Assembly (NCBI GenBank): GCA_964035545.1
Contig: OZ037773.1
Span: 8,213,751-8,277,750, forward strand
Length of the DNA: 64,000 nucleotides
Reading direction: 5' to 3'
Source: Bugula neritina
Lineage: Eukaryota > Animalia > Bryozoa
The notes under the pieces were generated by a model. It was not told where the DNA came from. It saw nothing but the letters and a program-made list of their open reading frames with translations, and did not search any database. Both the position numbers and the translations under genes were made by a program. Each line of letters opens with the position of its first letter. Position 1 is the first letter of the stretch. Of the stretch, positions 1-64,000 are shown piece after piece.

Positions 1-2688
1 TTTTTGCAGCCCGTGACGTAGTGCAAGCTCATCATGCCATAGCGGTTTACCTCTCTTTAACCTCTTCACTTGTACTCTATACACAATATATCAACACGCA
101 AATGTCTAACATATATTTGCATGTTGGTTTATGTGTATTGCATCCACTGTTAGCTCATTAGGTGGCATCTAAGTTCTATATACAATCGCTATACCGTGAG
201 GCTGTTCACTAGCCATTTCCTAGCCTTTTGTATTGACTAATGTAGTTGCCTAATTCTTTTAGTTTTATCCCCATTATTAGGACTAGAAAATCAAACAAAA
301 TCTCAGTTCAATTATTTCGAACAATTAGACTTTGAAGGAAGTACAATGGCTGTGTAATAAGGGAGAGCATAGTAGTGTATCAAATGGAATAGCTGTTGTA
401 GAGTAGGATTTATACAACTGTTAACACATGTAGATATCAAACACTGCACTGTGGGATATGCATACAGGCTAACAAATGCTGATAGTAGTAAAGTTGAGTC
501 TATCTAGAATGATAAACTTGGTTCATTTAGTCAGCTTGTGTTGAACTCTACTAAACCTTGACCGTCTCCCTACTCTGCCCCTTTTTCTCTTTGAGAAAGC
601 CTTCTGATTATTTAGCAGTAATTTAATCAGATCAGCTGCCCCTAGCAGCGGTTTCCTGCAGCATTAAACTTTCCTCCAAGTAACCTTCTAGTCAAGGTCA
701 TGTAAAGGTGGCAGCAGAGTATTATTTTAGGCTGGTGTACTTTCTGAGTCAATCAAGGTTATTGGGTTATAATGAAGTGTCATCAAATTAATTGTCATCT
801 GCCAGCTCATCAATGTCATCTACGTAGCCTCAGCTTTATGATGAGTGAACATGGAAATAAGGCAAACAACCCACCACCCCACTAACGTCATCAGTATAGC
901 CCTAGTTTTGTGAGCAGTTAAATACAGATAGAAGGATAATTTCTGCATCTATTTTGGTTCTCTACATGCAGATGTTTTGTGATGTAAGGATTTGAACTTT
1001 GGCTTGGAAGATCCAATTCTTTGGCAGAGTAGGCCAATACTACTTTGTATCACCCAAAAAATGGTGGGATAGTTTCTATGCTAAATCTTACCTGCAACAG
1101 GGTAAGCTAATGCTGTTAAGGGACAACGAACTGATTATTTGAGTGATAAGATGAGTCACATTCTAACTCTCTCTTAGAATGTTCTGGCACCTGATTAATT
1201 TTTCAGTCCGAAGTTTCCTCTTATTCTAAAAAAAATTCGGTTGTAGTTTTAATGCCTATTAGATTTTATAGGAATTAAACTAAGCAATACATAGGTATAG
1301 ACTATAGTTCATCACAGTTCAAAAGTCAAACTCCTTTTTCCCTAAATAATTGAATGCATTGAAATTAACTGGCTCAAAGCAGGTATTTCAGTAAATCCCA
1401 AACACACCAAGTAAAAGCAATCAAACTTTTCCAAGTTCCGATCAGGTGATTGTCTATACCTGGACCTAATGGTGGGACAACTCCTTGTCATCAGTTAATT
1501 GCTGCTATGCTATAGAATATACAAGCATGGGTTTTTGCTTTCTTTGCATAATAAATATCAATTTAATCAAATTAAACTCGCTACAACCTCAACACTAGTG
1601 TTTTTAGAGAAATTATAATTTGCCCTGTTTTACAACAAAACTTCTCACTTTAACTGATTAGCATTCGAGTCAATTTTATACTCAATTCATCTAACTCTTA
1701 TACGAGGGCTGCTTTGCACTACAATCTGCATACTATCAATATAATTATTATACTCCATAATATACAGCATAGAGTACTACTATAACTCTATGCTGTATGT
1801 TAGCTAGTTCCTAGGAGCGTAATTACCTTGTAACCATGGTTACATTGGTTTTATTTCACTAGAATGTGTTTTAGCCCTAGTAGTGAGTAGAAACAGGTAA
1901 AAATGTATTAAAAACTATTTCAAAAGTTGTTGTTTTAAGCACAGTGATGGCCAAGTTGTGAACATTATTTGCTGAGTGAAATGTTATTTCTTTTCAATTC
2001 ACTGAGAACACAGAAACTCAGACATGAGTTTGAACTATAAATAACCTGAACTGCTTTACAGTGAGATACATTTAATGATGTTATAAATTAGTGAACAACT
2101 ACTTCCTTCCCAACATCCTTTGACCTTGACAGCAACATGTGACCTTGAAAATCCATATCGGGTAAATCAAAGTGCTGTGATCCATTTTCTGTGTCAAATA
2201 AAACAACATGAGACAGCACCTTCCGTCACTGTTGAAAAAACATTGATGTCATTTACCTGCATAGTCTGAGTGTGCCGGGTCCTATTAGGAGTTGTCTTTA
2301 CTATAATAGATAATCTTTTTGCAAGATGTTTCCAATAAACTGAAGCCCTCACAGGGGGAGTAGTTATAGTAATATATCATACACTGTGACATAAAGGGAC
2401 ACCACAGGTCAATATTATAGTAGTTGAATGGTACTTATACCTACAGATGTCCAGGTCTATAGGGTAATCCAATCAAAAGCTAACTGTTGGTTGGTGCGCC
2501 ACTGGCTACATATAGTGCATGCCTTCTAGTTGCCAGCCTAAGTAAAGGTCAACTGCTCAACCTAACACATCATTAGCACAACAATCAAGACTGCTTATTC
2601 ATAATTTACATGTTTATTATATTATCTTGTAGGCTACACAGCATTGCTGCCTTTGCTGCCGCAAATCCTACTACTACCTCTACACACA

Positions 2689-5019
2689 ATGAAATCTGTA
2701 CTAGGAAATTTAACTTTAGCCGCCGTGGCAGTGACTGTGTTCGCGCAAGTTGCGTTAGCAGAAGACAATGTAACGACAACTACGCCATCAAAAAGTGGAG
2801 TCAAAGTACCGGAATGTAAGAAAGGCATACTAATACCGCTATGGGAGCCAGTAGACAATATTTCAAAGGGAGACAAGGCTGCCAGAGCCATTGTATATTT
2901 TATAGCTCTCGGCTACCTCTTCCTAGGTGTGTCTATAATAGCTGACAGGTTTATGGCTAGTATAGAGGTCATTACTTCTAAGGAGAGAGAGATCATAGTG
3001 AAGAGACCAAACGGGGAAGTGATGAAAGTATCGGTGAAAGTGTGGAACGAGACGGTGTCCAACCTCACCCTAATGGCTCTGGGATCGTCTGCTCCTGAGA
3101 TTATGCTGTCCATCATAGAAGTGGTTGGTGAGTCATCCAGCACTTCCACTTTCTCTCTTTGTAACTTTACTTCCTGGTCAGTAACTGTGAGAGCCTAGTG
3201 CAGAGTTTCTGAAAGTTGCAGGTTCTAACAGAACTTTGTATATAAGAATTGACTGACTAGCAAATAAAGCAATGACTCTCTAAACCCAAAAGCTAAACTA
3301 AAACTTATACACTAATGTTATACAGGAATGCACTTCTCTGCACTTGTTAGACAGAATTCTATACAGATAAACTGCTTAATTGATACTTTCGACTAAATAA
3401 CTGTAAACTATCGGCGCAAAGACACAAGTTCTTGTTGCTTAGTGACCGATCACGCTGTAGATAACATCGAATACACAATTTCCTAAAGTTTCATGCTGTA
3501 ACCTCAACCTCTTAAACCTTCCAATGTCATATTTATAGCTTCATATTTTACTACTAAGAAAAGCAAGGATTGTATTTATATGACTTAATCTGTGTGACTT
3601 GATCTGTGTGACTTGATCTGTGACTTAATCTGTGTGACTCAATTTGTGACCTAGTATGTGACTCGGCTGATGGAAGCAGTTTTTATCTTCTACTAGTCAG
3701 GTTTGTCACTGCATATCTCTACTAAAAACTTCTCTGCCTCCATAAGACTAGTAAAGAATGTTAGCTCATTCCTCTACCTCTCATAAAATAGGCCCTTACC
3801 AACACTGTCAGTACAACCAATTGAGTTCTATCCTATAGTAGTAAATTAGTTACCTGCGTGCACTGTAACTACAAGTGTCAGCGCTGTAAATAAGTGACAT
3901 CTAGCTGCATGTGCTTCCATTTTCTCATGACATGACTAGAAGGATATAACCGTACCAAGAAAGGTTAACAGATATATAAATATAGGTAGAAAAGTAAAGC
4001 AAGACGCTTAGAACGTCCAAATGCATGGCCAACTTAGTTGCTGTTCCACGTGAGATGTTATTTGCATATCGTATAATGTAAGTTGAGCATGGCCGTTACT
4101 ACTACCAGAGGAACTACTACCAGAGGACAATGAGCTTCTATTCAGCCTTAGGCCAGGCAATCAATTGTAGCATCAGAAGTTGTTTGCTCCTTAGAACAGA
4201 GTCATTTTGTCACATTCTAACTTGAAACATAGAGTAGAAATTTTGGATGCATCACCTTTTCATTCAACTATTTTTCCCTCAACTTTAGCAATGAACTAAG
4301 TGTAAATAACCATTAAAATAGTTCCATCCCTCTAATCTGGCATGTTGGCTATTACAAAAACCAAACATTACTCTTGGAAAATTGCAGCTTAAGTTAGATA
4401 TGGATTCCAGGGTAATTAAATTGTAATTTATGTGCAGGATTCAGCTGCTAGCCATGTCTCTAGTAAAAGGAGGTGCAGTAATGGAGAAATTGAGAAAAGT
4501 CTGTGTTTTAGATTAGAAATGTAGCAAAAGAAGTTATGTTCCCGCAACAATTTCAACCCGCCACGCCCCAAACGAAAATTTTAAAACAAAATTTAAGAAC
4601 TTATGCTATCTCAATTTCTCTGCTACTGCTCCTATATGATAAAATAAGCATCAGCTTTCATTAGCAATCAGAAGAACTGCCTGAAACTCGTGTTGATATT
4701 AATTTGCTGTGTTTTTGTTGTGCAGGTAGAAACTTCAAGGCCGGAGATCTGGGACCGGGTACCATTGTTGGCTCAGCAGCATTTAATCTCTTTGTTATCA
4801 TCGCAATCTGTATATACGTAATCCCAAGCAACGAGGTGCGTCAAGTCAAACATCTCCGGGTATTCTTCGTGACTGCATCATGGAGTGTCCTGGCCTATGT
4901 CTGGCTCTACCTCATCATTGCACACATATCTCCTGGGGAAGTTGAGGTAGCTAAGCCACCCTTGTTTCTGAGATTGAAACGTTTGGTTCTCAAGCTGATT
5001 ATTTTGTCAGTTGATTGAT

Positions 5020-5054
<35 letters not shown>

Positions 5055-8000
5055 CTTATTTATTTATTTGTTTATTTATTTATTGGATGTCATAGAAATT
5101 CAAAGTGTTGCAAAATTCAGTGTAAGTTGTGTTTGAAGTTTTCAAATGATGGCAAATTTTGACATGAAACCATCCAGCATTCATTCTGTGCTGTCGAAGA
5201 GAAACAAGCTTCAGACTGTATTAATTCTTACATATAGCAGACCTCTTGCAGCCTCCTAAAATGTTTATCAGTTAGGAAAGAGTGGGAAAGACTGTGTCTT
5301 CCAATGGTTAATAATCTGTTCTACCTGTGAGACATACTAAATACACTGCGATCTAAGATTGGAATATTAACTTTACATAATTCATTTATATATATGTTTA
5401 TCTTTGGCAGCTCTTCTTTAAAATGAATATTGGTGGTTAGAAAACAAAAAAAGACGCAGCCTTGCTTGCTTGGGCTTTTGATTGCTTTTTAGTGAGTCAA
5501 TTTTAATTAGTTTTGGAAACTCATTTTGGAAAATTAAAGGAGTAAACACACAACTTGAAATAGAGAATACTTGAGTATATTATGTTGTTAGCAATGTCAC
5601 TAACTAGCATCATCTACTGCGTGACCATCACTAAAACAATATAATATTTTATATATATATTTATTTCATCATAAATCAAACTACTTTTTAAATATCAACA
5701 AACAGCATAACATATCGATATATTTATAATTATCATTGTTTTCTGTTTTTACTTCTGTGATTGCTCGCACTTTCACCTGGCTTTTATTTTTTTGACCAAG
5801 AAAAACAGATATAAAAAAATAAAATAGATCAAAAATTTGGCAACTAGTGTTCCACCATATTATCATACTTGCGACAGGTGAATGGTAAAAATACACATTA
5901 GTTAACCTTGTCAACTGCAGTTTACATTGTGTAATTGTGCTCTGGTTGATAGAAAATGTATTATTAGTTTAGAGTATGGCTTGTAAAGAGTATGAGTGAA
6001 ATGGATTCATCATCAAACGCACAGTTGTTCAATTAACTTTCAATGTTTTTTAAAACTAACTTGCTTTAAAGAAATTTTAACAAGTTTTAGCAAAATTAAT
6101 GTTTGTCTAAACAAACTATCTTGACCTTGTTACAGAGATCATCTACAGAATACTTATTTAGCTACAAATAACCTTGACATTGTATCTTGGCTATATACTA
6201 CTTGTTGTACAGATCTGGGAAGGAGTGCTAACCTTCATCATGTTCCCGGCCACGGTGATAACTGCGTGGATAGCGGACAGGAAGCTCTTCCCAAAGTTCA
6301 TAGCTAAAAAGTATCACACCAGCCGACACAAGGGAGTGATTGTTCAGTCGGAGGGCATGACTGACATTGAGATGGAGGCTGATAGAGAGGTCAGTTATGA
6401 AAGTCGCGCAAACACTCGCTTTTATTTTCGTGCTCATATCATAAAAAGTATTTTGAATGATAACCAGCCAGTACCTAACTGGTAAAATGAATTTTCTCGG
6501 CTCATGAAACTAAAACTAGAAAGCATATTACGTTTAATTTTTTTGTAAACTGCAATTTGATATCCGAAACATCATGCATTTAAAGGAAACAACTCCAAAT
6601 AAACTGATAGTATATGAAAAAATTACAGTTCCAACGTTTTAAGGTATAAAAAGTGACAATTTGACATAATGCGAATCAAAAGATATAAACAAGATGACGT
6701 AATGCCACTAGTAACGTGATGAGCAGCAGCAAATAAACCTGTTAGTAGTAAGAATTCTTTTATTCCAAATAAGCAAATTTCCTGTTAGTAGAGAATTAGC
6801 TGCAGTGCAACTCTTCTATTACCTCAATTATTCAGCAACAAAGTGTTGAGTCTATCATTTTCATTGTGAATTAATGGCCAATATTATTCATCAATAAAAT
6901 CAGTTAACTAGTGGTTATTGTAGAACATTACTTCTGCTAATTGAGATATTACATCATCGCCTCGCCCTATCCCTATGATGTTAGCAAGTTTGATATTGCG
7001 TTGGTACTTTATATACTATATGGTTATTCATTGCTCGGATCAGAATAGATAGTGGGTGTTCACTTTATCACTGGACAGCCATGTTGCCATTTTCTCATTT
7101 AGTCCTTCATACGTCTGCGATATCCACTGCACATCTCAAAGCTTTTATTTTTGTCAAACTGACAATAAATTTGTCGAGCAAAACCTGAACAATTTTCTGT
7201 TTTTTCGTGGGTAGACAACTTCTTATTCTATATTTATTCTTTAAAGCCCAGACCTCATATACCTTAAAATTCTAGTAGAAAGAACCACGTACATGTTGTG
7301 TATACTAACTCTTTAATCCATGTTCACATTGCACCAACTACTGTTTGCAATTTCATCACGTTAATAATTTGTTTATAATGTTTCAGATGGCTAATGAAGA
7401 TACAGATGTGTTACTGTTTGAGCAACACAGAAAGGAATACATTGAAATTATTAGAGAATTACGAAAGAAGCATCCTAATATGGACATGAAGAGTTTGGAG
7501 GAAATGGCAGAGTACGAGGTTGGAATCAGATACTCAATAATTCAATCAATGTCACTCATTTAGTCTGTCAATCACTCAGCCAGTCACTGTAACTAGTTTA
7601 GACAGCTAGTTACTTAGGTAATCAGTAACTGTCAATCAGTCAGTCATTTAGTTATCTAATCAACCAAGCCAACTCTCAGCTAATTTTTTCATCTTGTATT
7701 GCTAAATTACACACTGTATATCATTCTGTTTGATTGAACACATAAAGTAGTTCTGTTATACTATCTAAATAGCATATAATTCAACTCAAATTTTTAAACT
7801 TACGACACCAGGTTATGAATCGAGGACCTAAGTCTAGAGCCTTCTACAGAATTCAAGCTACTCGAAAGCTTACAGGGGGAGGTAACGTAATAAAGAAAAA
7901 GTTGGACAGAGAGCATAAGAAGAACCAAGGTAAGACAGTTTAATGCAGTGTGTATCTCTACTACTTCTACACTCTATTTTTGTTTTAGAGGAAGATATTT

Positions 8001-11000
8001 GTCATCAACTTAGACAATTGTGAATCTCATGCCATCTAATGGCTAATAAATTAAAAATTCACAAATCCTGTCACACAACTGCAAGTTTTCCACTGTATTA
8101 AGAGCAACTTGCTAGTTTGAAATGCTTCAAATTAATAATAGATAAACACAAATAATCATTATTATCAATGCCATTATCACTAATTCAAACTTTTATATAT
8201 GACTGTTGCCTTTAATATATGCTGTTGTTTATCAATTATTTGTGATGCATTAGAAATTGTCTTCACTTTTGCTTCTATGAATTTTACAGAGCTGATTCCA
8301 GGTAAAGTTAGTTTTTATATTGTAATCTTGTCGTAGAGATTTTTTAAATTTCTGATTAGTGCATCGATTTCTTGATCATGAATTTCTCATCTGTTTGATT
8401 TGTTCTGTTGTTAGTGAATGTTGGGAGTTGTTCACTTTCGGAACCAGTTAGAAAATATTTGAAAAATAAATTGATCTCAAATTAAGTACTACCTCATAAA
8501 CATGTTTAAATGTTTTTCATGCAAATATATTCAAACTGTATAAAAGTATAGGGAAATTAAGCAGAAGAAGAGGTTAGCATCTATACAACTATTATAGTAT
8601 GTTTCATGGCTCAAAACTTCTCATGCAACAAATTATTTACAAAATTTTGAAAACTGCCACTAACAGTTTAAAATTAATAGATTATTATTTTACTTGATGA
8701 ATTTTTATAATCATGAATAGCTGATTGAGTAAAGTTTTTACTTGTTTGCAGCTATATAAAATTTCTTATTTTCTAATTGCTGGTATTGGCTGGTTGTTAG
8801 TTACTAGTTACTAGTTGCTAGTTGCTAGTTGCTGATTGCTAGTTACTAGTTGCTAGTTGCTGATTGCTAGTTACTAGTTATTAGTTGCTGATTACTAGTT
8901 ACTAGTTGCTGATTGCTAGTTACTAGTTGCCAGTTGCTTGCTACTAGTTACTATGTAACTACTGATAGCTTTTTGCTAGTTACTGCCAAGTAAGAACTTC
9001 TTATGGATCTCCTATGATTAAAGTTTCTGCTCTAAGTCAATCCTATCCATTATGAATGCTGTATATTTCTGTTGTGATTTTATCTTTCAGTATAATAGTA
9101 GTATGTAGAAAATACTGAAAAGTAATTTCAAGTTTGATTCACACCTCAATCTGTATGACATTTCATCATGGATGTTCCAAATGGAAAGACACCATATTAT
9201 TTCTGGCAGTTTTTGGACTGTTGTCTGCATACATATTCAGTAACACATGTTTGTTGTTAACTAATAGTACCTTCTGCTGTTTAGGCTCAGTGTATGACCG
9301 TGAGTATCTATTCAATGCCTAATCAGCTTGCGTTTGGTGATAAAATATTCCTTCATGCACATCTTGTACTACGAGAAGGCAACTCCTGTTTTATATTTCA
9401 CAATACTTGTCAATTATATTTAATGTTCTAAAGGTTATCCACGCCTTATTTGAATGGCTTAAATTCTCAAGACCTAAAATCTTTGTCCAAGTAGACCTTC
9501 AATGAAGATTTCAACATTTTAATAAAATTTTATGTGCTAAAATTTGGTATTTCAGTGTTCTAAAAATTCTTGCTTTTAAAAACAAAACAACTTGCTAAAA
9601 ATAAAAGCAGACAAAGGTTGAAAGCTTTAGTGAATAAGTTAAAGCTAGGATTGCAGCATAAGTTAGATATGCGAACAAAGTTGCTGTAAAAACTGACATG
9701 CAATTTTATAACTTTCTTTGGCATATTGGCAAAACAAGTGGAGATGTTTTGAAGGAATATTATTTTACTAAGATAAGCAGCGAGAGTGCAAGAAGTGTGG
9801 TAGGAAGAGTATACAACTACTAACTTTGAGTAACTCATAGCTATCAAAGTGATAATATTGAGTGAGTGTTTATAGCTATCAAAATGATAATATTGAGTGA
9901 GTGTTTATAGCTATTGAAATGATAATATTGAGTGAGTGTTTATAGCTATCAAAATGATAACAGTGCAGTGCAGCTTTAGCCAGTGCAGCTTATAGTGCTT
10001 GTTTGGTAGTCTTTTCTTTAGCACTTGGTTTCTACTAGATCATTGAATATAGTCAGGTCTGCACTTTCAACTCTTGCATCACATGTGCACGATTATGTTG
10101 TGTAGAGAATTTAGGAAGATGGTGGATGGTTGGCTAATATCATTTTAGATAGAAGATAGTAGTTTATAGCATTCGATGGCTTTCATGAAATTTTGTTCGA
10201 ATTTCAGCTAGCAATAGTATTTAAAATTAAAATTTAAATACTTCAATTGAGGTTGCTGACTGACCTTGAACTTTAGAAAGTATTTATGGCATCAGGTCGA
10301 CTGCATGTAAAATCACATTTTGGCTGCATTTTGATTGGACAGTTTCATTGCTTATTGGTTTCTTTCCAACAGCCTATAATTATATTGATATCTAGTTTTT
10401 ATTGTATTAATTGGAGCAAAATGTTTTTTTGTACAATAAAGACATCTAGTTTTAGCTGAAGTGGATGAAGAGGGAGTGTTGATGATGTCACTTCCTTTCA
10501 TGTTTCGCATGATAATCTATGATTCCGTTACTTAATGTGTTGCTCAAACACTTAAAAGAAGGGAAATAATAATATTATTTCCCTTGGTATTTTAAGTAAT
10601 GTGTGTATATTATACACACATTACTTAAAATATCAAACTGCTTTAGATTACCCACATTTTCAAGACAACTTGTTGGAAGTTGTTACATAAAACTTTTGAG
10701 AAATTAGGCTATAAGTAGTCAAGTTACTATAGTCTTTCCATCTTTGATTCCAGATCTCCAATCTCTGTAAGGTTTAACAGCCCCAAAGTTACAACACATT
10801 GTGTAACCACTCTACATTATGACTATATAGCTTATTTAGGGTGTAAACCTGTTGAATAGAATGGATTACAAAATGTAAAACAGTATATAAAGGAAACCAG
10901 CATAGAGTCTAACAAAATATCAACTTTTAGACTTGAAATACGAAAGCTGTGTGGCAAGGCGTGAGTGTTACCAGACAATACCAGACATTGTCTGCTGTTT

Positions 11001-14000
11001 CTACATGCCTTCGATGACTAAGATATGCACTAAGGCTAAGTGTGTTCTATTTAGTGGTGGCCACTACAGAAGACCCGCAGCTAACGGAAGTGTTTTTCGA
11101 GCCCGCTCACTACACGGTGATGGAGAACGTAGGATCCATGGAGGTGAGGGTGAAGAGGGCAGGAAGTAACCTCAACTCTACGCTCTGCGTCGACTACTCG
11201 ACTGCAGACGGATCGGCTAACGCTGGCTCAGACTACGAGGCCACGCGAGGTACAACCACTGTGTATACTATGTAGTAGTACTGTGTGTACTATGTGGTAG
11301 TACTGTGTATACTATGTAGTAGTACTGTGTATACTATGTAGTAGTACTGTGTATACTATGTAGTAGCACTGTGTATACTGTGTAGTAGTACTGTGTATAC
11401 TATGTAGTAGTACTGTGTATACTATGTAGTAGTGCTGTGATATGTAATGTATACTATACAGGTACACTCACGTAATGTATACTATACAGGTACACTCACG
11501 TTCGGACCTGGCGAAGTGTACAAGACCTTCAGTGTTGCCATCATAGACGACGACATCTTTGAAGAAGATGAACACTTCCTTTGTACTCTATCAAACCTCA
11601 GACTTGCAGAGGTCAATGGTGAGTTTAGAGGTCACTTATGCATCAAATACCGATCTGCCACATTACTCTCAGAATACAACGAATGACTATATAGTGTATT
11701 TAGGTTTAGATCAATTTATTAGACATGAGATTTCTTTAGATCAATTATAGAACAATCTATAGAATATGGTTATATGGAACTTTCCTTTAGAGCAGTTATA
11801 GATTTCTCTATGAAATGTGAAGACACATTGTATATTTCCCTATAGACTACAACTGTATTAGCCTTGTTTTCTGTTATGATTTACAGGGACGATGAATAAC
11901 TCTGACAACTTAAACCTAAAGAACTTTCAACTAGGAACTCCTTCTACGGCTACTGTAATGATTCTAGATGACGATCATGCTGGAATATTCCATTTTGAAG
12001 GTGTCTCTATATGTTGTATATTATATATAACATTAGATGTATTATATAACATTAGATGTATTATATAAAATAATATACAATATAATGTATATTATCTAAT
12101 ATAATATATACAACATAACATAATATTTATTGTATAACATAATATATATTATCCATAGCAGATTCTTACCGTAGAAATATTTCTATGGGCCACGGTCTAA
12201 ATTATACATAATAAAGTATATACATATATAGACTGTGTTCTAGAATATGACTAACTCTGTGTAAACTGTGTTTCAGATTCTGATCATGAAACAGTGGAGT
12301 CGATTGGCCAGCTGCATATCAAAGTACAGAGAAGCTCTGGTGCCAGAGGTCATGTGGCGATTCCCTTCAAGACCATTGACGGCACGGCCAAGGCTGGTAC
12401 ACATTTCAGCGCTACCAGCGGGGAAATAATCTTTGCAAATGATGAGCATGAGTAAGTCACAATCATGAGTAATTCACTAATCATGAGTAAGTCACTGATC
12501 ATGAGTAAGTCACTATTCAACATCAAGTCACTACTTATGATTAAGTTCTCAATAATGAGTATAAGTTACTGATCATGAGTAAGTTTCTAATCATGACTAG
12601 TGACATATGAGTAAAGCCACTATTCACGAAAAAGTTATTAAAATTATGAGTTTTGTTTGATAGCATAATTGCTATTCAAGCTTTCTGAGAACAAGCAAAA
12701 AAAGCCTTCAGCTAAATAGCCAATATTTTACAGTAGATACTGTTTTCACTCTCTCTGTACTGAAAATCAAAATATATTCGTCACAATCTTACAATGAGTA
12801 ACTTACTACTCATAAGTAGGTCCCTGATCATGAGTAAGTTACTACTCATAAGTAGGTCCCTGATCATGAGTAAGTTACTACTCATAAGTAGGTCCCTGAT
12901 CATGAGTAAGTTACTATTCATGACTGTGTATATAGACAGATCTTGCTTGCAAAGTAAGTGTGTTTTATGGATTGTATTATTATACATATTGTCTTATTTT
13001 CTTTTCTAGTAAATACATAACTGTAAATATCTTTGATGACGAAGAATATGAAAAGAATATAATATTCTACATTGAGCTCGGGGAACCTGTACTTGTAAGG
13101 ACTGCGGCAGGTAATATATTTATCATCATTATATATTATGTATATATTACATTTTAGTATATATTATCTACTACGCATATATGAGTTATATTATGCTCTA
13201 TGTTATATTATAATATACATAATATATATTGTGTTGATATAATATTCTTTATATTTTGCAATATATAGTCATCTTGTGTGCTCATAAGCGCAACTTAGTT
13301 TTTTAAATCTCATTCCGAATTAATATATATGTGATTAACTGTTTTTAAAAAAGTTTGTAACTTCAATATAAAAATTTATTCCTGGCTCGATTTCTCATGC
13401 CATTAACTCCGCATTTCCACTAAAATGCAGCTTAGAGTATGGTACTACCACCTTCAATGCGGCTTCTTATAACCTGAAGATTCCTCTGGCCTCCTAACCC
13501 AAATATTGTCTGCATAAACCTTGTCCATCTGCAGCTGTATATATGCTAAACTCTTAGCATTTGAAATATTGTACCTGCTACTACATATGCTATTTTTTAC
13601 AGCCATCCCTTCAATACTAATAAATATTATCCAACCTGTAATACAGCTTTATCAGACAAGTCTCCACAAATTGCTTGCAGTATCAATAGCAAAAGTTGGT
13701 TGTGATTGGGTGGCAAAATAACAACTCCTCTTGTTAGGAGTAGTAGGTTTGCCTACTAAGTACTTTGATGAACATAATGTCCAACATTATGTAGCAATGT
13801 TATTTTAGAGTTGGGACAAAATTTGAAGAGTTTTTTAAATTTTTCTCACTGTATAGTTTTTACGCTTCTTCTGCCACACTAAAGCTAATTAGTTATAGAT
13901 TATATAATAACATAGTATGTTATAGTATAATATATGCGATTAATTTGACTACACAAAGCCATTGATTTAGCGGCACTAGTGTAGACATCCTGTATTTGCA

Positions 14001-17000
14001 CATTTTCCAGAGTACAGCACTGATGATTCAGGTATTTGCTACTAATCGTTATTTAGTGAGACAACTCCAAGTGGCCATATGTACAAGGTTAAAACATTAG
14101 TATCAGTGCACCTATACCAGTCAAGTGTTTATACGATAGCTTGTTTATACAAGTGTATACTGTATACTTGCCTGTCTATTAACTTGTACATGTGTATTTA
14201 TTTGGAGTTATCTCACCTGATAACTAGCGATACTCCGCTTATTCTAGCTAATTATTCTCCCGCACACTCTTTAAACCTTAAATACCCTCTCGCATCCCCC
14301 AAACCCCTTCCACACTCACCATACCCTCTCACATTCCCCTTCCCTCTATGCCCCCCACACTCACTATACCCTCTTGCATCCTCCCTCTCACTGTCACTGT
14401 TTCCTCGTAGACCCTACCCACTATGCGCTTTCACCCCTCGAATTATCTTCTCTCCAATTCATACCGTTCTTCAAAAGCTACTTTCACTTTCTACATTTAC
14501 ACTGTCCTTACAGTTATACATCTTCATTCTAATCAGCTTAACCACACTTTTACTCTAGAATCTAAACACTTCCACACAGCTTCACTAGCGTATGGGTCAT
14601 AACTCTTAACGCCCTTCCATACTCTCGCCTATCCCTTATAAGCACACACTAATTGCTTTGGTTAGTACATTTTAGTAAGAAGGTGCATTTACTTAGATGA
14701 GATTTGGTGTTATAGTAGAAGTAGATGCATTAATAGCATCGGTGTTGTATATTTTATAGCATGTTCTTGCTTTTATCAATCAATATATTTACATGCATTC
14801 TGTAGATGTGATTCATTTTTCAGTAGAGAAAAATTGTAGAGTTTATTGTTAGCATATTTTTTTGCTCTGCGACATCCATGGCCCCGGATGACACTTGTAA
14901 CAAGTGTCATAATTTTGATACTTGTGACAGATGTCATGATTTTGACACTTGTGACAGATGTCACAATTTTACCACTTGTGGCAGATGTCATTATTTTGAC
15001 ACTGGTGGGAGATGTCATAATTTTGACACTTTTGGCAGGTTAAATTCAATTGGGCTGTAAAAGTGGATTTAAGCTTGCAGCAATGATATCTTTGCCACTA
15101 GAGTTAGCTAGCTATTTTTTATTCAGTTGTTAGAACTTTGATACTTGGAGGCTATCTCGTCAGACTATTTACTAGTTACAGCCTATCATAATTTTTTAAG
15201 TGTTGTCTTCTCTTTTTACTGGCTTATAATGGCAATCATTTGGTATTCGTTTTTCTGCCTTTCAGCCTAGAGTTTCTGTTGAATTGTTCAATGAGTTTAT
15301 AAAAGTTTACAACCCTTAAATATGGGTATCAGGTAGACACACCCTTCCCTTCTGCATGCTGCTTAAAGTTTAGAACCTAAGGCTTAGCTTGCGCTTCACC
15401 AAGTTAAATAAAAACATATATGACTTAAAGTGCAGGTAAATTACTGTGTATCGTACGTAGCATACTGGTATATTGCTGTGTAGTGCATATCCAAGTATAA
15501 ACTTTATTCAAACAGGTCTAGCAGTGGATCAAAATGCTTTACCCAGAGATCCTAACAACATGAAAGAAGATGAGAGAATCGCAGAAATGGGTAAACCCCG
15601 TCTCGGTGATCATGACAAAATTAGAATAAATATCAAAGAAAGTGCAGAATTCAAGGTAATCGTTTATTTCCTGTTTCTTCCACATTTTATTATTTGATAT
15701 CCTGTGTTACACACATACTTTGTTAGAATGTAACTTTATTTCATTTTCTGATTAATATAAATTACACTATAAATACTGCACTTTTTATATTACAGAATAC
15801 AGTAAACTATACTAAATATTGCACTGTTTATATTACAAAATACAGTAGACAATACTAAATGCTGCACTGTTTATATTACAGAATACAGTATACTATACTA
15901 AATATTGCACTGTTTATATTACAGAATACAGTGGACAAGCTACTCGGACAAAACAACACAGGGTTTGTGGTGGGCACTTCTTCATGGGCCGAACAGTTCA
16001 AAGAGGCACTGACAGTTTCTGCAGGTGGGTGTTAATATATCATTTTACATTACAGTACGCTACATTTATTTTACAATACATTATATTGCCCACGTGCTAT
16101 CATATAATATAGTATTTATATAATAATTATGTGTAATATTATACACATAACATATTATGTGAATGCACTTGTACTAATTATTATAAGTTGTACACAATAA
16201 TAAACTACTCAATATTCATATGTGTCTTATACATGTATGCATGTATTACAGATATACATGTCTTAAACACGTACATTTATTAATGTATTACACCTTAAGC
16301 ATGTTTATACTACTCAAGCAGTATTAAGTATCTGTTTAAAGGCGTTCAATTTCCTGACGCTAATAGTTTTAGCCAAGGAAAAGCCTCGTTTTAACTTGAA
16401 ATTGTCATTTGTTTGTTTGCTGAAGAAAAGAATAAAAGGGCAGGTAACTCTATACCTTGATTCACGGCACATTAAGTTGTTTTGTTTTATATTCATACTA
16501 ACGTGAGACTGAGTTAGTGTTAATACAAGCTACAGATGCTAATGTCTTTAAATAGCCTTATCTTCTAGCAGCAAAGTCAATCAAAAGATTGGTTTTCATA
16601 TTAATGCCTCAACTCAATTTGCTAAAAACGCATATAAGGCTATTGAAAGATAAGTTGAGCCTCAATTCTGAGATCAGCGAAGGCTGTAGCAGCTAGCTAG
16701 TTTAATGGCCGTGATTTTACGTAAGTTGATGTTGTGTGGTAGCGTAGGCAGGGGAGTTTGTGGGGGGGCATAGGCAGAGGTGTAGCTTGCTAGAGTAGAC
16801 AGCTTCACACAATTTACGTACTGCTAGAGGTTCTATTATAGCGTAGCTTTACAATTTCTAGATTTTATTTTGTTACTTTTGAGTAACTGCAGTACCTATA
16901 TAGCTTCCAGATTGCTGTTGTTCAGGGAACTATCTTTGCCTCGTATTTTATTTTAACTTGATATAGAATCTTTTATTCAGTTTTTTTATGTTTTGTCTTT

Positions 17001-19713
17001 AAAACCAAGATGTAGTTATATATATTCATGGAAACATAAATTATGATTTAGAGATGTAGATATGAAGGGCGCCAGTAAATTATAGATAAATATTTTTTTA
17101 TATTTCTGCCATATATATGTGTGCGTGAGTTAGCGAGTGTGTGGCCTGTGTAGAGTTGCACCATAACAAACTCTCATAGCACACTAAAGCAGCGTATAAT
17201 GCTGCCAGCTGTATGATTTACAGGAGATGACGAGGACGATGAAAGTGAAGATGATGAAAGTGAGAAAGAAGAGAAGCTGCCATCTTGCGGTGACTACGTA
17301 ATGCACTACATCTCTTTGTTCTGGAAGCTTCTGTTTGCCACAGTCCCTCCTACTGGTGAGTATTACATCACTAGTGACTATATTACATAACTAGTGACTA
17401 TATTACATAACTAGTGACTATATTATACTACTAGTGGCTATATTACATCACTATCACTAGCAGTCTGCACTTTTCTTATAGTCGTTTCCATTGGCCCATT
17501 TAATTTTGTACTGTCAGCTTTTTGTTATACATTTCACAGTGATCGAAACTGTCTTCTACTGAGTGTGGTAAAAGCTCTGTTGTTTCAATGATAGCTTGCT
17601 AGTCTAAGAAAGCCAAAGTTTGAAGAAAAAGCTTTAAATTAAAGCTATTACAGTATGTAGTGAACAATTTGGAACTATTACAACAGTGAGCAGTTGTATG
17701 GTCTAAGGGTTATAAGAGCGTTTGCTCAGTAAATATGAATCCATGGGTTCGAACCCCAGTTAAGGACATTGGTGATGTTAGAAAAAGCGTCCATTCATAG
17801 TTGCTCCCGTACCTCATCTGAATAAGTTCTTAACCCGATTTAACAAAAAACCCTTTTCATCAGGGGTTTCTCACAGGGATGGTGACTATACACTTACGGG
17901 AGTTTTTTTGGAACTGTTACAACATGTGATTGCATATCCTCACTCCTTTTAGATCTGGTAGGTGGCTGGGCTTGCTTTGTTGTTTCCATATTATGGATAG
18001 GAATGTTGACTGCGGTTATTGGAGATACGGCAAGTGCATTTGGTTGCACAGTCGGCTTATTGGACAGTGTCACAGCTATATCGTTTGTAGCCTTAGGAAC
18101 CAGTGTACCAGGTAGGGGTTATACACCACACCTCATACTCACTCTGTGGTGACACAGCTATGTCGTTTCTAGCCTTACGAACTAGTATACCAGGTAGGAG
18201 TTATATACCACACCTCATACTCTCACTGCAGACTAAATATATCAATATACTTTAGTGTCAGCTAGTCAAGACACCTCACCTCTAAGTTCAAGAGTTGATG
18301 TTTACTCAAATGTTATTGAAAAATTTTTCAAAGCTGAAATACACACAAACTTGATATATCCTCATCAACTAGTAAAAATTTACCAAACACAGCATGATTA
18401 TCTGTGACTGTACACATGTATGACAGCATGTCACCATCATGTTCTTATAGCTACTCACTTATGTTTCAGACACATTTGCTAGCAAAGTGGCAGCAGTAGG
18501 AGACCAGTATGCTGACAGCAGTGTGGGTAATGTTACCGGCAGCAACGCTGTTAATGTCTTCCTCGGTGAGTGTGTATTATATGATATATGATGCGATTTT
18601 ATATGATATAGGATGTGATTTTATATGATATATGATATAGGATGTGATATACATGGTATACATATATGATATGAAATATTATAATATATGGTGAGTTGGT
18701 ATGTGATATGACATAGTATAATATAATACACATAATGATAATATATATGATATACTATAACAATATACATTATATGATATGGTGTACTATGGTAATATAT
18801 ACTATATGCTATACTATAATGATATATATATATATGATAATATACCATAAAAATACATTTGGTAATTGATATGATATGCTATAATAATATATATAATATG
18901 ATATATACTTTAATAATATATGATATACTCTAATAATACACATGGTATAACGATATACTATTATAATACACATGGTATAACGATATACTATTATAATACA
19001 CATGGTATAACGATATATTATTATATTGTCCTGTTTCCAGGTATTGGTATTGCTTGGACTATGGCAGCTATAGTAAACAAAGTGAGAGGAGAAAAGTTTG
19101 AAGTCGAGCCTGGCTCCCTGGGTTTTAGCGTAACCCTGTTTGTAGTGTTTGCCATCGTAGCTATAATCCTAATACTTATTCGCAGATCAAAGGCTATAGG
19201 TGAGCAACACAACGGCTATCATTTATTATTCAAAATATTTGGTTGTATTTCACTGAAGTTGTCTTTCTAAGGAGCAGAGCTCTTGCACTGATACAGCAGT
19301 TGCACCAAGTACATTCATGTGTTTGAACTTATATAATTTGATTTAATAAAATATATGTTGATTCTAAAGAAACTCTTTTACACATTTCCGTCGAAGTTTA
19401 CTTTGTGCATGAACATCTGTTAAGGCATTGGGTTGCGCAGCAAGTTATCCAATTGCAGCCAATTCAGTCGTAACCAAAAAAACTTTGCCCAGCTAAAAAA
19501 TGTTGCTATTCTCATAATATTCCATGTATCACATTGATAAATTCACATTTCACATTGGTATTGATATATTACATGTGTTTTACATATAAAGGTGGTGAAT
19601 TGGGTGGTCCAATGAAGTACAAGCTTCCTTCCTCTATACTCATGGCTAGCCTGTGGATCTGCTACGTCCTCATCAGCGCTATGGAAGCGTACGGCATCAT
19701 CGAGGGGTTCTAG
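2689..19713 (+). CDS. NCX: Na+/Ca2+ exchanger (SLC8/NCX family), ~902 aa, 17 core coding exons
   Basis: Exons 2689-3127, 4726-4946, 6213-6389, 7387-7518, 7812-7929, 11055-11249, 11490-11618, 11887-12000, 12277-12451, 13010-13110, 15516-15655, 15925-16024, 17224-17355, 17953-18111, 18470-18565, 19041-19199, 19592-19713 all have GT-AG junctions, are phase-consistent and total 2709 nt. The protein has a signal peptide, the alpha-1 repeat ([18 protein letters not shown]), an XIP-like segment ([13 protein letters not shown]), [12 protein letters not shown], Calx-beta CBD1 ([15 protein letters not shown]), CBD2 (DDEEYEKN), the alpha-2 repeat ([20 protein letters not shown]) and a C-terminal GGELGGP. 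Confidence 0.97.
4468..4633. mobile_element. MITE-like element with imperfect terminal inverted repeats
   Basis: Left AGGAGGTGCAGTAATGGAGAAATTGAGA versus right TCTCAATTTCTCTGCTACTGCTCCT (reverse complement AGGAGCAGTAGCAGAGAAATTGAGA). A similar end (CTTTCTCCACTACTGCTCCT) occurs at ~45011-45030. Confidence 0.45.
5017..5084 (+). repeat. (TTTA)n microsatellite
   Basis: Direct reading. Confidence 0.9.
8290..8301 (+). CDS. candidate 12-nt NCX micro-exon (ELIP)
   Basis: ttttacag|AGCTGATTCCAG|gtaaag; phase 1-1 and frame-preserving between exons 7812-7929 and 11055-11249. Confidence 0.5.
8797..8965 (+). repeat. 7-bp microsatellite (GTTRCTA)n
   Basis: Direct reading. Confidence 0.85.
9285..9299 (+). 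CDS. candidate 15-nt NCX micro-exon (GSVYD)
   Basis: ttctgctgtttag|GCTCAGTGTATGACC|gtgagt; phase 1-1, frame-preserving, strong donor. Confidence 0.5.
9838..9960 (+). repeat. 36-bp tandem repeat x3
   Basis: TAGCTATCAAAATGATAATATTGAGTGAGTGTTTA. Confidence 0.85.
11257..11440 (+). repeat. 23-bp minisatellite filling an NCX intron
   Basis: ACTGTGTATACTATGTAGTAGT(A/C) x ~8. Confidence 0.9.
12447..12925 (+). repeat. two donor-derived repeat arrays (~18-bp units at 12447-12615; 36-bp units at 12790-12925)
   Basis: Many copies of CATGA|GTAAGT, the true donor at 12451. Confidence 0.85.
14011..14031 (+). CDS. candidate 21-nt NCX micro-exon (EYSTDDS) in the CBD2 FG-loop region
   Basis: cattttccag|AGTACAGCACTGATGATTCAG|gtattt; phase 1-1; lies where vertebrate NCX1 has small cassette exons. 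Confidence 0.6.
14885..15040 (+). repeat. 27-bp minisatellite
   Basis: TTTGACACTTGTGACAGATGTCATAAT-like x ~6. Confidence 0.85.
15762..15932 (+). repeat. 43-bp x4 tandem repeat that copies an NCX splice acceptor and exon start
   Basis: Unit ...TGCACTGTTTATATTACAG|AATACAGT...; the last copy is the functional acceptor (15925). Confidence 0.9.
17360..17455 (+). repeat. 20-bp tandem repeat starting at an NCX donor
   Basis: CTAGTGACTATATTACATAA x ~4-5, resembling CTG|GTGAGTATTACATCA. Confidence 0.75.
17688..17910 (+). mobile_element. tRNA-derived SINE-like element (copy 1)
   Basis: A-box-like TGGTCTAAGGG and B-box GGTTCGAACCCC; the body CATTGGTGATGTTAG..CATCCA..TTGCTCCCGT..GATTTAACAAAAA..TTCTCACA..ACTATA is shared with other copies. 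Confidence 0.7.
18067..18222 (+). repeat. 82-bp tandem duplication of the NCX alpha-2 exon end plus donor
   Basis: CACAGCTATATCGTTTGTAGCCTTAGGAACCAGTGTACCAG|GTAGG...CACCTCATACTC is repeated 82 nt downstream with a few substitutions. Confidence 0.9.
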
Positions 19714-21504
19714 AGGTGGCCCGCACCAAATACATGGCAGTTGTCTCCCCTTCACTCAACTGATGCTGGCCAGAAAGATGATGCAGATGAAAGATATGCA
19801 TGAACGCTTGAGTTAGCCCTAGCTCCAGACTCGTGAAATAAATGACAGCGGGCTAGTCTGGGCACCCTTTAGATGTGACACCCTCCCTGCATACATATGC
19901 ATCACTGTATTACTGTGTTTATATTGTTCTATTTTATGCAATGCCCCAGTCAATGTCCATTCAGCTGATCACGCCAACGTCTAATCTCTTCAAATGAGTA
20001 TTTTTAGTTCAGATACTGAGTTTAGAGTTGCCAGCTCTGGTGATTTAGAAACCCTTTAGAATGGAGTGGAAATCTCTTCAATCTATCGTCATAATACTGT
20101 GCAATTTAAAGCACTGGATGATTATATTATGATCATTATCGATATATTATATACATATTAGTTTGTTGAAGAAATAATGCAACAATATCAATATTTGATT
20201 ACACAAATTTTATCGTTTGATGGAATATCCATTCTTATGCATTAATTTTTACCATTAGCTTACACCGTATTAGGTTTTTGTTGATAAAATGCTACATTAT
20301 GTTACCTGCATTGAAATGTACAGCTATAGGAGTACTTCAGCCCATATTTAACGTTGAGTGTCTTGAGACTAAACAATCAAGGAATGATAACTTCTCGGTT
20401 TAACCAAAGTTCCCTTTTATTAATATTTATTCTTATATAATTTTTAAAGATATTTAGCAAAAGATATTTGATATTTTCCCATGAAGTTGTTAGGTATGTA
20501 AATGCTATACTTACTAAATTAATGTATTTTAGTTCCCTGCTTTTTATAATGAAAAAAGAAATTAGCCTATCCCAACTCTCTCCAGTTCTGCATGGTAACA
20601 GAGTTATGAATATGTAGACTTAGTAATCTCCGTAGAATGGCTCATGAATAAAGTGGTATGCAGACCAATATGTTACCATACAAGTCTTATTCTACTTAGA
20701 CAATTAACTGAATAATATCAAAGCATTAAACACAACTACTAGCCTTCTCAGTTGAAGACATCAGTCAATACAGACTTACTTTATATTTTTGGAGGCAATA
20801 ATTACTAACGTTGCCATGGCAACTAGTAACATTGCCATGGCAACTAGTAACATTGCATTTAGGGAATCAAAAGCTAGTAAACTTCACTTATATAACAGAT
20901 GGTATAGCTAGTAATCTGGAAGGCAGTAAAAAGTCAAACACAAGCTCAAAGCCATCTAGCAAACTTTCAGTATTGTCAACATCAGGTTTATTAAACAGTT
21001 TAATAATTAAGTAGGCTGTTCAACTTTGGATTAGAAGGAAATATAAAAATATGTTATCACAAGAGTTTATAAGTAATCAACAAGAAAACGATACATAATC
21101 CATGCAGTATTGTTAGCTTACAAACTATAGAAAATATTACATATACTTGTCATACAAGGAAAGATAGAATCTGTGTTAGTGTAGAGGTCAAAGGTAAACA
21201 TTATAGAAAGTGGACATGTTTAGCTTATGTTACTCTGCAAAACATCAACTGTTAGCAAAGCACTCACTTTATCTTCTTGATAAATAACTCAGTTTAATTG
21301 CAAAGAAAACTTTCGTTGCTGTGACTTGTGATGCCACAATTGTTAAATCATCAGACAAGTGCTAAGTTGGTTTTTAAGCGTAGTGTTCATACCTCGATTA
21401 TCAATAAAATCATACATTGCATTAACTGCAGTCTTCATTTAGAGGAGATAACTCCAACAGAGCACACAGCATAGAACAGACAACTCCTGTAGAAACGACC
21501 AAGC

Positions 21505-24500
21505 TTATGGCAAGACTTTCCCAGGATTCATCAGGCCGTGTGGATCAAGCAAGTGTTTGATTTGCTTCATGAGTGAGACGGAGTCAGGCCCAGCTTCTCG
21601 GACTAGATATTTCTTCTTACCGAACCCCGTCCCATGTTCCCCGGTGCAAGTGCCGTTCAACTCCAAGGCTCGTCTGCAAACCATCCAATCATAAACGTGA
21701 TAACAGAACTGAGTTTTAGACTTGGTTCTGTCTAATTGACTCTCACAATAATGACAATATGACAACTATGAAAGAGGCACATTGTCTCTTCTCATTGAAA
21801 TATTTTCAATGATCAGAAGGCAAAGCATGGTCAGCTACATGTGAAATAGTATCATAATGGCCGGGTTACATACTCTACTCATACATAGAAATATTCCCAG
21901 CACAATAGCCGGCCCACATAACCTACACAGGAAACATGGCCGGACCGCATAGAAAACACCCCAAGAATATTGGCCGGGCCACACACTCTATATTATGTTA
22001 CTGAAACAAACTTTCATAAACTTCAAAACTTTAGTTAAGACAAATCATTCCTCGCTTAGACTTAATATAATTTTTCTCTGGTGACTAGGAATTGCAGCTC
22101 ATAAAGATATGCCATGTTTTCAGATGAATCTGTACAATAGCTAAGAACAGTATCTGTACATACAACATAAATCTTACTCAACGATTCTCTCCGACAGCTT
22201 GCCCACTAATTGCGTTTCTGATTCACTTCCCGTATCGTATAGAAATGTAACATGATAGTTACCATCTCCAACATGGCCGAGAATGTAACCTACAAGTTAG
22301 AACACGTAAAGTGAGTTACCTGACAAAGGTACATCTATCAAACTGAAACATAATCTCGTAACACAATTTGGTAGAAAATGTGTGTAAGTAGTAACGGAAT
22401 ATGAAATGAGGAAGGAATTCATTACAGGACACATTTCATAGCCCACTGTTGGGAGAAAAATGAATGAAATAATAAATTACTAGCCATATTATACTTGTCT
22501 ATGCTACGATGGTAAGATAACTGACTCAATAATTTGGTTATTCTGTTGCTGCCCTAAATCTATACCATCTATAAATCCTATACAATATATACAATATATA
22601 GAGTATACAGTGTATACAATCTATACAATATACAGAGTATACAATGTATACAATCTATACAATATACAGAGTATACAATGTATACAATATATACAATATA
22701 CAGAGTATACAATGTATACAATCTATACAATATATAGAGTATACAATGTATACAATCTATACAATATACAGAGTATACAATGTATACAATCTATACAATA
22801 TATAGAGTATACAATGTATACAATCTTATAGAGCATAAACTCATGTTAAGGTTGTCTTAGCTGCCACCAATAAAGGGCAGCACACAACTGAGCTGAAATA
22901 TGTACTCTGCACGAAGTGGGACGTGAAAAGGAAACAGTTTTGACCTTGAACTAAGAAATCTCACCTCTGTCCAAACACTGTTGAATCACATGACCAAATG
23001 CTCAGGTCTACAATAGGTTACTAAGAAACTCACCTGGTAGCTTGTGCTCCTTCAAATCCTTCTCCGTATCTGTTACGGCTTTGGTTAGTTGAGAGATGGG
23101 CACACAGACGTCAGTTGATAACTGGGTAATCTGTGTAATATATATTGTAACGTGACTGTCATATGTATTAGAATGTATGGAGTATAGTGTAATAAAGCAA
23201 CTGTCATTCAAGATGACAGTCTTATAACTGTAGTGACGTCATTTCAATTACCTGGGGACCTGGGCGAGTGGCTAGAATAGCATAGAGGGTGTCGTGTCTA
23301 GCCTTCCACAACCTGTTCCTTTCACTGAGACTAGAAGCCCATTGAAACCCTGAGGCTCCGGCATCAGCAAAAATATCACCTACACAAAACGCACAGTACC
23401 CCATTACTGCACTTTATTATTGGTTAGAGCGCTTGCTTAGTAAACATGAGGTCATGGGTACGAACGCCGACAAAGGCCATTGGTGATGTTAGGAAGATCA
23501 TCCAGTCATAATTGCTCCCGTGCTTCATCTGACTAAGTCCTTAGCCTGATTTAACAAAAACCTGTTCCATCACAAGTTCTCACAACTATAAACTGAGGTG
23601 AGTTTATTTATAAATAGAATTACAAACCAGAATAATTAACAATACTGCTAGTTACTTACAGAGTTACAACCCAGACTTACCAACAATACTAGCATCCTCT
23701 TCAGTTTGTTTCTCACTCCCATGAAATTCTATAAATATTGAGGGCTTTTCTTCATAAGAGAGTTTAGAGTAAGAATTTACAGCTCTAATCGTGTCGGCAC
23801 TCAAGAGCTCTACAAAATATCCTCTCGACATTATATGACAATAGTAATAGCCTCGCTACTGCTACGCCACACGTACCTATCCTCGCTACTGCTACACCAC
23901 ACGTACCTACCCTCGCTACTGCTACACCACACTTACCTATCCTTGCTACTGCTACACCACACTTACCTATCCTTGCTACTGCTACACCACACTTACCTAT
24001 CCTCGCTACTGCTACACCACACTTACCTATCCTCGCTACTGCTACGCCATACATACCTATCCTTGCTACTGCTACACCACACTTACCTATCCTCGCTACT
24101 GCTACACCACACGTACCTATCCTTGCTACTGCTACACCACACTTACCTATCCTTGCTACTGCTACACCACACTTACTTATCCTTGCTACTGCTACACCAC
24201 ACTTACCTATCCTCGCTACTGCTACACCACACTTACCTATCCTCGCTACTGCTACGCCATACATACCTATCCTTGCTACTGCTACACCACACTTACCTAT
24301 CCTCGCTACTGCTACACCACACGTACCTATCCTTGCTACTGCTACACCACACTTACCTATCCTTGCTACTGCTACACCACACTTACTTATCCTTGCTACT
24401 GCTACACCACACTTACCTATCCTTGCTACTGCTACACCACACTGTAGAACTTGCAGGACAGCTGTCACGGCACTCTCAACTTCATCAAACTGACACACGG

Positions 24501-27500
24501 CTGAAGTCATCTACAAGGACAACTAATGAGTATACAGAAGTGTAATCACCACCTGAGCCAGCGAATTTTCTAGTTAAATCTGTGGTCTTTTCTAATAAAT
24601 ATGCTAAATCATATTTATTTTATAAAAACTCCCACGGGTTTATAGTCACTATATCTGTGAGAAGCCCGGATGGAAAGGGTTTTTTTAAATCGGGCTGAAG
24701 ACTTATTCATATGTGGCACAGGAGCAATTATAACTGGATGCTCTTCCTAACATATCCAATGACCTTCACTAAAGATCAAACCCATGATTTTGGGTCTACT
24801 AAGACAGCACTGTAACCTTAGACCACGGCTATTACATATTCTATAGTTAAGTTAAAACTATAAACAGGGAGTTAATTCAACTTTATTTATGACTACTACT
24901 TTTAGCCAGTTATTCAGTTTCAACTATGATACAGCTCCGACTAATACTAAAATTTCAAATTCCACCGGCTTTCATTGAGAATTATGATTTTGAGGCTTGA
25001 TAAACACTAGTTGCAATATTCTATCACAAATGCTTCTGACCCAACAACTAGACAACAGTACAGAGACTAACAAAGTACATAACTCTGCACGTCTTAAATG
25101 GCAGGATACAGAGAGAGAGTAAGTAAAAGAGCAGTACCGTGTCTGGAATACCGTAGAGTTTCAGAGTGGCTGACGTAATAAATCCAAGAGTTCCTTCTGA
25201 GCCGACAAACAGATTGGTGAGGTTGTAACCCGCTGAGCTTTTGCTAGAGTAAGACACAGAAAGTAACTAGTACTCACAGTAACTAGTACTCACACAGTGA
25301 CTAGTACTCACAGTGACTAGTACTCACAGTGACTAGTACTCACACAGTAACTAGTACTCACAGTGACTAGTACTCACATAGTGACTAGTACTCACAGTAA
25401 CTAGTACTCACACAGTGACTAGTACTCACACAGTGACTAGTACTCACACAGTAACTAGTACTCACAGTGACTATTACTCACACAGTGTGGCGACCTTGAC
25501 CTGCTGTATGTATTACGGTCCCATCTGAGAGGACAACTTCCAAATTGCGGACATTTTCCCTCATAGTGCCATATCTGACAGCATTAGTGCCAGAAGCACT
25601 AGTGGCAGCCATTCCGCACAGACTTGCATCAGCACCGGGATCTAAATTACATGAAAACCTACAGAAACGAGAAACAGTGTTGACTGTATAGGATAGTGAA
25701 ATCTGTCTACAGCTGGGAAACACTTTCAATATTCAGACAGCAGCGGAAAGTTACTAGCAACGTTCAGATACGTCTAGCTGGCAATTATGCTGCCACTGTG
25801 CCAGGAATAACTTATTGAGTTGGATAGCAACAAGCATAGAGCAACAATCTGAATCTTTGAATTTATTGTCTACTCTTTGTCTTGTACTCTATCAAAATAT
25901 CAAAAATGGTTACATCCTGTACAAAAATATATACCTAAGAAGCCTTCAAATAATATCAACAAAAACAAAAACCTTAAAATTATAATGCCACTTACAAACA
26001 TCAGCTTTTTAGAACGTCTTCCTGGCAAGTGAACTATTAACACTTATAATGCAAACAAAAACAACATAACGAAAAGCCCAAAAAATAGCTAAATAAACTA
26101 CAAAAAGCTAACGCATACTTTCATTAAAATACTGGGCAAACAGCCAGGATTATCTCCCTGGCACAGCCACTACCTGAGTCAGAAGTATAGGCAGCACTGG
26201 CAGCAATTTAAATAGTTATGTTAGCTAACTCACTACATGTATATAGTGACTTACAGCAGACACACAGCAACAACAGAGTTGTTCATTCAATCATACTCAT
26301 TGTGTTGGCTATTTGTGACAAAACTAAAAGCAAAAATTTCATTTAAACTTGTTCATAAAGCAGAGCATCATTTCTTAAACTTGGCGAGCCAATGAAAAGT
26401 AAGACACACCAACAGGAAACCAGAGTCCATCTCCACGGAGGTACTCATTGAGAGCAAGTCTTGTCACGCCAGGTTCTACGCACACAGAGAAATCAGCGGG
26501 TTGGTACTCTCTAATCTCCGCCATTCTGCTGAGGTCTACACTGACTCCGCCCTGAACACCCAACAGCACACTAAACACCAGTTCAGAGCTCAAGTTTACA
26601 GTCACTGCTAATTATACTAGATATTGACTCACGTGTGTGCAAACACAGCCCCCCTCCATCCCTGTTCCAGTGCCAAAAGGCACCATAGCAACTTTCATGT
26701 CGGTACACACTTTAGCTACATTACTGACTTCCTGTATGTTACTGGGGAACACCACAATGTCGGGCATCTGTGCTCTAACGACATAAATATCTCACCTTAT
26801 TGCACGACCAATTCATACCTGTGTGTAAGCTATGAGCATAAAAGTTGAAATGTCAAAAATATGCAAAACGGTATCATTAAACTATCAATTTAATACCGTA
26901 TACTTGTCATGGTGACAAATCATAGTCGAATACAGACTCATACTAACTCGGCTCATATTTTTATCATCAATGATAGCTTAGATATTCTGTTAGTTCGTGT
27001 TTTGTCACACTAACTTAACATCAGAAATAAGCCCTTCCACCCGAATAAAGACATACTTGTGTGCGAGTTAATTTAAATGGCTTTGAAATAAATAGGGCTA
27101 ATGTAGGATACAAACTTGATTTAATTATTTATAGAGCAACTAGCGTACTCGACATGATACGACTTCAATTTGAAGTCCTGCTACTAATACATATCATTGA
27201 ACAAAGAATCCTGTAACAACAAATTTCGGAGTTGTTTACTCAAGATAGAGAAATCAGTCTAACCTATGGTGGGACTCATCCTTCCCGTGCTGTAACCTTG
27301 TAGATTCAGCAGTTGAAATATTCGGTGGTCCAACTACTTCACAAAGCCTTTCTTTCAATACCTAAAGGTGGAACACAAATAAAGAATACATGAATCGATC
27401 ATAATGATACTATAAATATTATCAGTATTACAAATAAAATATAGTTAAATTAGTTTTTGCAGAAAAAACTAACCTGTAAGTCTTCGTTGTTAAAACTAGA

Positions 27501-27656
27501 TGTCTTAGAAAAAAAGCGTTGCGATAATGGTAAGCTAAAGGGTTTTATATGAGCATAAAGTGAACGATTGAAATTGTTAAAATTGGAACTGAAATTAAAT
27601 GGCTGCTTAAAAATAACTTGCCGATATCTAGTAGACCAGCTGAAACTAAAGCGCAT
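21505..27656 (-). CDS. LDHD: D-lactate dehydrogenase, mitochondrial (FAD-linked oxidase), ~519 aa, 12 exons
   Basis: Exons 27656-27474, 27361-27264, 26774-26633, 26551-26410, 25641-25482, 25243-25138, 24510-24417, 23809-23681, 23379-23252, 23130-23034, 22289-22178, 21673-21505 total 1560 nt. There is an Arg/Ser/Phe-rich transit peptide and the motifs [81 protein letters not shown] and MNPGKVL. Confidence 0.96.
22575..22825 (+). repeat. TATACAA-based minisatellite
   Basis: Repeats of GAGTATACAATGTATACAATCTATACAATATACA. Confidence 0.85.
23420..23610 (+). mobile_element. SINE-like element (copy 2, 5'-truncated) in an LDHD intron
   Basis: GGTTAGAGCGCTTGCTTAGTAAACATGAGGTCATGGGTACGAACGCC...CATTGGTGATGTTAGGAAG aligns with 17710-17900. 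Confidence 0.7.
23851..24442 (-). repeat. 30-bp tandem repeat (19 full units plus the exonic copy) that copies the LDHD exon-7 end and splice donor
   Basis: Unit on the - strand is GTGTGGTGTAGCAGTAGCRAGGATAG|GTAA; it translates as [10 protein letters not shown]. Confidence 0.97.
24622..24832 (-). mobile_element. SINE-like element (copy 3) in an LDHD intron
   Basis: Reverse complement AGCCGTGGTCTAAGGTTAC...TGTTAGGAAGAGCATCCAGTTATAATTGCTCCTG...TTCTCACAGATATAGTGACTATAAACCCGTGGGAG matches copy 1. Confidence 0.7.
25262..25490 (-). repeat. 18-20-bp tandem repeat filling LDHD intron 5 and reiterating its donor
   Basis: Unit CACTGT(GT)GAGTACTAGT on the - strand matches the true junction CACTGT|GTGAGT at 25482/25481. 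Confidence 0.9.
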
Positions 27657-29207
27657 TTTGATTATGACAGTGAGTCCTAAATTTATTCATAAACTTAATA
27701 GTTAAGCATTTTATTTGGTAGCCCACTAAAACTGTCAACCACTTGTGAATTAATTTACTTAATTCTACTAAATCTAAGCTTCAGTCTGAGTCTGAACTAA
27801 AAGCAAATCTTTAGCTCTAATAGTATCACTAACTGTAAGTTGAAGCTCAACCTCTGATGATTTACTTTTATTTATGTTATTTTCATTTTTATGTTAAACA
27901 ACTATTCTAATTAAAATTATCTATTCCAAAGTTCAACTACAATCATTAATGCTGTGAATTAAGTAGAGTAACTCAGTGGTTGGTGCAAAAATGCGTGACT
28001 GGCGAGCTTATCTTTAAATATAATGTTGTACATCGAACTCTTTTCCAGCTCAGTGATGTTGTAGCTTGGTCTCCGGATGTAGGAAAATCCCACCACAGAC
28101 CGAGTTCAACGTATTTGCACGCCTTTGTTGAAATTTCCATCAAATGTAATCAATAAGCTATTGAAAATTTAAAGATTTTAGGTTATACAACAGCGCGAGC
28201 TGAGTTTCGCTATTATTGACTAGCGTGAGATAGTTTTTAGAAAAGACAACTTTCCAGTAATTATTATCAAATGAACTATCAACTGATTATGATCGCGTGA
28301 CAATTAATGTTTGTTTTGACAGTATTAGTTGCTTCTTTTCAGAATTTCAAAATTACTGATAGCTAAAATCAGCCTCACACTAGTCTCAGAGTTAGAAAAA
28401 CTGACGATACAAAGCATTTTATTAGGCACCCCAATTGCCACTAATTGCAAAATTATCATTTATTTGGAGAACTCTATACTCAAGTTAATTTATATATGAA
28501 TAATTCTAGCCGTTCAAGTAAAATGAACATTGTATCTCGGAGAAAAGCGCAGATGATTATTAGTGTTGGTTGTATGAAAATCAACAATTAGCTCTAAGCA
28601 TGTCCCTGCAGCTATGAAGTGAGAAATGAGGGCTCAGATGGTTATATATAATGTTAGAATCTAAATACCAACACATACTGCCTATGCTTTAAAATAATAA
28701 GCAATGAATCTTCTGGCAGTTTAACCCGACTGGAGAGAAGACATCAAATCTATTTTTAGAAACATAAATAAAGCCTATTCAGTTGGTCCAATATAAAATG
28801 AAATGTTGACAACCAACCAATGTGTTGAGTTGTTTTAAAATAATTCACCAATAGTGCATTAGTTTTAAGATGAGTTGAATGGTATATTTCATTAATTTAC
28901 CAAAAGGAAAAAAATAACACAAAATTCAACAATAATATAAGTTGAATGAACATGCGTATTCTATAAATCAAAATAATGCATCACTATTATCAACAAATAA
29001 AACTATTTACAGTGCAATAAAGCAATATAATAAAGCAATATAATAACTGGTAAAATACACCTAAAGCACAACTAAAACAACAATATACATGCATAGCATA
29101 CCAGATAAATCTGTACATGAAAGCTTTAGAACTCTACTTTGGTGAAAAGTAAAACAAATTATAAATTTGATTGTTAGGAATTGTCCCCCCACGCTAATTG
29201 GCATGCC

Positions 29208-32200
29208 TTAGAATACATATGGAATGATCCTGTAGGGCACCTTCTTGCAGTAGGAGTCCCACGCCAATCCATATTTCTGTTTACAATACGCTTCATCACG
29301 AATCTGCCTGTGCACCAGGAGTATGAAGAAGTATATGGGGTAGAAGTAGGGGAGGAGATGGGTCGTCCCTGAAATATTCACATTATGAAATAATACCACA
29401 TACTATTAAAGTTCTACACTATAATATAATGTATTATTTAAGTACTATACTATAATATATTAATTAAGTTCTATCAACTCACCACATGTTAGACTCCAAG
29501 CCGTAGCCATAAGAATATCTCCCAGATAGTTGGGACGTCTGCAAATGCCCCAGTAACCAGCACAGAGGAGCTTTTTCCCTGCTGAGGTAGGAATAGTGGC
29601 TAAGTGGGCCACTGATGAGTCATTGGGGTTGTTACGGAACACATCTTTTTGGGAGTTGGCTCCCCGGAATATTATGTAACCAGCGGCTAAGAATAGAGAT
29701 GAGGTGAGAGTAATATATATGACTACAGAGAGCTATAGTAATATATATGACTACAGAGTAACACAGGAATAGCATGTAATACCTTTCACTATGCCGATAG
29801 CCACCAATCCATAGACATTGCTCACTGCTAACTCGGGGAAGTTGTAGATAAAATGAGCCTGGAGTGTGTAGAGAGCTGGAACCCATGCTAAGTCTCCAAA
29901 AGCTAACATGAAGCCAAAGCCTTCCGTGATGATGTCCATCGTGGTCAGAATTGAGGACTAGTAACATGTAAATGCTCACAGTGAAGGTGAACATAAAGAT
30001 AAACAAAGTTTTATAAATGCATAAATTTAATTATACAAAAAAGAAATTATGTAAAAGCATTTAAGCATTTATCTGAGCTAAAATGTCTGTTGAGGTAATT
30101 AGTTCTACTATGAAGAGCCAAGAACTAAAAACAGATTCTTTTATTTTACTAGCTTGTGTTGGTGTATCTATTTACTATGAAAATGGCGCTAAGTTTTGAC
30201 CTTGAGCATATATTAGGTCAAGGCCAAATATCAGTAAAATAAATAAAATGTTTGTAGCACAACTCTCTGTAATAAAACGTCAGACTACCTCATGTTTCAG
30301 CGCATCAAACACGTAAATAGTCTGGAATAGAGTAACCAAGGCTAGGGCGGGGGTGACGCCCCCGCTCTGCTGGTACTGGCTGGCACACAGACTCCAGTCT
30401 ATCAACATCCAGCCAATCAGACCAGGTCTCAGCTCGCACATGAACTTCAGGTCCAAACTGCCTACTCGGGGGTTCAGCTCACGTCCCATAAAGAAATCAT
30501 TAAACACAGAGCCTACAACACCATAGTTTAGTAGGTACAAGAGAGAAATAGAACTCATTGCCTTCTTACGCCACATGGAGCAAATTTCTGCACCAGATGC
30601 TAGCAAGCTCTTGGCACAGGGGGCAAAGGTAGGCTGAACAAGTTCTCATAGTAGCAATCTAATTGACTGAGTCCACTTTTGTGTTTCAGTTTTACGCTTT
30701 TATTTCAACCACAGCCAGATACAATTAGCATTTCATTGCTGCTACAATTTCGCATGTAAAATTCTACTTCATGTGGCTTAACCTTTAATATACAACAAAC
30801 CAATTAGACAAGTGACAAGAATCAGAGCCATGTATGCAGACACTGACAAGCACCTGTGCCAAGTGTCAGACAGCAGATATGGCATGCTTAGTGAAAAGTG
30901 AGTTGACAACTTTCACAGTTACAGAATACTTAACCAGACAGGTCTGCACTGAAGCTAAGTTAATCATACCTGTAGCCTCGGGGGCTAGTTCACTGTCGGG
31001 GACATAGAGGGCGTGTATATAGAGCCCCACAGCCAACACAAAGGAGTATACAATGCTAGCAGTGACAAACTGCAGCCAGTGCTTGGTTATGTAGTCCATG
31101 GGGGCACCTTGATAGAGTGCCACAGCAAATATCAGAACAGAGATGAGGAGAGCCAGGAAACCTACAAGATAGGCATAACATTACGTGCTCTGTGTGAGGA
31201 AAGACTATCATAGCAGGACAGTGTGACAGTAGATTGTTGTCATCTCCAGCTGTGGTGAAGCTTAATTTAAATGGCATTGACTTTGCATATATGAGGGGGA
31301 GGTGAGAACGTAAAGTATGCGTGTGCATTTTATTGTTTATCAAATGGTGCTATTCCAGGATACTCTAGTTACTACTATATCTCATAGTATTCTAGTATAT
31401 TATATTATATTACAGTATATTATAGTATATTATATGACATTACAGTATATTATATTACAGTATATTATAGTATATTATATTACATTACAGTATATTATAT
31501 TATATTATAGTATATTATATTACATTACAGTATATTATAGTATATTATATTATATTACAACATATTACAGTATATTACATTATATTACAGTACAGTGTGA
31601 GTTTATATTCAGCTAAAATGCTCCAGCAGTTGAATATGCAAATGAAAGACATCATGAGTGGAAGAGGGACATAAAGCTTGTATTACATAGCTAGAAGTAG
31701 ACCCTCAGTAACTAACCATTGCACCTGTAGAGAAGCCTCTTTCCACCTTTGAGCGGCTGCCCCATCACCTGGGGGCCCACAGGCAGCAGTGCCAGAAGCA
31801 CCTGCAGCAGGTACCAGCTGAGCACAACTCCAAACACTTTCACATCAAAGTAGTCTTTTATATCCATGGAGAAGGAAGGAAGTCTGGTGATAACACAGCC
31901 ATTTCTCTGTGGGAGAAAGTATACAAACAGGGGATGACAACTTCACACAGACTAAAGGAGGCAAGAAGTAGTTACAGCTGTGAATATCTGGGATCTATTC
32001 AATTGCTGACATTATACACCACACTAGGTTAGCACTTTACCACCACAACTACTACCACAGCTACTGTTACCATACCACTGTTATTATTTGGTAATAAGAT
32101 TGCTTGGATTTAAAGTAGATATCAGTTTATTGGTAAACGTGTTGCAGCATTTGTATAAGCAAGAATGACAATCTAGGTAGGAAACGACATCTACCACCAC

Positions 32201-35200
32201 AGCTACCACCACAGCTACCACCACAGCTACCACCACATCTACCACCACATCTACCACCACATCTACCACCACATCTACTACCGCAACTATCATAATTAGC
32301 AAACGAATATTCATGAGTAAAAGCAGTCAGCCTTTAAAACTCAGTTTCTGACAGCTAGTAAAAATTCTGAATAGAAAATGTTTGCAACTTGGCATAGTCA
32401 GAGTGATATGCAGAAGGGAGGGTGGCTGACTGAGAGCCCGCACTCTACTCTGGTTCAGGAAATACCTTGTCACATGCTATCACTACGGCGTAGACTAGTG
32501 CAGGAAGTAGAACTGACAAAGCAGCTCCGCCTACTGCTCCTCCGAACCCGATGACGTCATGTTGACTAGTCACTTCCTGTTTAGCTGGTGGCGTGGTTGA
32601 TGACGAGTTGCCGTTAGTTTTTAGTCTATTTCGTACCATAGTAACCTCTTCTTCCAGCTGGCAAACAGTAAGAGTTACTCAATAATAAGCCTTAGTGTAT
32701 AGTGCCCTAGTAGGGGGGTCTGCCTCACCACCCTACCTGTAGCTGATGGGGTAGGAGCTACACTACATACTCAGTATATCACTTGATCAACTCATTGCCA
32801 TTCAATCAGAGGTTAATGTACACCAATTACATAATAACACTGGCTAATAAAAGATGTGTAGTCAGTTTCAGACTGTTGATTGTAGTTATTCACACTGAGT
32901 ATTACTAACTGTAGTCTGACTAGATGTAAGATTGATTACACCATTCACTCACCTCAACTCCTTAATCTCAATGACAAATTACTGCTAACACCGGTGTAAG
33001 TGCAGTTCAAAGTGTGAAGAAGTTTAGCTAAAATATGCTTGTACTGCAGTTTAAGGGGGGGATACTCACACACCCGAACTTTATTCAAACACAATGTATG
33101 TAGAAATGAGGCTATCTGTTATGAAAGTCAAGATCAGCTTATATTGTAGCACGTACAGCTGTGAGCTGATAATCAATCAGCCAATCAAATCACACCTCAT
33201 GGAACGTGAGAATGGCCATCAAGTTGTTACTAATAGGGTATATAACTCCAACTTGACCATCATACCAAGTAGGTTGTAGAGTGTAGGGCATAGAGACAGC
33301 AAATATAGGGACTCAGTCTATAAACTGTAGACAGTAACTGACTTATACAACCCAAGGCTAATCATACTGGCTTTTTTAGCTTATAAACTTAGTAAACAAA
33401 CCAAAAACACAGGTGACCCCCATTGTTGCAAGTTTATATTAAAACTAGCGTACATATTACATAAGAGCTGATGAGATAACTACCAAACATGTTCATCATC
33501 ATTATCTCACATAATCTCATAAAATCTCACCTGTTTCCTGATTTTTTCTTGCAGTCTCAGACTAGCTCTAATCGGAGTGTCAGGGTCATCGTGAGATTTA
33601 AAGGCGGAGTCAGTTAAGACATTTTTGCGACTTGCACTCAGTGACCTACTTTTACGAATCGTTTCTGGCTTTGCAGGCGGAGAAGAGGTCTTTGTTTTGT
33701 TTGCTGAGCGAGACTTGGATACACTACGACCTCTAGAGCGCGACCTTGGCCTTCCTCTGTTAGCCTAGAATCATGTGACTAATATATAACTATCACATTG
33801 ATACCGAAAGTCTAAGAAACACAACTATTGCTTTTGATTTAAAAATATAACAAAGACTGGTCAACTTTTTAGCTTCATTGTTAGGATTAGAAGCTATTGT
33901 CTATGATGCTTGAAAAATACATTGCATATGTGCAGTACAAACAGTCATCCCTAAAACAGTTTATATAAGCTTTCAGTGGCCATGAATGCATTTTACTTGG
34001 GGAAAAAGAAACTGCATAATACTACATTTAAAGTGCATTTTGTACTGTGTCTGTAATATTAGTATTCCAACACATTTTTTTATTGAAAATAAAGTTTTTT
34101 TTCAAAGCTGCAAGAACTTAGCTGCTAATTTGTAGCAGCTTTCAGTATATTACACATGAAGAGTATGTCACGTATCAACATCCCAGCTGGATATCAGCCA
34201 TGTTGGCTAATAATTCATTGTCTGCAGCAGCCATGTTGAAATCGTTAACTAGACTTTAGGGTTTTAATTCACATGCTACAAGCTTCTGAAATTCAAACAT
34301 TTAAAAATCATGGAAATACTATCTTTACTTTTACCAATGTATGCAGAGCTGTTATGATATTTGCCAAATTTTAGATAGAAAATAAGATAACCTCTCTCAT
34401 AGCGCTAAATTCATAGAGATCAAGCAGAAATCTCTGAGTCGAAAAATAAAAGTCCAAGCAAAATATATCAAAGTAGAGGCAATAATTTAGTAGGATAATT
34501 CCAAAATCAAATACAAATCTCGGGTTATAACTTATAAGCAGTTCAAAGTGGCACAAAAAACTCATATGTCACTGACTCAGCTTATACAATAGAAGCCCTG
34601 GAAGTCTGGAGCAATAATAGCAAATCAATGAAGTGAAATGCAATAATTTACGACACTTGCTTAAACAATGTTTGAATGTTGTGTTCGCTACTTAGCAACT
34701 AGTAAATGCATTGTGATTCGTAGAGTTTTAGCACTTAACTTGAAACAAAAAAATCTTTTAGAAACCAGGCAAATATAGTTTATGTATTTAAAAACTTCAA
34801 TAGATATTTTCTAGAAACAGCCAGTTAGAGCTGATAAAAAGCAAAAAAACCCTTAAAATTTTGGAAAAACATTTTTTAAACATAATCAAAACTAAAGTAA
34901 ATTTAAAAGCAATAAAATATCAGCAATTGGGTTTTTTTTAATAACTGTGAAAATTATTAGTCAAATTTTCCTTTTTTGACAAATTTAAAATGCTGAAGAT
35001 AAAAAACTATCACTGCTATGATGCTTAAACATTTATTTAATTCTATCATATGCTTCATCAAACTAGAATAGTCTGAATAAAATCATTCTCCAGAAAAATA
35101 GCCTTGCATACATGAATATTTAACTTTAAGTTAGTTATTAATCATTACTAGATGAACAATCAATTTAACTTGACTTTCATGGTTACTGTAAGTTTCAACA

Positions 35201-35452
35201 TTTGAAAGTGTTTATTTGCCTTCAAAAAATAAATTGGTATGGCTTATTGAAATTTTTATTCCAACAAGTTGCTGACTAATTAGTAATCCTCATTACTAAA
35301 TTCATCAATTCAAAACAAACAATAACACTGCTAATAGAAAATAAAATTATTACCAATATTTATTTTTCTTAGCCACTCTGTAAGTGTAAGTGTTGGTTAA
35401 AACAAACTATTTTATTTCTAATAATCAACTTGTTTTTAGTTTCACTTACCAT
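29208..35452 (-). CDS. LBR: Lamin B receptor-like / delta(14)-sterol reductase (ERG4/ERG24 family) with N-terminal RS-rich region, ~524 aa
   Basis: Exons 35452-35450 (ATG|gtaagt, in-frame TAA upstream), 33764-33531 ([20 protein letters not shown]...), 32657-32466, 31906-31717, 31161-30970, 30512-30289, 29957-29783, 29686-29483, 29368-29208 total 1575 nt. Motifs: [78 protein letters not shown]. The two 5' exons are less certain than the reductase exons. Confidence 0.88.
31380..31592 (+). repeat. AT-rich low-complexity tandem repeat (TATATTACAGTATAT-like)
   Basis: Direct reading. Confidence 0.8.
32188..32282 (+). repeat. 12-bp repeat (CTACCACCACAK)n
   Basis: Direct reading; it explains the poly-Val ORF 32084..32314. 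Confidence 0.85.
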
Positions 35453-36573
35453 TTCGAGTTTGAGTTCTTAGGTAGTCACAGACCCAATAATTTTAAACGT
35501 AACAGCAACTGTAAAATATATTAAAATTGTAAGTATATTCTGTGAAACGAATTTTTTTTGTCAGTTTAAGTTTTACTTAACAATGAATGCAAGTCATAGA
35601 TCATAGACGTAAAATGATTATAAAGACCATACGCTCAAAAACAGAACAGCAAGTCGATAACAATTGAAACACCAACACTATAAGTGTAAGAGTAACAATT
35701 TGAATTACCATCAGAATGAGAATATGAATATGAAAACCAATTCAATTGCAAATTGAAATAGTTTCAAATACTGAAATTTTCAAATAATTATAGTGACACC
35801 TACTACTTACTAGAATGTGACTTGAAATCACTATGGCTATTAACAATAAATTACTATCAGTTATCACTATCATAAAACTGCATTAGCAATTTAAATAATT
35901 AGCTACAAATGTTTTAATTTAAATTATTGAATTGCTACCAGTATGACTGTAACAACGCGCCTTATCTTGAGTTTACTACGTCTACTGTAGTAGCGTATCG
36001 TAGAAAAGGTTTAACTGGGCACAGTAGTTTCCCGCTGCTTAATTACTTTGCTGGCGTAACAAATTCACGAAATATTATTGGTGCTATGCGGCCATTATTG
36101 TCTTTGGATCGCAATCTACGTTTTCAATCTTTTAACCAATTATAGTGATTCCAACCAAATCCGTGAAATCAAGTACACGCCCACGGCGTTTCCTAGGAAG
36201 CTTTCAATGGAAGGCACATATTGCAATGCTAAGAAAGGAACTTTGTAACAATCTTCGGTTGTCAACCTAATCTTTTTAGCACTCCGCAGTTCAAAAGTCG
36301 TAATTTCCAATCATGGGAAATTCCATTTCATCACCATCATTGCTGCAAATCAATTTTTCAAGCAAAGCCATTCATCCGGAACTTTCCCGCCCCTTGTGAC
36401 CAAGGTAGATAAACAGCAGTTTAGTCCCGGAGTGATAGTCCTGCATTGCTTCACACCACTTATAGCCTACCATATCTATTATATTATTTAAATACAACTG
36501 TTGCTTCTTGTAAAATATAAGGAGCTGCTATAGTCTAGTTACTAGACTATAGTGGCTAGAGCACTAGCCTAGT

Positions 36574-38656
36574 AATAGACGATGTAAATTTGGTACATTT
36601 AGTACCTTGTACCAACTCTAGAATACTCACCACTATAACTTATATAAACTTCTGCAAGTTCAAATGCAAAATGCATACTTTTAGAAAATAGCTGTGCAAC
36701 TTTTATTACATGCATTATTTTATTTCATATCTTAAACTTATGAACCATGAGTTCATTTTTCAAAATGTTTAAATTAAGTGCTCAAAAAATGCAATTAAAA
36801 TTTTTATTCTTGCACAAATACCCTGGTGCAGTTTGACCACAACCCCAGCTGTTTTGACAAACACATTTAATGGTTTTTTTATTGACATAGTGGTGAATGA
36901 GCTGGTTGTTTTTGGCAGTTGGGTAGACTTGAAGCTTGGCAGCTTTTAAACAATTCTGATTGGCAGAATTTTACACGATAAGTTGATGTTTGTATCTGAT
37001 TGGCCTAATAATGCATTTGCATTTGAAAATGTAGAGTTTTATTTAAGCTATAATGGTGATATTTTAGAGTTGGCACACACCCCTTTTGGGTTGAGTTTTA
37101 TAGTCTGTTCCTGCTGCAGTCATCTACAACAACAGTGTATAGGGAAATTATTAGTATTACGAAATCTGTTTTGGCTTACTTTGCTATGCCAGTATTCTGA
37201 CTTAGTTTGTAATCAACTATGTTGGCAGTTAAAACTGAGGGTGATTTCATCAAAGGTGGACATTGCTGAGGCCTTAGAACATCAAATCAACCAGTGCTGT
37301 TACTTGGTTGTATTGTAAAGCAGTAGTGAGAGCATAGCACACTATCACAGTCACTGAGCTGCAATGACAGTGGCTACACCAAACTCGTCAGTTCTATTAT
37401 ATTATCTTATGTAAGGCACGTCAAAACAATATAGACCCACATGCAAGGCACTACATGCTAATACTCATTTTTATACAAAATTTCTACATTATCTATTGCT
37501 AATAGCTGTGCATTTAAATCCAATGCAGATGAATATGTGACAGAGTAAAAAGCTACTGTTTTACAAATTTAAAATAAAATAATAGTGCGGGTACACAAGC
37601 AAATAATTTATAGTTAGCGTAGGCTAATGCATTTGTAATGTGCATGTTAAACAACTTTTTTATAATTTATTACATTAGACTATGAGAATGTATTTAGTAG
37701 TATGTATTGATTTAAAACTAAATCATGAAATGATTATCATTATTGCAACCTCTGTGCTTGGTAGACAGGATAGAGAGGGGTGGTGTGACTGCTGTAACTG
37801 TGCTACTGCTCTACATACTAACAGAGACTAGGCTAGTGTTTTGACGTGCCTTACATACTGTCATTGCAGCTCAGTGACTGTGATAGTGTGCTATGCTCTC
37901 ACTACTGCTTTACAATACAACCAAGTAACAGCACTGGTTGATTTAATGTTCTAAGGCCTCAGCAATGTCTACCTTTGATGAAATCACCCTCAGTTTTAAC
38001 TGCCAACATAGTTGATTATAACAAAACTAAGTCAGAATACTGGCATAGCAAAGTAAGCCAAAACAGATTTCGTAATACTAATAATTTCCCTATACACTGT
38101 TGTTGTAGATGACTGCAGCAGGAACAGACTATAAAACTCAACCCAAAAGGGGTGTGTGCCAACTCTAAAATATCACCATTATAGCTTAAATAAAACTACA
38201 TTTTCAAATGCAAATGCATTATTAGGCCAATCAGATACAAACATCAACTTATCGTGTAAAATTCTGCCAATCAGAATTGTTTAAAAGCTGCCAAGCTTCA
38301 AGTCTACCCAACTGCCAAAAACAACCAGCTCATTCACCACTATGTCAATAAAAAAACCATTAAATGTGTTTGCCAAAACAGCTGGGGTTGTGGTCAAACT
38401 GCACCAGGGTATTTGTGCAAGAATAAAAATTTTAATTGCATTTTTTGAGCACTTAATTTAAACATTTTGAAAAATGAACTCATGGTTCATAAGTTTAAGA
38501 TATGAAATAAAATAATGCATGTAATAAAAGTTGCACAGCTATTTTCTAAAAGTATGCATTTTGCATTTGAACTTGCAGAAGTTTATATAAGTTATAGTGG
38601 TGAGTATTCTAGAGTTGGTACAAGGTACTAAATGTACCAAATTTACATCGTCTATT
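36574..38656. repeat. long inverted repeat (foldback): arms 36574-37428 and 37837-38656, ~410-bp spacer
   Basis: The left arm starts AATAGACGATGTAAATTTGGTAC and the right arm ends GTACCAAATTTACATCGTCTATT. By eye the arms differ only by about 3 substitutions, a 2-nt and a 4-nt indel and one ~36-nt indel near the inner end. Confidence 0.95.
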
Positions 38657-38735
38657 GCACTGGGTCATTGGTTAAACCCCCAGCAGTCATTGTGACACCA
38701 GGATGAGCATCAGATCATAATTAGTCCTTTGCCAT
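38657..38735 (+). mobile_element. degenerate SINE-like fragment abutting the right arm of the inverted repeat
   Basis: GGTCATTGGTTAAACCCC...CATTGTGACACCAGGATGAGCATCAGATCATAATTAGTCC resembles the B-box and core of the other copies. Confidence 0.4.
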
Positions 38736-39549
38736 ATGAAAGTTGCAGTTTCAGAAAAATATGAGTTTTCCCTGGTAACAGGCATGCTTAGAATTCAAAG
38801 CTCTTCCTCACTATCAACCTGTTATGAGTCAATGTCTCTATGCTCCGCAGGAGTTGTCTTTCTTCAGAGGATAGATTTACTTTTTATAGAAGATCAGTTG
38901 CCACTCTTCTAGAATATTTATATTTATCAGAAAAAGCAGCAAAGGTTGCTCTTTGTTATTATATTAGATTACTATTGAAGGAAAACAACAATTTATTTGT
39001 TAAAATTCTATTACTTTATAATATAGTTGTCAATCTTGTACAATAATGCAGTTGCTAAGCTCAATTGGCAATATCAGTTATCCTCACTACCAGTGAAGAT
39101 AACTTATTATGTAACGCTTCAACTGTTTAGCAGCTCTTGGTGTTTAATGTGAACAACTTTGTTATTCAAATTATGTTTTTTATTTGAAGTTTTCTTCTTT
39201 GCATAAACACAAGAAAATTCAAATTATGCATTATGATAAATCTATAAATCTATAATTTGATTCCATCTATAGAACATATGCAATATATGATTATAATAGG
39301 CTACTAAACACAGATGTACAAATACAAAAGTGAAAATATAATATTTTGTATACGAATATATTGGGTGTAAAAGTTTTTAAAATTTTGTTTTATAAACATG
39401 AGCAAGAGCATGGATAAAATTTTTAATAGGTAATGTTTTGGTTTATGACTTCAACTAAAATATATTGAGAGCTTTTGTATGTGTATGTAGGCATAGAGTC
39501 AGCAAGTTTTTGGTAAGCGCTTGAAAGCCAAAGGGCTTCTGTTTAAATT

Positions 39550-42500
39550 CTAAATTGTCTGTCGATTTGGTGCTTGTCGGATCAGCCTATTCTGCGGTTT
39601 GAAACACCCAAATATAATATTATTAGCAACTGAATTATTCGAATTTGGTGGCTTGAAAATGTTTCTTAGACATAACTTTCGATCTAGAGTCGATCTGAGC
39701 TCCGATATTTGACCAGGAACTTCCGCCCTCAGTCTCTGTCTGGTCTTTAAGAAGATGTCGTAGATATCCTCATTACACCCGGATCTTCTGAGAATGTCTG
39801 CGAACATCTCAAACAGCTTTCCTCTGACAGCGCTTCCACCATTGATGGTAGACATCAGCACAATGAAGTCATCATGGAGGATGTCAAAATGAGTGCTGCT
39901 GGTGCTTGAAGAACAGCGTTCTTCTTCCATTTCATTCAGTTCCTTCTTCTCTGTTTCGATAAATTTTGTAACAGCGCCTGTTAACTGCTTGATGTGGTTT
40001 CTTTTCCAATTTCTATGCTTTTGAGTCGCACCAGCTGGGAGCATTTGGTCTATGACTGAGTCTGGCAGGGGCGGGGGTGACACAATGTGTGACGTCCTGT
40101 AGTGATGTGTTAGTATGGTGTTCAGGTTACGTCGTGTGAATGGGGAGATAGCACCAGGCATTTCCTGTTTATTTTTTGCGCCTGGTATTGGAGCATCTCT
40201 CACTAAGTCAGCATAACCTGAAGTAAAAAGGACTCAATAAATCTTATTATTAACAAGGCAGTTCATCTTAAACTTTTAATTTACATCAACTAAAAACTAA
40301 ATTCAACTATCACTTATATTATTGAAATGGGCTGCATACAAGTTTAGCTCTACAATTTAACCTTAGCAAGTTTCCTTATGCTTCCTGTATCTAACTATAC
40401 TCTCCATTGCCTTTTGTGAACATGTTTTAAAGCAGCCAAAAATAATACTTCTACTATTATTTCATACTACTTTTAATTTGAAAGCAAATTTCTAAAAGGA
40501 TCAAAGCGGAGTAGCAATTGTTCTTTGTATGTGTACCAACTTGAAATAAACAAATATCATTCTAACTCGATGAACCAAATTAATCGATTGTTGCTTATAT
40601 TCTAAATCAAGTTAATGTTTGATAATTTATAGTGAGCACATACAACAGCATGCCATATGCCAGGCTCGGAGTTCCGGGCATATTTAAACACCTGGAAGAT
40701 TAAATTAATGTATAGTTAAAGTTGTCTTTGCAATGACATTTGTAGCTAGTGTGTTGATAAATTAAACCAAACTTGCTAATTACTAGTTAGATACTGCTTT
40801 TACAAAAAACTGTTATTAATGTTAACAAATAAAGTGGTAGCTAAATTGTTCTGTTATTCAAGTAAAAACTTCAATAACTTAGAATTTTAAAACAGCTGTA
40901 ATATATACTTTCTATCTATTTTTAATAGTATTTAATTTATTTTAATCATAAATAGTACTTGTCATCATCAATAATAAATATAAAAATATTTTTGCAATAT
41001 TCACTAAATAATGAATTAAATTATACATATATAACTTTAAAACTTGCGTTAAAAACCAGATCAGATAATATTGTAAGGCTATGGCACTTAATTATGTTTA
41101 CCGGAGTTGTGTTTCCTCTTCCCATCCACTAGAGCAGTCACCTGACACGCTTGCAGCAGTAGAATCTACAAGTGAACCAGTCATCTGTATTTCGCATAAC
41201 TTTGAAATCTAGCATTTATAAATGTCAGGTATGAGATTTGAGACTTTTCTGTGATTGGTTGTAATTATACTACAAAATTATGCGCGCTTTTAATTTGAAC
41301 GTATTAACTCTGTACAGGTATCTGTGACTCACCTTTGGTTTTCCTTCCAAGACTTTTTGGTTCATAGAAATGAGAATATCCTGAATTCGCACCAACTCAT
41401 CCTTCGCCCAAACAGCCCCTTTAACGCCGTGTCCCATGACCGCAACCAGAAGACCTGATGAGTCTTCCTCAGACGCCGTTTCTCTTATCTGTTTCAGCAT
41501 GTCATGTGCGGATAAGTTTCGCTTTTTGGTTACTCTAACTTCAAATTCCGGAAGCACTTCCTCCAAGTACATGCACTCAACGTCGGCACCTTCTCGCTCC
41601 ACTGTCGTGTACAGAATCAACACTCTCACTGGACTAGTCAACAGGTAGAAACCTTCTTGGCTCTGCACCCAGCTCAGGAGTGATTTCATTGGCTGACTCA
41701 TTGTCACATTACAAGGCGTTTTCCCCTGACTGTTGGAGGCAAGAACCGCTTTGTTTTTATCAGCTTCCTGGAGGGAAGTAAGGTATTGGACTGCAGCTCT
41801 GTAGTGGTTCAGTTTGACTACCACGTGCAGAAACGTATCTCCTGTGCCTTCTACTGTTTCACCTACCAGATCCTTTGCTTCTGTAATTAAAACATGGTTT
41901 ATTACACAACTACAGGGATGAGATTCTGTAGTGATTCAATAACTGGAAGCAGATATTTCTAACAAATTATGTAATGTGGATTCAATTACATAATTGTTAG
42001 CATGTGATAAGTGGTTGTGGACTCATTCACAGCTCATGACATCTTCAACACAAATGTACATATGTTCCACTATATAATATTTATCATATACACATACATA
42101 TATTCTACTAGATGATCTATATCATATATGCATGTATGTATATATTATTACACATGTACAATCAGATAGGTTCTTTCATACACACACCCATATACATGTA
42201 TATGCAACCAGACTATTTATAACAAACACATGCTAATAATATTTACCCTCATTGCTCATTGGCCAATCATCAAGGAGACCCTCTGCCATCTGATGATCAT
42301 GTCTGCTAAGGAGATTCATTCTCTGTTGGCCATTGCAGGCCCGCAGCAAATGTCTAAGGAGATCTGATGCAGGCTGAGCTGACTTTTGAGTAATAATGCT
42401 ACTTATGACTGTGTCTCCATCTTTTTCTGTAATGTGTAACAAGTCTGTCCATTGTGGGTGTTCCTGGACCGAGTTCACCATGATTTTAGCCAACTTGAAA

Positions 42501-43756
42501 AGTCGTGAATCCCGTGACGCCACGAGTAAAGCAGTCTCTCTTTTTGCATTTGGCAACTTCAGAATAGCTAATCGGCTTTCTATATCCAAAGAATTGAGTA
42601 AAGATTTTAATATTTTCTCGCGCTTCTTTTCAATGTGCAAACAAAGATGAATGGCTGTTTCTTTTCTGAGATCCTGTAACTGGAGAAGGCTGTGTGTGTC
42701 GCGTTCAGTCAATCTGTTTAAGATGTAATCTATGGCCTCGTCGTCACACTTTTTTACTGCCACATGCATCACAGTTCTAAGATCTTCGCCTTGTTTAAGT
42801 AAAATGTTCACTTGCTCTCTTTCATTGTGATTTTCCAGAAGAAGTTTCAGTGCTTCAGAGTTGCTGTGAAAAGCGGCGCGTAGCACTCGTTTTGTCGCTG
42901 TATCTATTTTCTCTACATCATTAAAAGTGCATTCATTATGGGCTGATAATAGAGATTGCATTGGACCTACAAACCTTCTCTTCACAGCCAAATCATACGG
43001 AGTTCGTTGAGATTTGCTTTTAATTCCCAACATTTTGAATAGTACTGATCTGGGAACGGATTTGATAATAGCATTGGTCAAATTGAAATTGTTGTTACCT
43101 ACTGCGATGTGTAAAGCAGTTCGACCTGAGCACTTTGTTTGAATTCGCAGTAATTCAAACCGGTTGGCGACTTGCAGTGAATCCACGAGCATCATCATTA
43201 AATTTGTATCGTTTTTGTTGGCGCATAAATGGACTGCAGTGTATCCCTCTGAGTCTCTCTCTATCAGTAGTTTCAGTTTGTCTTGCTCTTCTAATCTATG
43301 GAGAATGCAATGTACAGCCTGTAGATTTGGCAGTTCATTATTCACGATATGATGTAAAACAGTTCTACAGTTTGCGTCTTTTGAGTTTAGAAAGAAGAAT
43401 GCCTGGTGTAAGCTCAGAGTTTCAGTGATATCTAAGATCGTTTCAATTCTGTTGTTGCTGGCCAGACAGTGGAGGACAGAGAATTTGTCGGTCGAAGACA
43501 TGTCTAACAGTTTTAGACACTCGTCATTGGACAAGCTGCTCAAGATGACTGCAATCTTATTGTAACAGTTAGAATTAGCCAATAAATGGAGTATCTGTAG
43601 CCCTGATTCATTCTTTTGAAGAAAGAAATTCGCACGCAGACCAGCCGGGGTTACATTCAGAAAGTCTTGTAGCTCTGTGTTACTAGAATGCTGGATTATT
43701 GATAGAAGGCTATCAATATCATACGAATATGCACTGGGTACCATTTCATCCTTCAT
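39550..43756 (-). CDS. ankyrin-repeat / caspase (peptidase C14A) fusion protein, ~929 aa, 4 coding exons
   Basis: Exons 43756-42247, 41880-41333, 41165-41102, 40217-39550 are GT-AG, phases 1/0/1, total 2790 nt. About 12 ANK-like repeats (GxTxLH). p20: VLILY...REGADVE...RNLSAHDM...LVAVMGHG...GKPK|ILLLQACQ. p10: DFIVLMSTINGGSAVRG...DIYDIFLKTRQRL...QISELRSTLDRKLCL. Confidence 0.88.
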
Positions 43757-45899
43757 TTTTCACCTTTAAATTCACTGATCTGAAAGGTAATAAAAGCAGT
43801 AGTTTTATGTAAAGCCTGAAGCTCACGCTAATACTTATAGCACAAGGACATGTATAGTTTTATTAGTTAGTTTCATGTAAGTTTTAAAAAATGCCTAACT
43901 AACAGCAATTTCTGAAACATTAGTCATAGCCTCTGTACCCTATCGTATTTTTCCTCAGGTTTTCAAGTTTTAGGTGCAATATTTAAGAATTAAATAACAA
44001 CTTTAAGCTGTAACAGGAAGCAGGTATGGGTACATGTAAAAAACCTGCATGGCTACGATAGAGGCAGAAGAATTATCGGGGATAGAATGATATAATAGCC
44101 TACCTTTAAGGGCTTTATGACTACGAGTGTGAGACTGTGTGGCAGCTGAGCCAGGCACCCTTATACTGATAAAGCGGTGTAACACGGCGCTCCAGGTTGT
44201 GTAGCTATTTCTTTCCTCCTTAGTTCGCTCATGTTTGCCTTTATAGTTGTGCCTACTCAAGAGATGAGTGTTTACTAGTTATCAATACAATGGTTGCCAA
44301 AAAGTGCTACTGATCCAATATGAGCTCGACTGGCAAATCAGTTTAGTTGATTGTTATAAATCACTGCCCATATAATCTTATCTATACCTCGTATCTTTTT
44401 GAATGAAGTGGGGAAATCCAAGTGTCATATTGCCTACCGATAGCTCAGTCACGTGATCGGTTCCGGTCCCAAACAAAGCACTTTATGCTGGTTGCTCATC
44501 CATAAAAAAATGATTTATAGTTAGAACGGATGTCATAAAACTTTCAATGTCACCCTGATGTCCCAGCAGGAGACTGTTGTCATTTCATCATCCAGTAACA
44601 GTAACCTGGTGACTTTACTCCACCCTTTATCGGTGCTAGTTGCTTCCTGTGGGAGACCTCACCAACCACCACAAGATGATGCAATGAGAGCTGAGGCTAT
44701 CCTGCAAGAATGCAGTCCCACAGCACTCAGTGATATGCTAAATAGCACACCTTATAACTAGCCTGTATGGCGCAAGGGTTGCAGTAATTTGACTACTATA
44801 TTATTTCAGTAGAATTGATGCTGATCACTTGTAACAATTTATCAATTACTTTTGCTGTTGTCAACTTTACCATACAGTGAGTAGGTGCTGTGATGGGTGA
44901 TGCAGATGCACCAGTATGTATGTCCATGGGGAAAGTTCTAGAAAATACCGGAAACTTCTATCAAAAATATTGCTTCATAAAACAAATTTTATACAATAAT
45001 TAAAATAAATCTTTCTCCACTACTGCTCCTAAATAGCAGTCACACAATCCCATTCAGGGTGTTTCCTCTCAGTTACATTGTTATAAAGTATAAAGGAGTT
45101 GTGATTTAGTTTATTTTGTTTTATTTGCTAAGGTGTCCTCATACTGATAATCATTCATTAAAACCAATCAAGCTTGACATGTTTTGCTAAAGTAATAATA
45201 GCCAGGGCATTGTCAACTTTTTGCAACCCAAGATAAGAGGTTTCGTAACCGTGGTGACCAAAGTAAAACTTGCTGCAGCTCAATTTACTTAAAGAGCATT
45301 TGACACTCAGTCGCTGAGGGAAACAGCTGTTTGTGCTCAATATCCAGTGTTTGCTGTATTAATGTTTTTCAGCTGAGTTCAAATCAAAGTCGTGTAGGTG
45401 CAGCAATCAAAAGTACAATTATCAATTATCTTTATAAATATTTTTGGGGGCAAGGGTTGAAAGTCACAAGAGAATATAACTTCTAGCCTTTTTTCATATT
45501 TTCACATTACTACACCTATCCTATAAAGGAGAGGTGTTAAGTAAGTGGAAATTTATTTATTTTAATATATAATAAATGTAAGATTTTATGGCTGCATTAT
45601 CAATTTTCATTTTATTTTGAAATTATTCAAACAATATTTACTTAAATAACTTTATTTTTCAAAACTTACCAAGAGTTGTCTTCTTTTTCATTACTTCAGA
45701 CATATCAAGAATCAAGCAATATATCTGACGTCCTTAAAAATTAAAACAGATTTGGTGGAAGTGAAAGCAGGAGTTTAAGCAAATAAATGAGACAATCAGA
45801 TCTAGGCAATCATCTGCAGTGGTATGCAACACATCCATGGCACACGCAAGTTTGTTTCATTCAAATTCTAGCTTGTGATGTAATTTTTGTCTACAGCTC

Positions 45900-46101
45900 G
45901 TCAAGTCATCATTCCATCAAGTCATTATTCCATCAAGTCATCATTCCATCAAGTCATCATTCCATCAAGTCCTCATTCCATCAAGTCATTATTCCATCAA
46001 GTCATCATTCCATCAAGTCATCATTCCATCAAGTCATTATTCTATCAAGTCATCATTCCATCAAGTCATCATTCCATCAAGTCATCATTCCATCAAGTCA
46101 T
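45900..46101 (+). repeat. 16-bp minisatellite
   Basis: TCAAGTCATCATTCCA x ~12. Confidence 0.9.
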
Positions 46102-48436
46102 TAAGTTATGAAGCAAAATTTTATTGACTTATAAAGCCACATTTTACTACAAAAATAAAAGTAAAATTAGCAATTAGCTGTCCAATGATTAGACCAAATA
46201 ATCGAAATTTGGTAAAGATTACATTATAATGCACCGTTTACAATCAATGAGTAAGTAACTGAAACTATAATAGAGTTGATAATGAAGAAAACTGCATATT
46301 GCTGCAGGAATTAAATTATCAGTTTCATAAGTCAAACGAAAGCTAGGAGTGGCTTCATTGTAAGCTTTATGACTGCTTTAAGTCACAGCTTAGACCAGGA
46401 AAAGCTAACTTTACAATATACTCATCGGCATAGAATGCTGCCACTATAATATAGTTTCCTCTCCCATAAAACACATTGTATATAGGTATTATATAACAAC
46501 TGGAATATGTAGACAACTGATTTAATTCTATGATTTAATGTAATAGCATACAATGCTGTCATTATAATATAGTTTCTTTTCCCATAAATCCCATTCTATA
46601 TAGGCCTATTATAGTAACAACTGTATGTTGGAATATGTAGAAAAATAATATAATTCTATGATTTAATGTAATAGCATAATATAGTAATGTAATATAATGT
46701 AATGCAGTGCAATACAATATAATATAATAATATAATATAATAACATAATATAATGATATGATATTTTATCCCAACTCAGCCAGGGAATTATCAAGTTCAG
46801 CGTTGGGGAAGATGAAGTCAATTCAACAAGTTTAGGTTGTGAATTCCTATATTTCCACTATCCATGTCATTAAACATTTATTTATTTTTCTATTTGTAAT
46901 TATGATTGACTGGAAAATAAAATCATTGTCCATCATTTTTAGCAAGCCTTTTTAGTTTTGAAAATTTGTAATTAATATAAGATTATGGTGAAATAAGTAG
47001 CAGATCTGAGCTAGGCACAACATATACTAGCCATCTTATCTCTAGACATTTAAAAGGAGTTGTGCTCTCTCTTATAAGAACCACTGTATAAAGATATATG
47101 ACATTATAAGTTATTTTTATGTAAAGAAAAATGGTAAAATGTTGCAGGAAGTACATGCCTGTGGTGAAACGGTACTGTGGGGCATTTTTCTACTTCCTGT
47201 ATAACATTATGAATGAAGCTTAGTTGGCAAGAGCTGCTGAAGTCCCCTGGGAGGGTACATCCCCTCTGGAGGGCACAGCATCCTCTCCTCCACTTTACCG
47301 CACTTCTCAGCTGCACCCAGAAGCACAGAGCAGCATTTACATTCTATCCGAATTGAAAGGCTTCGACTATTTTTGTATTTGGCAATGTTTCAAGGTTGTT
47401 CTGCATCTCGATGTTGTGAATGGTCCAATCACCACTCTGGGAAAACAATTCAACGGTGCCTTAGGCGTATATTATATAATAATGCAGTTCAAAGTTTGCT
47501 GCGATGAAATGATTATTCTATTAATTATGCAATTGCATATAAATTATATGACGTGTTTGTATAATTTGGTTGTTTTCTATTGTATACTGTTTGTTCAAGC
47601 ATAATTTCTTAGAATTTCAAAAATATAAACCAGGAATGTCCAGAGTCTCATTATTTTCACTTTTGCAGTTAACGACTAAAGTGAAGTAGCGAGATGTGAA
47701 ATACTGACCCCCAAACAGCCTTGACCGAAATAAGACTGCAAAGCAGGGCAAAACACATTAGGCTATAGTTAGTCTCATAGCAATACGAGAAAAGTATGAA
47801 CACATCCTGCACAACCTTCTGCTGGTATCACATTCCTTATTGTGGTTAAGAAGTTGTACCAGGTAAATTATTTGGGTTTCATCAATAGTTGGGGAACCTG
47901 ATTTACATAGCAGCAGGCATAGTCTGAGCCTCCCCCACACCTCTGAGTGTACATGTAGCCTTGTTCAGGAGTTTAGCTTAATGTAGAAACATAGTACTGT
48001 GTATGAGTGTAGTACAGGGGGTGTAGTACAGCGCAAAAGTGTAAGGGGTATAGCATATTGCAGGGGTATAGCACAATGTAGAAGTGTAGTACGGTGTGGA
48101 GAAGGAGGGGAAGGTGTAGGACAATGCGGGTACATTTACACAATACACAAGTCTAGAGTAGATGTACTCAGTTATTACCCTCATTGTTATTCTATTGATG
48201 AGGTCAGTGAACATGTAGGTTAGTTGGTCACACCTCTGTCCCATAAGTTGACATCAACTTGAGTGACTCCACCAGCTTCCTCTGCTGCCTTGGGCTACAC
48301 AGCTAACAGTGCTGCTGCTTTTCTACTCCCTAAATAACATCATATTTATTCTATTTTATAACTTATTTTATTAGATATTTTATTTGGTAATGACAATGCT
48401 CTAATTTATTTCTCACTTGTTGTTACAGAATAGATC

Positions 48437-49266
48437 ATGGCGTGTTGCCTCCCACCATCTGGTGCGTGGGCGGTGGTGTGGATCCTAGGTAATGAACTAT
48501 AGAATTTTCTAGAACTCCTAGTGTTGTTATTGAACAGCTTAGAAAATATCATGGATATTTTAGGCAATTATGTAAAAAGCAATTTAATTGCATTAAAAAT
48601 TTCCAGCTTATTTTTTCTTAGCAGAAAGTGGTTATTTATGCTATTTTGTCATCAATCATAATATTAGATTATAGCTGTTACCTATCTACAACACAAATTA
48701 AACTGCATATCTATATTTATATGTATATTTGGCTATACCTATTATACACTTACATATGCAGCATAATGTATTGAGTTATATACTCATATGCTAGCAGTAT
48801 ATTACATCGCGTATATTATATGTGCATAGTAGGTTATATCTGTTGCACATCTACATAATTATGTAGTATATACGTAGCATATTATAGAATTGTATTTTAT
48901 ATATTCAATCATGTATTTTATATAGCATATAACATAATACAGTATCTATTATAGCATCATACTATATAAAAACTATAGATAAAGTATTAACAGTAGTTAT
49001 TATATACAGTAGTTGTATTACCTTTTCTTTATACTTTGTTGCACAAATCTAGCATTCCAACCAATGGAGTATTACTCATAGTTATGACATCTAGACTTCA
49101 GTTTATCACATGGAAAGTGTATTGTGATCTAGCAGGCAAGCTAGCAAGATCCTGCAGTACATTATGCAGCTATTATGTATTGTATGCAGCAATGGTGTGC
49201 TCTACACATACCCTGGGAGATGGAAAAAGGTTTAAAAGACTGGCGCCAGTCGGTGGTTCTTCATAA
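48437..49266 (+). other. candidate spliced upstream ORF (42 aa) on putative 5'-UTR exons 48429-48488 and 49190-49314 of the VOC gene
   Basis: ttgttacag|...ATG 48437...ATCCTAG|gtaatg joined to tgtatgcag|CAATGG...TAA 49266 gives MACCLPPSGAWAVVWILAMVCSTHTLGDGKRFKRLAPVGGSS. Confidence 0.3.
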
Positions 49267-49311
49267 CAAAGTCAGCAGTCAGTTGGAGCCTGGAATCTTT
49301 AGACAGCAGTT

Positions 49312-52300
49312 ATGGTAAGTAGCGGTATTGTATAGCACACTTACATCTCTCACATGCCATTAGTATAAATATTTTAGTTTGATATAGCACAGTGCTAGCG
49401 CAGTGTAAAGATAGTGTAATATAGCACAGTGCTAGTATAGTATAAATATAGTGTAACTAATAGACATAGCACAGTGTTAACACAGCTAGTAGAAATATAG
49501 TGTAACTAATAGATATAGCACGGTGTTAGCACAGTATAAATATAGTGTAACTAATAGATATAGCACAGTGTTAGCACAGTATAAATATAGAGTAATATAG
49601 CTCAGAGAAAGCTTTTACCCAGTCGAGCTGATCTTTCTGATCTTCAGTACTAATACCAACAATTGGCACGATATCGTTTTCCAAGTCCTTTAAGTTTTTA
49701 TTTCTTATTCTTAAAACTGCAAGCTTGCATGAATAAAGGTCATCGCTTTGCTGATAAGAGCATAATTTTCTGAATGCAAATAATTTTGCAATACATTTTG
49801 TTCTATAGCTCCTCACACAATCCAAGCTTCAATATTGTTTCATGAAAAATAATTGCTATAATTTATTTCTCAACTTAACTTGTGTGTTAAAATAGTCTGA
49901 GTAGAAAGCAAAGCAAAAGCTTCTGTGGGTGTATTGAGCAGTGATATTTCGTTTTTAAACACTTTCGGTCATTTCTGATTTTTCGTCATGGGAGTTATTA
50001 CGTTATGAGATTTAATCAGGATGAATCAAAGTGTTTTATACACTTTTGCTTTAAATTGTACTGCCATATAATAATCCTGTACTGTCATATAAAAGTGCTG
50101 TGCTGTCATATAAAAATTTTCTACTGTTATTTAAAATTACTACATTGTTATTTAAAATTACTACACTGTCATATAAAAATATTTTAAAGCAATAGTCTTT
50201 TATGCTAGAAAAAATTTAAGCATTGAAAACTTTTGAAATTATGCACTATATTCCAATGAGGTAAAAGCTTTAGGCTAGCTTTATGTTAAGGTAATAAAAT
50301 AATTAAAGGGATAGAATGTTTATTATTTTAATATGTGCCTACTGTGCTTTTTATACAATTTAGTAAAAATACTATTTAGCTTTCACGCACATGTTCTATG
50401 ACATCATTGCTGCCTAAACATGCCGGGCAGCATATTATTGTATCTTATTAGAAAAAGAGATTATTGAATACGATCATAAAAAGCATGTTTTTAGGTTAAA
50501 CTGATATATTCATATTCTGTCTGTATTTTACTTTAGACATCAAAATAAAGCTTCTTTTTTTTTAAAATGGAAAAATAAATAATTTGCATTTAATTCAATT
50601 TATTGATTTAATTGAGTGAATAAAGCCTATAAAGCCTTATTGGATAATTGGATAGCCTGGCAAATTGATTAACTTTATAATAACATAGACACTGTCTACA
50701 AATCCTCAAACATTATAGTCTATAATTATAGACGCTATAAATTACAAACAGTTGCATAAATGCGAGAAATTAAAGTTTATGTGTTGCTCCTATAATACTT
50801 GGTTGCCTTTAAATATTGAAACCACACTGATGATGCCAAAATAAAACACTGCAAAAATCTATTTTCTGCTAATTCCTACAGCATCAAATATATTGACAGA
50901 CTAATTTCATAACCTTGCCTTTTTATCAAAAGTGGCAAAACTTCTAATCACCACAAGCATTCCACTTGTGGGTTAATGCATCTACGTGTAAGTAAAAAAT
51001 TAATGTTTGGATCCACAGTGTTTGTTATGGAAGCTTCAACTTTGACATTATTGTTAACAGACAGACTTGCTTGTTATCTTTGGACTTTATTTTTAGTCAA
51101 TGGATAAATGATAAGTCAGTTAAGTATTTTGCAATGTTGTGATTTTGGTCATAAATGTTTCATTTAAAATCCGCATCTTCTAACTTTAGCAAAAAATAAA
51201 AGATATGAACTCAGAAACAATTTTTGGTTGGTAAAACTGTAATTGTTGTCTTCCTACTTAACCAAGATTATTCTGGCACTGGTTTTCTTCATTTCTCGTA
51301 TTTTTTATAAAAAAAATTGCAAGTTTTGGGAAATGTCAACTATTTATAGACAATAATGGCCATAGGTTTGACCAACTGTATATTGGTTAATTGCATTAAA
51401 TGATATTCATGTTGACGCTTTGATTAATCTTCTTTACTTTCATTTATATCTTTAGCAGGTTTGCACTTCTTGTGTCCATCATAATAATTTGATACCAAAG
51501 CCAAGTTTAAAAACAATCCAAAATATTTAAAGAGTAACGCCACTGTAAAACATGTTTCATGTTATATATATCTATATTAGGAATTTATTAAAGTGGTTGG
51601 AGAGCTCAGTTTCAGGCAAAGATCAAAACAAATTATAATTAAAGTTAAATACAAATAGCATATTTAAAGTTACTGTTTTTATGCTTTCATATTGCATATT
51701 TATTCTATTTTTACAACTAAAAGCTTCATGCTGTGAAATTAAAAATAACTAATATTTTATTTTTTTTTCCAAAACTCTTTTTGCTTTAATAATAAATTAG
51801 TTCATGCACTTTTATATAATTGATATCAGAACATTTTCTGAAAGCAGTAAATCAAACCATTTAATTATTGTCTTATTTTTGTCTTTAGGAAAAAATTAGA
51901 AATTGAAGAACTTCTAAAAACCAAAAGCTAAGACTTTCTCATGAATAACTTATTTATAAAGTTTAGCATTTTAATCTCTTATGCACATTATATATATGGA
52001 TGTAAAGCATTGGCTAAATTAAAAGTAAACAATATATAGGTATGCTGTTCACTTTGCATATTATGTATATATATTATGTATATATATTATGTATATATTA
52101 TGTATATATTATGTATATATATTATGTGTATATATTATGTATATATTATGTATATATATTATGTATATATATTATGTATATATATTATGTATATATATTA
52201 TGTGTATATATTATGTATATATTATGTTGTGAAAAGATATCATGGAATCCAGTTTACTTTAAATTGCAAATTTTCAGGTAAATATTTTAGTTAATAACAT

Positions 52301-55300
52301 ATTAGTGTAAATCTGTTTTCACACACCTAGCATTCTATTGGTTCTAATGAAACATATTGTATAATGTATATTGTATATTATATAATGTGTCATATTTTGC
52401 TTGAATATTGCAATGTATGACAATGTATTACAGTATATTACAATGTATTACAATGTACTGCAATGTATTGCAATGTATTACAATGTATTGCAATGTATTG
52501 CAATGTATTACAATGTATTGCAATGTATGGCAATGTTGCAATGTTATCACTACTATCTCTGTAACAGTATTTTCTAATAGCCTGTTGTTTTTAGATCTCT
52601 AGAATTTATACGTATGTTCGATTTCTTCCAGTTGTACAGAAGACATGCATGCAGTCTGTAGCCTTAGCTCTATGTATTTCAGGATTTCCTTCGAGGTGTA
52701 GCCTGTGTTCTACTAGCTGTAGCTCTTGCTAATTGCACTGAAGAAAGGGAGAAGAAGTTGCACATTGTGGGAGTCAGCCATATTAATATCCGAGTATCCA
52801 ATCTCTCCTCCTCCACTTACTTCTACACTGAGGTAAATAGTTCCACTTCTGCTCTTCTCGTAGCCTCTCTTGACCCAAAAACTCAATCAACGTTCAGGTT
52901 TATAATTCTATGTATCATTAAAATCCAAGAAACATTAAAGAAAGCATTTTGAAAAAATATCACAAAGCTGAGGCTAGAAGATGTAAGGAGTCTGAGGTGG
53001 GATCACTTTTACATCGACTTGACCGTATCTATAATCCATAAGCAATACTGTAATAATAATAATTAATATAATAGAAATATTGTTAAAATTCTCACTCTAC
53101 ATGATTATTATATAACTAGAAAATTAACATGGAGTGTGTACCATACCACTAGATCTATATTATAAAGGACTAGTATTTTATAATATAGACCCAATATACC
53201 AAACAGTTGGTTAATTATTTGGTATATTTGTTCTTATAGCAACTACCGATTACCACTAGTATATTCACTGTACCATTTCTGGTGTGCCATTATGAGAATT
53301 GGTTTGTTGCAGATATTAGGTGGGAAGCTGGTTGATGAACTCTCTTGTTTGGAAGGTACTTCTGATATGGAATACATTAGACTGTGGACTAGAGAGGCTG
53401 CAGAGCAGATAGTTGAGGATTGTGCTGTGGAGGAAGCAGACTGTGACAAAATATCGCCAGTTTCCACCTCATGGAAGGTAACGATTAACCAACTAATTTT
53501 CTCTCTCCACTTCTCCTTCTTCTTCCCCCTCCCCTCCCCTTACTCGCACCAGAATCGACTGACTGAGCAGGCAATCTTATGATTCGTTCTTAACTCTCCT
53601 CTGAATTTCTTCTCATTGCTAATTGAACTTGGTGAAAGTGAGGCTTGCTTATGTATCTTGATTCATTGAGATAAATAGCATTCCATAGTAACACAGTCCA
53701 ATATTAGTAACAGCCCTACTCTGATATGATACTGATAATGCTTGCCAACAGACTGGCTGTAACACTTCATCACAAGTCAGTTGACAGGTCTGGGGGCCTT
53801 CTGTAAAGGTCGCTGCTCGCTGCCTTCTGCACTCTTACAGTGTAAATGCCATTCACTAAGGCTGCATGGCTACACCAAGTTCTAGTTTTCACTTTTGATA
53901 GCTTTAGCCTTCATATACATACCAACCTTCACCAGGAGCTTTCTGTTTCCTTCTTGACCAAATTACCTTTGGACTCCATCAGAGCTGGTACACAGACCTG
54001 CCAACTGTCCTCCACCCAGTATCCCATTGCTGCATCCTAGTCGCTGGTGACGAGAGCAACTCTTTAGTCAAGTCTGATCATTGCTTTTTGCTGAATGAGT
54101 TATCCAAGCCAAGAATTTAAAAACACGTCAGAAATTGTTGACATGTGGTTTTTACAACTGCATCAGCTGACCATGCATGCCTGTGTAGTTAATGATTACT
54201 CAGATCCTCTGAGATTTGTATACGTGAGGCTATTGGCTGTTAATATAATCATAGCCTTGGATTCTTGCGTAATTCAGTTGGAGAAAACATTTCCTACAGC
54301 TCAAGGTTCAAATGACAATGGAAATTGAAATAAACTTCAGTTTGAAGTCATAAGAAATTATATTATAGCCCATTTATAGATTATTTTGATTTTAATTGTC
54401 ATTCAATACTTCCCTATTGATACTAGTAATACAACTATAGTATTATTGACAATACTACTCAATTTTAAGGGTTTGATTTTTGCAGTTTGCTATATAGTTC
54501 CGGTTGTGGAGCAACTGCATATGCAGCACAAGTGCGTGTATGCATGTGTGCGTACAAGCATGTGTGTGTGTGTGTGCATGTGCGTATGTAAGTTATATTA
54601 TTATTAGTAATATAACGTTTATTATATCCGCACATTTCATATCTTGAGTACAATATCTATTGTTGCCGTATAACATAATAAGAATGCACTCCTGTACATA
54701 TTTGTAGAAAGATGACAGAAGTTGTACTCTCTTGTTGTAGGTGTACTTCGCTTCTGTACTATTCGACAACATGATGATGCAACTAGTTCAGTATGAGTCG
54801 ATAGGACAGGATGTTGAAGAGAACGTAACTCCAACATCTCCAATCCAAGACATGGCCGGGACTAAAATAGCTTTCTGGTTGGAAGACTCAGTAAACTTGA
54901 CAGAGTATGCTGAATATATAGAAGAGAGGTCTCAGAATTATGGCCTTGAGAAAGTATGTTAACTGCTCTCTTGTACTAGGAGGTAGAAACAGTCTTTTGC
55001 CTTTTGTAATGAGAGATAAGTCAATATAATTATTGCATCAATTTATTCAATAGCTACATGTATATCTTCTGACTTAGCTGAAAATATCCATAGCTCATAT
55101 ATTGTTTGTTGTTTGTGCTAGTGAAACGTGAAAATTTAAATTAAGCTAGAAAAGAAATCTTTCTTAACATGCCTTTTGTAGAGTAGATAACTCTGAACAT
55201 GTCCCTTGTAGAGTAGATAACTCTGAACATGTTCCTTGTAGGTCAGGTTCATGAGACCACTATTGTTGTCGGACAATGCCAACTTCAGAGAGGCCAATAA

Positions 55301-57546
55301 AGGTGTACGTGAATTGCGAGATGAGAAACTGAAAGGCCTTTCTATTGGCTATGCTAAGGGTAAGACGATGAGAACAGTATTGTACATCTACAAGTATTAT
55401 TTCTTACTGTCATTGCGATTGGTTTTTCTATATATTATGTATGCTGTAATTGGTCCTTATACGTATTATATGCTCTGATAGGTCCTGATGGAGAGAATAT
55501 AAAAGTTATTCAATTGGTCGAGTCCAGTAAAAATAGTTTTGGGAGACATTACTGCCAGGCTAAAATGATTTCTTCAGCTTTACTCAACTCGGATAGATGT
55601 GAGTATCACTACAGTATGAACATGTGGTGGTACAATGTGTACATGTTATAGTACAGTGTGTACATGTTATAGTACAGTGTGTACATGTTATAGTACAGTG
55701 TGTACATGTTATAGTACAGTGTGTACATGTTATGGTACAGTGTGTACATGTGTATAGTACAGTGTGTACATGTTATAGTACAGTGTGTACATGTTATAGT
55801 ACAGTGCGTACATGTTATAGTACAGTGTGTACATGTGTATATGCAGGTGAGCACAGTCACCACGGCAACCAATCACGACTGAACGGAGTTAATCACATAA
55901 GCATCATGACGGCAGATGTTAATAGCACTCTCGAGTTTTTCATTAACAAAATGGGTGCCTATTTCATAGATGATGTCCAGCCTAGTCACTTACAAAGTAT
56001 GTATTTATACACTAGCTTGTTTGCACATACTCAAATACTTAGACTTTATGGGATTGGCTAATTGTCTTACACAGTTTACATAATTGGTTAGATTCTGTGG
56101 AGCTTGATCTTTACGGAATAGATGTCAAATAGACCTTTTATATAGCATGATGATGCTAAAAACGTTCTGGTATTATGTCCAAGTTTTCTAATACGAAATG
56201 CTATACAGGAAATTTATATGTGGTATTGCACTGTGACTGTTTCTGTACAGTGGGTGCATAAATTACTAAAGTGTGCGTATAAAGAGCTACAGTGATCATA
56301 TATTATATACGTTAGTGCTAAATCCAGCACTGTCACCTGTCAATAACCTGGTTACCTGTTGTCACCAGGTCCCAGCCTGTCCAAGATAATGGTGGACAAA
56401 CTCCTGGCTCGCTCTACAAATGGTGAAGGAGTAATCCTGGAGGATGATGATTTTAAGGTAAGTATATTGCATAATATAATATTCTAGGTAGTCTGTTGTT
56501 ATGTGCTGTAATCTGCTGAAATATGCAGTAATATATTGTTTACAAAGTTTATAAATATTTATCACACAAATCTTTTTCACTCTTTGTATCTACAGTAGCC
56601 TCCATATGTTTACTCGTGCAAATAGCTTGACTGTTTTTAGCACTTCATATTATTTTTTCTGCTGATTTTCCTTCTTATAGTCCAAACTGCTGCAGATGGT
56701 ATCCTCGGTGGAGCTTAACATGCGTTACATCCTCTTGGGCAATATCATGGTAGAAGTTGTCTTTCTTACAGGTGTGTTATCTAGAATATTCCATCTGCTC
56801 AGCTTCCACATCTGTAACCACCGTTTGACATGCTAGTCTGCATTACCATGTTGATTATACTGTAGGCCTTCCCCCTAATAGTGGAGACAACTTCAAGATG
56901 TTTGACATCATGCCGGACTCTTCCTTTTCTCTACCGGGCAGTACTGAGATTGCTTTCATGTTCTCAAGGAAGAGAGATTTGGAAAACTTTGCAGCAGAAA
57001 ATGTAAGTTTTTTGATAAAAATTTCACGTACTAAAAATTCCGTTATAATAGCAACACGCTGTCTATATAATCCTCTGAATAAATTATATATACCCTGAAT
57101 TCCATGTTTGTAATACTATTGAATAAAAGCTAATCAATTTTATGTGTGACTAGAATCAGGATTGAAACAATTAATTGGAGAGTTATCTACTAACGTCGCA
57201 TGAATTCAAAGCAAAAACTAGAAACTTAAGCTAAGCTGAATATTATAGCACATGTGATGTAGTGAATAAGTATCAATTTATTTTACAGGGTGGGCTGGTG
57301 CAGCCCTCAACCATCAGCAAAGGGCCTCTGCAAGGATTGACGTCTGCACTGATGACATCACCCAGCAAGCATACAATCCGACTGGTTCACTTTAGCCATA
57401 GTTCTAAACACCACCTGCACAGCAGCATGAGGAGGCATGGCGCCGTACACCCTGCCTTTGATGGTCTCAACCCATGGCTATCCGAAGGCTATTACGATTT
57501 CTGTCAACAGTTTGAAACACTCAGCGAATCATCAGAAGTCGAGTGA
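49312..57546 (+). CDS. secreted tandem VOC (glyoxalase/bleomycin-resistance fold) protein, ~496 aa, 11 coding exons
   Basis: Exons 49312-49314 (ATG|gtaagt, in-frame TAG upstream), 52683-52832, 53313-53477, 54741-54953, 55242-55359, 55482-55598, 55847-55996, 56369-56457, 56681-56771, 56866-57002, 57289-57546 total 1491 nt. Signal peptide MDFLRGVACVLLAVALA; two VOC openings (GVSHINIRVSNLSSSTYFYTEILG and GVNHISIMTADVNSTLEFFINKMG); closing motif YAKGPDGENIKVIQ. The ATG-only first exon is inferred. Confidence 0.8.
52068..52545 (+). repeat. two low-complexity arrays: (TATTATGTATATA)n at 52068-52227 and (CAATGTATTR)n at 52405-52545
   Basis: Direct reading. Confidence 0.8.
55167..55241 (+). repeat. 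30-bp repeat giving three stacked AG acceptors before VOC exon 55242
   Basis: AACATGYYCYTTGTAG|AGTAGATAACTCTG x2, then AACATGTTCCTTGTAG|GTCAGG. Confidence 0.85.
55610..55840 (+). repeat. 21-bp minisatellite filling a VOC intron
   Basis: TACAGTGTGTACATGTTATAG x ~10. Confidence 0.9.
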
Positions 57547-59008
57547 CAGAAACTAGACTTCAATGGCTTTTGTGACAATTTGAAACTTTTTAAACTTTAT
57601 AATTTTACAGCTTTCTTTATTGTTTACTTTGTAATATTTGATATTCCAAAGAGTAGTTCCCTATAAAACATATATTCCAATGTTGGTGATTTTGTTTTGG
57701 GTGTATGTTGAGTTTCATTTTTAAAGCTTTAATTTATAATTTGCTAACACTTTTGACCGTTTCAAGTTGACTGTTGAACCATTCAAAGTCACACAATTTG
57801 TGGTAGCACAACCCTTTTAAAATAACTATGAGTTTTGGTGTTTTAAGTGCTCTACTTGATTTCACAAAGTCCTCACATGTTCGCGCATGCATCTGTCCAG
57901 TCACAATAGTCGATGTGATTTGATGAGAATATTCCGTTGTAATTACTTTATCCCTTTCTGCTATATCTTTTCAGTTTGTATAGTCCTACAGCATAATTAT
58001 GTTTTGTGCATTCTATTCTGCTGTTAAATTCACTAAGTATTTATTATATTCTTACATATTGTAAATGTATATCCTAAAAGTGCATAATAAAATATATAAT
58101 TCCTTGTTGTTAAAAACTGCAATGAAGTTGAAATGTATTTTATAATTAAAAGTATAGAGCTTTAAGGGAAGTTAATATTAAAAACCACATAGTTGCAGTG
58201 GTTTCATTCCTCAAATTTTTCAAGTATGAAAGTTAGTCTTCTGCTAGTCATTGATTAGAAAACAGCTTCCCAGGTGAATACAACTTCCAAACTCAATTAA
58301 ATTAATATATCCAACACATACTGTATACTACTGCATGTTGCTCTGTTAATTGTAGTATAAACCAGAATTTATTAAACTCATTTAGCTGAATGGAGACATA
58401 TCAATTAAAATTACTCCTTAGTTAGCTATAGCTTTTGATAAATGATGTCTATTTAGTTTATCAACTGTCGGACCACCTGATGACTGAATTTCACATTAGA
58501 CTATGGCAATGAAACCTCATAGTTAGCTCAAAGTCTCTTGTTGTATTTTTTTAGCATTATTTTAATTTTATGTCCTTCAATTTATACTGTGATTGATGAC
58601 CTTGAATTAGAACTAAGTTAAAGTAGCTATTCCATTAATACTCGAATTAAATGTAGTCCGGGTAGACAACTCTCCTAACCAAACTTGAAATATTATAATC
58701 TATTGTGTTTTATGATCCTATGTACCAAAGCACTTACTTTGTATATTACTTTACTATTATTTATCGCAATCAATCCTTCACTTCTCTTTCAAGAGCAACT
58801 ATAGTTTGTGATAAATTAGTTGTATCACTTATAAGTCATGTATATTAAGCTCCTTTTACTGTATGTAATATCACGTCACATATAGTACTACAGGTTTACA
58901 GGGAAATAGTTTGCTGTACTTACCCCACATAGCTTGTATTTACTAGATCTACACATTCACTGAAGTAAACACACTTTACCATACAGTCTTAGCATCTCAC
59001 AGCCTGTG

Positions 59009-61010
59009 ATGGCTTTCTATGGAGCACTTGGTAGACATCCAGGTGGCCCTGCTCATTCTAGCCTGCAGGTAAATTGCTATACATAAATAACAACTTTACT
59101 TGAGTACTATTTAGTCAGACTAATACGAACTCTCTAATTGATATATTGTTTATATTTTGACACATTTACAAGTATTGCAACATTGACGTTTTTAACGCTG
59201 CATACCATCTGAGTGCATTTAGCATCATATATATGGCTAAAAACTGAGTTAAATAAATATGCTCACTCTATACACTTGGATTTTTTATAAATATCCTATT
59301 CAGGAGCAAAGTTTACCTAAGATGTTATTAAACTATATATTAGCTTAATTATTACATTATATTATTTATATCATATCACGCATCTGCAAATTATAACTTT
59401 CAAATAAAGATTTTGTGCAACAATTTACCCAGTTACAACCACAACTGTTTTCTTATACATACTCACTGCAGGCATCTACTGTACACATTCACTGTAGACA
59501 TCCACTGTACGTACTCACCATAGGCATTCACTGTACACATTCACTGTAGACATTAACTGTACGTACTCACCACAGACATTCACTGTAGACATCCACTGTA
59601 CATAACAAAATTGCATGATAGAAAATATAAATAGCAAATATTATCCTACTCCTTAGGGTACTTCATACGGACAGCAAGCCTACCCTGTGATTGGTGGACT
59701 CTGGCCAGGAAGGATGATGCGAATCACCGGGATGCCCACCCCAACTGCTAACAGGTTTGTGATTGGTCTACAGACTACAGACGACATTAGAAGAGCTGAC
59801 ATTATCTTCCATATGGATGTGCGGTTTCTATGGGGTGGGGACTCAATGGTGGTCTTACGAAACTCCAGGTTAGCAACCCCTTTTTATCTCCGTAAGAATT
59901 AAGGCTATATGTGTAGAAACTGCACTAACATAAATAAATTCAGTTTTACCTTTTGCAGTGTATGTTAAGTATACATACATGCAGAGTATACAAATTACAA
60001 AGAGTATATATACAAAGAACACATACATAGAATATATGCAGAGAGTATATAGTAGATAATACAAAGCATACATACAAAGAGCAGTGGCAGAAAAAGAGTG
60101 TAAAAGTTTGATGTTTGGTACTAACTATAGTTTGGAAAATACGTGATTCAAAATTAACATACTCAAAACTTCTGTTACTTTTTATGTAAAATGGCTTAAA
60201 AGTAATTATAATAGAAATTATTATTTCATTCTATGTTATGTAATGGGAAAAACAATATAATATGTCAATTTTGATGTTTTAAGACTTTAAATCTAATATT
60301 AACATAATTATATGTTATATTATTTATCATATAATATGTTGGTTTTGGAATAGCTATTTTCTTGTAAGAGCAGCTTATGCCTTCACAAAAAAAGATAAAT
60401 CCTCATTAAATGCAACATTAGCAGCTGCATGCTTCTTAAATGTTATATTTTTAGAAAATTGTGCATTAAGTCATTGCATTCTCAGGTACGGTTACTTTAG
60501 ACTGTGTTCTTTGATCTTTATGATACAGGATTAATGGAGAGTGGCTGATACCTGACAGATACACACCATTCTTTCCATTGCTACCTGGAGCTTACTTTGA
60601 GATCTTAATCTTTGTAGAAGCTCTCTGTATAAGAGTAAGTTATCTCCCCTGACTACAGGCTACATGGAAAGACCTGTATGAACTGGTGGAGTTATCTTAT
60701 TTTGTCAAAATGAGCTTTGTGGAACTATAAAGTTGTCTCCCAAGAACTTTATTTAGCTTCCATTGAATTCTTTATTTTTAAATTCGAAAAATATAGTATT
60801 TTTAGTACAACAATTGACCATTATACAGCCATTTTTTCATTTGTTTAAAAAATAGCCTTGGTGCATTTATGCCTGTTATAATTACAGGTGCTCGTCAACA
60901 ACCAGCCGTGGTTTGAGTACAGTCATGACAACCATGGCTACCCCCTGCACAGTATTACATGCCTCTGGATAGCAGGGGACGTGATGCTTCATCATGTACA
61001 AGTGACTTGA
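59009..61010 (+). CDS. galectin-family lectin, single CRD, ~166 aa
   Basis: Exons 59009-59068, 59657-59868, 60529-60634, 60888-61010. Motifs: GGLWPGRMMRITG, RFVIGL, DIIFHMDVRF, VVLRNSRINGEW, FPLLPGAYFEILI, VLVNNQPWFEYSH, LWIAGDVML. AATAAA at ~61034. Confidence 0.88.
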
Positions 61011-62578
61011 GTCTCTCACTCACTATAATCCTAATAAATACATTCCGCACACCAACTGACAATAATAAGACAACTCCTTGATGTTATGACATTTTCATAT
61101 TATTATATAATTATATAATGTGTATTGAATTGTTTTTATATAATTTGTAAATGTATTACAAGTCCATACATTTCAATATTATAATATTATAATGTAATTT
61201 TTTTTATTTCTATGCAAAGCTTTTAATGAGCTCATAACTCCATTTATATAATAAAATTGCCCCGCATGAGAACTCTGCAGTAAATTGCTCTTTCTAAAGC
61301 AAAGCTTAGCTAGTCATAAATCTTGTAAATTAATACTGTTTAACCTTTATAATTATTACATGAAATAAATATAGGACTATAACAATAGTTGCAATCACTT
61401 TGATGTTTAAATGCTATGATAGAAGGTTTTAGGATACGTACTTTTTATTAGGATTAATGTTAAACCATTTACCTACCAATTTACAAACTTGGTGAATCAG
61501 TTTGAGTAATTGATACTTTTTTATTAATAATTGATAAATGACTATTAATAAAGCATTAAAAATAAATATATAATCAAGAAATAATAATGCATGATTTTGC
61601 ACCTGTTTCAATCTAAAATTTCCTCACACAGTTTTATAAATTTATGCTTTGAAAATCATGTTAATATAATACAAGTTGTTGCATTACTAGCGCACATTGA
61701 CACATTCTCAATTGATCGCTTCATTTACACTCTCTGTATATGCGCACTCTTTATATTTCTGTATGCACACAAGCACACATTTTCTGCCCCTCGTACCTTA
61801 TTATATTATTTATACTTAAACTTATACCTTTTACTACTGTAGCTAGATTTACTTAAATCATAATTGTGTTATCTGTACATAGCAAAGGAAACTGCTGATA
61901 ACTGATCAAATCAAAACTACGATATATAAAAATTGAGGCCTAAAGTGTATTATTTTATATAATACAATCATATGTTGCATCTCTTAAATTGATATAATGA
62001 AAACAATTTTTGTTCACTCCAAGTATAAATTTTCAAAACTGCATCATTCTAAACAATTTCCATATGAAATTAGAACAAAAACATCTATAATAAATCAGAA
62101 CTCATCGGATTATGATGCTTGCAGTTATAAGGAGAGTGATTTAATCATGCGCTTTCAAAATTGATACATGGAGTTATGCTTTCTTTTTTTGCACCTGCAG
62201 GAAACAAATATCTGCGAAATTCGTTTGAACGTTTTAGTCAAATAAATATTATTTTTGTCTATTTTTAAATTTATTTATAATTTTTTCTTAAACTATTTTA
62301 AAAGATTAATTTATATAGAGTACTAATGTCAATATGACTTTATATGAAGGTCTCCATCTATACGAGGTCGAAGGGCGTGTCTCTTGAATGCAGACTTCCC
62401 TTATTGCAGACGATAAAAAATGCTGTGTTAAAATAAGTGAATTTCTTGCAAACCATTAGTGTTAGTTTTAGATTTAGTATTTATAGTGATCACGATGCAT
62501 GTGTATTGCAGTATCAAACACATATAGACTGATGTAAACGTATGAATGCTAGATTGTTGTTTATATTTACAAGTTGAA

Positions 62579-63823
62579 ATGGGTCAAATTAATGTAACAG
62601 GCCCAAATGAGGCGATTGTAGTGTCAGGTAAGCTCAAACTAGAACTCAATTCAAATTAAAGTGAAAGTCAAGTGGAGGTGTGAGACTAGGGCAAAGATTA
62701 TTAGTATTATCTTTAATTTAGGACTAACCACTAAGTTGCTGTTTATTACTCACTGTGATTACTTGTGATAAAATATTTTCAGGTCGCACTAACAGCACAA
62801 ATAATTTATTTAGTGATTTACTGATTATGATTATCATAAATTAATCATTTAATGAGTATAATCAATTAATCACTAACAATATAATTTATACTAATAAATT
62901 ATAATCATTAACATTAACTTAAAATAGTTAAATAATCATGATTGAAAATATTAAGGATAATAATCATGGTGAATATTAATATAAATAATACCATTAACTT
63001 TAAGTATTAATTTAATAACTAACATTGTGAAATTCAATATGAATTAGTAAATCAACTAGAATTTGAGTTACTATAATGAATTTCGGTATTACTGTCAGTA
63101 TGGCAATTTTCTTTTTTTCAGTGGCTAGCATAGCAGTATGCCATGCTGAATTTTGATTTATGTACAACCAATAAACTATATGACTGTTCTAATTTAAAAA
63201 GAACTTGACCTAGTAAACTTTTACACTTGAAACGGCAGGCAAACTCATATTGTGGATGTTCTAGAATCTAGATTATAACAATACATAAGTATTTAAAACA
63301 ATAATTATGTTATAATGAATATAATCATTTATTATTGTTGCAACAATTAGTATATTTTGAGTAAAGATATTAGTATTACTATTGAATTTTGAAGTGATTA
63401 CCTGATAAACTAAAATTGAATTTAGTTTTTTAGTTATTATATAGCAATAGATGTTGACAGTTGCATTTAGCTAACTCTCAAATAGCATGAGTTTTACTTC
63501 TGTGATTAGCTTTATTATTAAGACTCTGAAAATATATATATTTATATATATAGCTATTGTTTGAAATATAAGGGTACACTGGCCGGCGCCAAATTGTAGC
63601 ATGAGAAAAAATAATATATAGATATCAGAGCATTTTGGCTTTTCTCCCAACAAAAGTTGTTACTGTAACATATTTTATTAGCTGATGGCTGCTGTGGTAA
63701 AAGTCTAGGATTGTTTATCAATTTGCAAGCTGTCATTTCTACAGGTGGACTTCTTTCAAACAAAAAGACAACTGTTATTGGAGGATGGATCTGGTCTTGG
63801 TATTGCTGCAGTGACGTATCAAG
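62579..63823 (+). CDS. FLOT2: flotillin-2-like protein, 5' part (gene continues beyond the window)
   Basis: Exon 62579-62627 MGQINVTGPNEAIVVSG|gtaag resembles FLOT2 MGNCHTVGPNEALVVSG. The exon ending at 63823 reads ...KKTTVIGGWIWSWYCCSDVSR, resembling VFGGWAWAWWCISDTQR. Its acceptor is at 63682 or 63745. Confidence 0.82.
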
Positions 63824-64000
63824 GTGCACTATGTGCAGCACCTTTGTTGTCTTTAGGGAGTGTTTGTAAAAGATTGGTTTGGTGTTTTTAAGAGTTGTCT
63901 TATTTAAATTTTTGCTTTAGATTACTCTCTTAATACTACAGTATCTGTATTGGGTAACTGAACACAGTTTTTGCTATCAATAATAAAACTAGCAAATCGG

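Follow-up and report, generated by a model that had tools for sequence, protein, structure and literature searches.

An ankyrin-repeat array and a caspase domain encoded by one transcribed gene of the bryozoan Bugula neritina

Textbook caspase activation depends on CARD or DED prodomains plus adaptors. A locus of the bryozoan Bugula neritina, in which an array of ankyrin-like repeats precedes a caspase, raises the question of whether the two parts belong to one protein, whether the protease part is a genuine caspase, and what an ankyrin prodomain may contribute to its activation. The locus lies in a 64,000-nucleotide stretch of contig OZ037773.1 (assembly GCA_964035545.1, positions 8,213,751 to 8,277,750 of the forward strand), which we call the window and to which all coordinates refer. 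The initial annotation, made from the sequence alone, proposed that four in-phase exons join about 12 ankyrin-like repeats to a complete caspase, and that the product unites a sensor and an executioner in one chain.

Gene structure and transcription

The bryozoan locus is a protein-coding gene, both intact and transcribed, whose product is a caspase with an ankyrin prodomain (ANK-caspase). The gene and all its parts described below are on the minus strand, and the coding sequence is divided into four exons: 43756 (ATG)..42247, 41880..41333, 41165..41102, and 40217..39550. All introns have GT..AG boundaries and compatible phases, and the joined reading frame contains 929 codons with a single stop at its end. 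Exon 1 (42247..43779), delimited by the open reading frame, Pfam matches, and RNA, has in-frame stops upstream of the ATG at 43756 and encodes residues 1–503 and the first base of codon 504. Its product starts with an N-terminal helical cap, followed by the ankyrin-like array (residues 49–503, 43612..42248). Beyond intron 1 (41881..42246, 366 nt, phase 1), exon 2 (41333..41880) encodes the last ankyrin repeat (residues 515–551, 41848..41738), a connector helix, and the N-terminal half of p20, as indicated by Pfam, a match to drICE, and AlphaFold2 (AF2) and Foldseek. It includes the codons of the S1 residue Arg599 (41596-41594) and the catalytic His654 (41431-41429). Intron 2 (41166..41332, 167 nt, phase 0) is followed by exon 3 (41102..41165), the 64 nt of which encode the active-site strand ILLLQACQV with Gln691 and Cys693 (41147-41145). 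Intron 3 (40218..41101, 884 nt, phase 1) leads to the coding part of exon 4 (39550..40217), which was assigned using Pfam, a family profile, and RNA, and contains the linker, p10, a C-terminal tail, and the stop codon at 39552-39550. The inter-subunit linker of about 110 residues (residues ~706–815) is encoded by the tail of exon 3 and by exon 4, and p10 comprises residues ~816–895 (39894..39655), with the codon of the S1 residue Arg839 at 39825-39823. The 3' UTR reaches at least to 39499.

Upstream of exon 1 is an untranslated 5' exon, the 3' end of which was located at 44104..44135, with the donor GT at 44103-44102; the RNA contig extends at least 239 nt beyond the junction. The loose end of the RNA contig at 43781 has a unique match at 44106-44135 with three mismatches; the number of matches expected by chance is 0. 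The 5' UTR intron (43780..44103, GT..AG, acceptor 43781/80) is defined by the DNA sequence together with the end of the RNA contig.

The transcript evidence comes from RNA-Seq contigs X1 and X2, which represent a sibling lineage about 93% identical to the sequenced individual and belong to runs labelled 'symbiont metagenome'. These contigs skip exactly positions 40218-41101, 41166-41332, and 41881-42246; in the DNA run X3, by contrast, these introns are covered. Thus, intron 1 is absent from X1 and X2 and present in X3, and exon 3 is flanked by RNA joints on both sides, at 41165/41333 and at 40215/41100 (cut +2). The three splice junctions predicted in the initial annotation, 42247/41880, 41333/41165, and 41102/40217, are therefore all used, and the 5' UTR junction is also present in the RNA contigs. 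Coverage extends over 42247-43781 in the exon 1 region and over 39499-40218 in exon 4 and the 3' UTR. Record 8 of X2 (1,543 nt) contains the end of exon 1 and exons 2, 3, and 4 within a single contig. The ankyrin array and the caspase domain are located on one transcript, and hence in one chain; the in-phase fusion proposed at the outset is borne out, and the ankyrin and caspase exons are not those of separate genes. Transcripts of the gene are present in ordinary colony or symbiont samples for which no challenge is stated, and the runs inform on presence only.

Two pairs of indels in the RNA contigs are each compensated within 2–4 nt. When exon 4 of the genome was compared to the RNA, 23 of 35 differences were at codon position 3 (p=9e-5), and the changed codons comprised 20 synonymous and 10 non-synonymous ones; this estimate uses 35 of the approximately 57 differences. 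The prevalence of third-position changes points to purifying selection on the p10 region.

The ankyrin prodomain

Exon 1 is matched by the Pfam families Ank_2 (4.8e-14, five stretches), Ank_3 (6e-11), and Ank (9e-8). A repeat HMM built from the protein itself identifies eight clear ankyrin-like repeats, and their i-Evalues of 1e-13 to 1e-19 are circular because the HMM was made from those very repeats. About four additional degenerate units occupy the gaps between the clear repeats. The period of the repeats is 39–41 aa, compared to the canonical 33. The count of about 12 repeats given in the initial annotation thus stands for eight that are statistically clear, whereas the remaining four or so are degenerate and the spacing departs from that of standard ankyrin repeats. 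The AF2 model of exon 1, calculated from a single sequence, is of low confidence (pLDDT 48); it is mostly all-helical, with two of the clear repeats (approximately residues 161–218) modelled as strands, and was kept out of the fold search and the repeat counting.

The CARD, DED, PYD, and Death families have no Pfam match in exons 1 and 2 at E-values up to 1, in agreement with the earlier observation that a death-fold prodomain is absent. When homologues of the ankyrin exon were sought by word index, only weak generic ankyrin matches were returned; the length window of this search, 277–880 aa, excludes proteins of 929 aa, and the result therefore says nothing about annotated full-length copies of the protein.

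The caspase domain

Sequence comparison identifies the protease part of the protein as a true C14A caspase, and the predicted fold of its first half agrees. Peptidase_C14 (PF00656) matches exon 2 with an E-value of 1.8e-10 (41.3 bits, cut-off 21.4) and exon 4 with 2.9e-3. The best matches of p20 among PDB sequences are effector caspases: drICE (9.4e-8), Sf-caspase-1, caspase-3/6, and ancestral caspase-3/6/7. Arg599 (VEREG) and His654 (VMGHG) align with their counterparts in drICE and Sf-caspase-1, corresponding in drICE to the Arg of SRAG and the His of SHG. Cys693 is located within KPK-ILLLQACQV, from which Gln691 was read directly, and in a family-profile alignment Arg839 (SAVRG) is positioned opposite the SYRD Arg of the caspase-4 p10. 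The catalytic His and Cys and the S1 Arg, Gln, and Arg recognised in the initial annotation were all confirmed as His654, Cys693, Arg599, Gln691, and Arg839. At the level of residues, the His-Cys dyad and the aspartate-recognising Arg/Gln/Arg pocket are retained. Among 67 family sequences, Arg599 and His654 are conserved in at least 90%, and Q-x-C is kept in every relative whose Cys exon was seen.

The pentapeptide at the active site reads QACQV and not QAC[RQ]G, and is atypical in positions 4–5, which vary within the family (QACQM, QACNK, QSCQV, QICQR, QSCLT). The p10 of the ANK-caspase alone is matched weakly (Pfam 2.9e-3, PDB 0.76). When a profile of eight family p10 sequences was used, the top 39 matches were all caspases, with caspase-4 (1.7e-4), caspase-8 (1.1e-3), and caspase-11 among the best, and only three weak non-caspase sequences (E 0.23–0.9) were returned. 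Compared to caspase-4, the family is missing about five residues directly after the p10 S1 arginine, in a loop of the substrate groove. Because of the QACQV motif and this deletion, the specificity or even the activity of the enzyme may deviate from that of textbook caspases.

The exons were analysed separately, and the fold evidence covers exon 2, where p20 is represented as far as the last residue ahead of the Cys strand. The AF2 model of exon 2, containing the last ankyrin repeat and the first half of p20, was calculated from an alignment of 67 rows and has a pLDDT of 94.4 and a pTM of 0.81. The pLDDT is 86–98 across the junction of the last repeat, connector, and p20. All 50 listed Foldseek matches of the model in the PDB are caspases, including caspase-6, -3, -1, and -2 (probability 1.00, TM by target 0.6–0.72 for large-subunit chains, rmsd 2–3 Å for most rows). 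The best six ESM-Atlas neighbours are all caspase clusters, and four weak rows (TM 0.44–0.48) are not caspases. The expectation that the fold would be caspase-like is thus supported by the predicted structure of the half that could be folded. Metacaspase or paracaspase identity was ruled out: the significant sequence matches and the 50 PDB entries listed in the fold search are without exception animal caspases, and the S1 pocket consists of Arg/Gln/Arg.

Paralogues and a likely orthologue

The genome contains at least 177 caspase-exon matches and, as found in the architecture search for paralogues proposed earlier, at least 15 other loci in which an ankyrin exon is combined with a caspase. The layout occurs in at least two exon structures within this genome. 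The gene described here falls in an old, separate subfamily of four members. In this subfamily, a single exon encodes both the last ankyrin repeat and the start of p20, and the two are predicted with high confidence to form a single folded unit. The ankyrin part and p20 are joined by a conserved connector, LLSW..Q.G.Y. The paralogues have the same intron positions and phases, with a Cys exon of 61–64 nt and equal phase. Three paralogues with 25–35% identity and a likely orthologue retain the catalytic dyad as well as the full set of S1 residues. In the C3 paralogue, a single-exon ankyrin ORF of 829 aa is followed by the same exon layout in collinear order. Its linker is short, so the long linker is not a feature of the family; the ~110-residue linker is partly conserved.

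Judged by sequence, a gene on the metagenome contig L052 is likely the orthologue of the ANK-caspase gene. Its ankyrin exon is single and collinear, with a called ORF of 526 aa, and is 30% identical to that of the ANK-caspase across 462 aa (E 1e-60); the identity amounts to 50% for exon 2 and to 39% for exon 4, with the linker included. The pairing is supported by 100/96 in the tree. That the intron-free ankyrin exon is of foreign origin or was captured recently is disfavoured, since both this likely orthologue and the C3 paralogue share the layout.

Possible modes of activation

The intact ANK-caspase is probably of the initiator type, with a recruitment domain that is not a death fold, and forms part of the very large caspase repertoire of the animal. 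The ankyrin solenoid would stand in for a CARD or DED prodomain and serve as a protein-binding platform, bringing at least two caspase domains together on a partner or assembly. Dimerisation of the caspase domains would then turn the protease on, and the ~110-residue linker may be cut at an aspartate, for which Asp700 and Asp819 are candidates. It is this combination of recruitment by the ankyrin array, dimerisation, and linker cleavage that would make the protein an initiator-type caspase. The resemblance of p20 to the effector caspases drICE and Sf-caspase-1 does not favour such a role.

The one-chain sensor-executioner proposed in the initial annotation is doubtful. By analogy with RNase L, a ligand such as a pathogen or danger molecule or a host complex would bind to the ankyrin array and cluster or de-repress the caspase without an adaptor. 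The absence of a death-fold domain by Pfam agrees with this, as the usual adaptors could not engage, and the last repeat, connector, and p20, modelled as one confident unit, would permit direct mechanical coupling. The strong expansion of the family in the genome is as often seen in families of immune receptors. The array also evolves faster than the caspase, as judged from the identities of 30% versus 50% and 39% to the likely orthologue, which is common for recognition surfaces; however, relaxed constraint on a scaffold predicts faster change of the repeats equally well. Furthermore, the RNA runs show presence rather than regulation, and the commonest role of ankyrin repeats is to bind proteins as a scaffold, the binding of small ligands being less common.

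It is improbable that the array acts as an exosite that directs the protease to a location or to particular substrates, with activation through cleavage by an upstream caspase. Proteolysis would in that case be limited and non-lethal, as in the remodelling of tissue when zooids degenerate and regenerate or when larvae metamorphose. The proximity of p20 to effector caspases (drICE at 9.4e-8, Sf-caspase-1, ancestral caspase-3/6/7) and transcription in ordinary samples with no stated challenge are consistent with this role, and the very large caspase set could supply the upstream activator. However, effector caspases have a short prodomain and linker, whereas the prodomain here has 580 residues and the linker about 110, and the family p10 profile is closest to caspase-4, -11, and -8.

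A broader proposal, which we also regard as improbable, is that the bryozoan subfamily consists of independently evolved, phylum-wide, self-contained death proteases. The long-period ankyrin solenoid, rigidly coupled to p20 via LLSW..Q.G.Y, would sense a partner directly and gate caspase dimerisation without a death-fold adaptor, and the expanded caspase repertoire, with its at least 177 caspase-exon matches, would serve innate immunity, symbiont control, or allorecognition in a colonial animal.

The unusual and variable motif following the Cys (QACQV), the five-residue deletion after the p10 S1 Arg, and the strong divergence of p10 might also be expected of a cFLIP-like regulator, a poor enzyme that keeps the dyad but pairs with and modulates other caspases of the family. 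This is very unlikely: the protein itself, three paralogues, and the likely orthologue all preserve the His, the Cys, and the three S1 residues, and Arg599 and His654 are conserved in at least 90% of 67 sequences, whereas a decoy would not be expected to show such conservation. An artefact, in the form of two adjacent genes falsely merged or a decaying pseudogene, has a negligible probability and both forms were ruled out within the reach of the present data. Its sole foothold is the origin of the RNA from a ~93% identical sibling lineage, and against it stand the single RNA contig across exons 1–4 with exact GT..AG junctions, the open frame of 929 codons, the third-position bias, the compensating indels, and the collinear exon order in the likely orthologue and the C3 paralogue.

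Relation to known proteins

The initial annotation had not recognised the architecture as that of a characterised animal caspase, which does not hold: 'ANK-Caspases' have already been named in parasitic flatworms and the annelid Alitta virens (bioRxiv 10.1101/2023.12.11.571055), and RefSeq contains predicted proteins of this kind in the bryozoan Watersipora subatra. According to the citation in the preprint, they were first noticed in Schistosoma by Lee et al. 2014, and its authors propose that they are initiators (bioRxiv 10.1101/2023.12.11.571055). In the preprint, the flatworm clade is regarded as monophyletic and confined to flatworms, and the annelid case as a convergence; bryozoans were outside the sampling, with 0 mentions (bioRxiv 10.1101/2023.12.11.571055). 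The description of the clade as restricted to flatworms makes common descent of the bryozoan and flatworm ANK-caspases doubtful. The literature searched contained no biochemical characterisation of any ANK-caspase. The layout is thus not a new kind of system, and the locus is a new, well-supported bryozoan ANK-caspase, the fused mRNA of which was seen directly. ANK-caspases are a recently named alternative to death-fold caspases, and their layout is now found in a third lophotrochozoan group, here against the backdrop of an extraordinary caspase expansion in the genome. The gene offers a practical entry point to how a prodomain other than a death fold activates a caspase, and to why colonial bryozoans retain so many caspases.

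Like the flatworm and annelid proteins, the bryozoan protein comes from a lophotrochozoan and has an ankyrin prodomain N-terminal to the caspase in one polypeptide, with no CARD or DED. It differs in the repeat period of 39–41 aa and in the exon shared by the last repeat and the start of p20, and its family comprises multiple copies that show several exon structures within a single genome. The closest annotated relatives are two proteins of Watersipora subatra predicted to contain ANK and Peptidase_C14, XP_067951279.1 and XP_067937378.1. They share the ankyrin-to-p20 junction module (profile E 2.5e-29 and 4.7e-16, respectively), the Pfam domain order, and the phylum, whereas their identity is about 25%, their lengths are 557 and 648 aa, and they belong to other branches of the module tree. 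Both were predicted computationally, and the names they carry mislead or say nothing: 'serine/threonine-protein phosphatase 6 regulatory ankyrin repeat subunit A-like' and 'uncharacterized protein', respectively. A word-index search with the Watersipora caspase part returned only the query itself and is too insensitive to reach the flatworm ANK-caspases.

The death-fold initiators (caspase-8/10 with DED, caspase-2/9 with CARD) also have a long N-terminal interaction prodomain and a long inter-subunit linker. Caspase-8/10 additionally share the Gln directly after the catalytic Cys (QACQ-), and the caspase-8 p10 is among the best family-profile matches. In contrast, the bryozoan protein is without CARD, DED, or Death domains and has QACQV instead of QACQG, and its prodomain is a solenoid of about 500 residues with a short connector to p20 that is predicted to be structured, where the death-fold initiators have a flexible tether. 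RNase L, composed of ankyrin repeats, a pseudokinase, and an RNase, similarly combines an N-terminal ankyrin array with a C-terminal destructive enzyme in one chain; binding of 2-5A to its ankyrin repeats causes the effector domain to dimerise. It is a mechanistic analogue only: the effector domain is unrelated, and we claim no homology beyond generic ankyrin repeats. The protein XP_048241358.1 of Haliotis rufescens, another lophotrochozoan, contains a p20-related caspase (profile positions 72–183) and many ankyrin repeats in one chain. Its order, caspase-nSTAND3-ankyrin, is reversed, with a STAND NTPase between the two parts as in NLR-like proteins, and its 28 repeats have the canonical 33-aa length; the architecture is a different one. 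An ESM-Atlas feature search additionally returned an arthropod cluster with Ank and Peptidase_C14, as well as bacterial ones, as leads with scores of only 0.85–0.90.

Gene structure and transcription

The ankyrin-caspase gene is expressed and constrained, and encodes a caspase with retained catalytic residues and a 580-residue ankyrin prodomain. Its four coding exons on the minus strand (window positions 43756..42247, 41880..41333, 41165..41102, and 40217..39550) join into a 2,790-nt frame of 929 codons with one stop, at the end, and the introns read from the sequence are all of the GT..AG type, in phases 1, 0, and 1. The 5' side of the ATG at 43756 contains an AG acceptor (43781/80) followed by three in-frame stops before the ATG. 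Therefore, translation starts at this ATG, and at least one untranslated exon is located upstream.

Transcript evidence was obtained from two public RNA-Seq contig sets (X1 and X2, labelled symbiont metagenome, 2016) and compared with a DNA run (X3). The RNA contigs are approximately 92–94% identical to the window, and their source is thus a sibling lineage. They cover exonic sequence only; intervals 40218–41101, 41166–41332, and 41881–42246 are absent from the RNA contigs, and the introns are present in the DNA run. In one molecule, record 8 of X2 (1,543 nt) links the end of exon 1 to exons 2, 3, and 4, and exons 1, 2, and 3 are joined in record 2 of X1. Since ankyrin and caspase exons share a contig, their fusion in one mRNA is observed rather than deduced. 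The junctions used in the RNA (42247/41880, 41333/41165, and 41102/40217) are exactly those proposed in the initial annotation, and its reading of an ankyrin array and a caspase as one gene is confirmed in detail by an RNA contig spanning exons 1–4. Two letters differ in the RNA at the first junction, where GAA is changed to the synonymous GAG. Exon 1 of the sibling lineage contains two indel pairs, compensated within 2–4 nt, and its frame is open. Past 43781, the RNA has a unique match to 44106–44135 with 3 mismatches, where none is expected by chance, which places the 3' end of a minus-strand 5'-UTR exon at about 44104 (donor GT 44103/2). A tandem array of an approximately 16-nt unit (ttgatggaatgatgac, as read on the minus strand) and its variants is located at about 45880–46000, roughly 1.8 kb upstream of this 3' end, and is also read as a repetitive plus-strand ORF (45787–46104).

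The window was compared with the RNA contigs over the coding part of exon 4 (residues 793–926, p10 and tail), for which 35 differences are listed, a partial sample beside 224 further differences across the gene. Twenty-three of the 35 fall on the third codon position (binomial p = 9e-5), and 20 of the 30 affected codons are changed synonymously, with 10 residue-changing. The excess at third positions and the synonymous majority form a pattern of purifying selection.

Structure of the caspase domain

The caspase domain is distributed over exons 2–4. Exon 2 matches Pfam Peptidase_C14 (1.8e-10) and was aligned to the large subunits of Drosophila drICE (9.4e-8), Spodoptera caspase-1, and caspase-3/6. 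Alignment to solved caspases positions Arg599 (VEREGADVE) at the S1 arginine and His654 (VMGHG) at the catalytic histidine. Exon 3 codes for KPK|ILLLQACQV and holds Gln691 and Cys693. The Peptidase_C14 match of exon 4 is weak (2.9e-3), and exon 4 alone had no clear match among solved structures, its sequence being too divergent. A p10 profile was built from eight sequences (this gene, the likely orthologue, two paralogues, and four other relatives); its best 39 matches among solved structures are caspase chains, led by caspase-4, -11, and -8 (E 1.7e-4 to 1e-3), and just three weak matches (E 0.23–0.9) are to other proteins. The profile alignment positions Arg839 (SAVRG) at the second S1 arginine, directly after which the family is missing about five residues of a loop in the substrate groove. 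The catalytic His and Cys and the S1 Arg, Gln, and Arg claimed previously could thus all be located, as His654, Cys693, Arg599, Gln691, and Arg839, with Arg599, His654, and Arg839 assigned by alignment. Arg599 and His654 are conserved in at least 90% of a 67-sequence alignment of relatives, in which Gly655 is invariant.

The structure of exon 2 alone, predicted from the 67-row alignment of relatives (pLDDT 94.4, pTM 0.81), is composed of ankyrin helices, a connector helix, and a beta-alpha-beta-alpha-beta core. The predicted fold of exon 2 is caspase-like: all 50 PDB matches listed are caspases (caspase-6, -3, -1, and -2; probability 1.00), with rmsd of 2–3 Å over about 123 columns. The best six structural neighbours in the ESM Atlas are caspase clusters, and four weak ones (TM 0.44–0.48) are not. 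The last repeat is connected to p20 by a short junction that was predicted with high confidence.

The linker from Cys693 to p10 has about 110 residues, much longer than the linkers of effector caspases. Judging from the sequence, Asp700 (ALVD|G) and Asp819 (THFD|I) are putative self-cleavage sites. In the alignment, the likely orthologue and both paralogues also have Asp at position 819, unlike P0037 from Watersipora and P0098. A motif preceding the first p20 strand, LLSW..Q.G.Y, is invariant across the three paralogues.

Ankyrin prodomain

Exon 1 matches Pfam Ank_2 (4.8e-14), Ank_3 (6e-11), and Ank (9e-8). A repeat HMM built from this protein itself identified eight clear units of 37–39 residues each (residues 49–87, 88–126, 127–165, 168–206, 208–246, 324–361, 362–400, and 515–551), and about four degenerate units, spaced like the clear ones, occupy segments 247–323 and 401–514. 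The initial count of about 12 ankyrin repeats is therefore fair, but the period is 39–41 residues instead of the canonical 33, and one third of the units are weak. Single-sequence AlphaFold prediction of exon 1 is mostly helical and of low confidence (pLDDT 48). Pfam searches found no CARD, DED, PYD, or Death domain, in agreement with the earlier reading that CARD, DED, and death domains are missing.

Possible activation mechanism

Initiator caspases have long prodomains and long linkers, and ankyrin repeats are protein-binding scaffolds. Because the prodomain and linker are initiator-like, the repeats are scaffolds by nature, and there is no other candidate domain, the ankyrin solenoid most likely performs recruitment in place of a death-fold domain. 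The solenoid would gather caspase domains on a partner or assembly; these domains would dimerise, and cleavage of the linker would then generate the active enzyme. Alternatively, the ankyrin array may serve substrate targeting or localisation, with activation coming from upstream. The protein may also be a weakly active regulator; caution about its activity and specificity is warranted mainly because QACQV is an atypical motif and the p10 loop is shortened. Direct, adaptor-free ligand sensing, a stronger version that was suggested in the initial annotation and would resemble the mechanism of RNase L, would be compatible with the data, which provide no specific support for it; the initial interpretation is supported in part.

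Paralogues in the Bugula genome

The caspase complement of this 216-Mb genome is unusually large, with at least 177 exon-level Peptidase_C14 matches in a search of the whole assembly, in which the window belongs to contig 9 (C9). The matches are often organized in tandem arrays, as on contigs C1 (32.8–35.5 Mb), C6 (3.5–6.3 Mb), and C7 (7.58–7.71 Mb). When the ankyrin and Peptidase_C14 lists were combined, at least 13 further loci had an ankyrin exon and, 1.1–2.3 kb downstream of it on the same strand, a caspase exon: a run of four on C2 (30.51–30.55 Mb), three on C9 (9.32–9.36 Mb), and single loci on C2 (26.76, 31.06, and 32.92 Mb), C5 (0.35 Mb), C6 (3.45 Mb), and C7 (5.54 Mb). The caspase match starts at model positions 44–51 in eight of these 13 loci and at 1, 32, 38, and 52 in four others. 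Unlike them, this gene carries the last repeat and Peptidase_C14 model positions 14–121 on one exon. This difference suggests that the 13 loci represent a separate ANK-caspase lineage, or several.

The exon-2 module, which combines the last ankyrin repeat, the connector, and the N-terminal half of p20, occurs at only four loci in the genome: this gene, C3:22.65 Mb, C8:11.45 Mb, and C2:10.64 Mb. The C3 paralogue (minus strand, 8919..4351 of C3:22643000–22652999) has an 829-aa single-exon ankyrin array, a QACQM motif, and just about 30 residues of linker between the subunits. The C8 locus has QACNK, and the one upstream ORF tested had no Pfam match. At the C2 locus, ankyrin repeats and p20 are within one 572-aa frame. 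This gene and the C3 and C8 copies share a phase-0 intron after KPK and a 61–64-nt Cys exon ending in phase 1 (approximate for C8). Their mutual identity is just 25–35%, and all three keep the Arg, the His, Q-x-C, and the p10 Arg.

Relatives in other organisms and published ANK-caspases

A profile search with the exon-2 module identified 2,054 representatives at E ≤ 1e-3, 31 of them below 1e-30. They derive mostly from metagenome and run assemblies, as ORFs the size of an exon (about 200 aa). This gene is most closely related to the P0006 cluster, whose exon 2 is 50% identical. A metagenome contig of this cluster (L052; ENA ERZ23498975 scaffold_5410, 5.9 kb) contains an ankyrin exon, the exon-2 module, and an exon-4 homologue in the same order as in this gene. 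The ankyrin exon is collinear (30% identity over 462 aa, E 1e-60), the exon-4 homologue (39% over 163 aa, E 3e-37) extends over the long linker, and a QSCQV strand adjoins a scaffold gap. Between this gene and the likely orthologue on L052, the ankyrin array has diverged faster than the caspase part. A maximum-likelihood tree of 67 modules groups this gene with P0006 (support 100/96), the C3 copy with P0004, found in JGI/IMG and Logan data (exon 2 94.7% identical by BLASTP), and the C8 copy with P0007 (68% identical). Since each paralogue pairs with its own outside relative, the three paralogues predate the splits between the source organisms.

Among the named hits of the profile search are two RefSeq predictions. 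These proteins of the bryozoan Watersipora subatra, XP_067951279.1 (P0037, 557 aa) and the uncharacterised XP_067937378.1 (648 aa), have ankyrin repeats followed by Peptidase_C14, like this gene. The RefSeq name of the former, 'serine/threonine-protein phosphatase 6 regulatory ankyrin repeat subunit A-like', conceals its caspase domain. In contrast, XP_048241358.1 from the abalone Haliotis rufescens has the reverse, NLR-like order, with Peptidase_C14 (36–258), an nSTAND3 NTPase (307–470), and about 28 canonical ankyrin repeats in one 1,878-aa chain. A feature search of the ESM Atlas returned a 55-member eukaryotic cluster (commonest phylum Arthropoda, about 951 aa, Ank and Peptidase_C14 in all members), as well as bacterial clusters with both domains, with scores of 0.85–0.90. 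At such modest scores, these are leads to a possible occurrence of the layout outside lophotrochozoans.

The initial annotation did not recognise the architecture as that of a characterised animal caspase; it has already been named ANK-caspase, in the one paper with this term that a full-text search returned, 'Evolution of apoptotic signalling pathways within lophotrochozoans' (bioRxiv 10.1101/2023.12.11.571055), and is also common in this genome. That study sampled molluscs, annelids, a brachiopod, and platyhelminths, without bryozoans. Its ANK-Caspases form a monophyletic, parasite-restricted flatworm clade that is sister to DED-caspases and is cited there as first seen in Schistosoma; the single ANK-Caspase of the annelid Alitta virens is probably convergent. 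The authors suggest, without biochemical data, that ANK-Caspases are initiators with an unknown activator. They also describe kinase, TIR, PARP, ROC, and Z-binding prodomains in other lophotrochozoan caspases, which makes unusual prodomains a recognised theme in this group. No paper on bryozoan caspases was among the matches listed for Bugula and caspase. This gene adds a bryozoan member, from a distinct small subfamily, to a known and functionally unexplored kind of protein.

Inverted repeat downstream of the gene

A near-perfect inverted repeat is located at 36574–38656, about 0.9 kb past the stop codon of the ankyrin-caspase gene. It has arms of 461, 174, and 165 nt with 98–100% complementarity around a 485-nt centre, and could be a true palindrome or an assembly fold-back.
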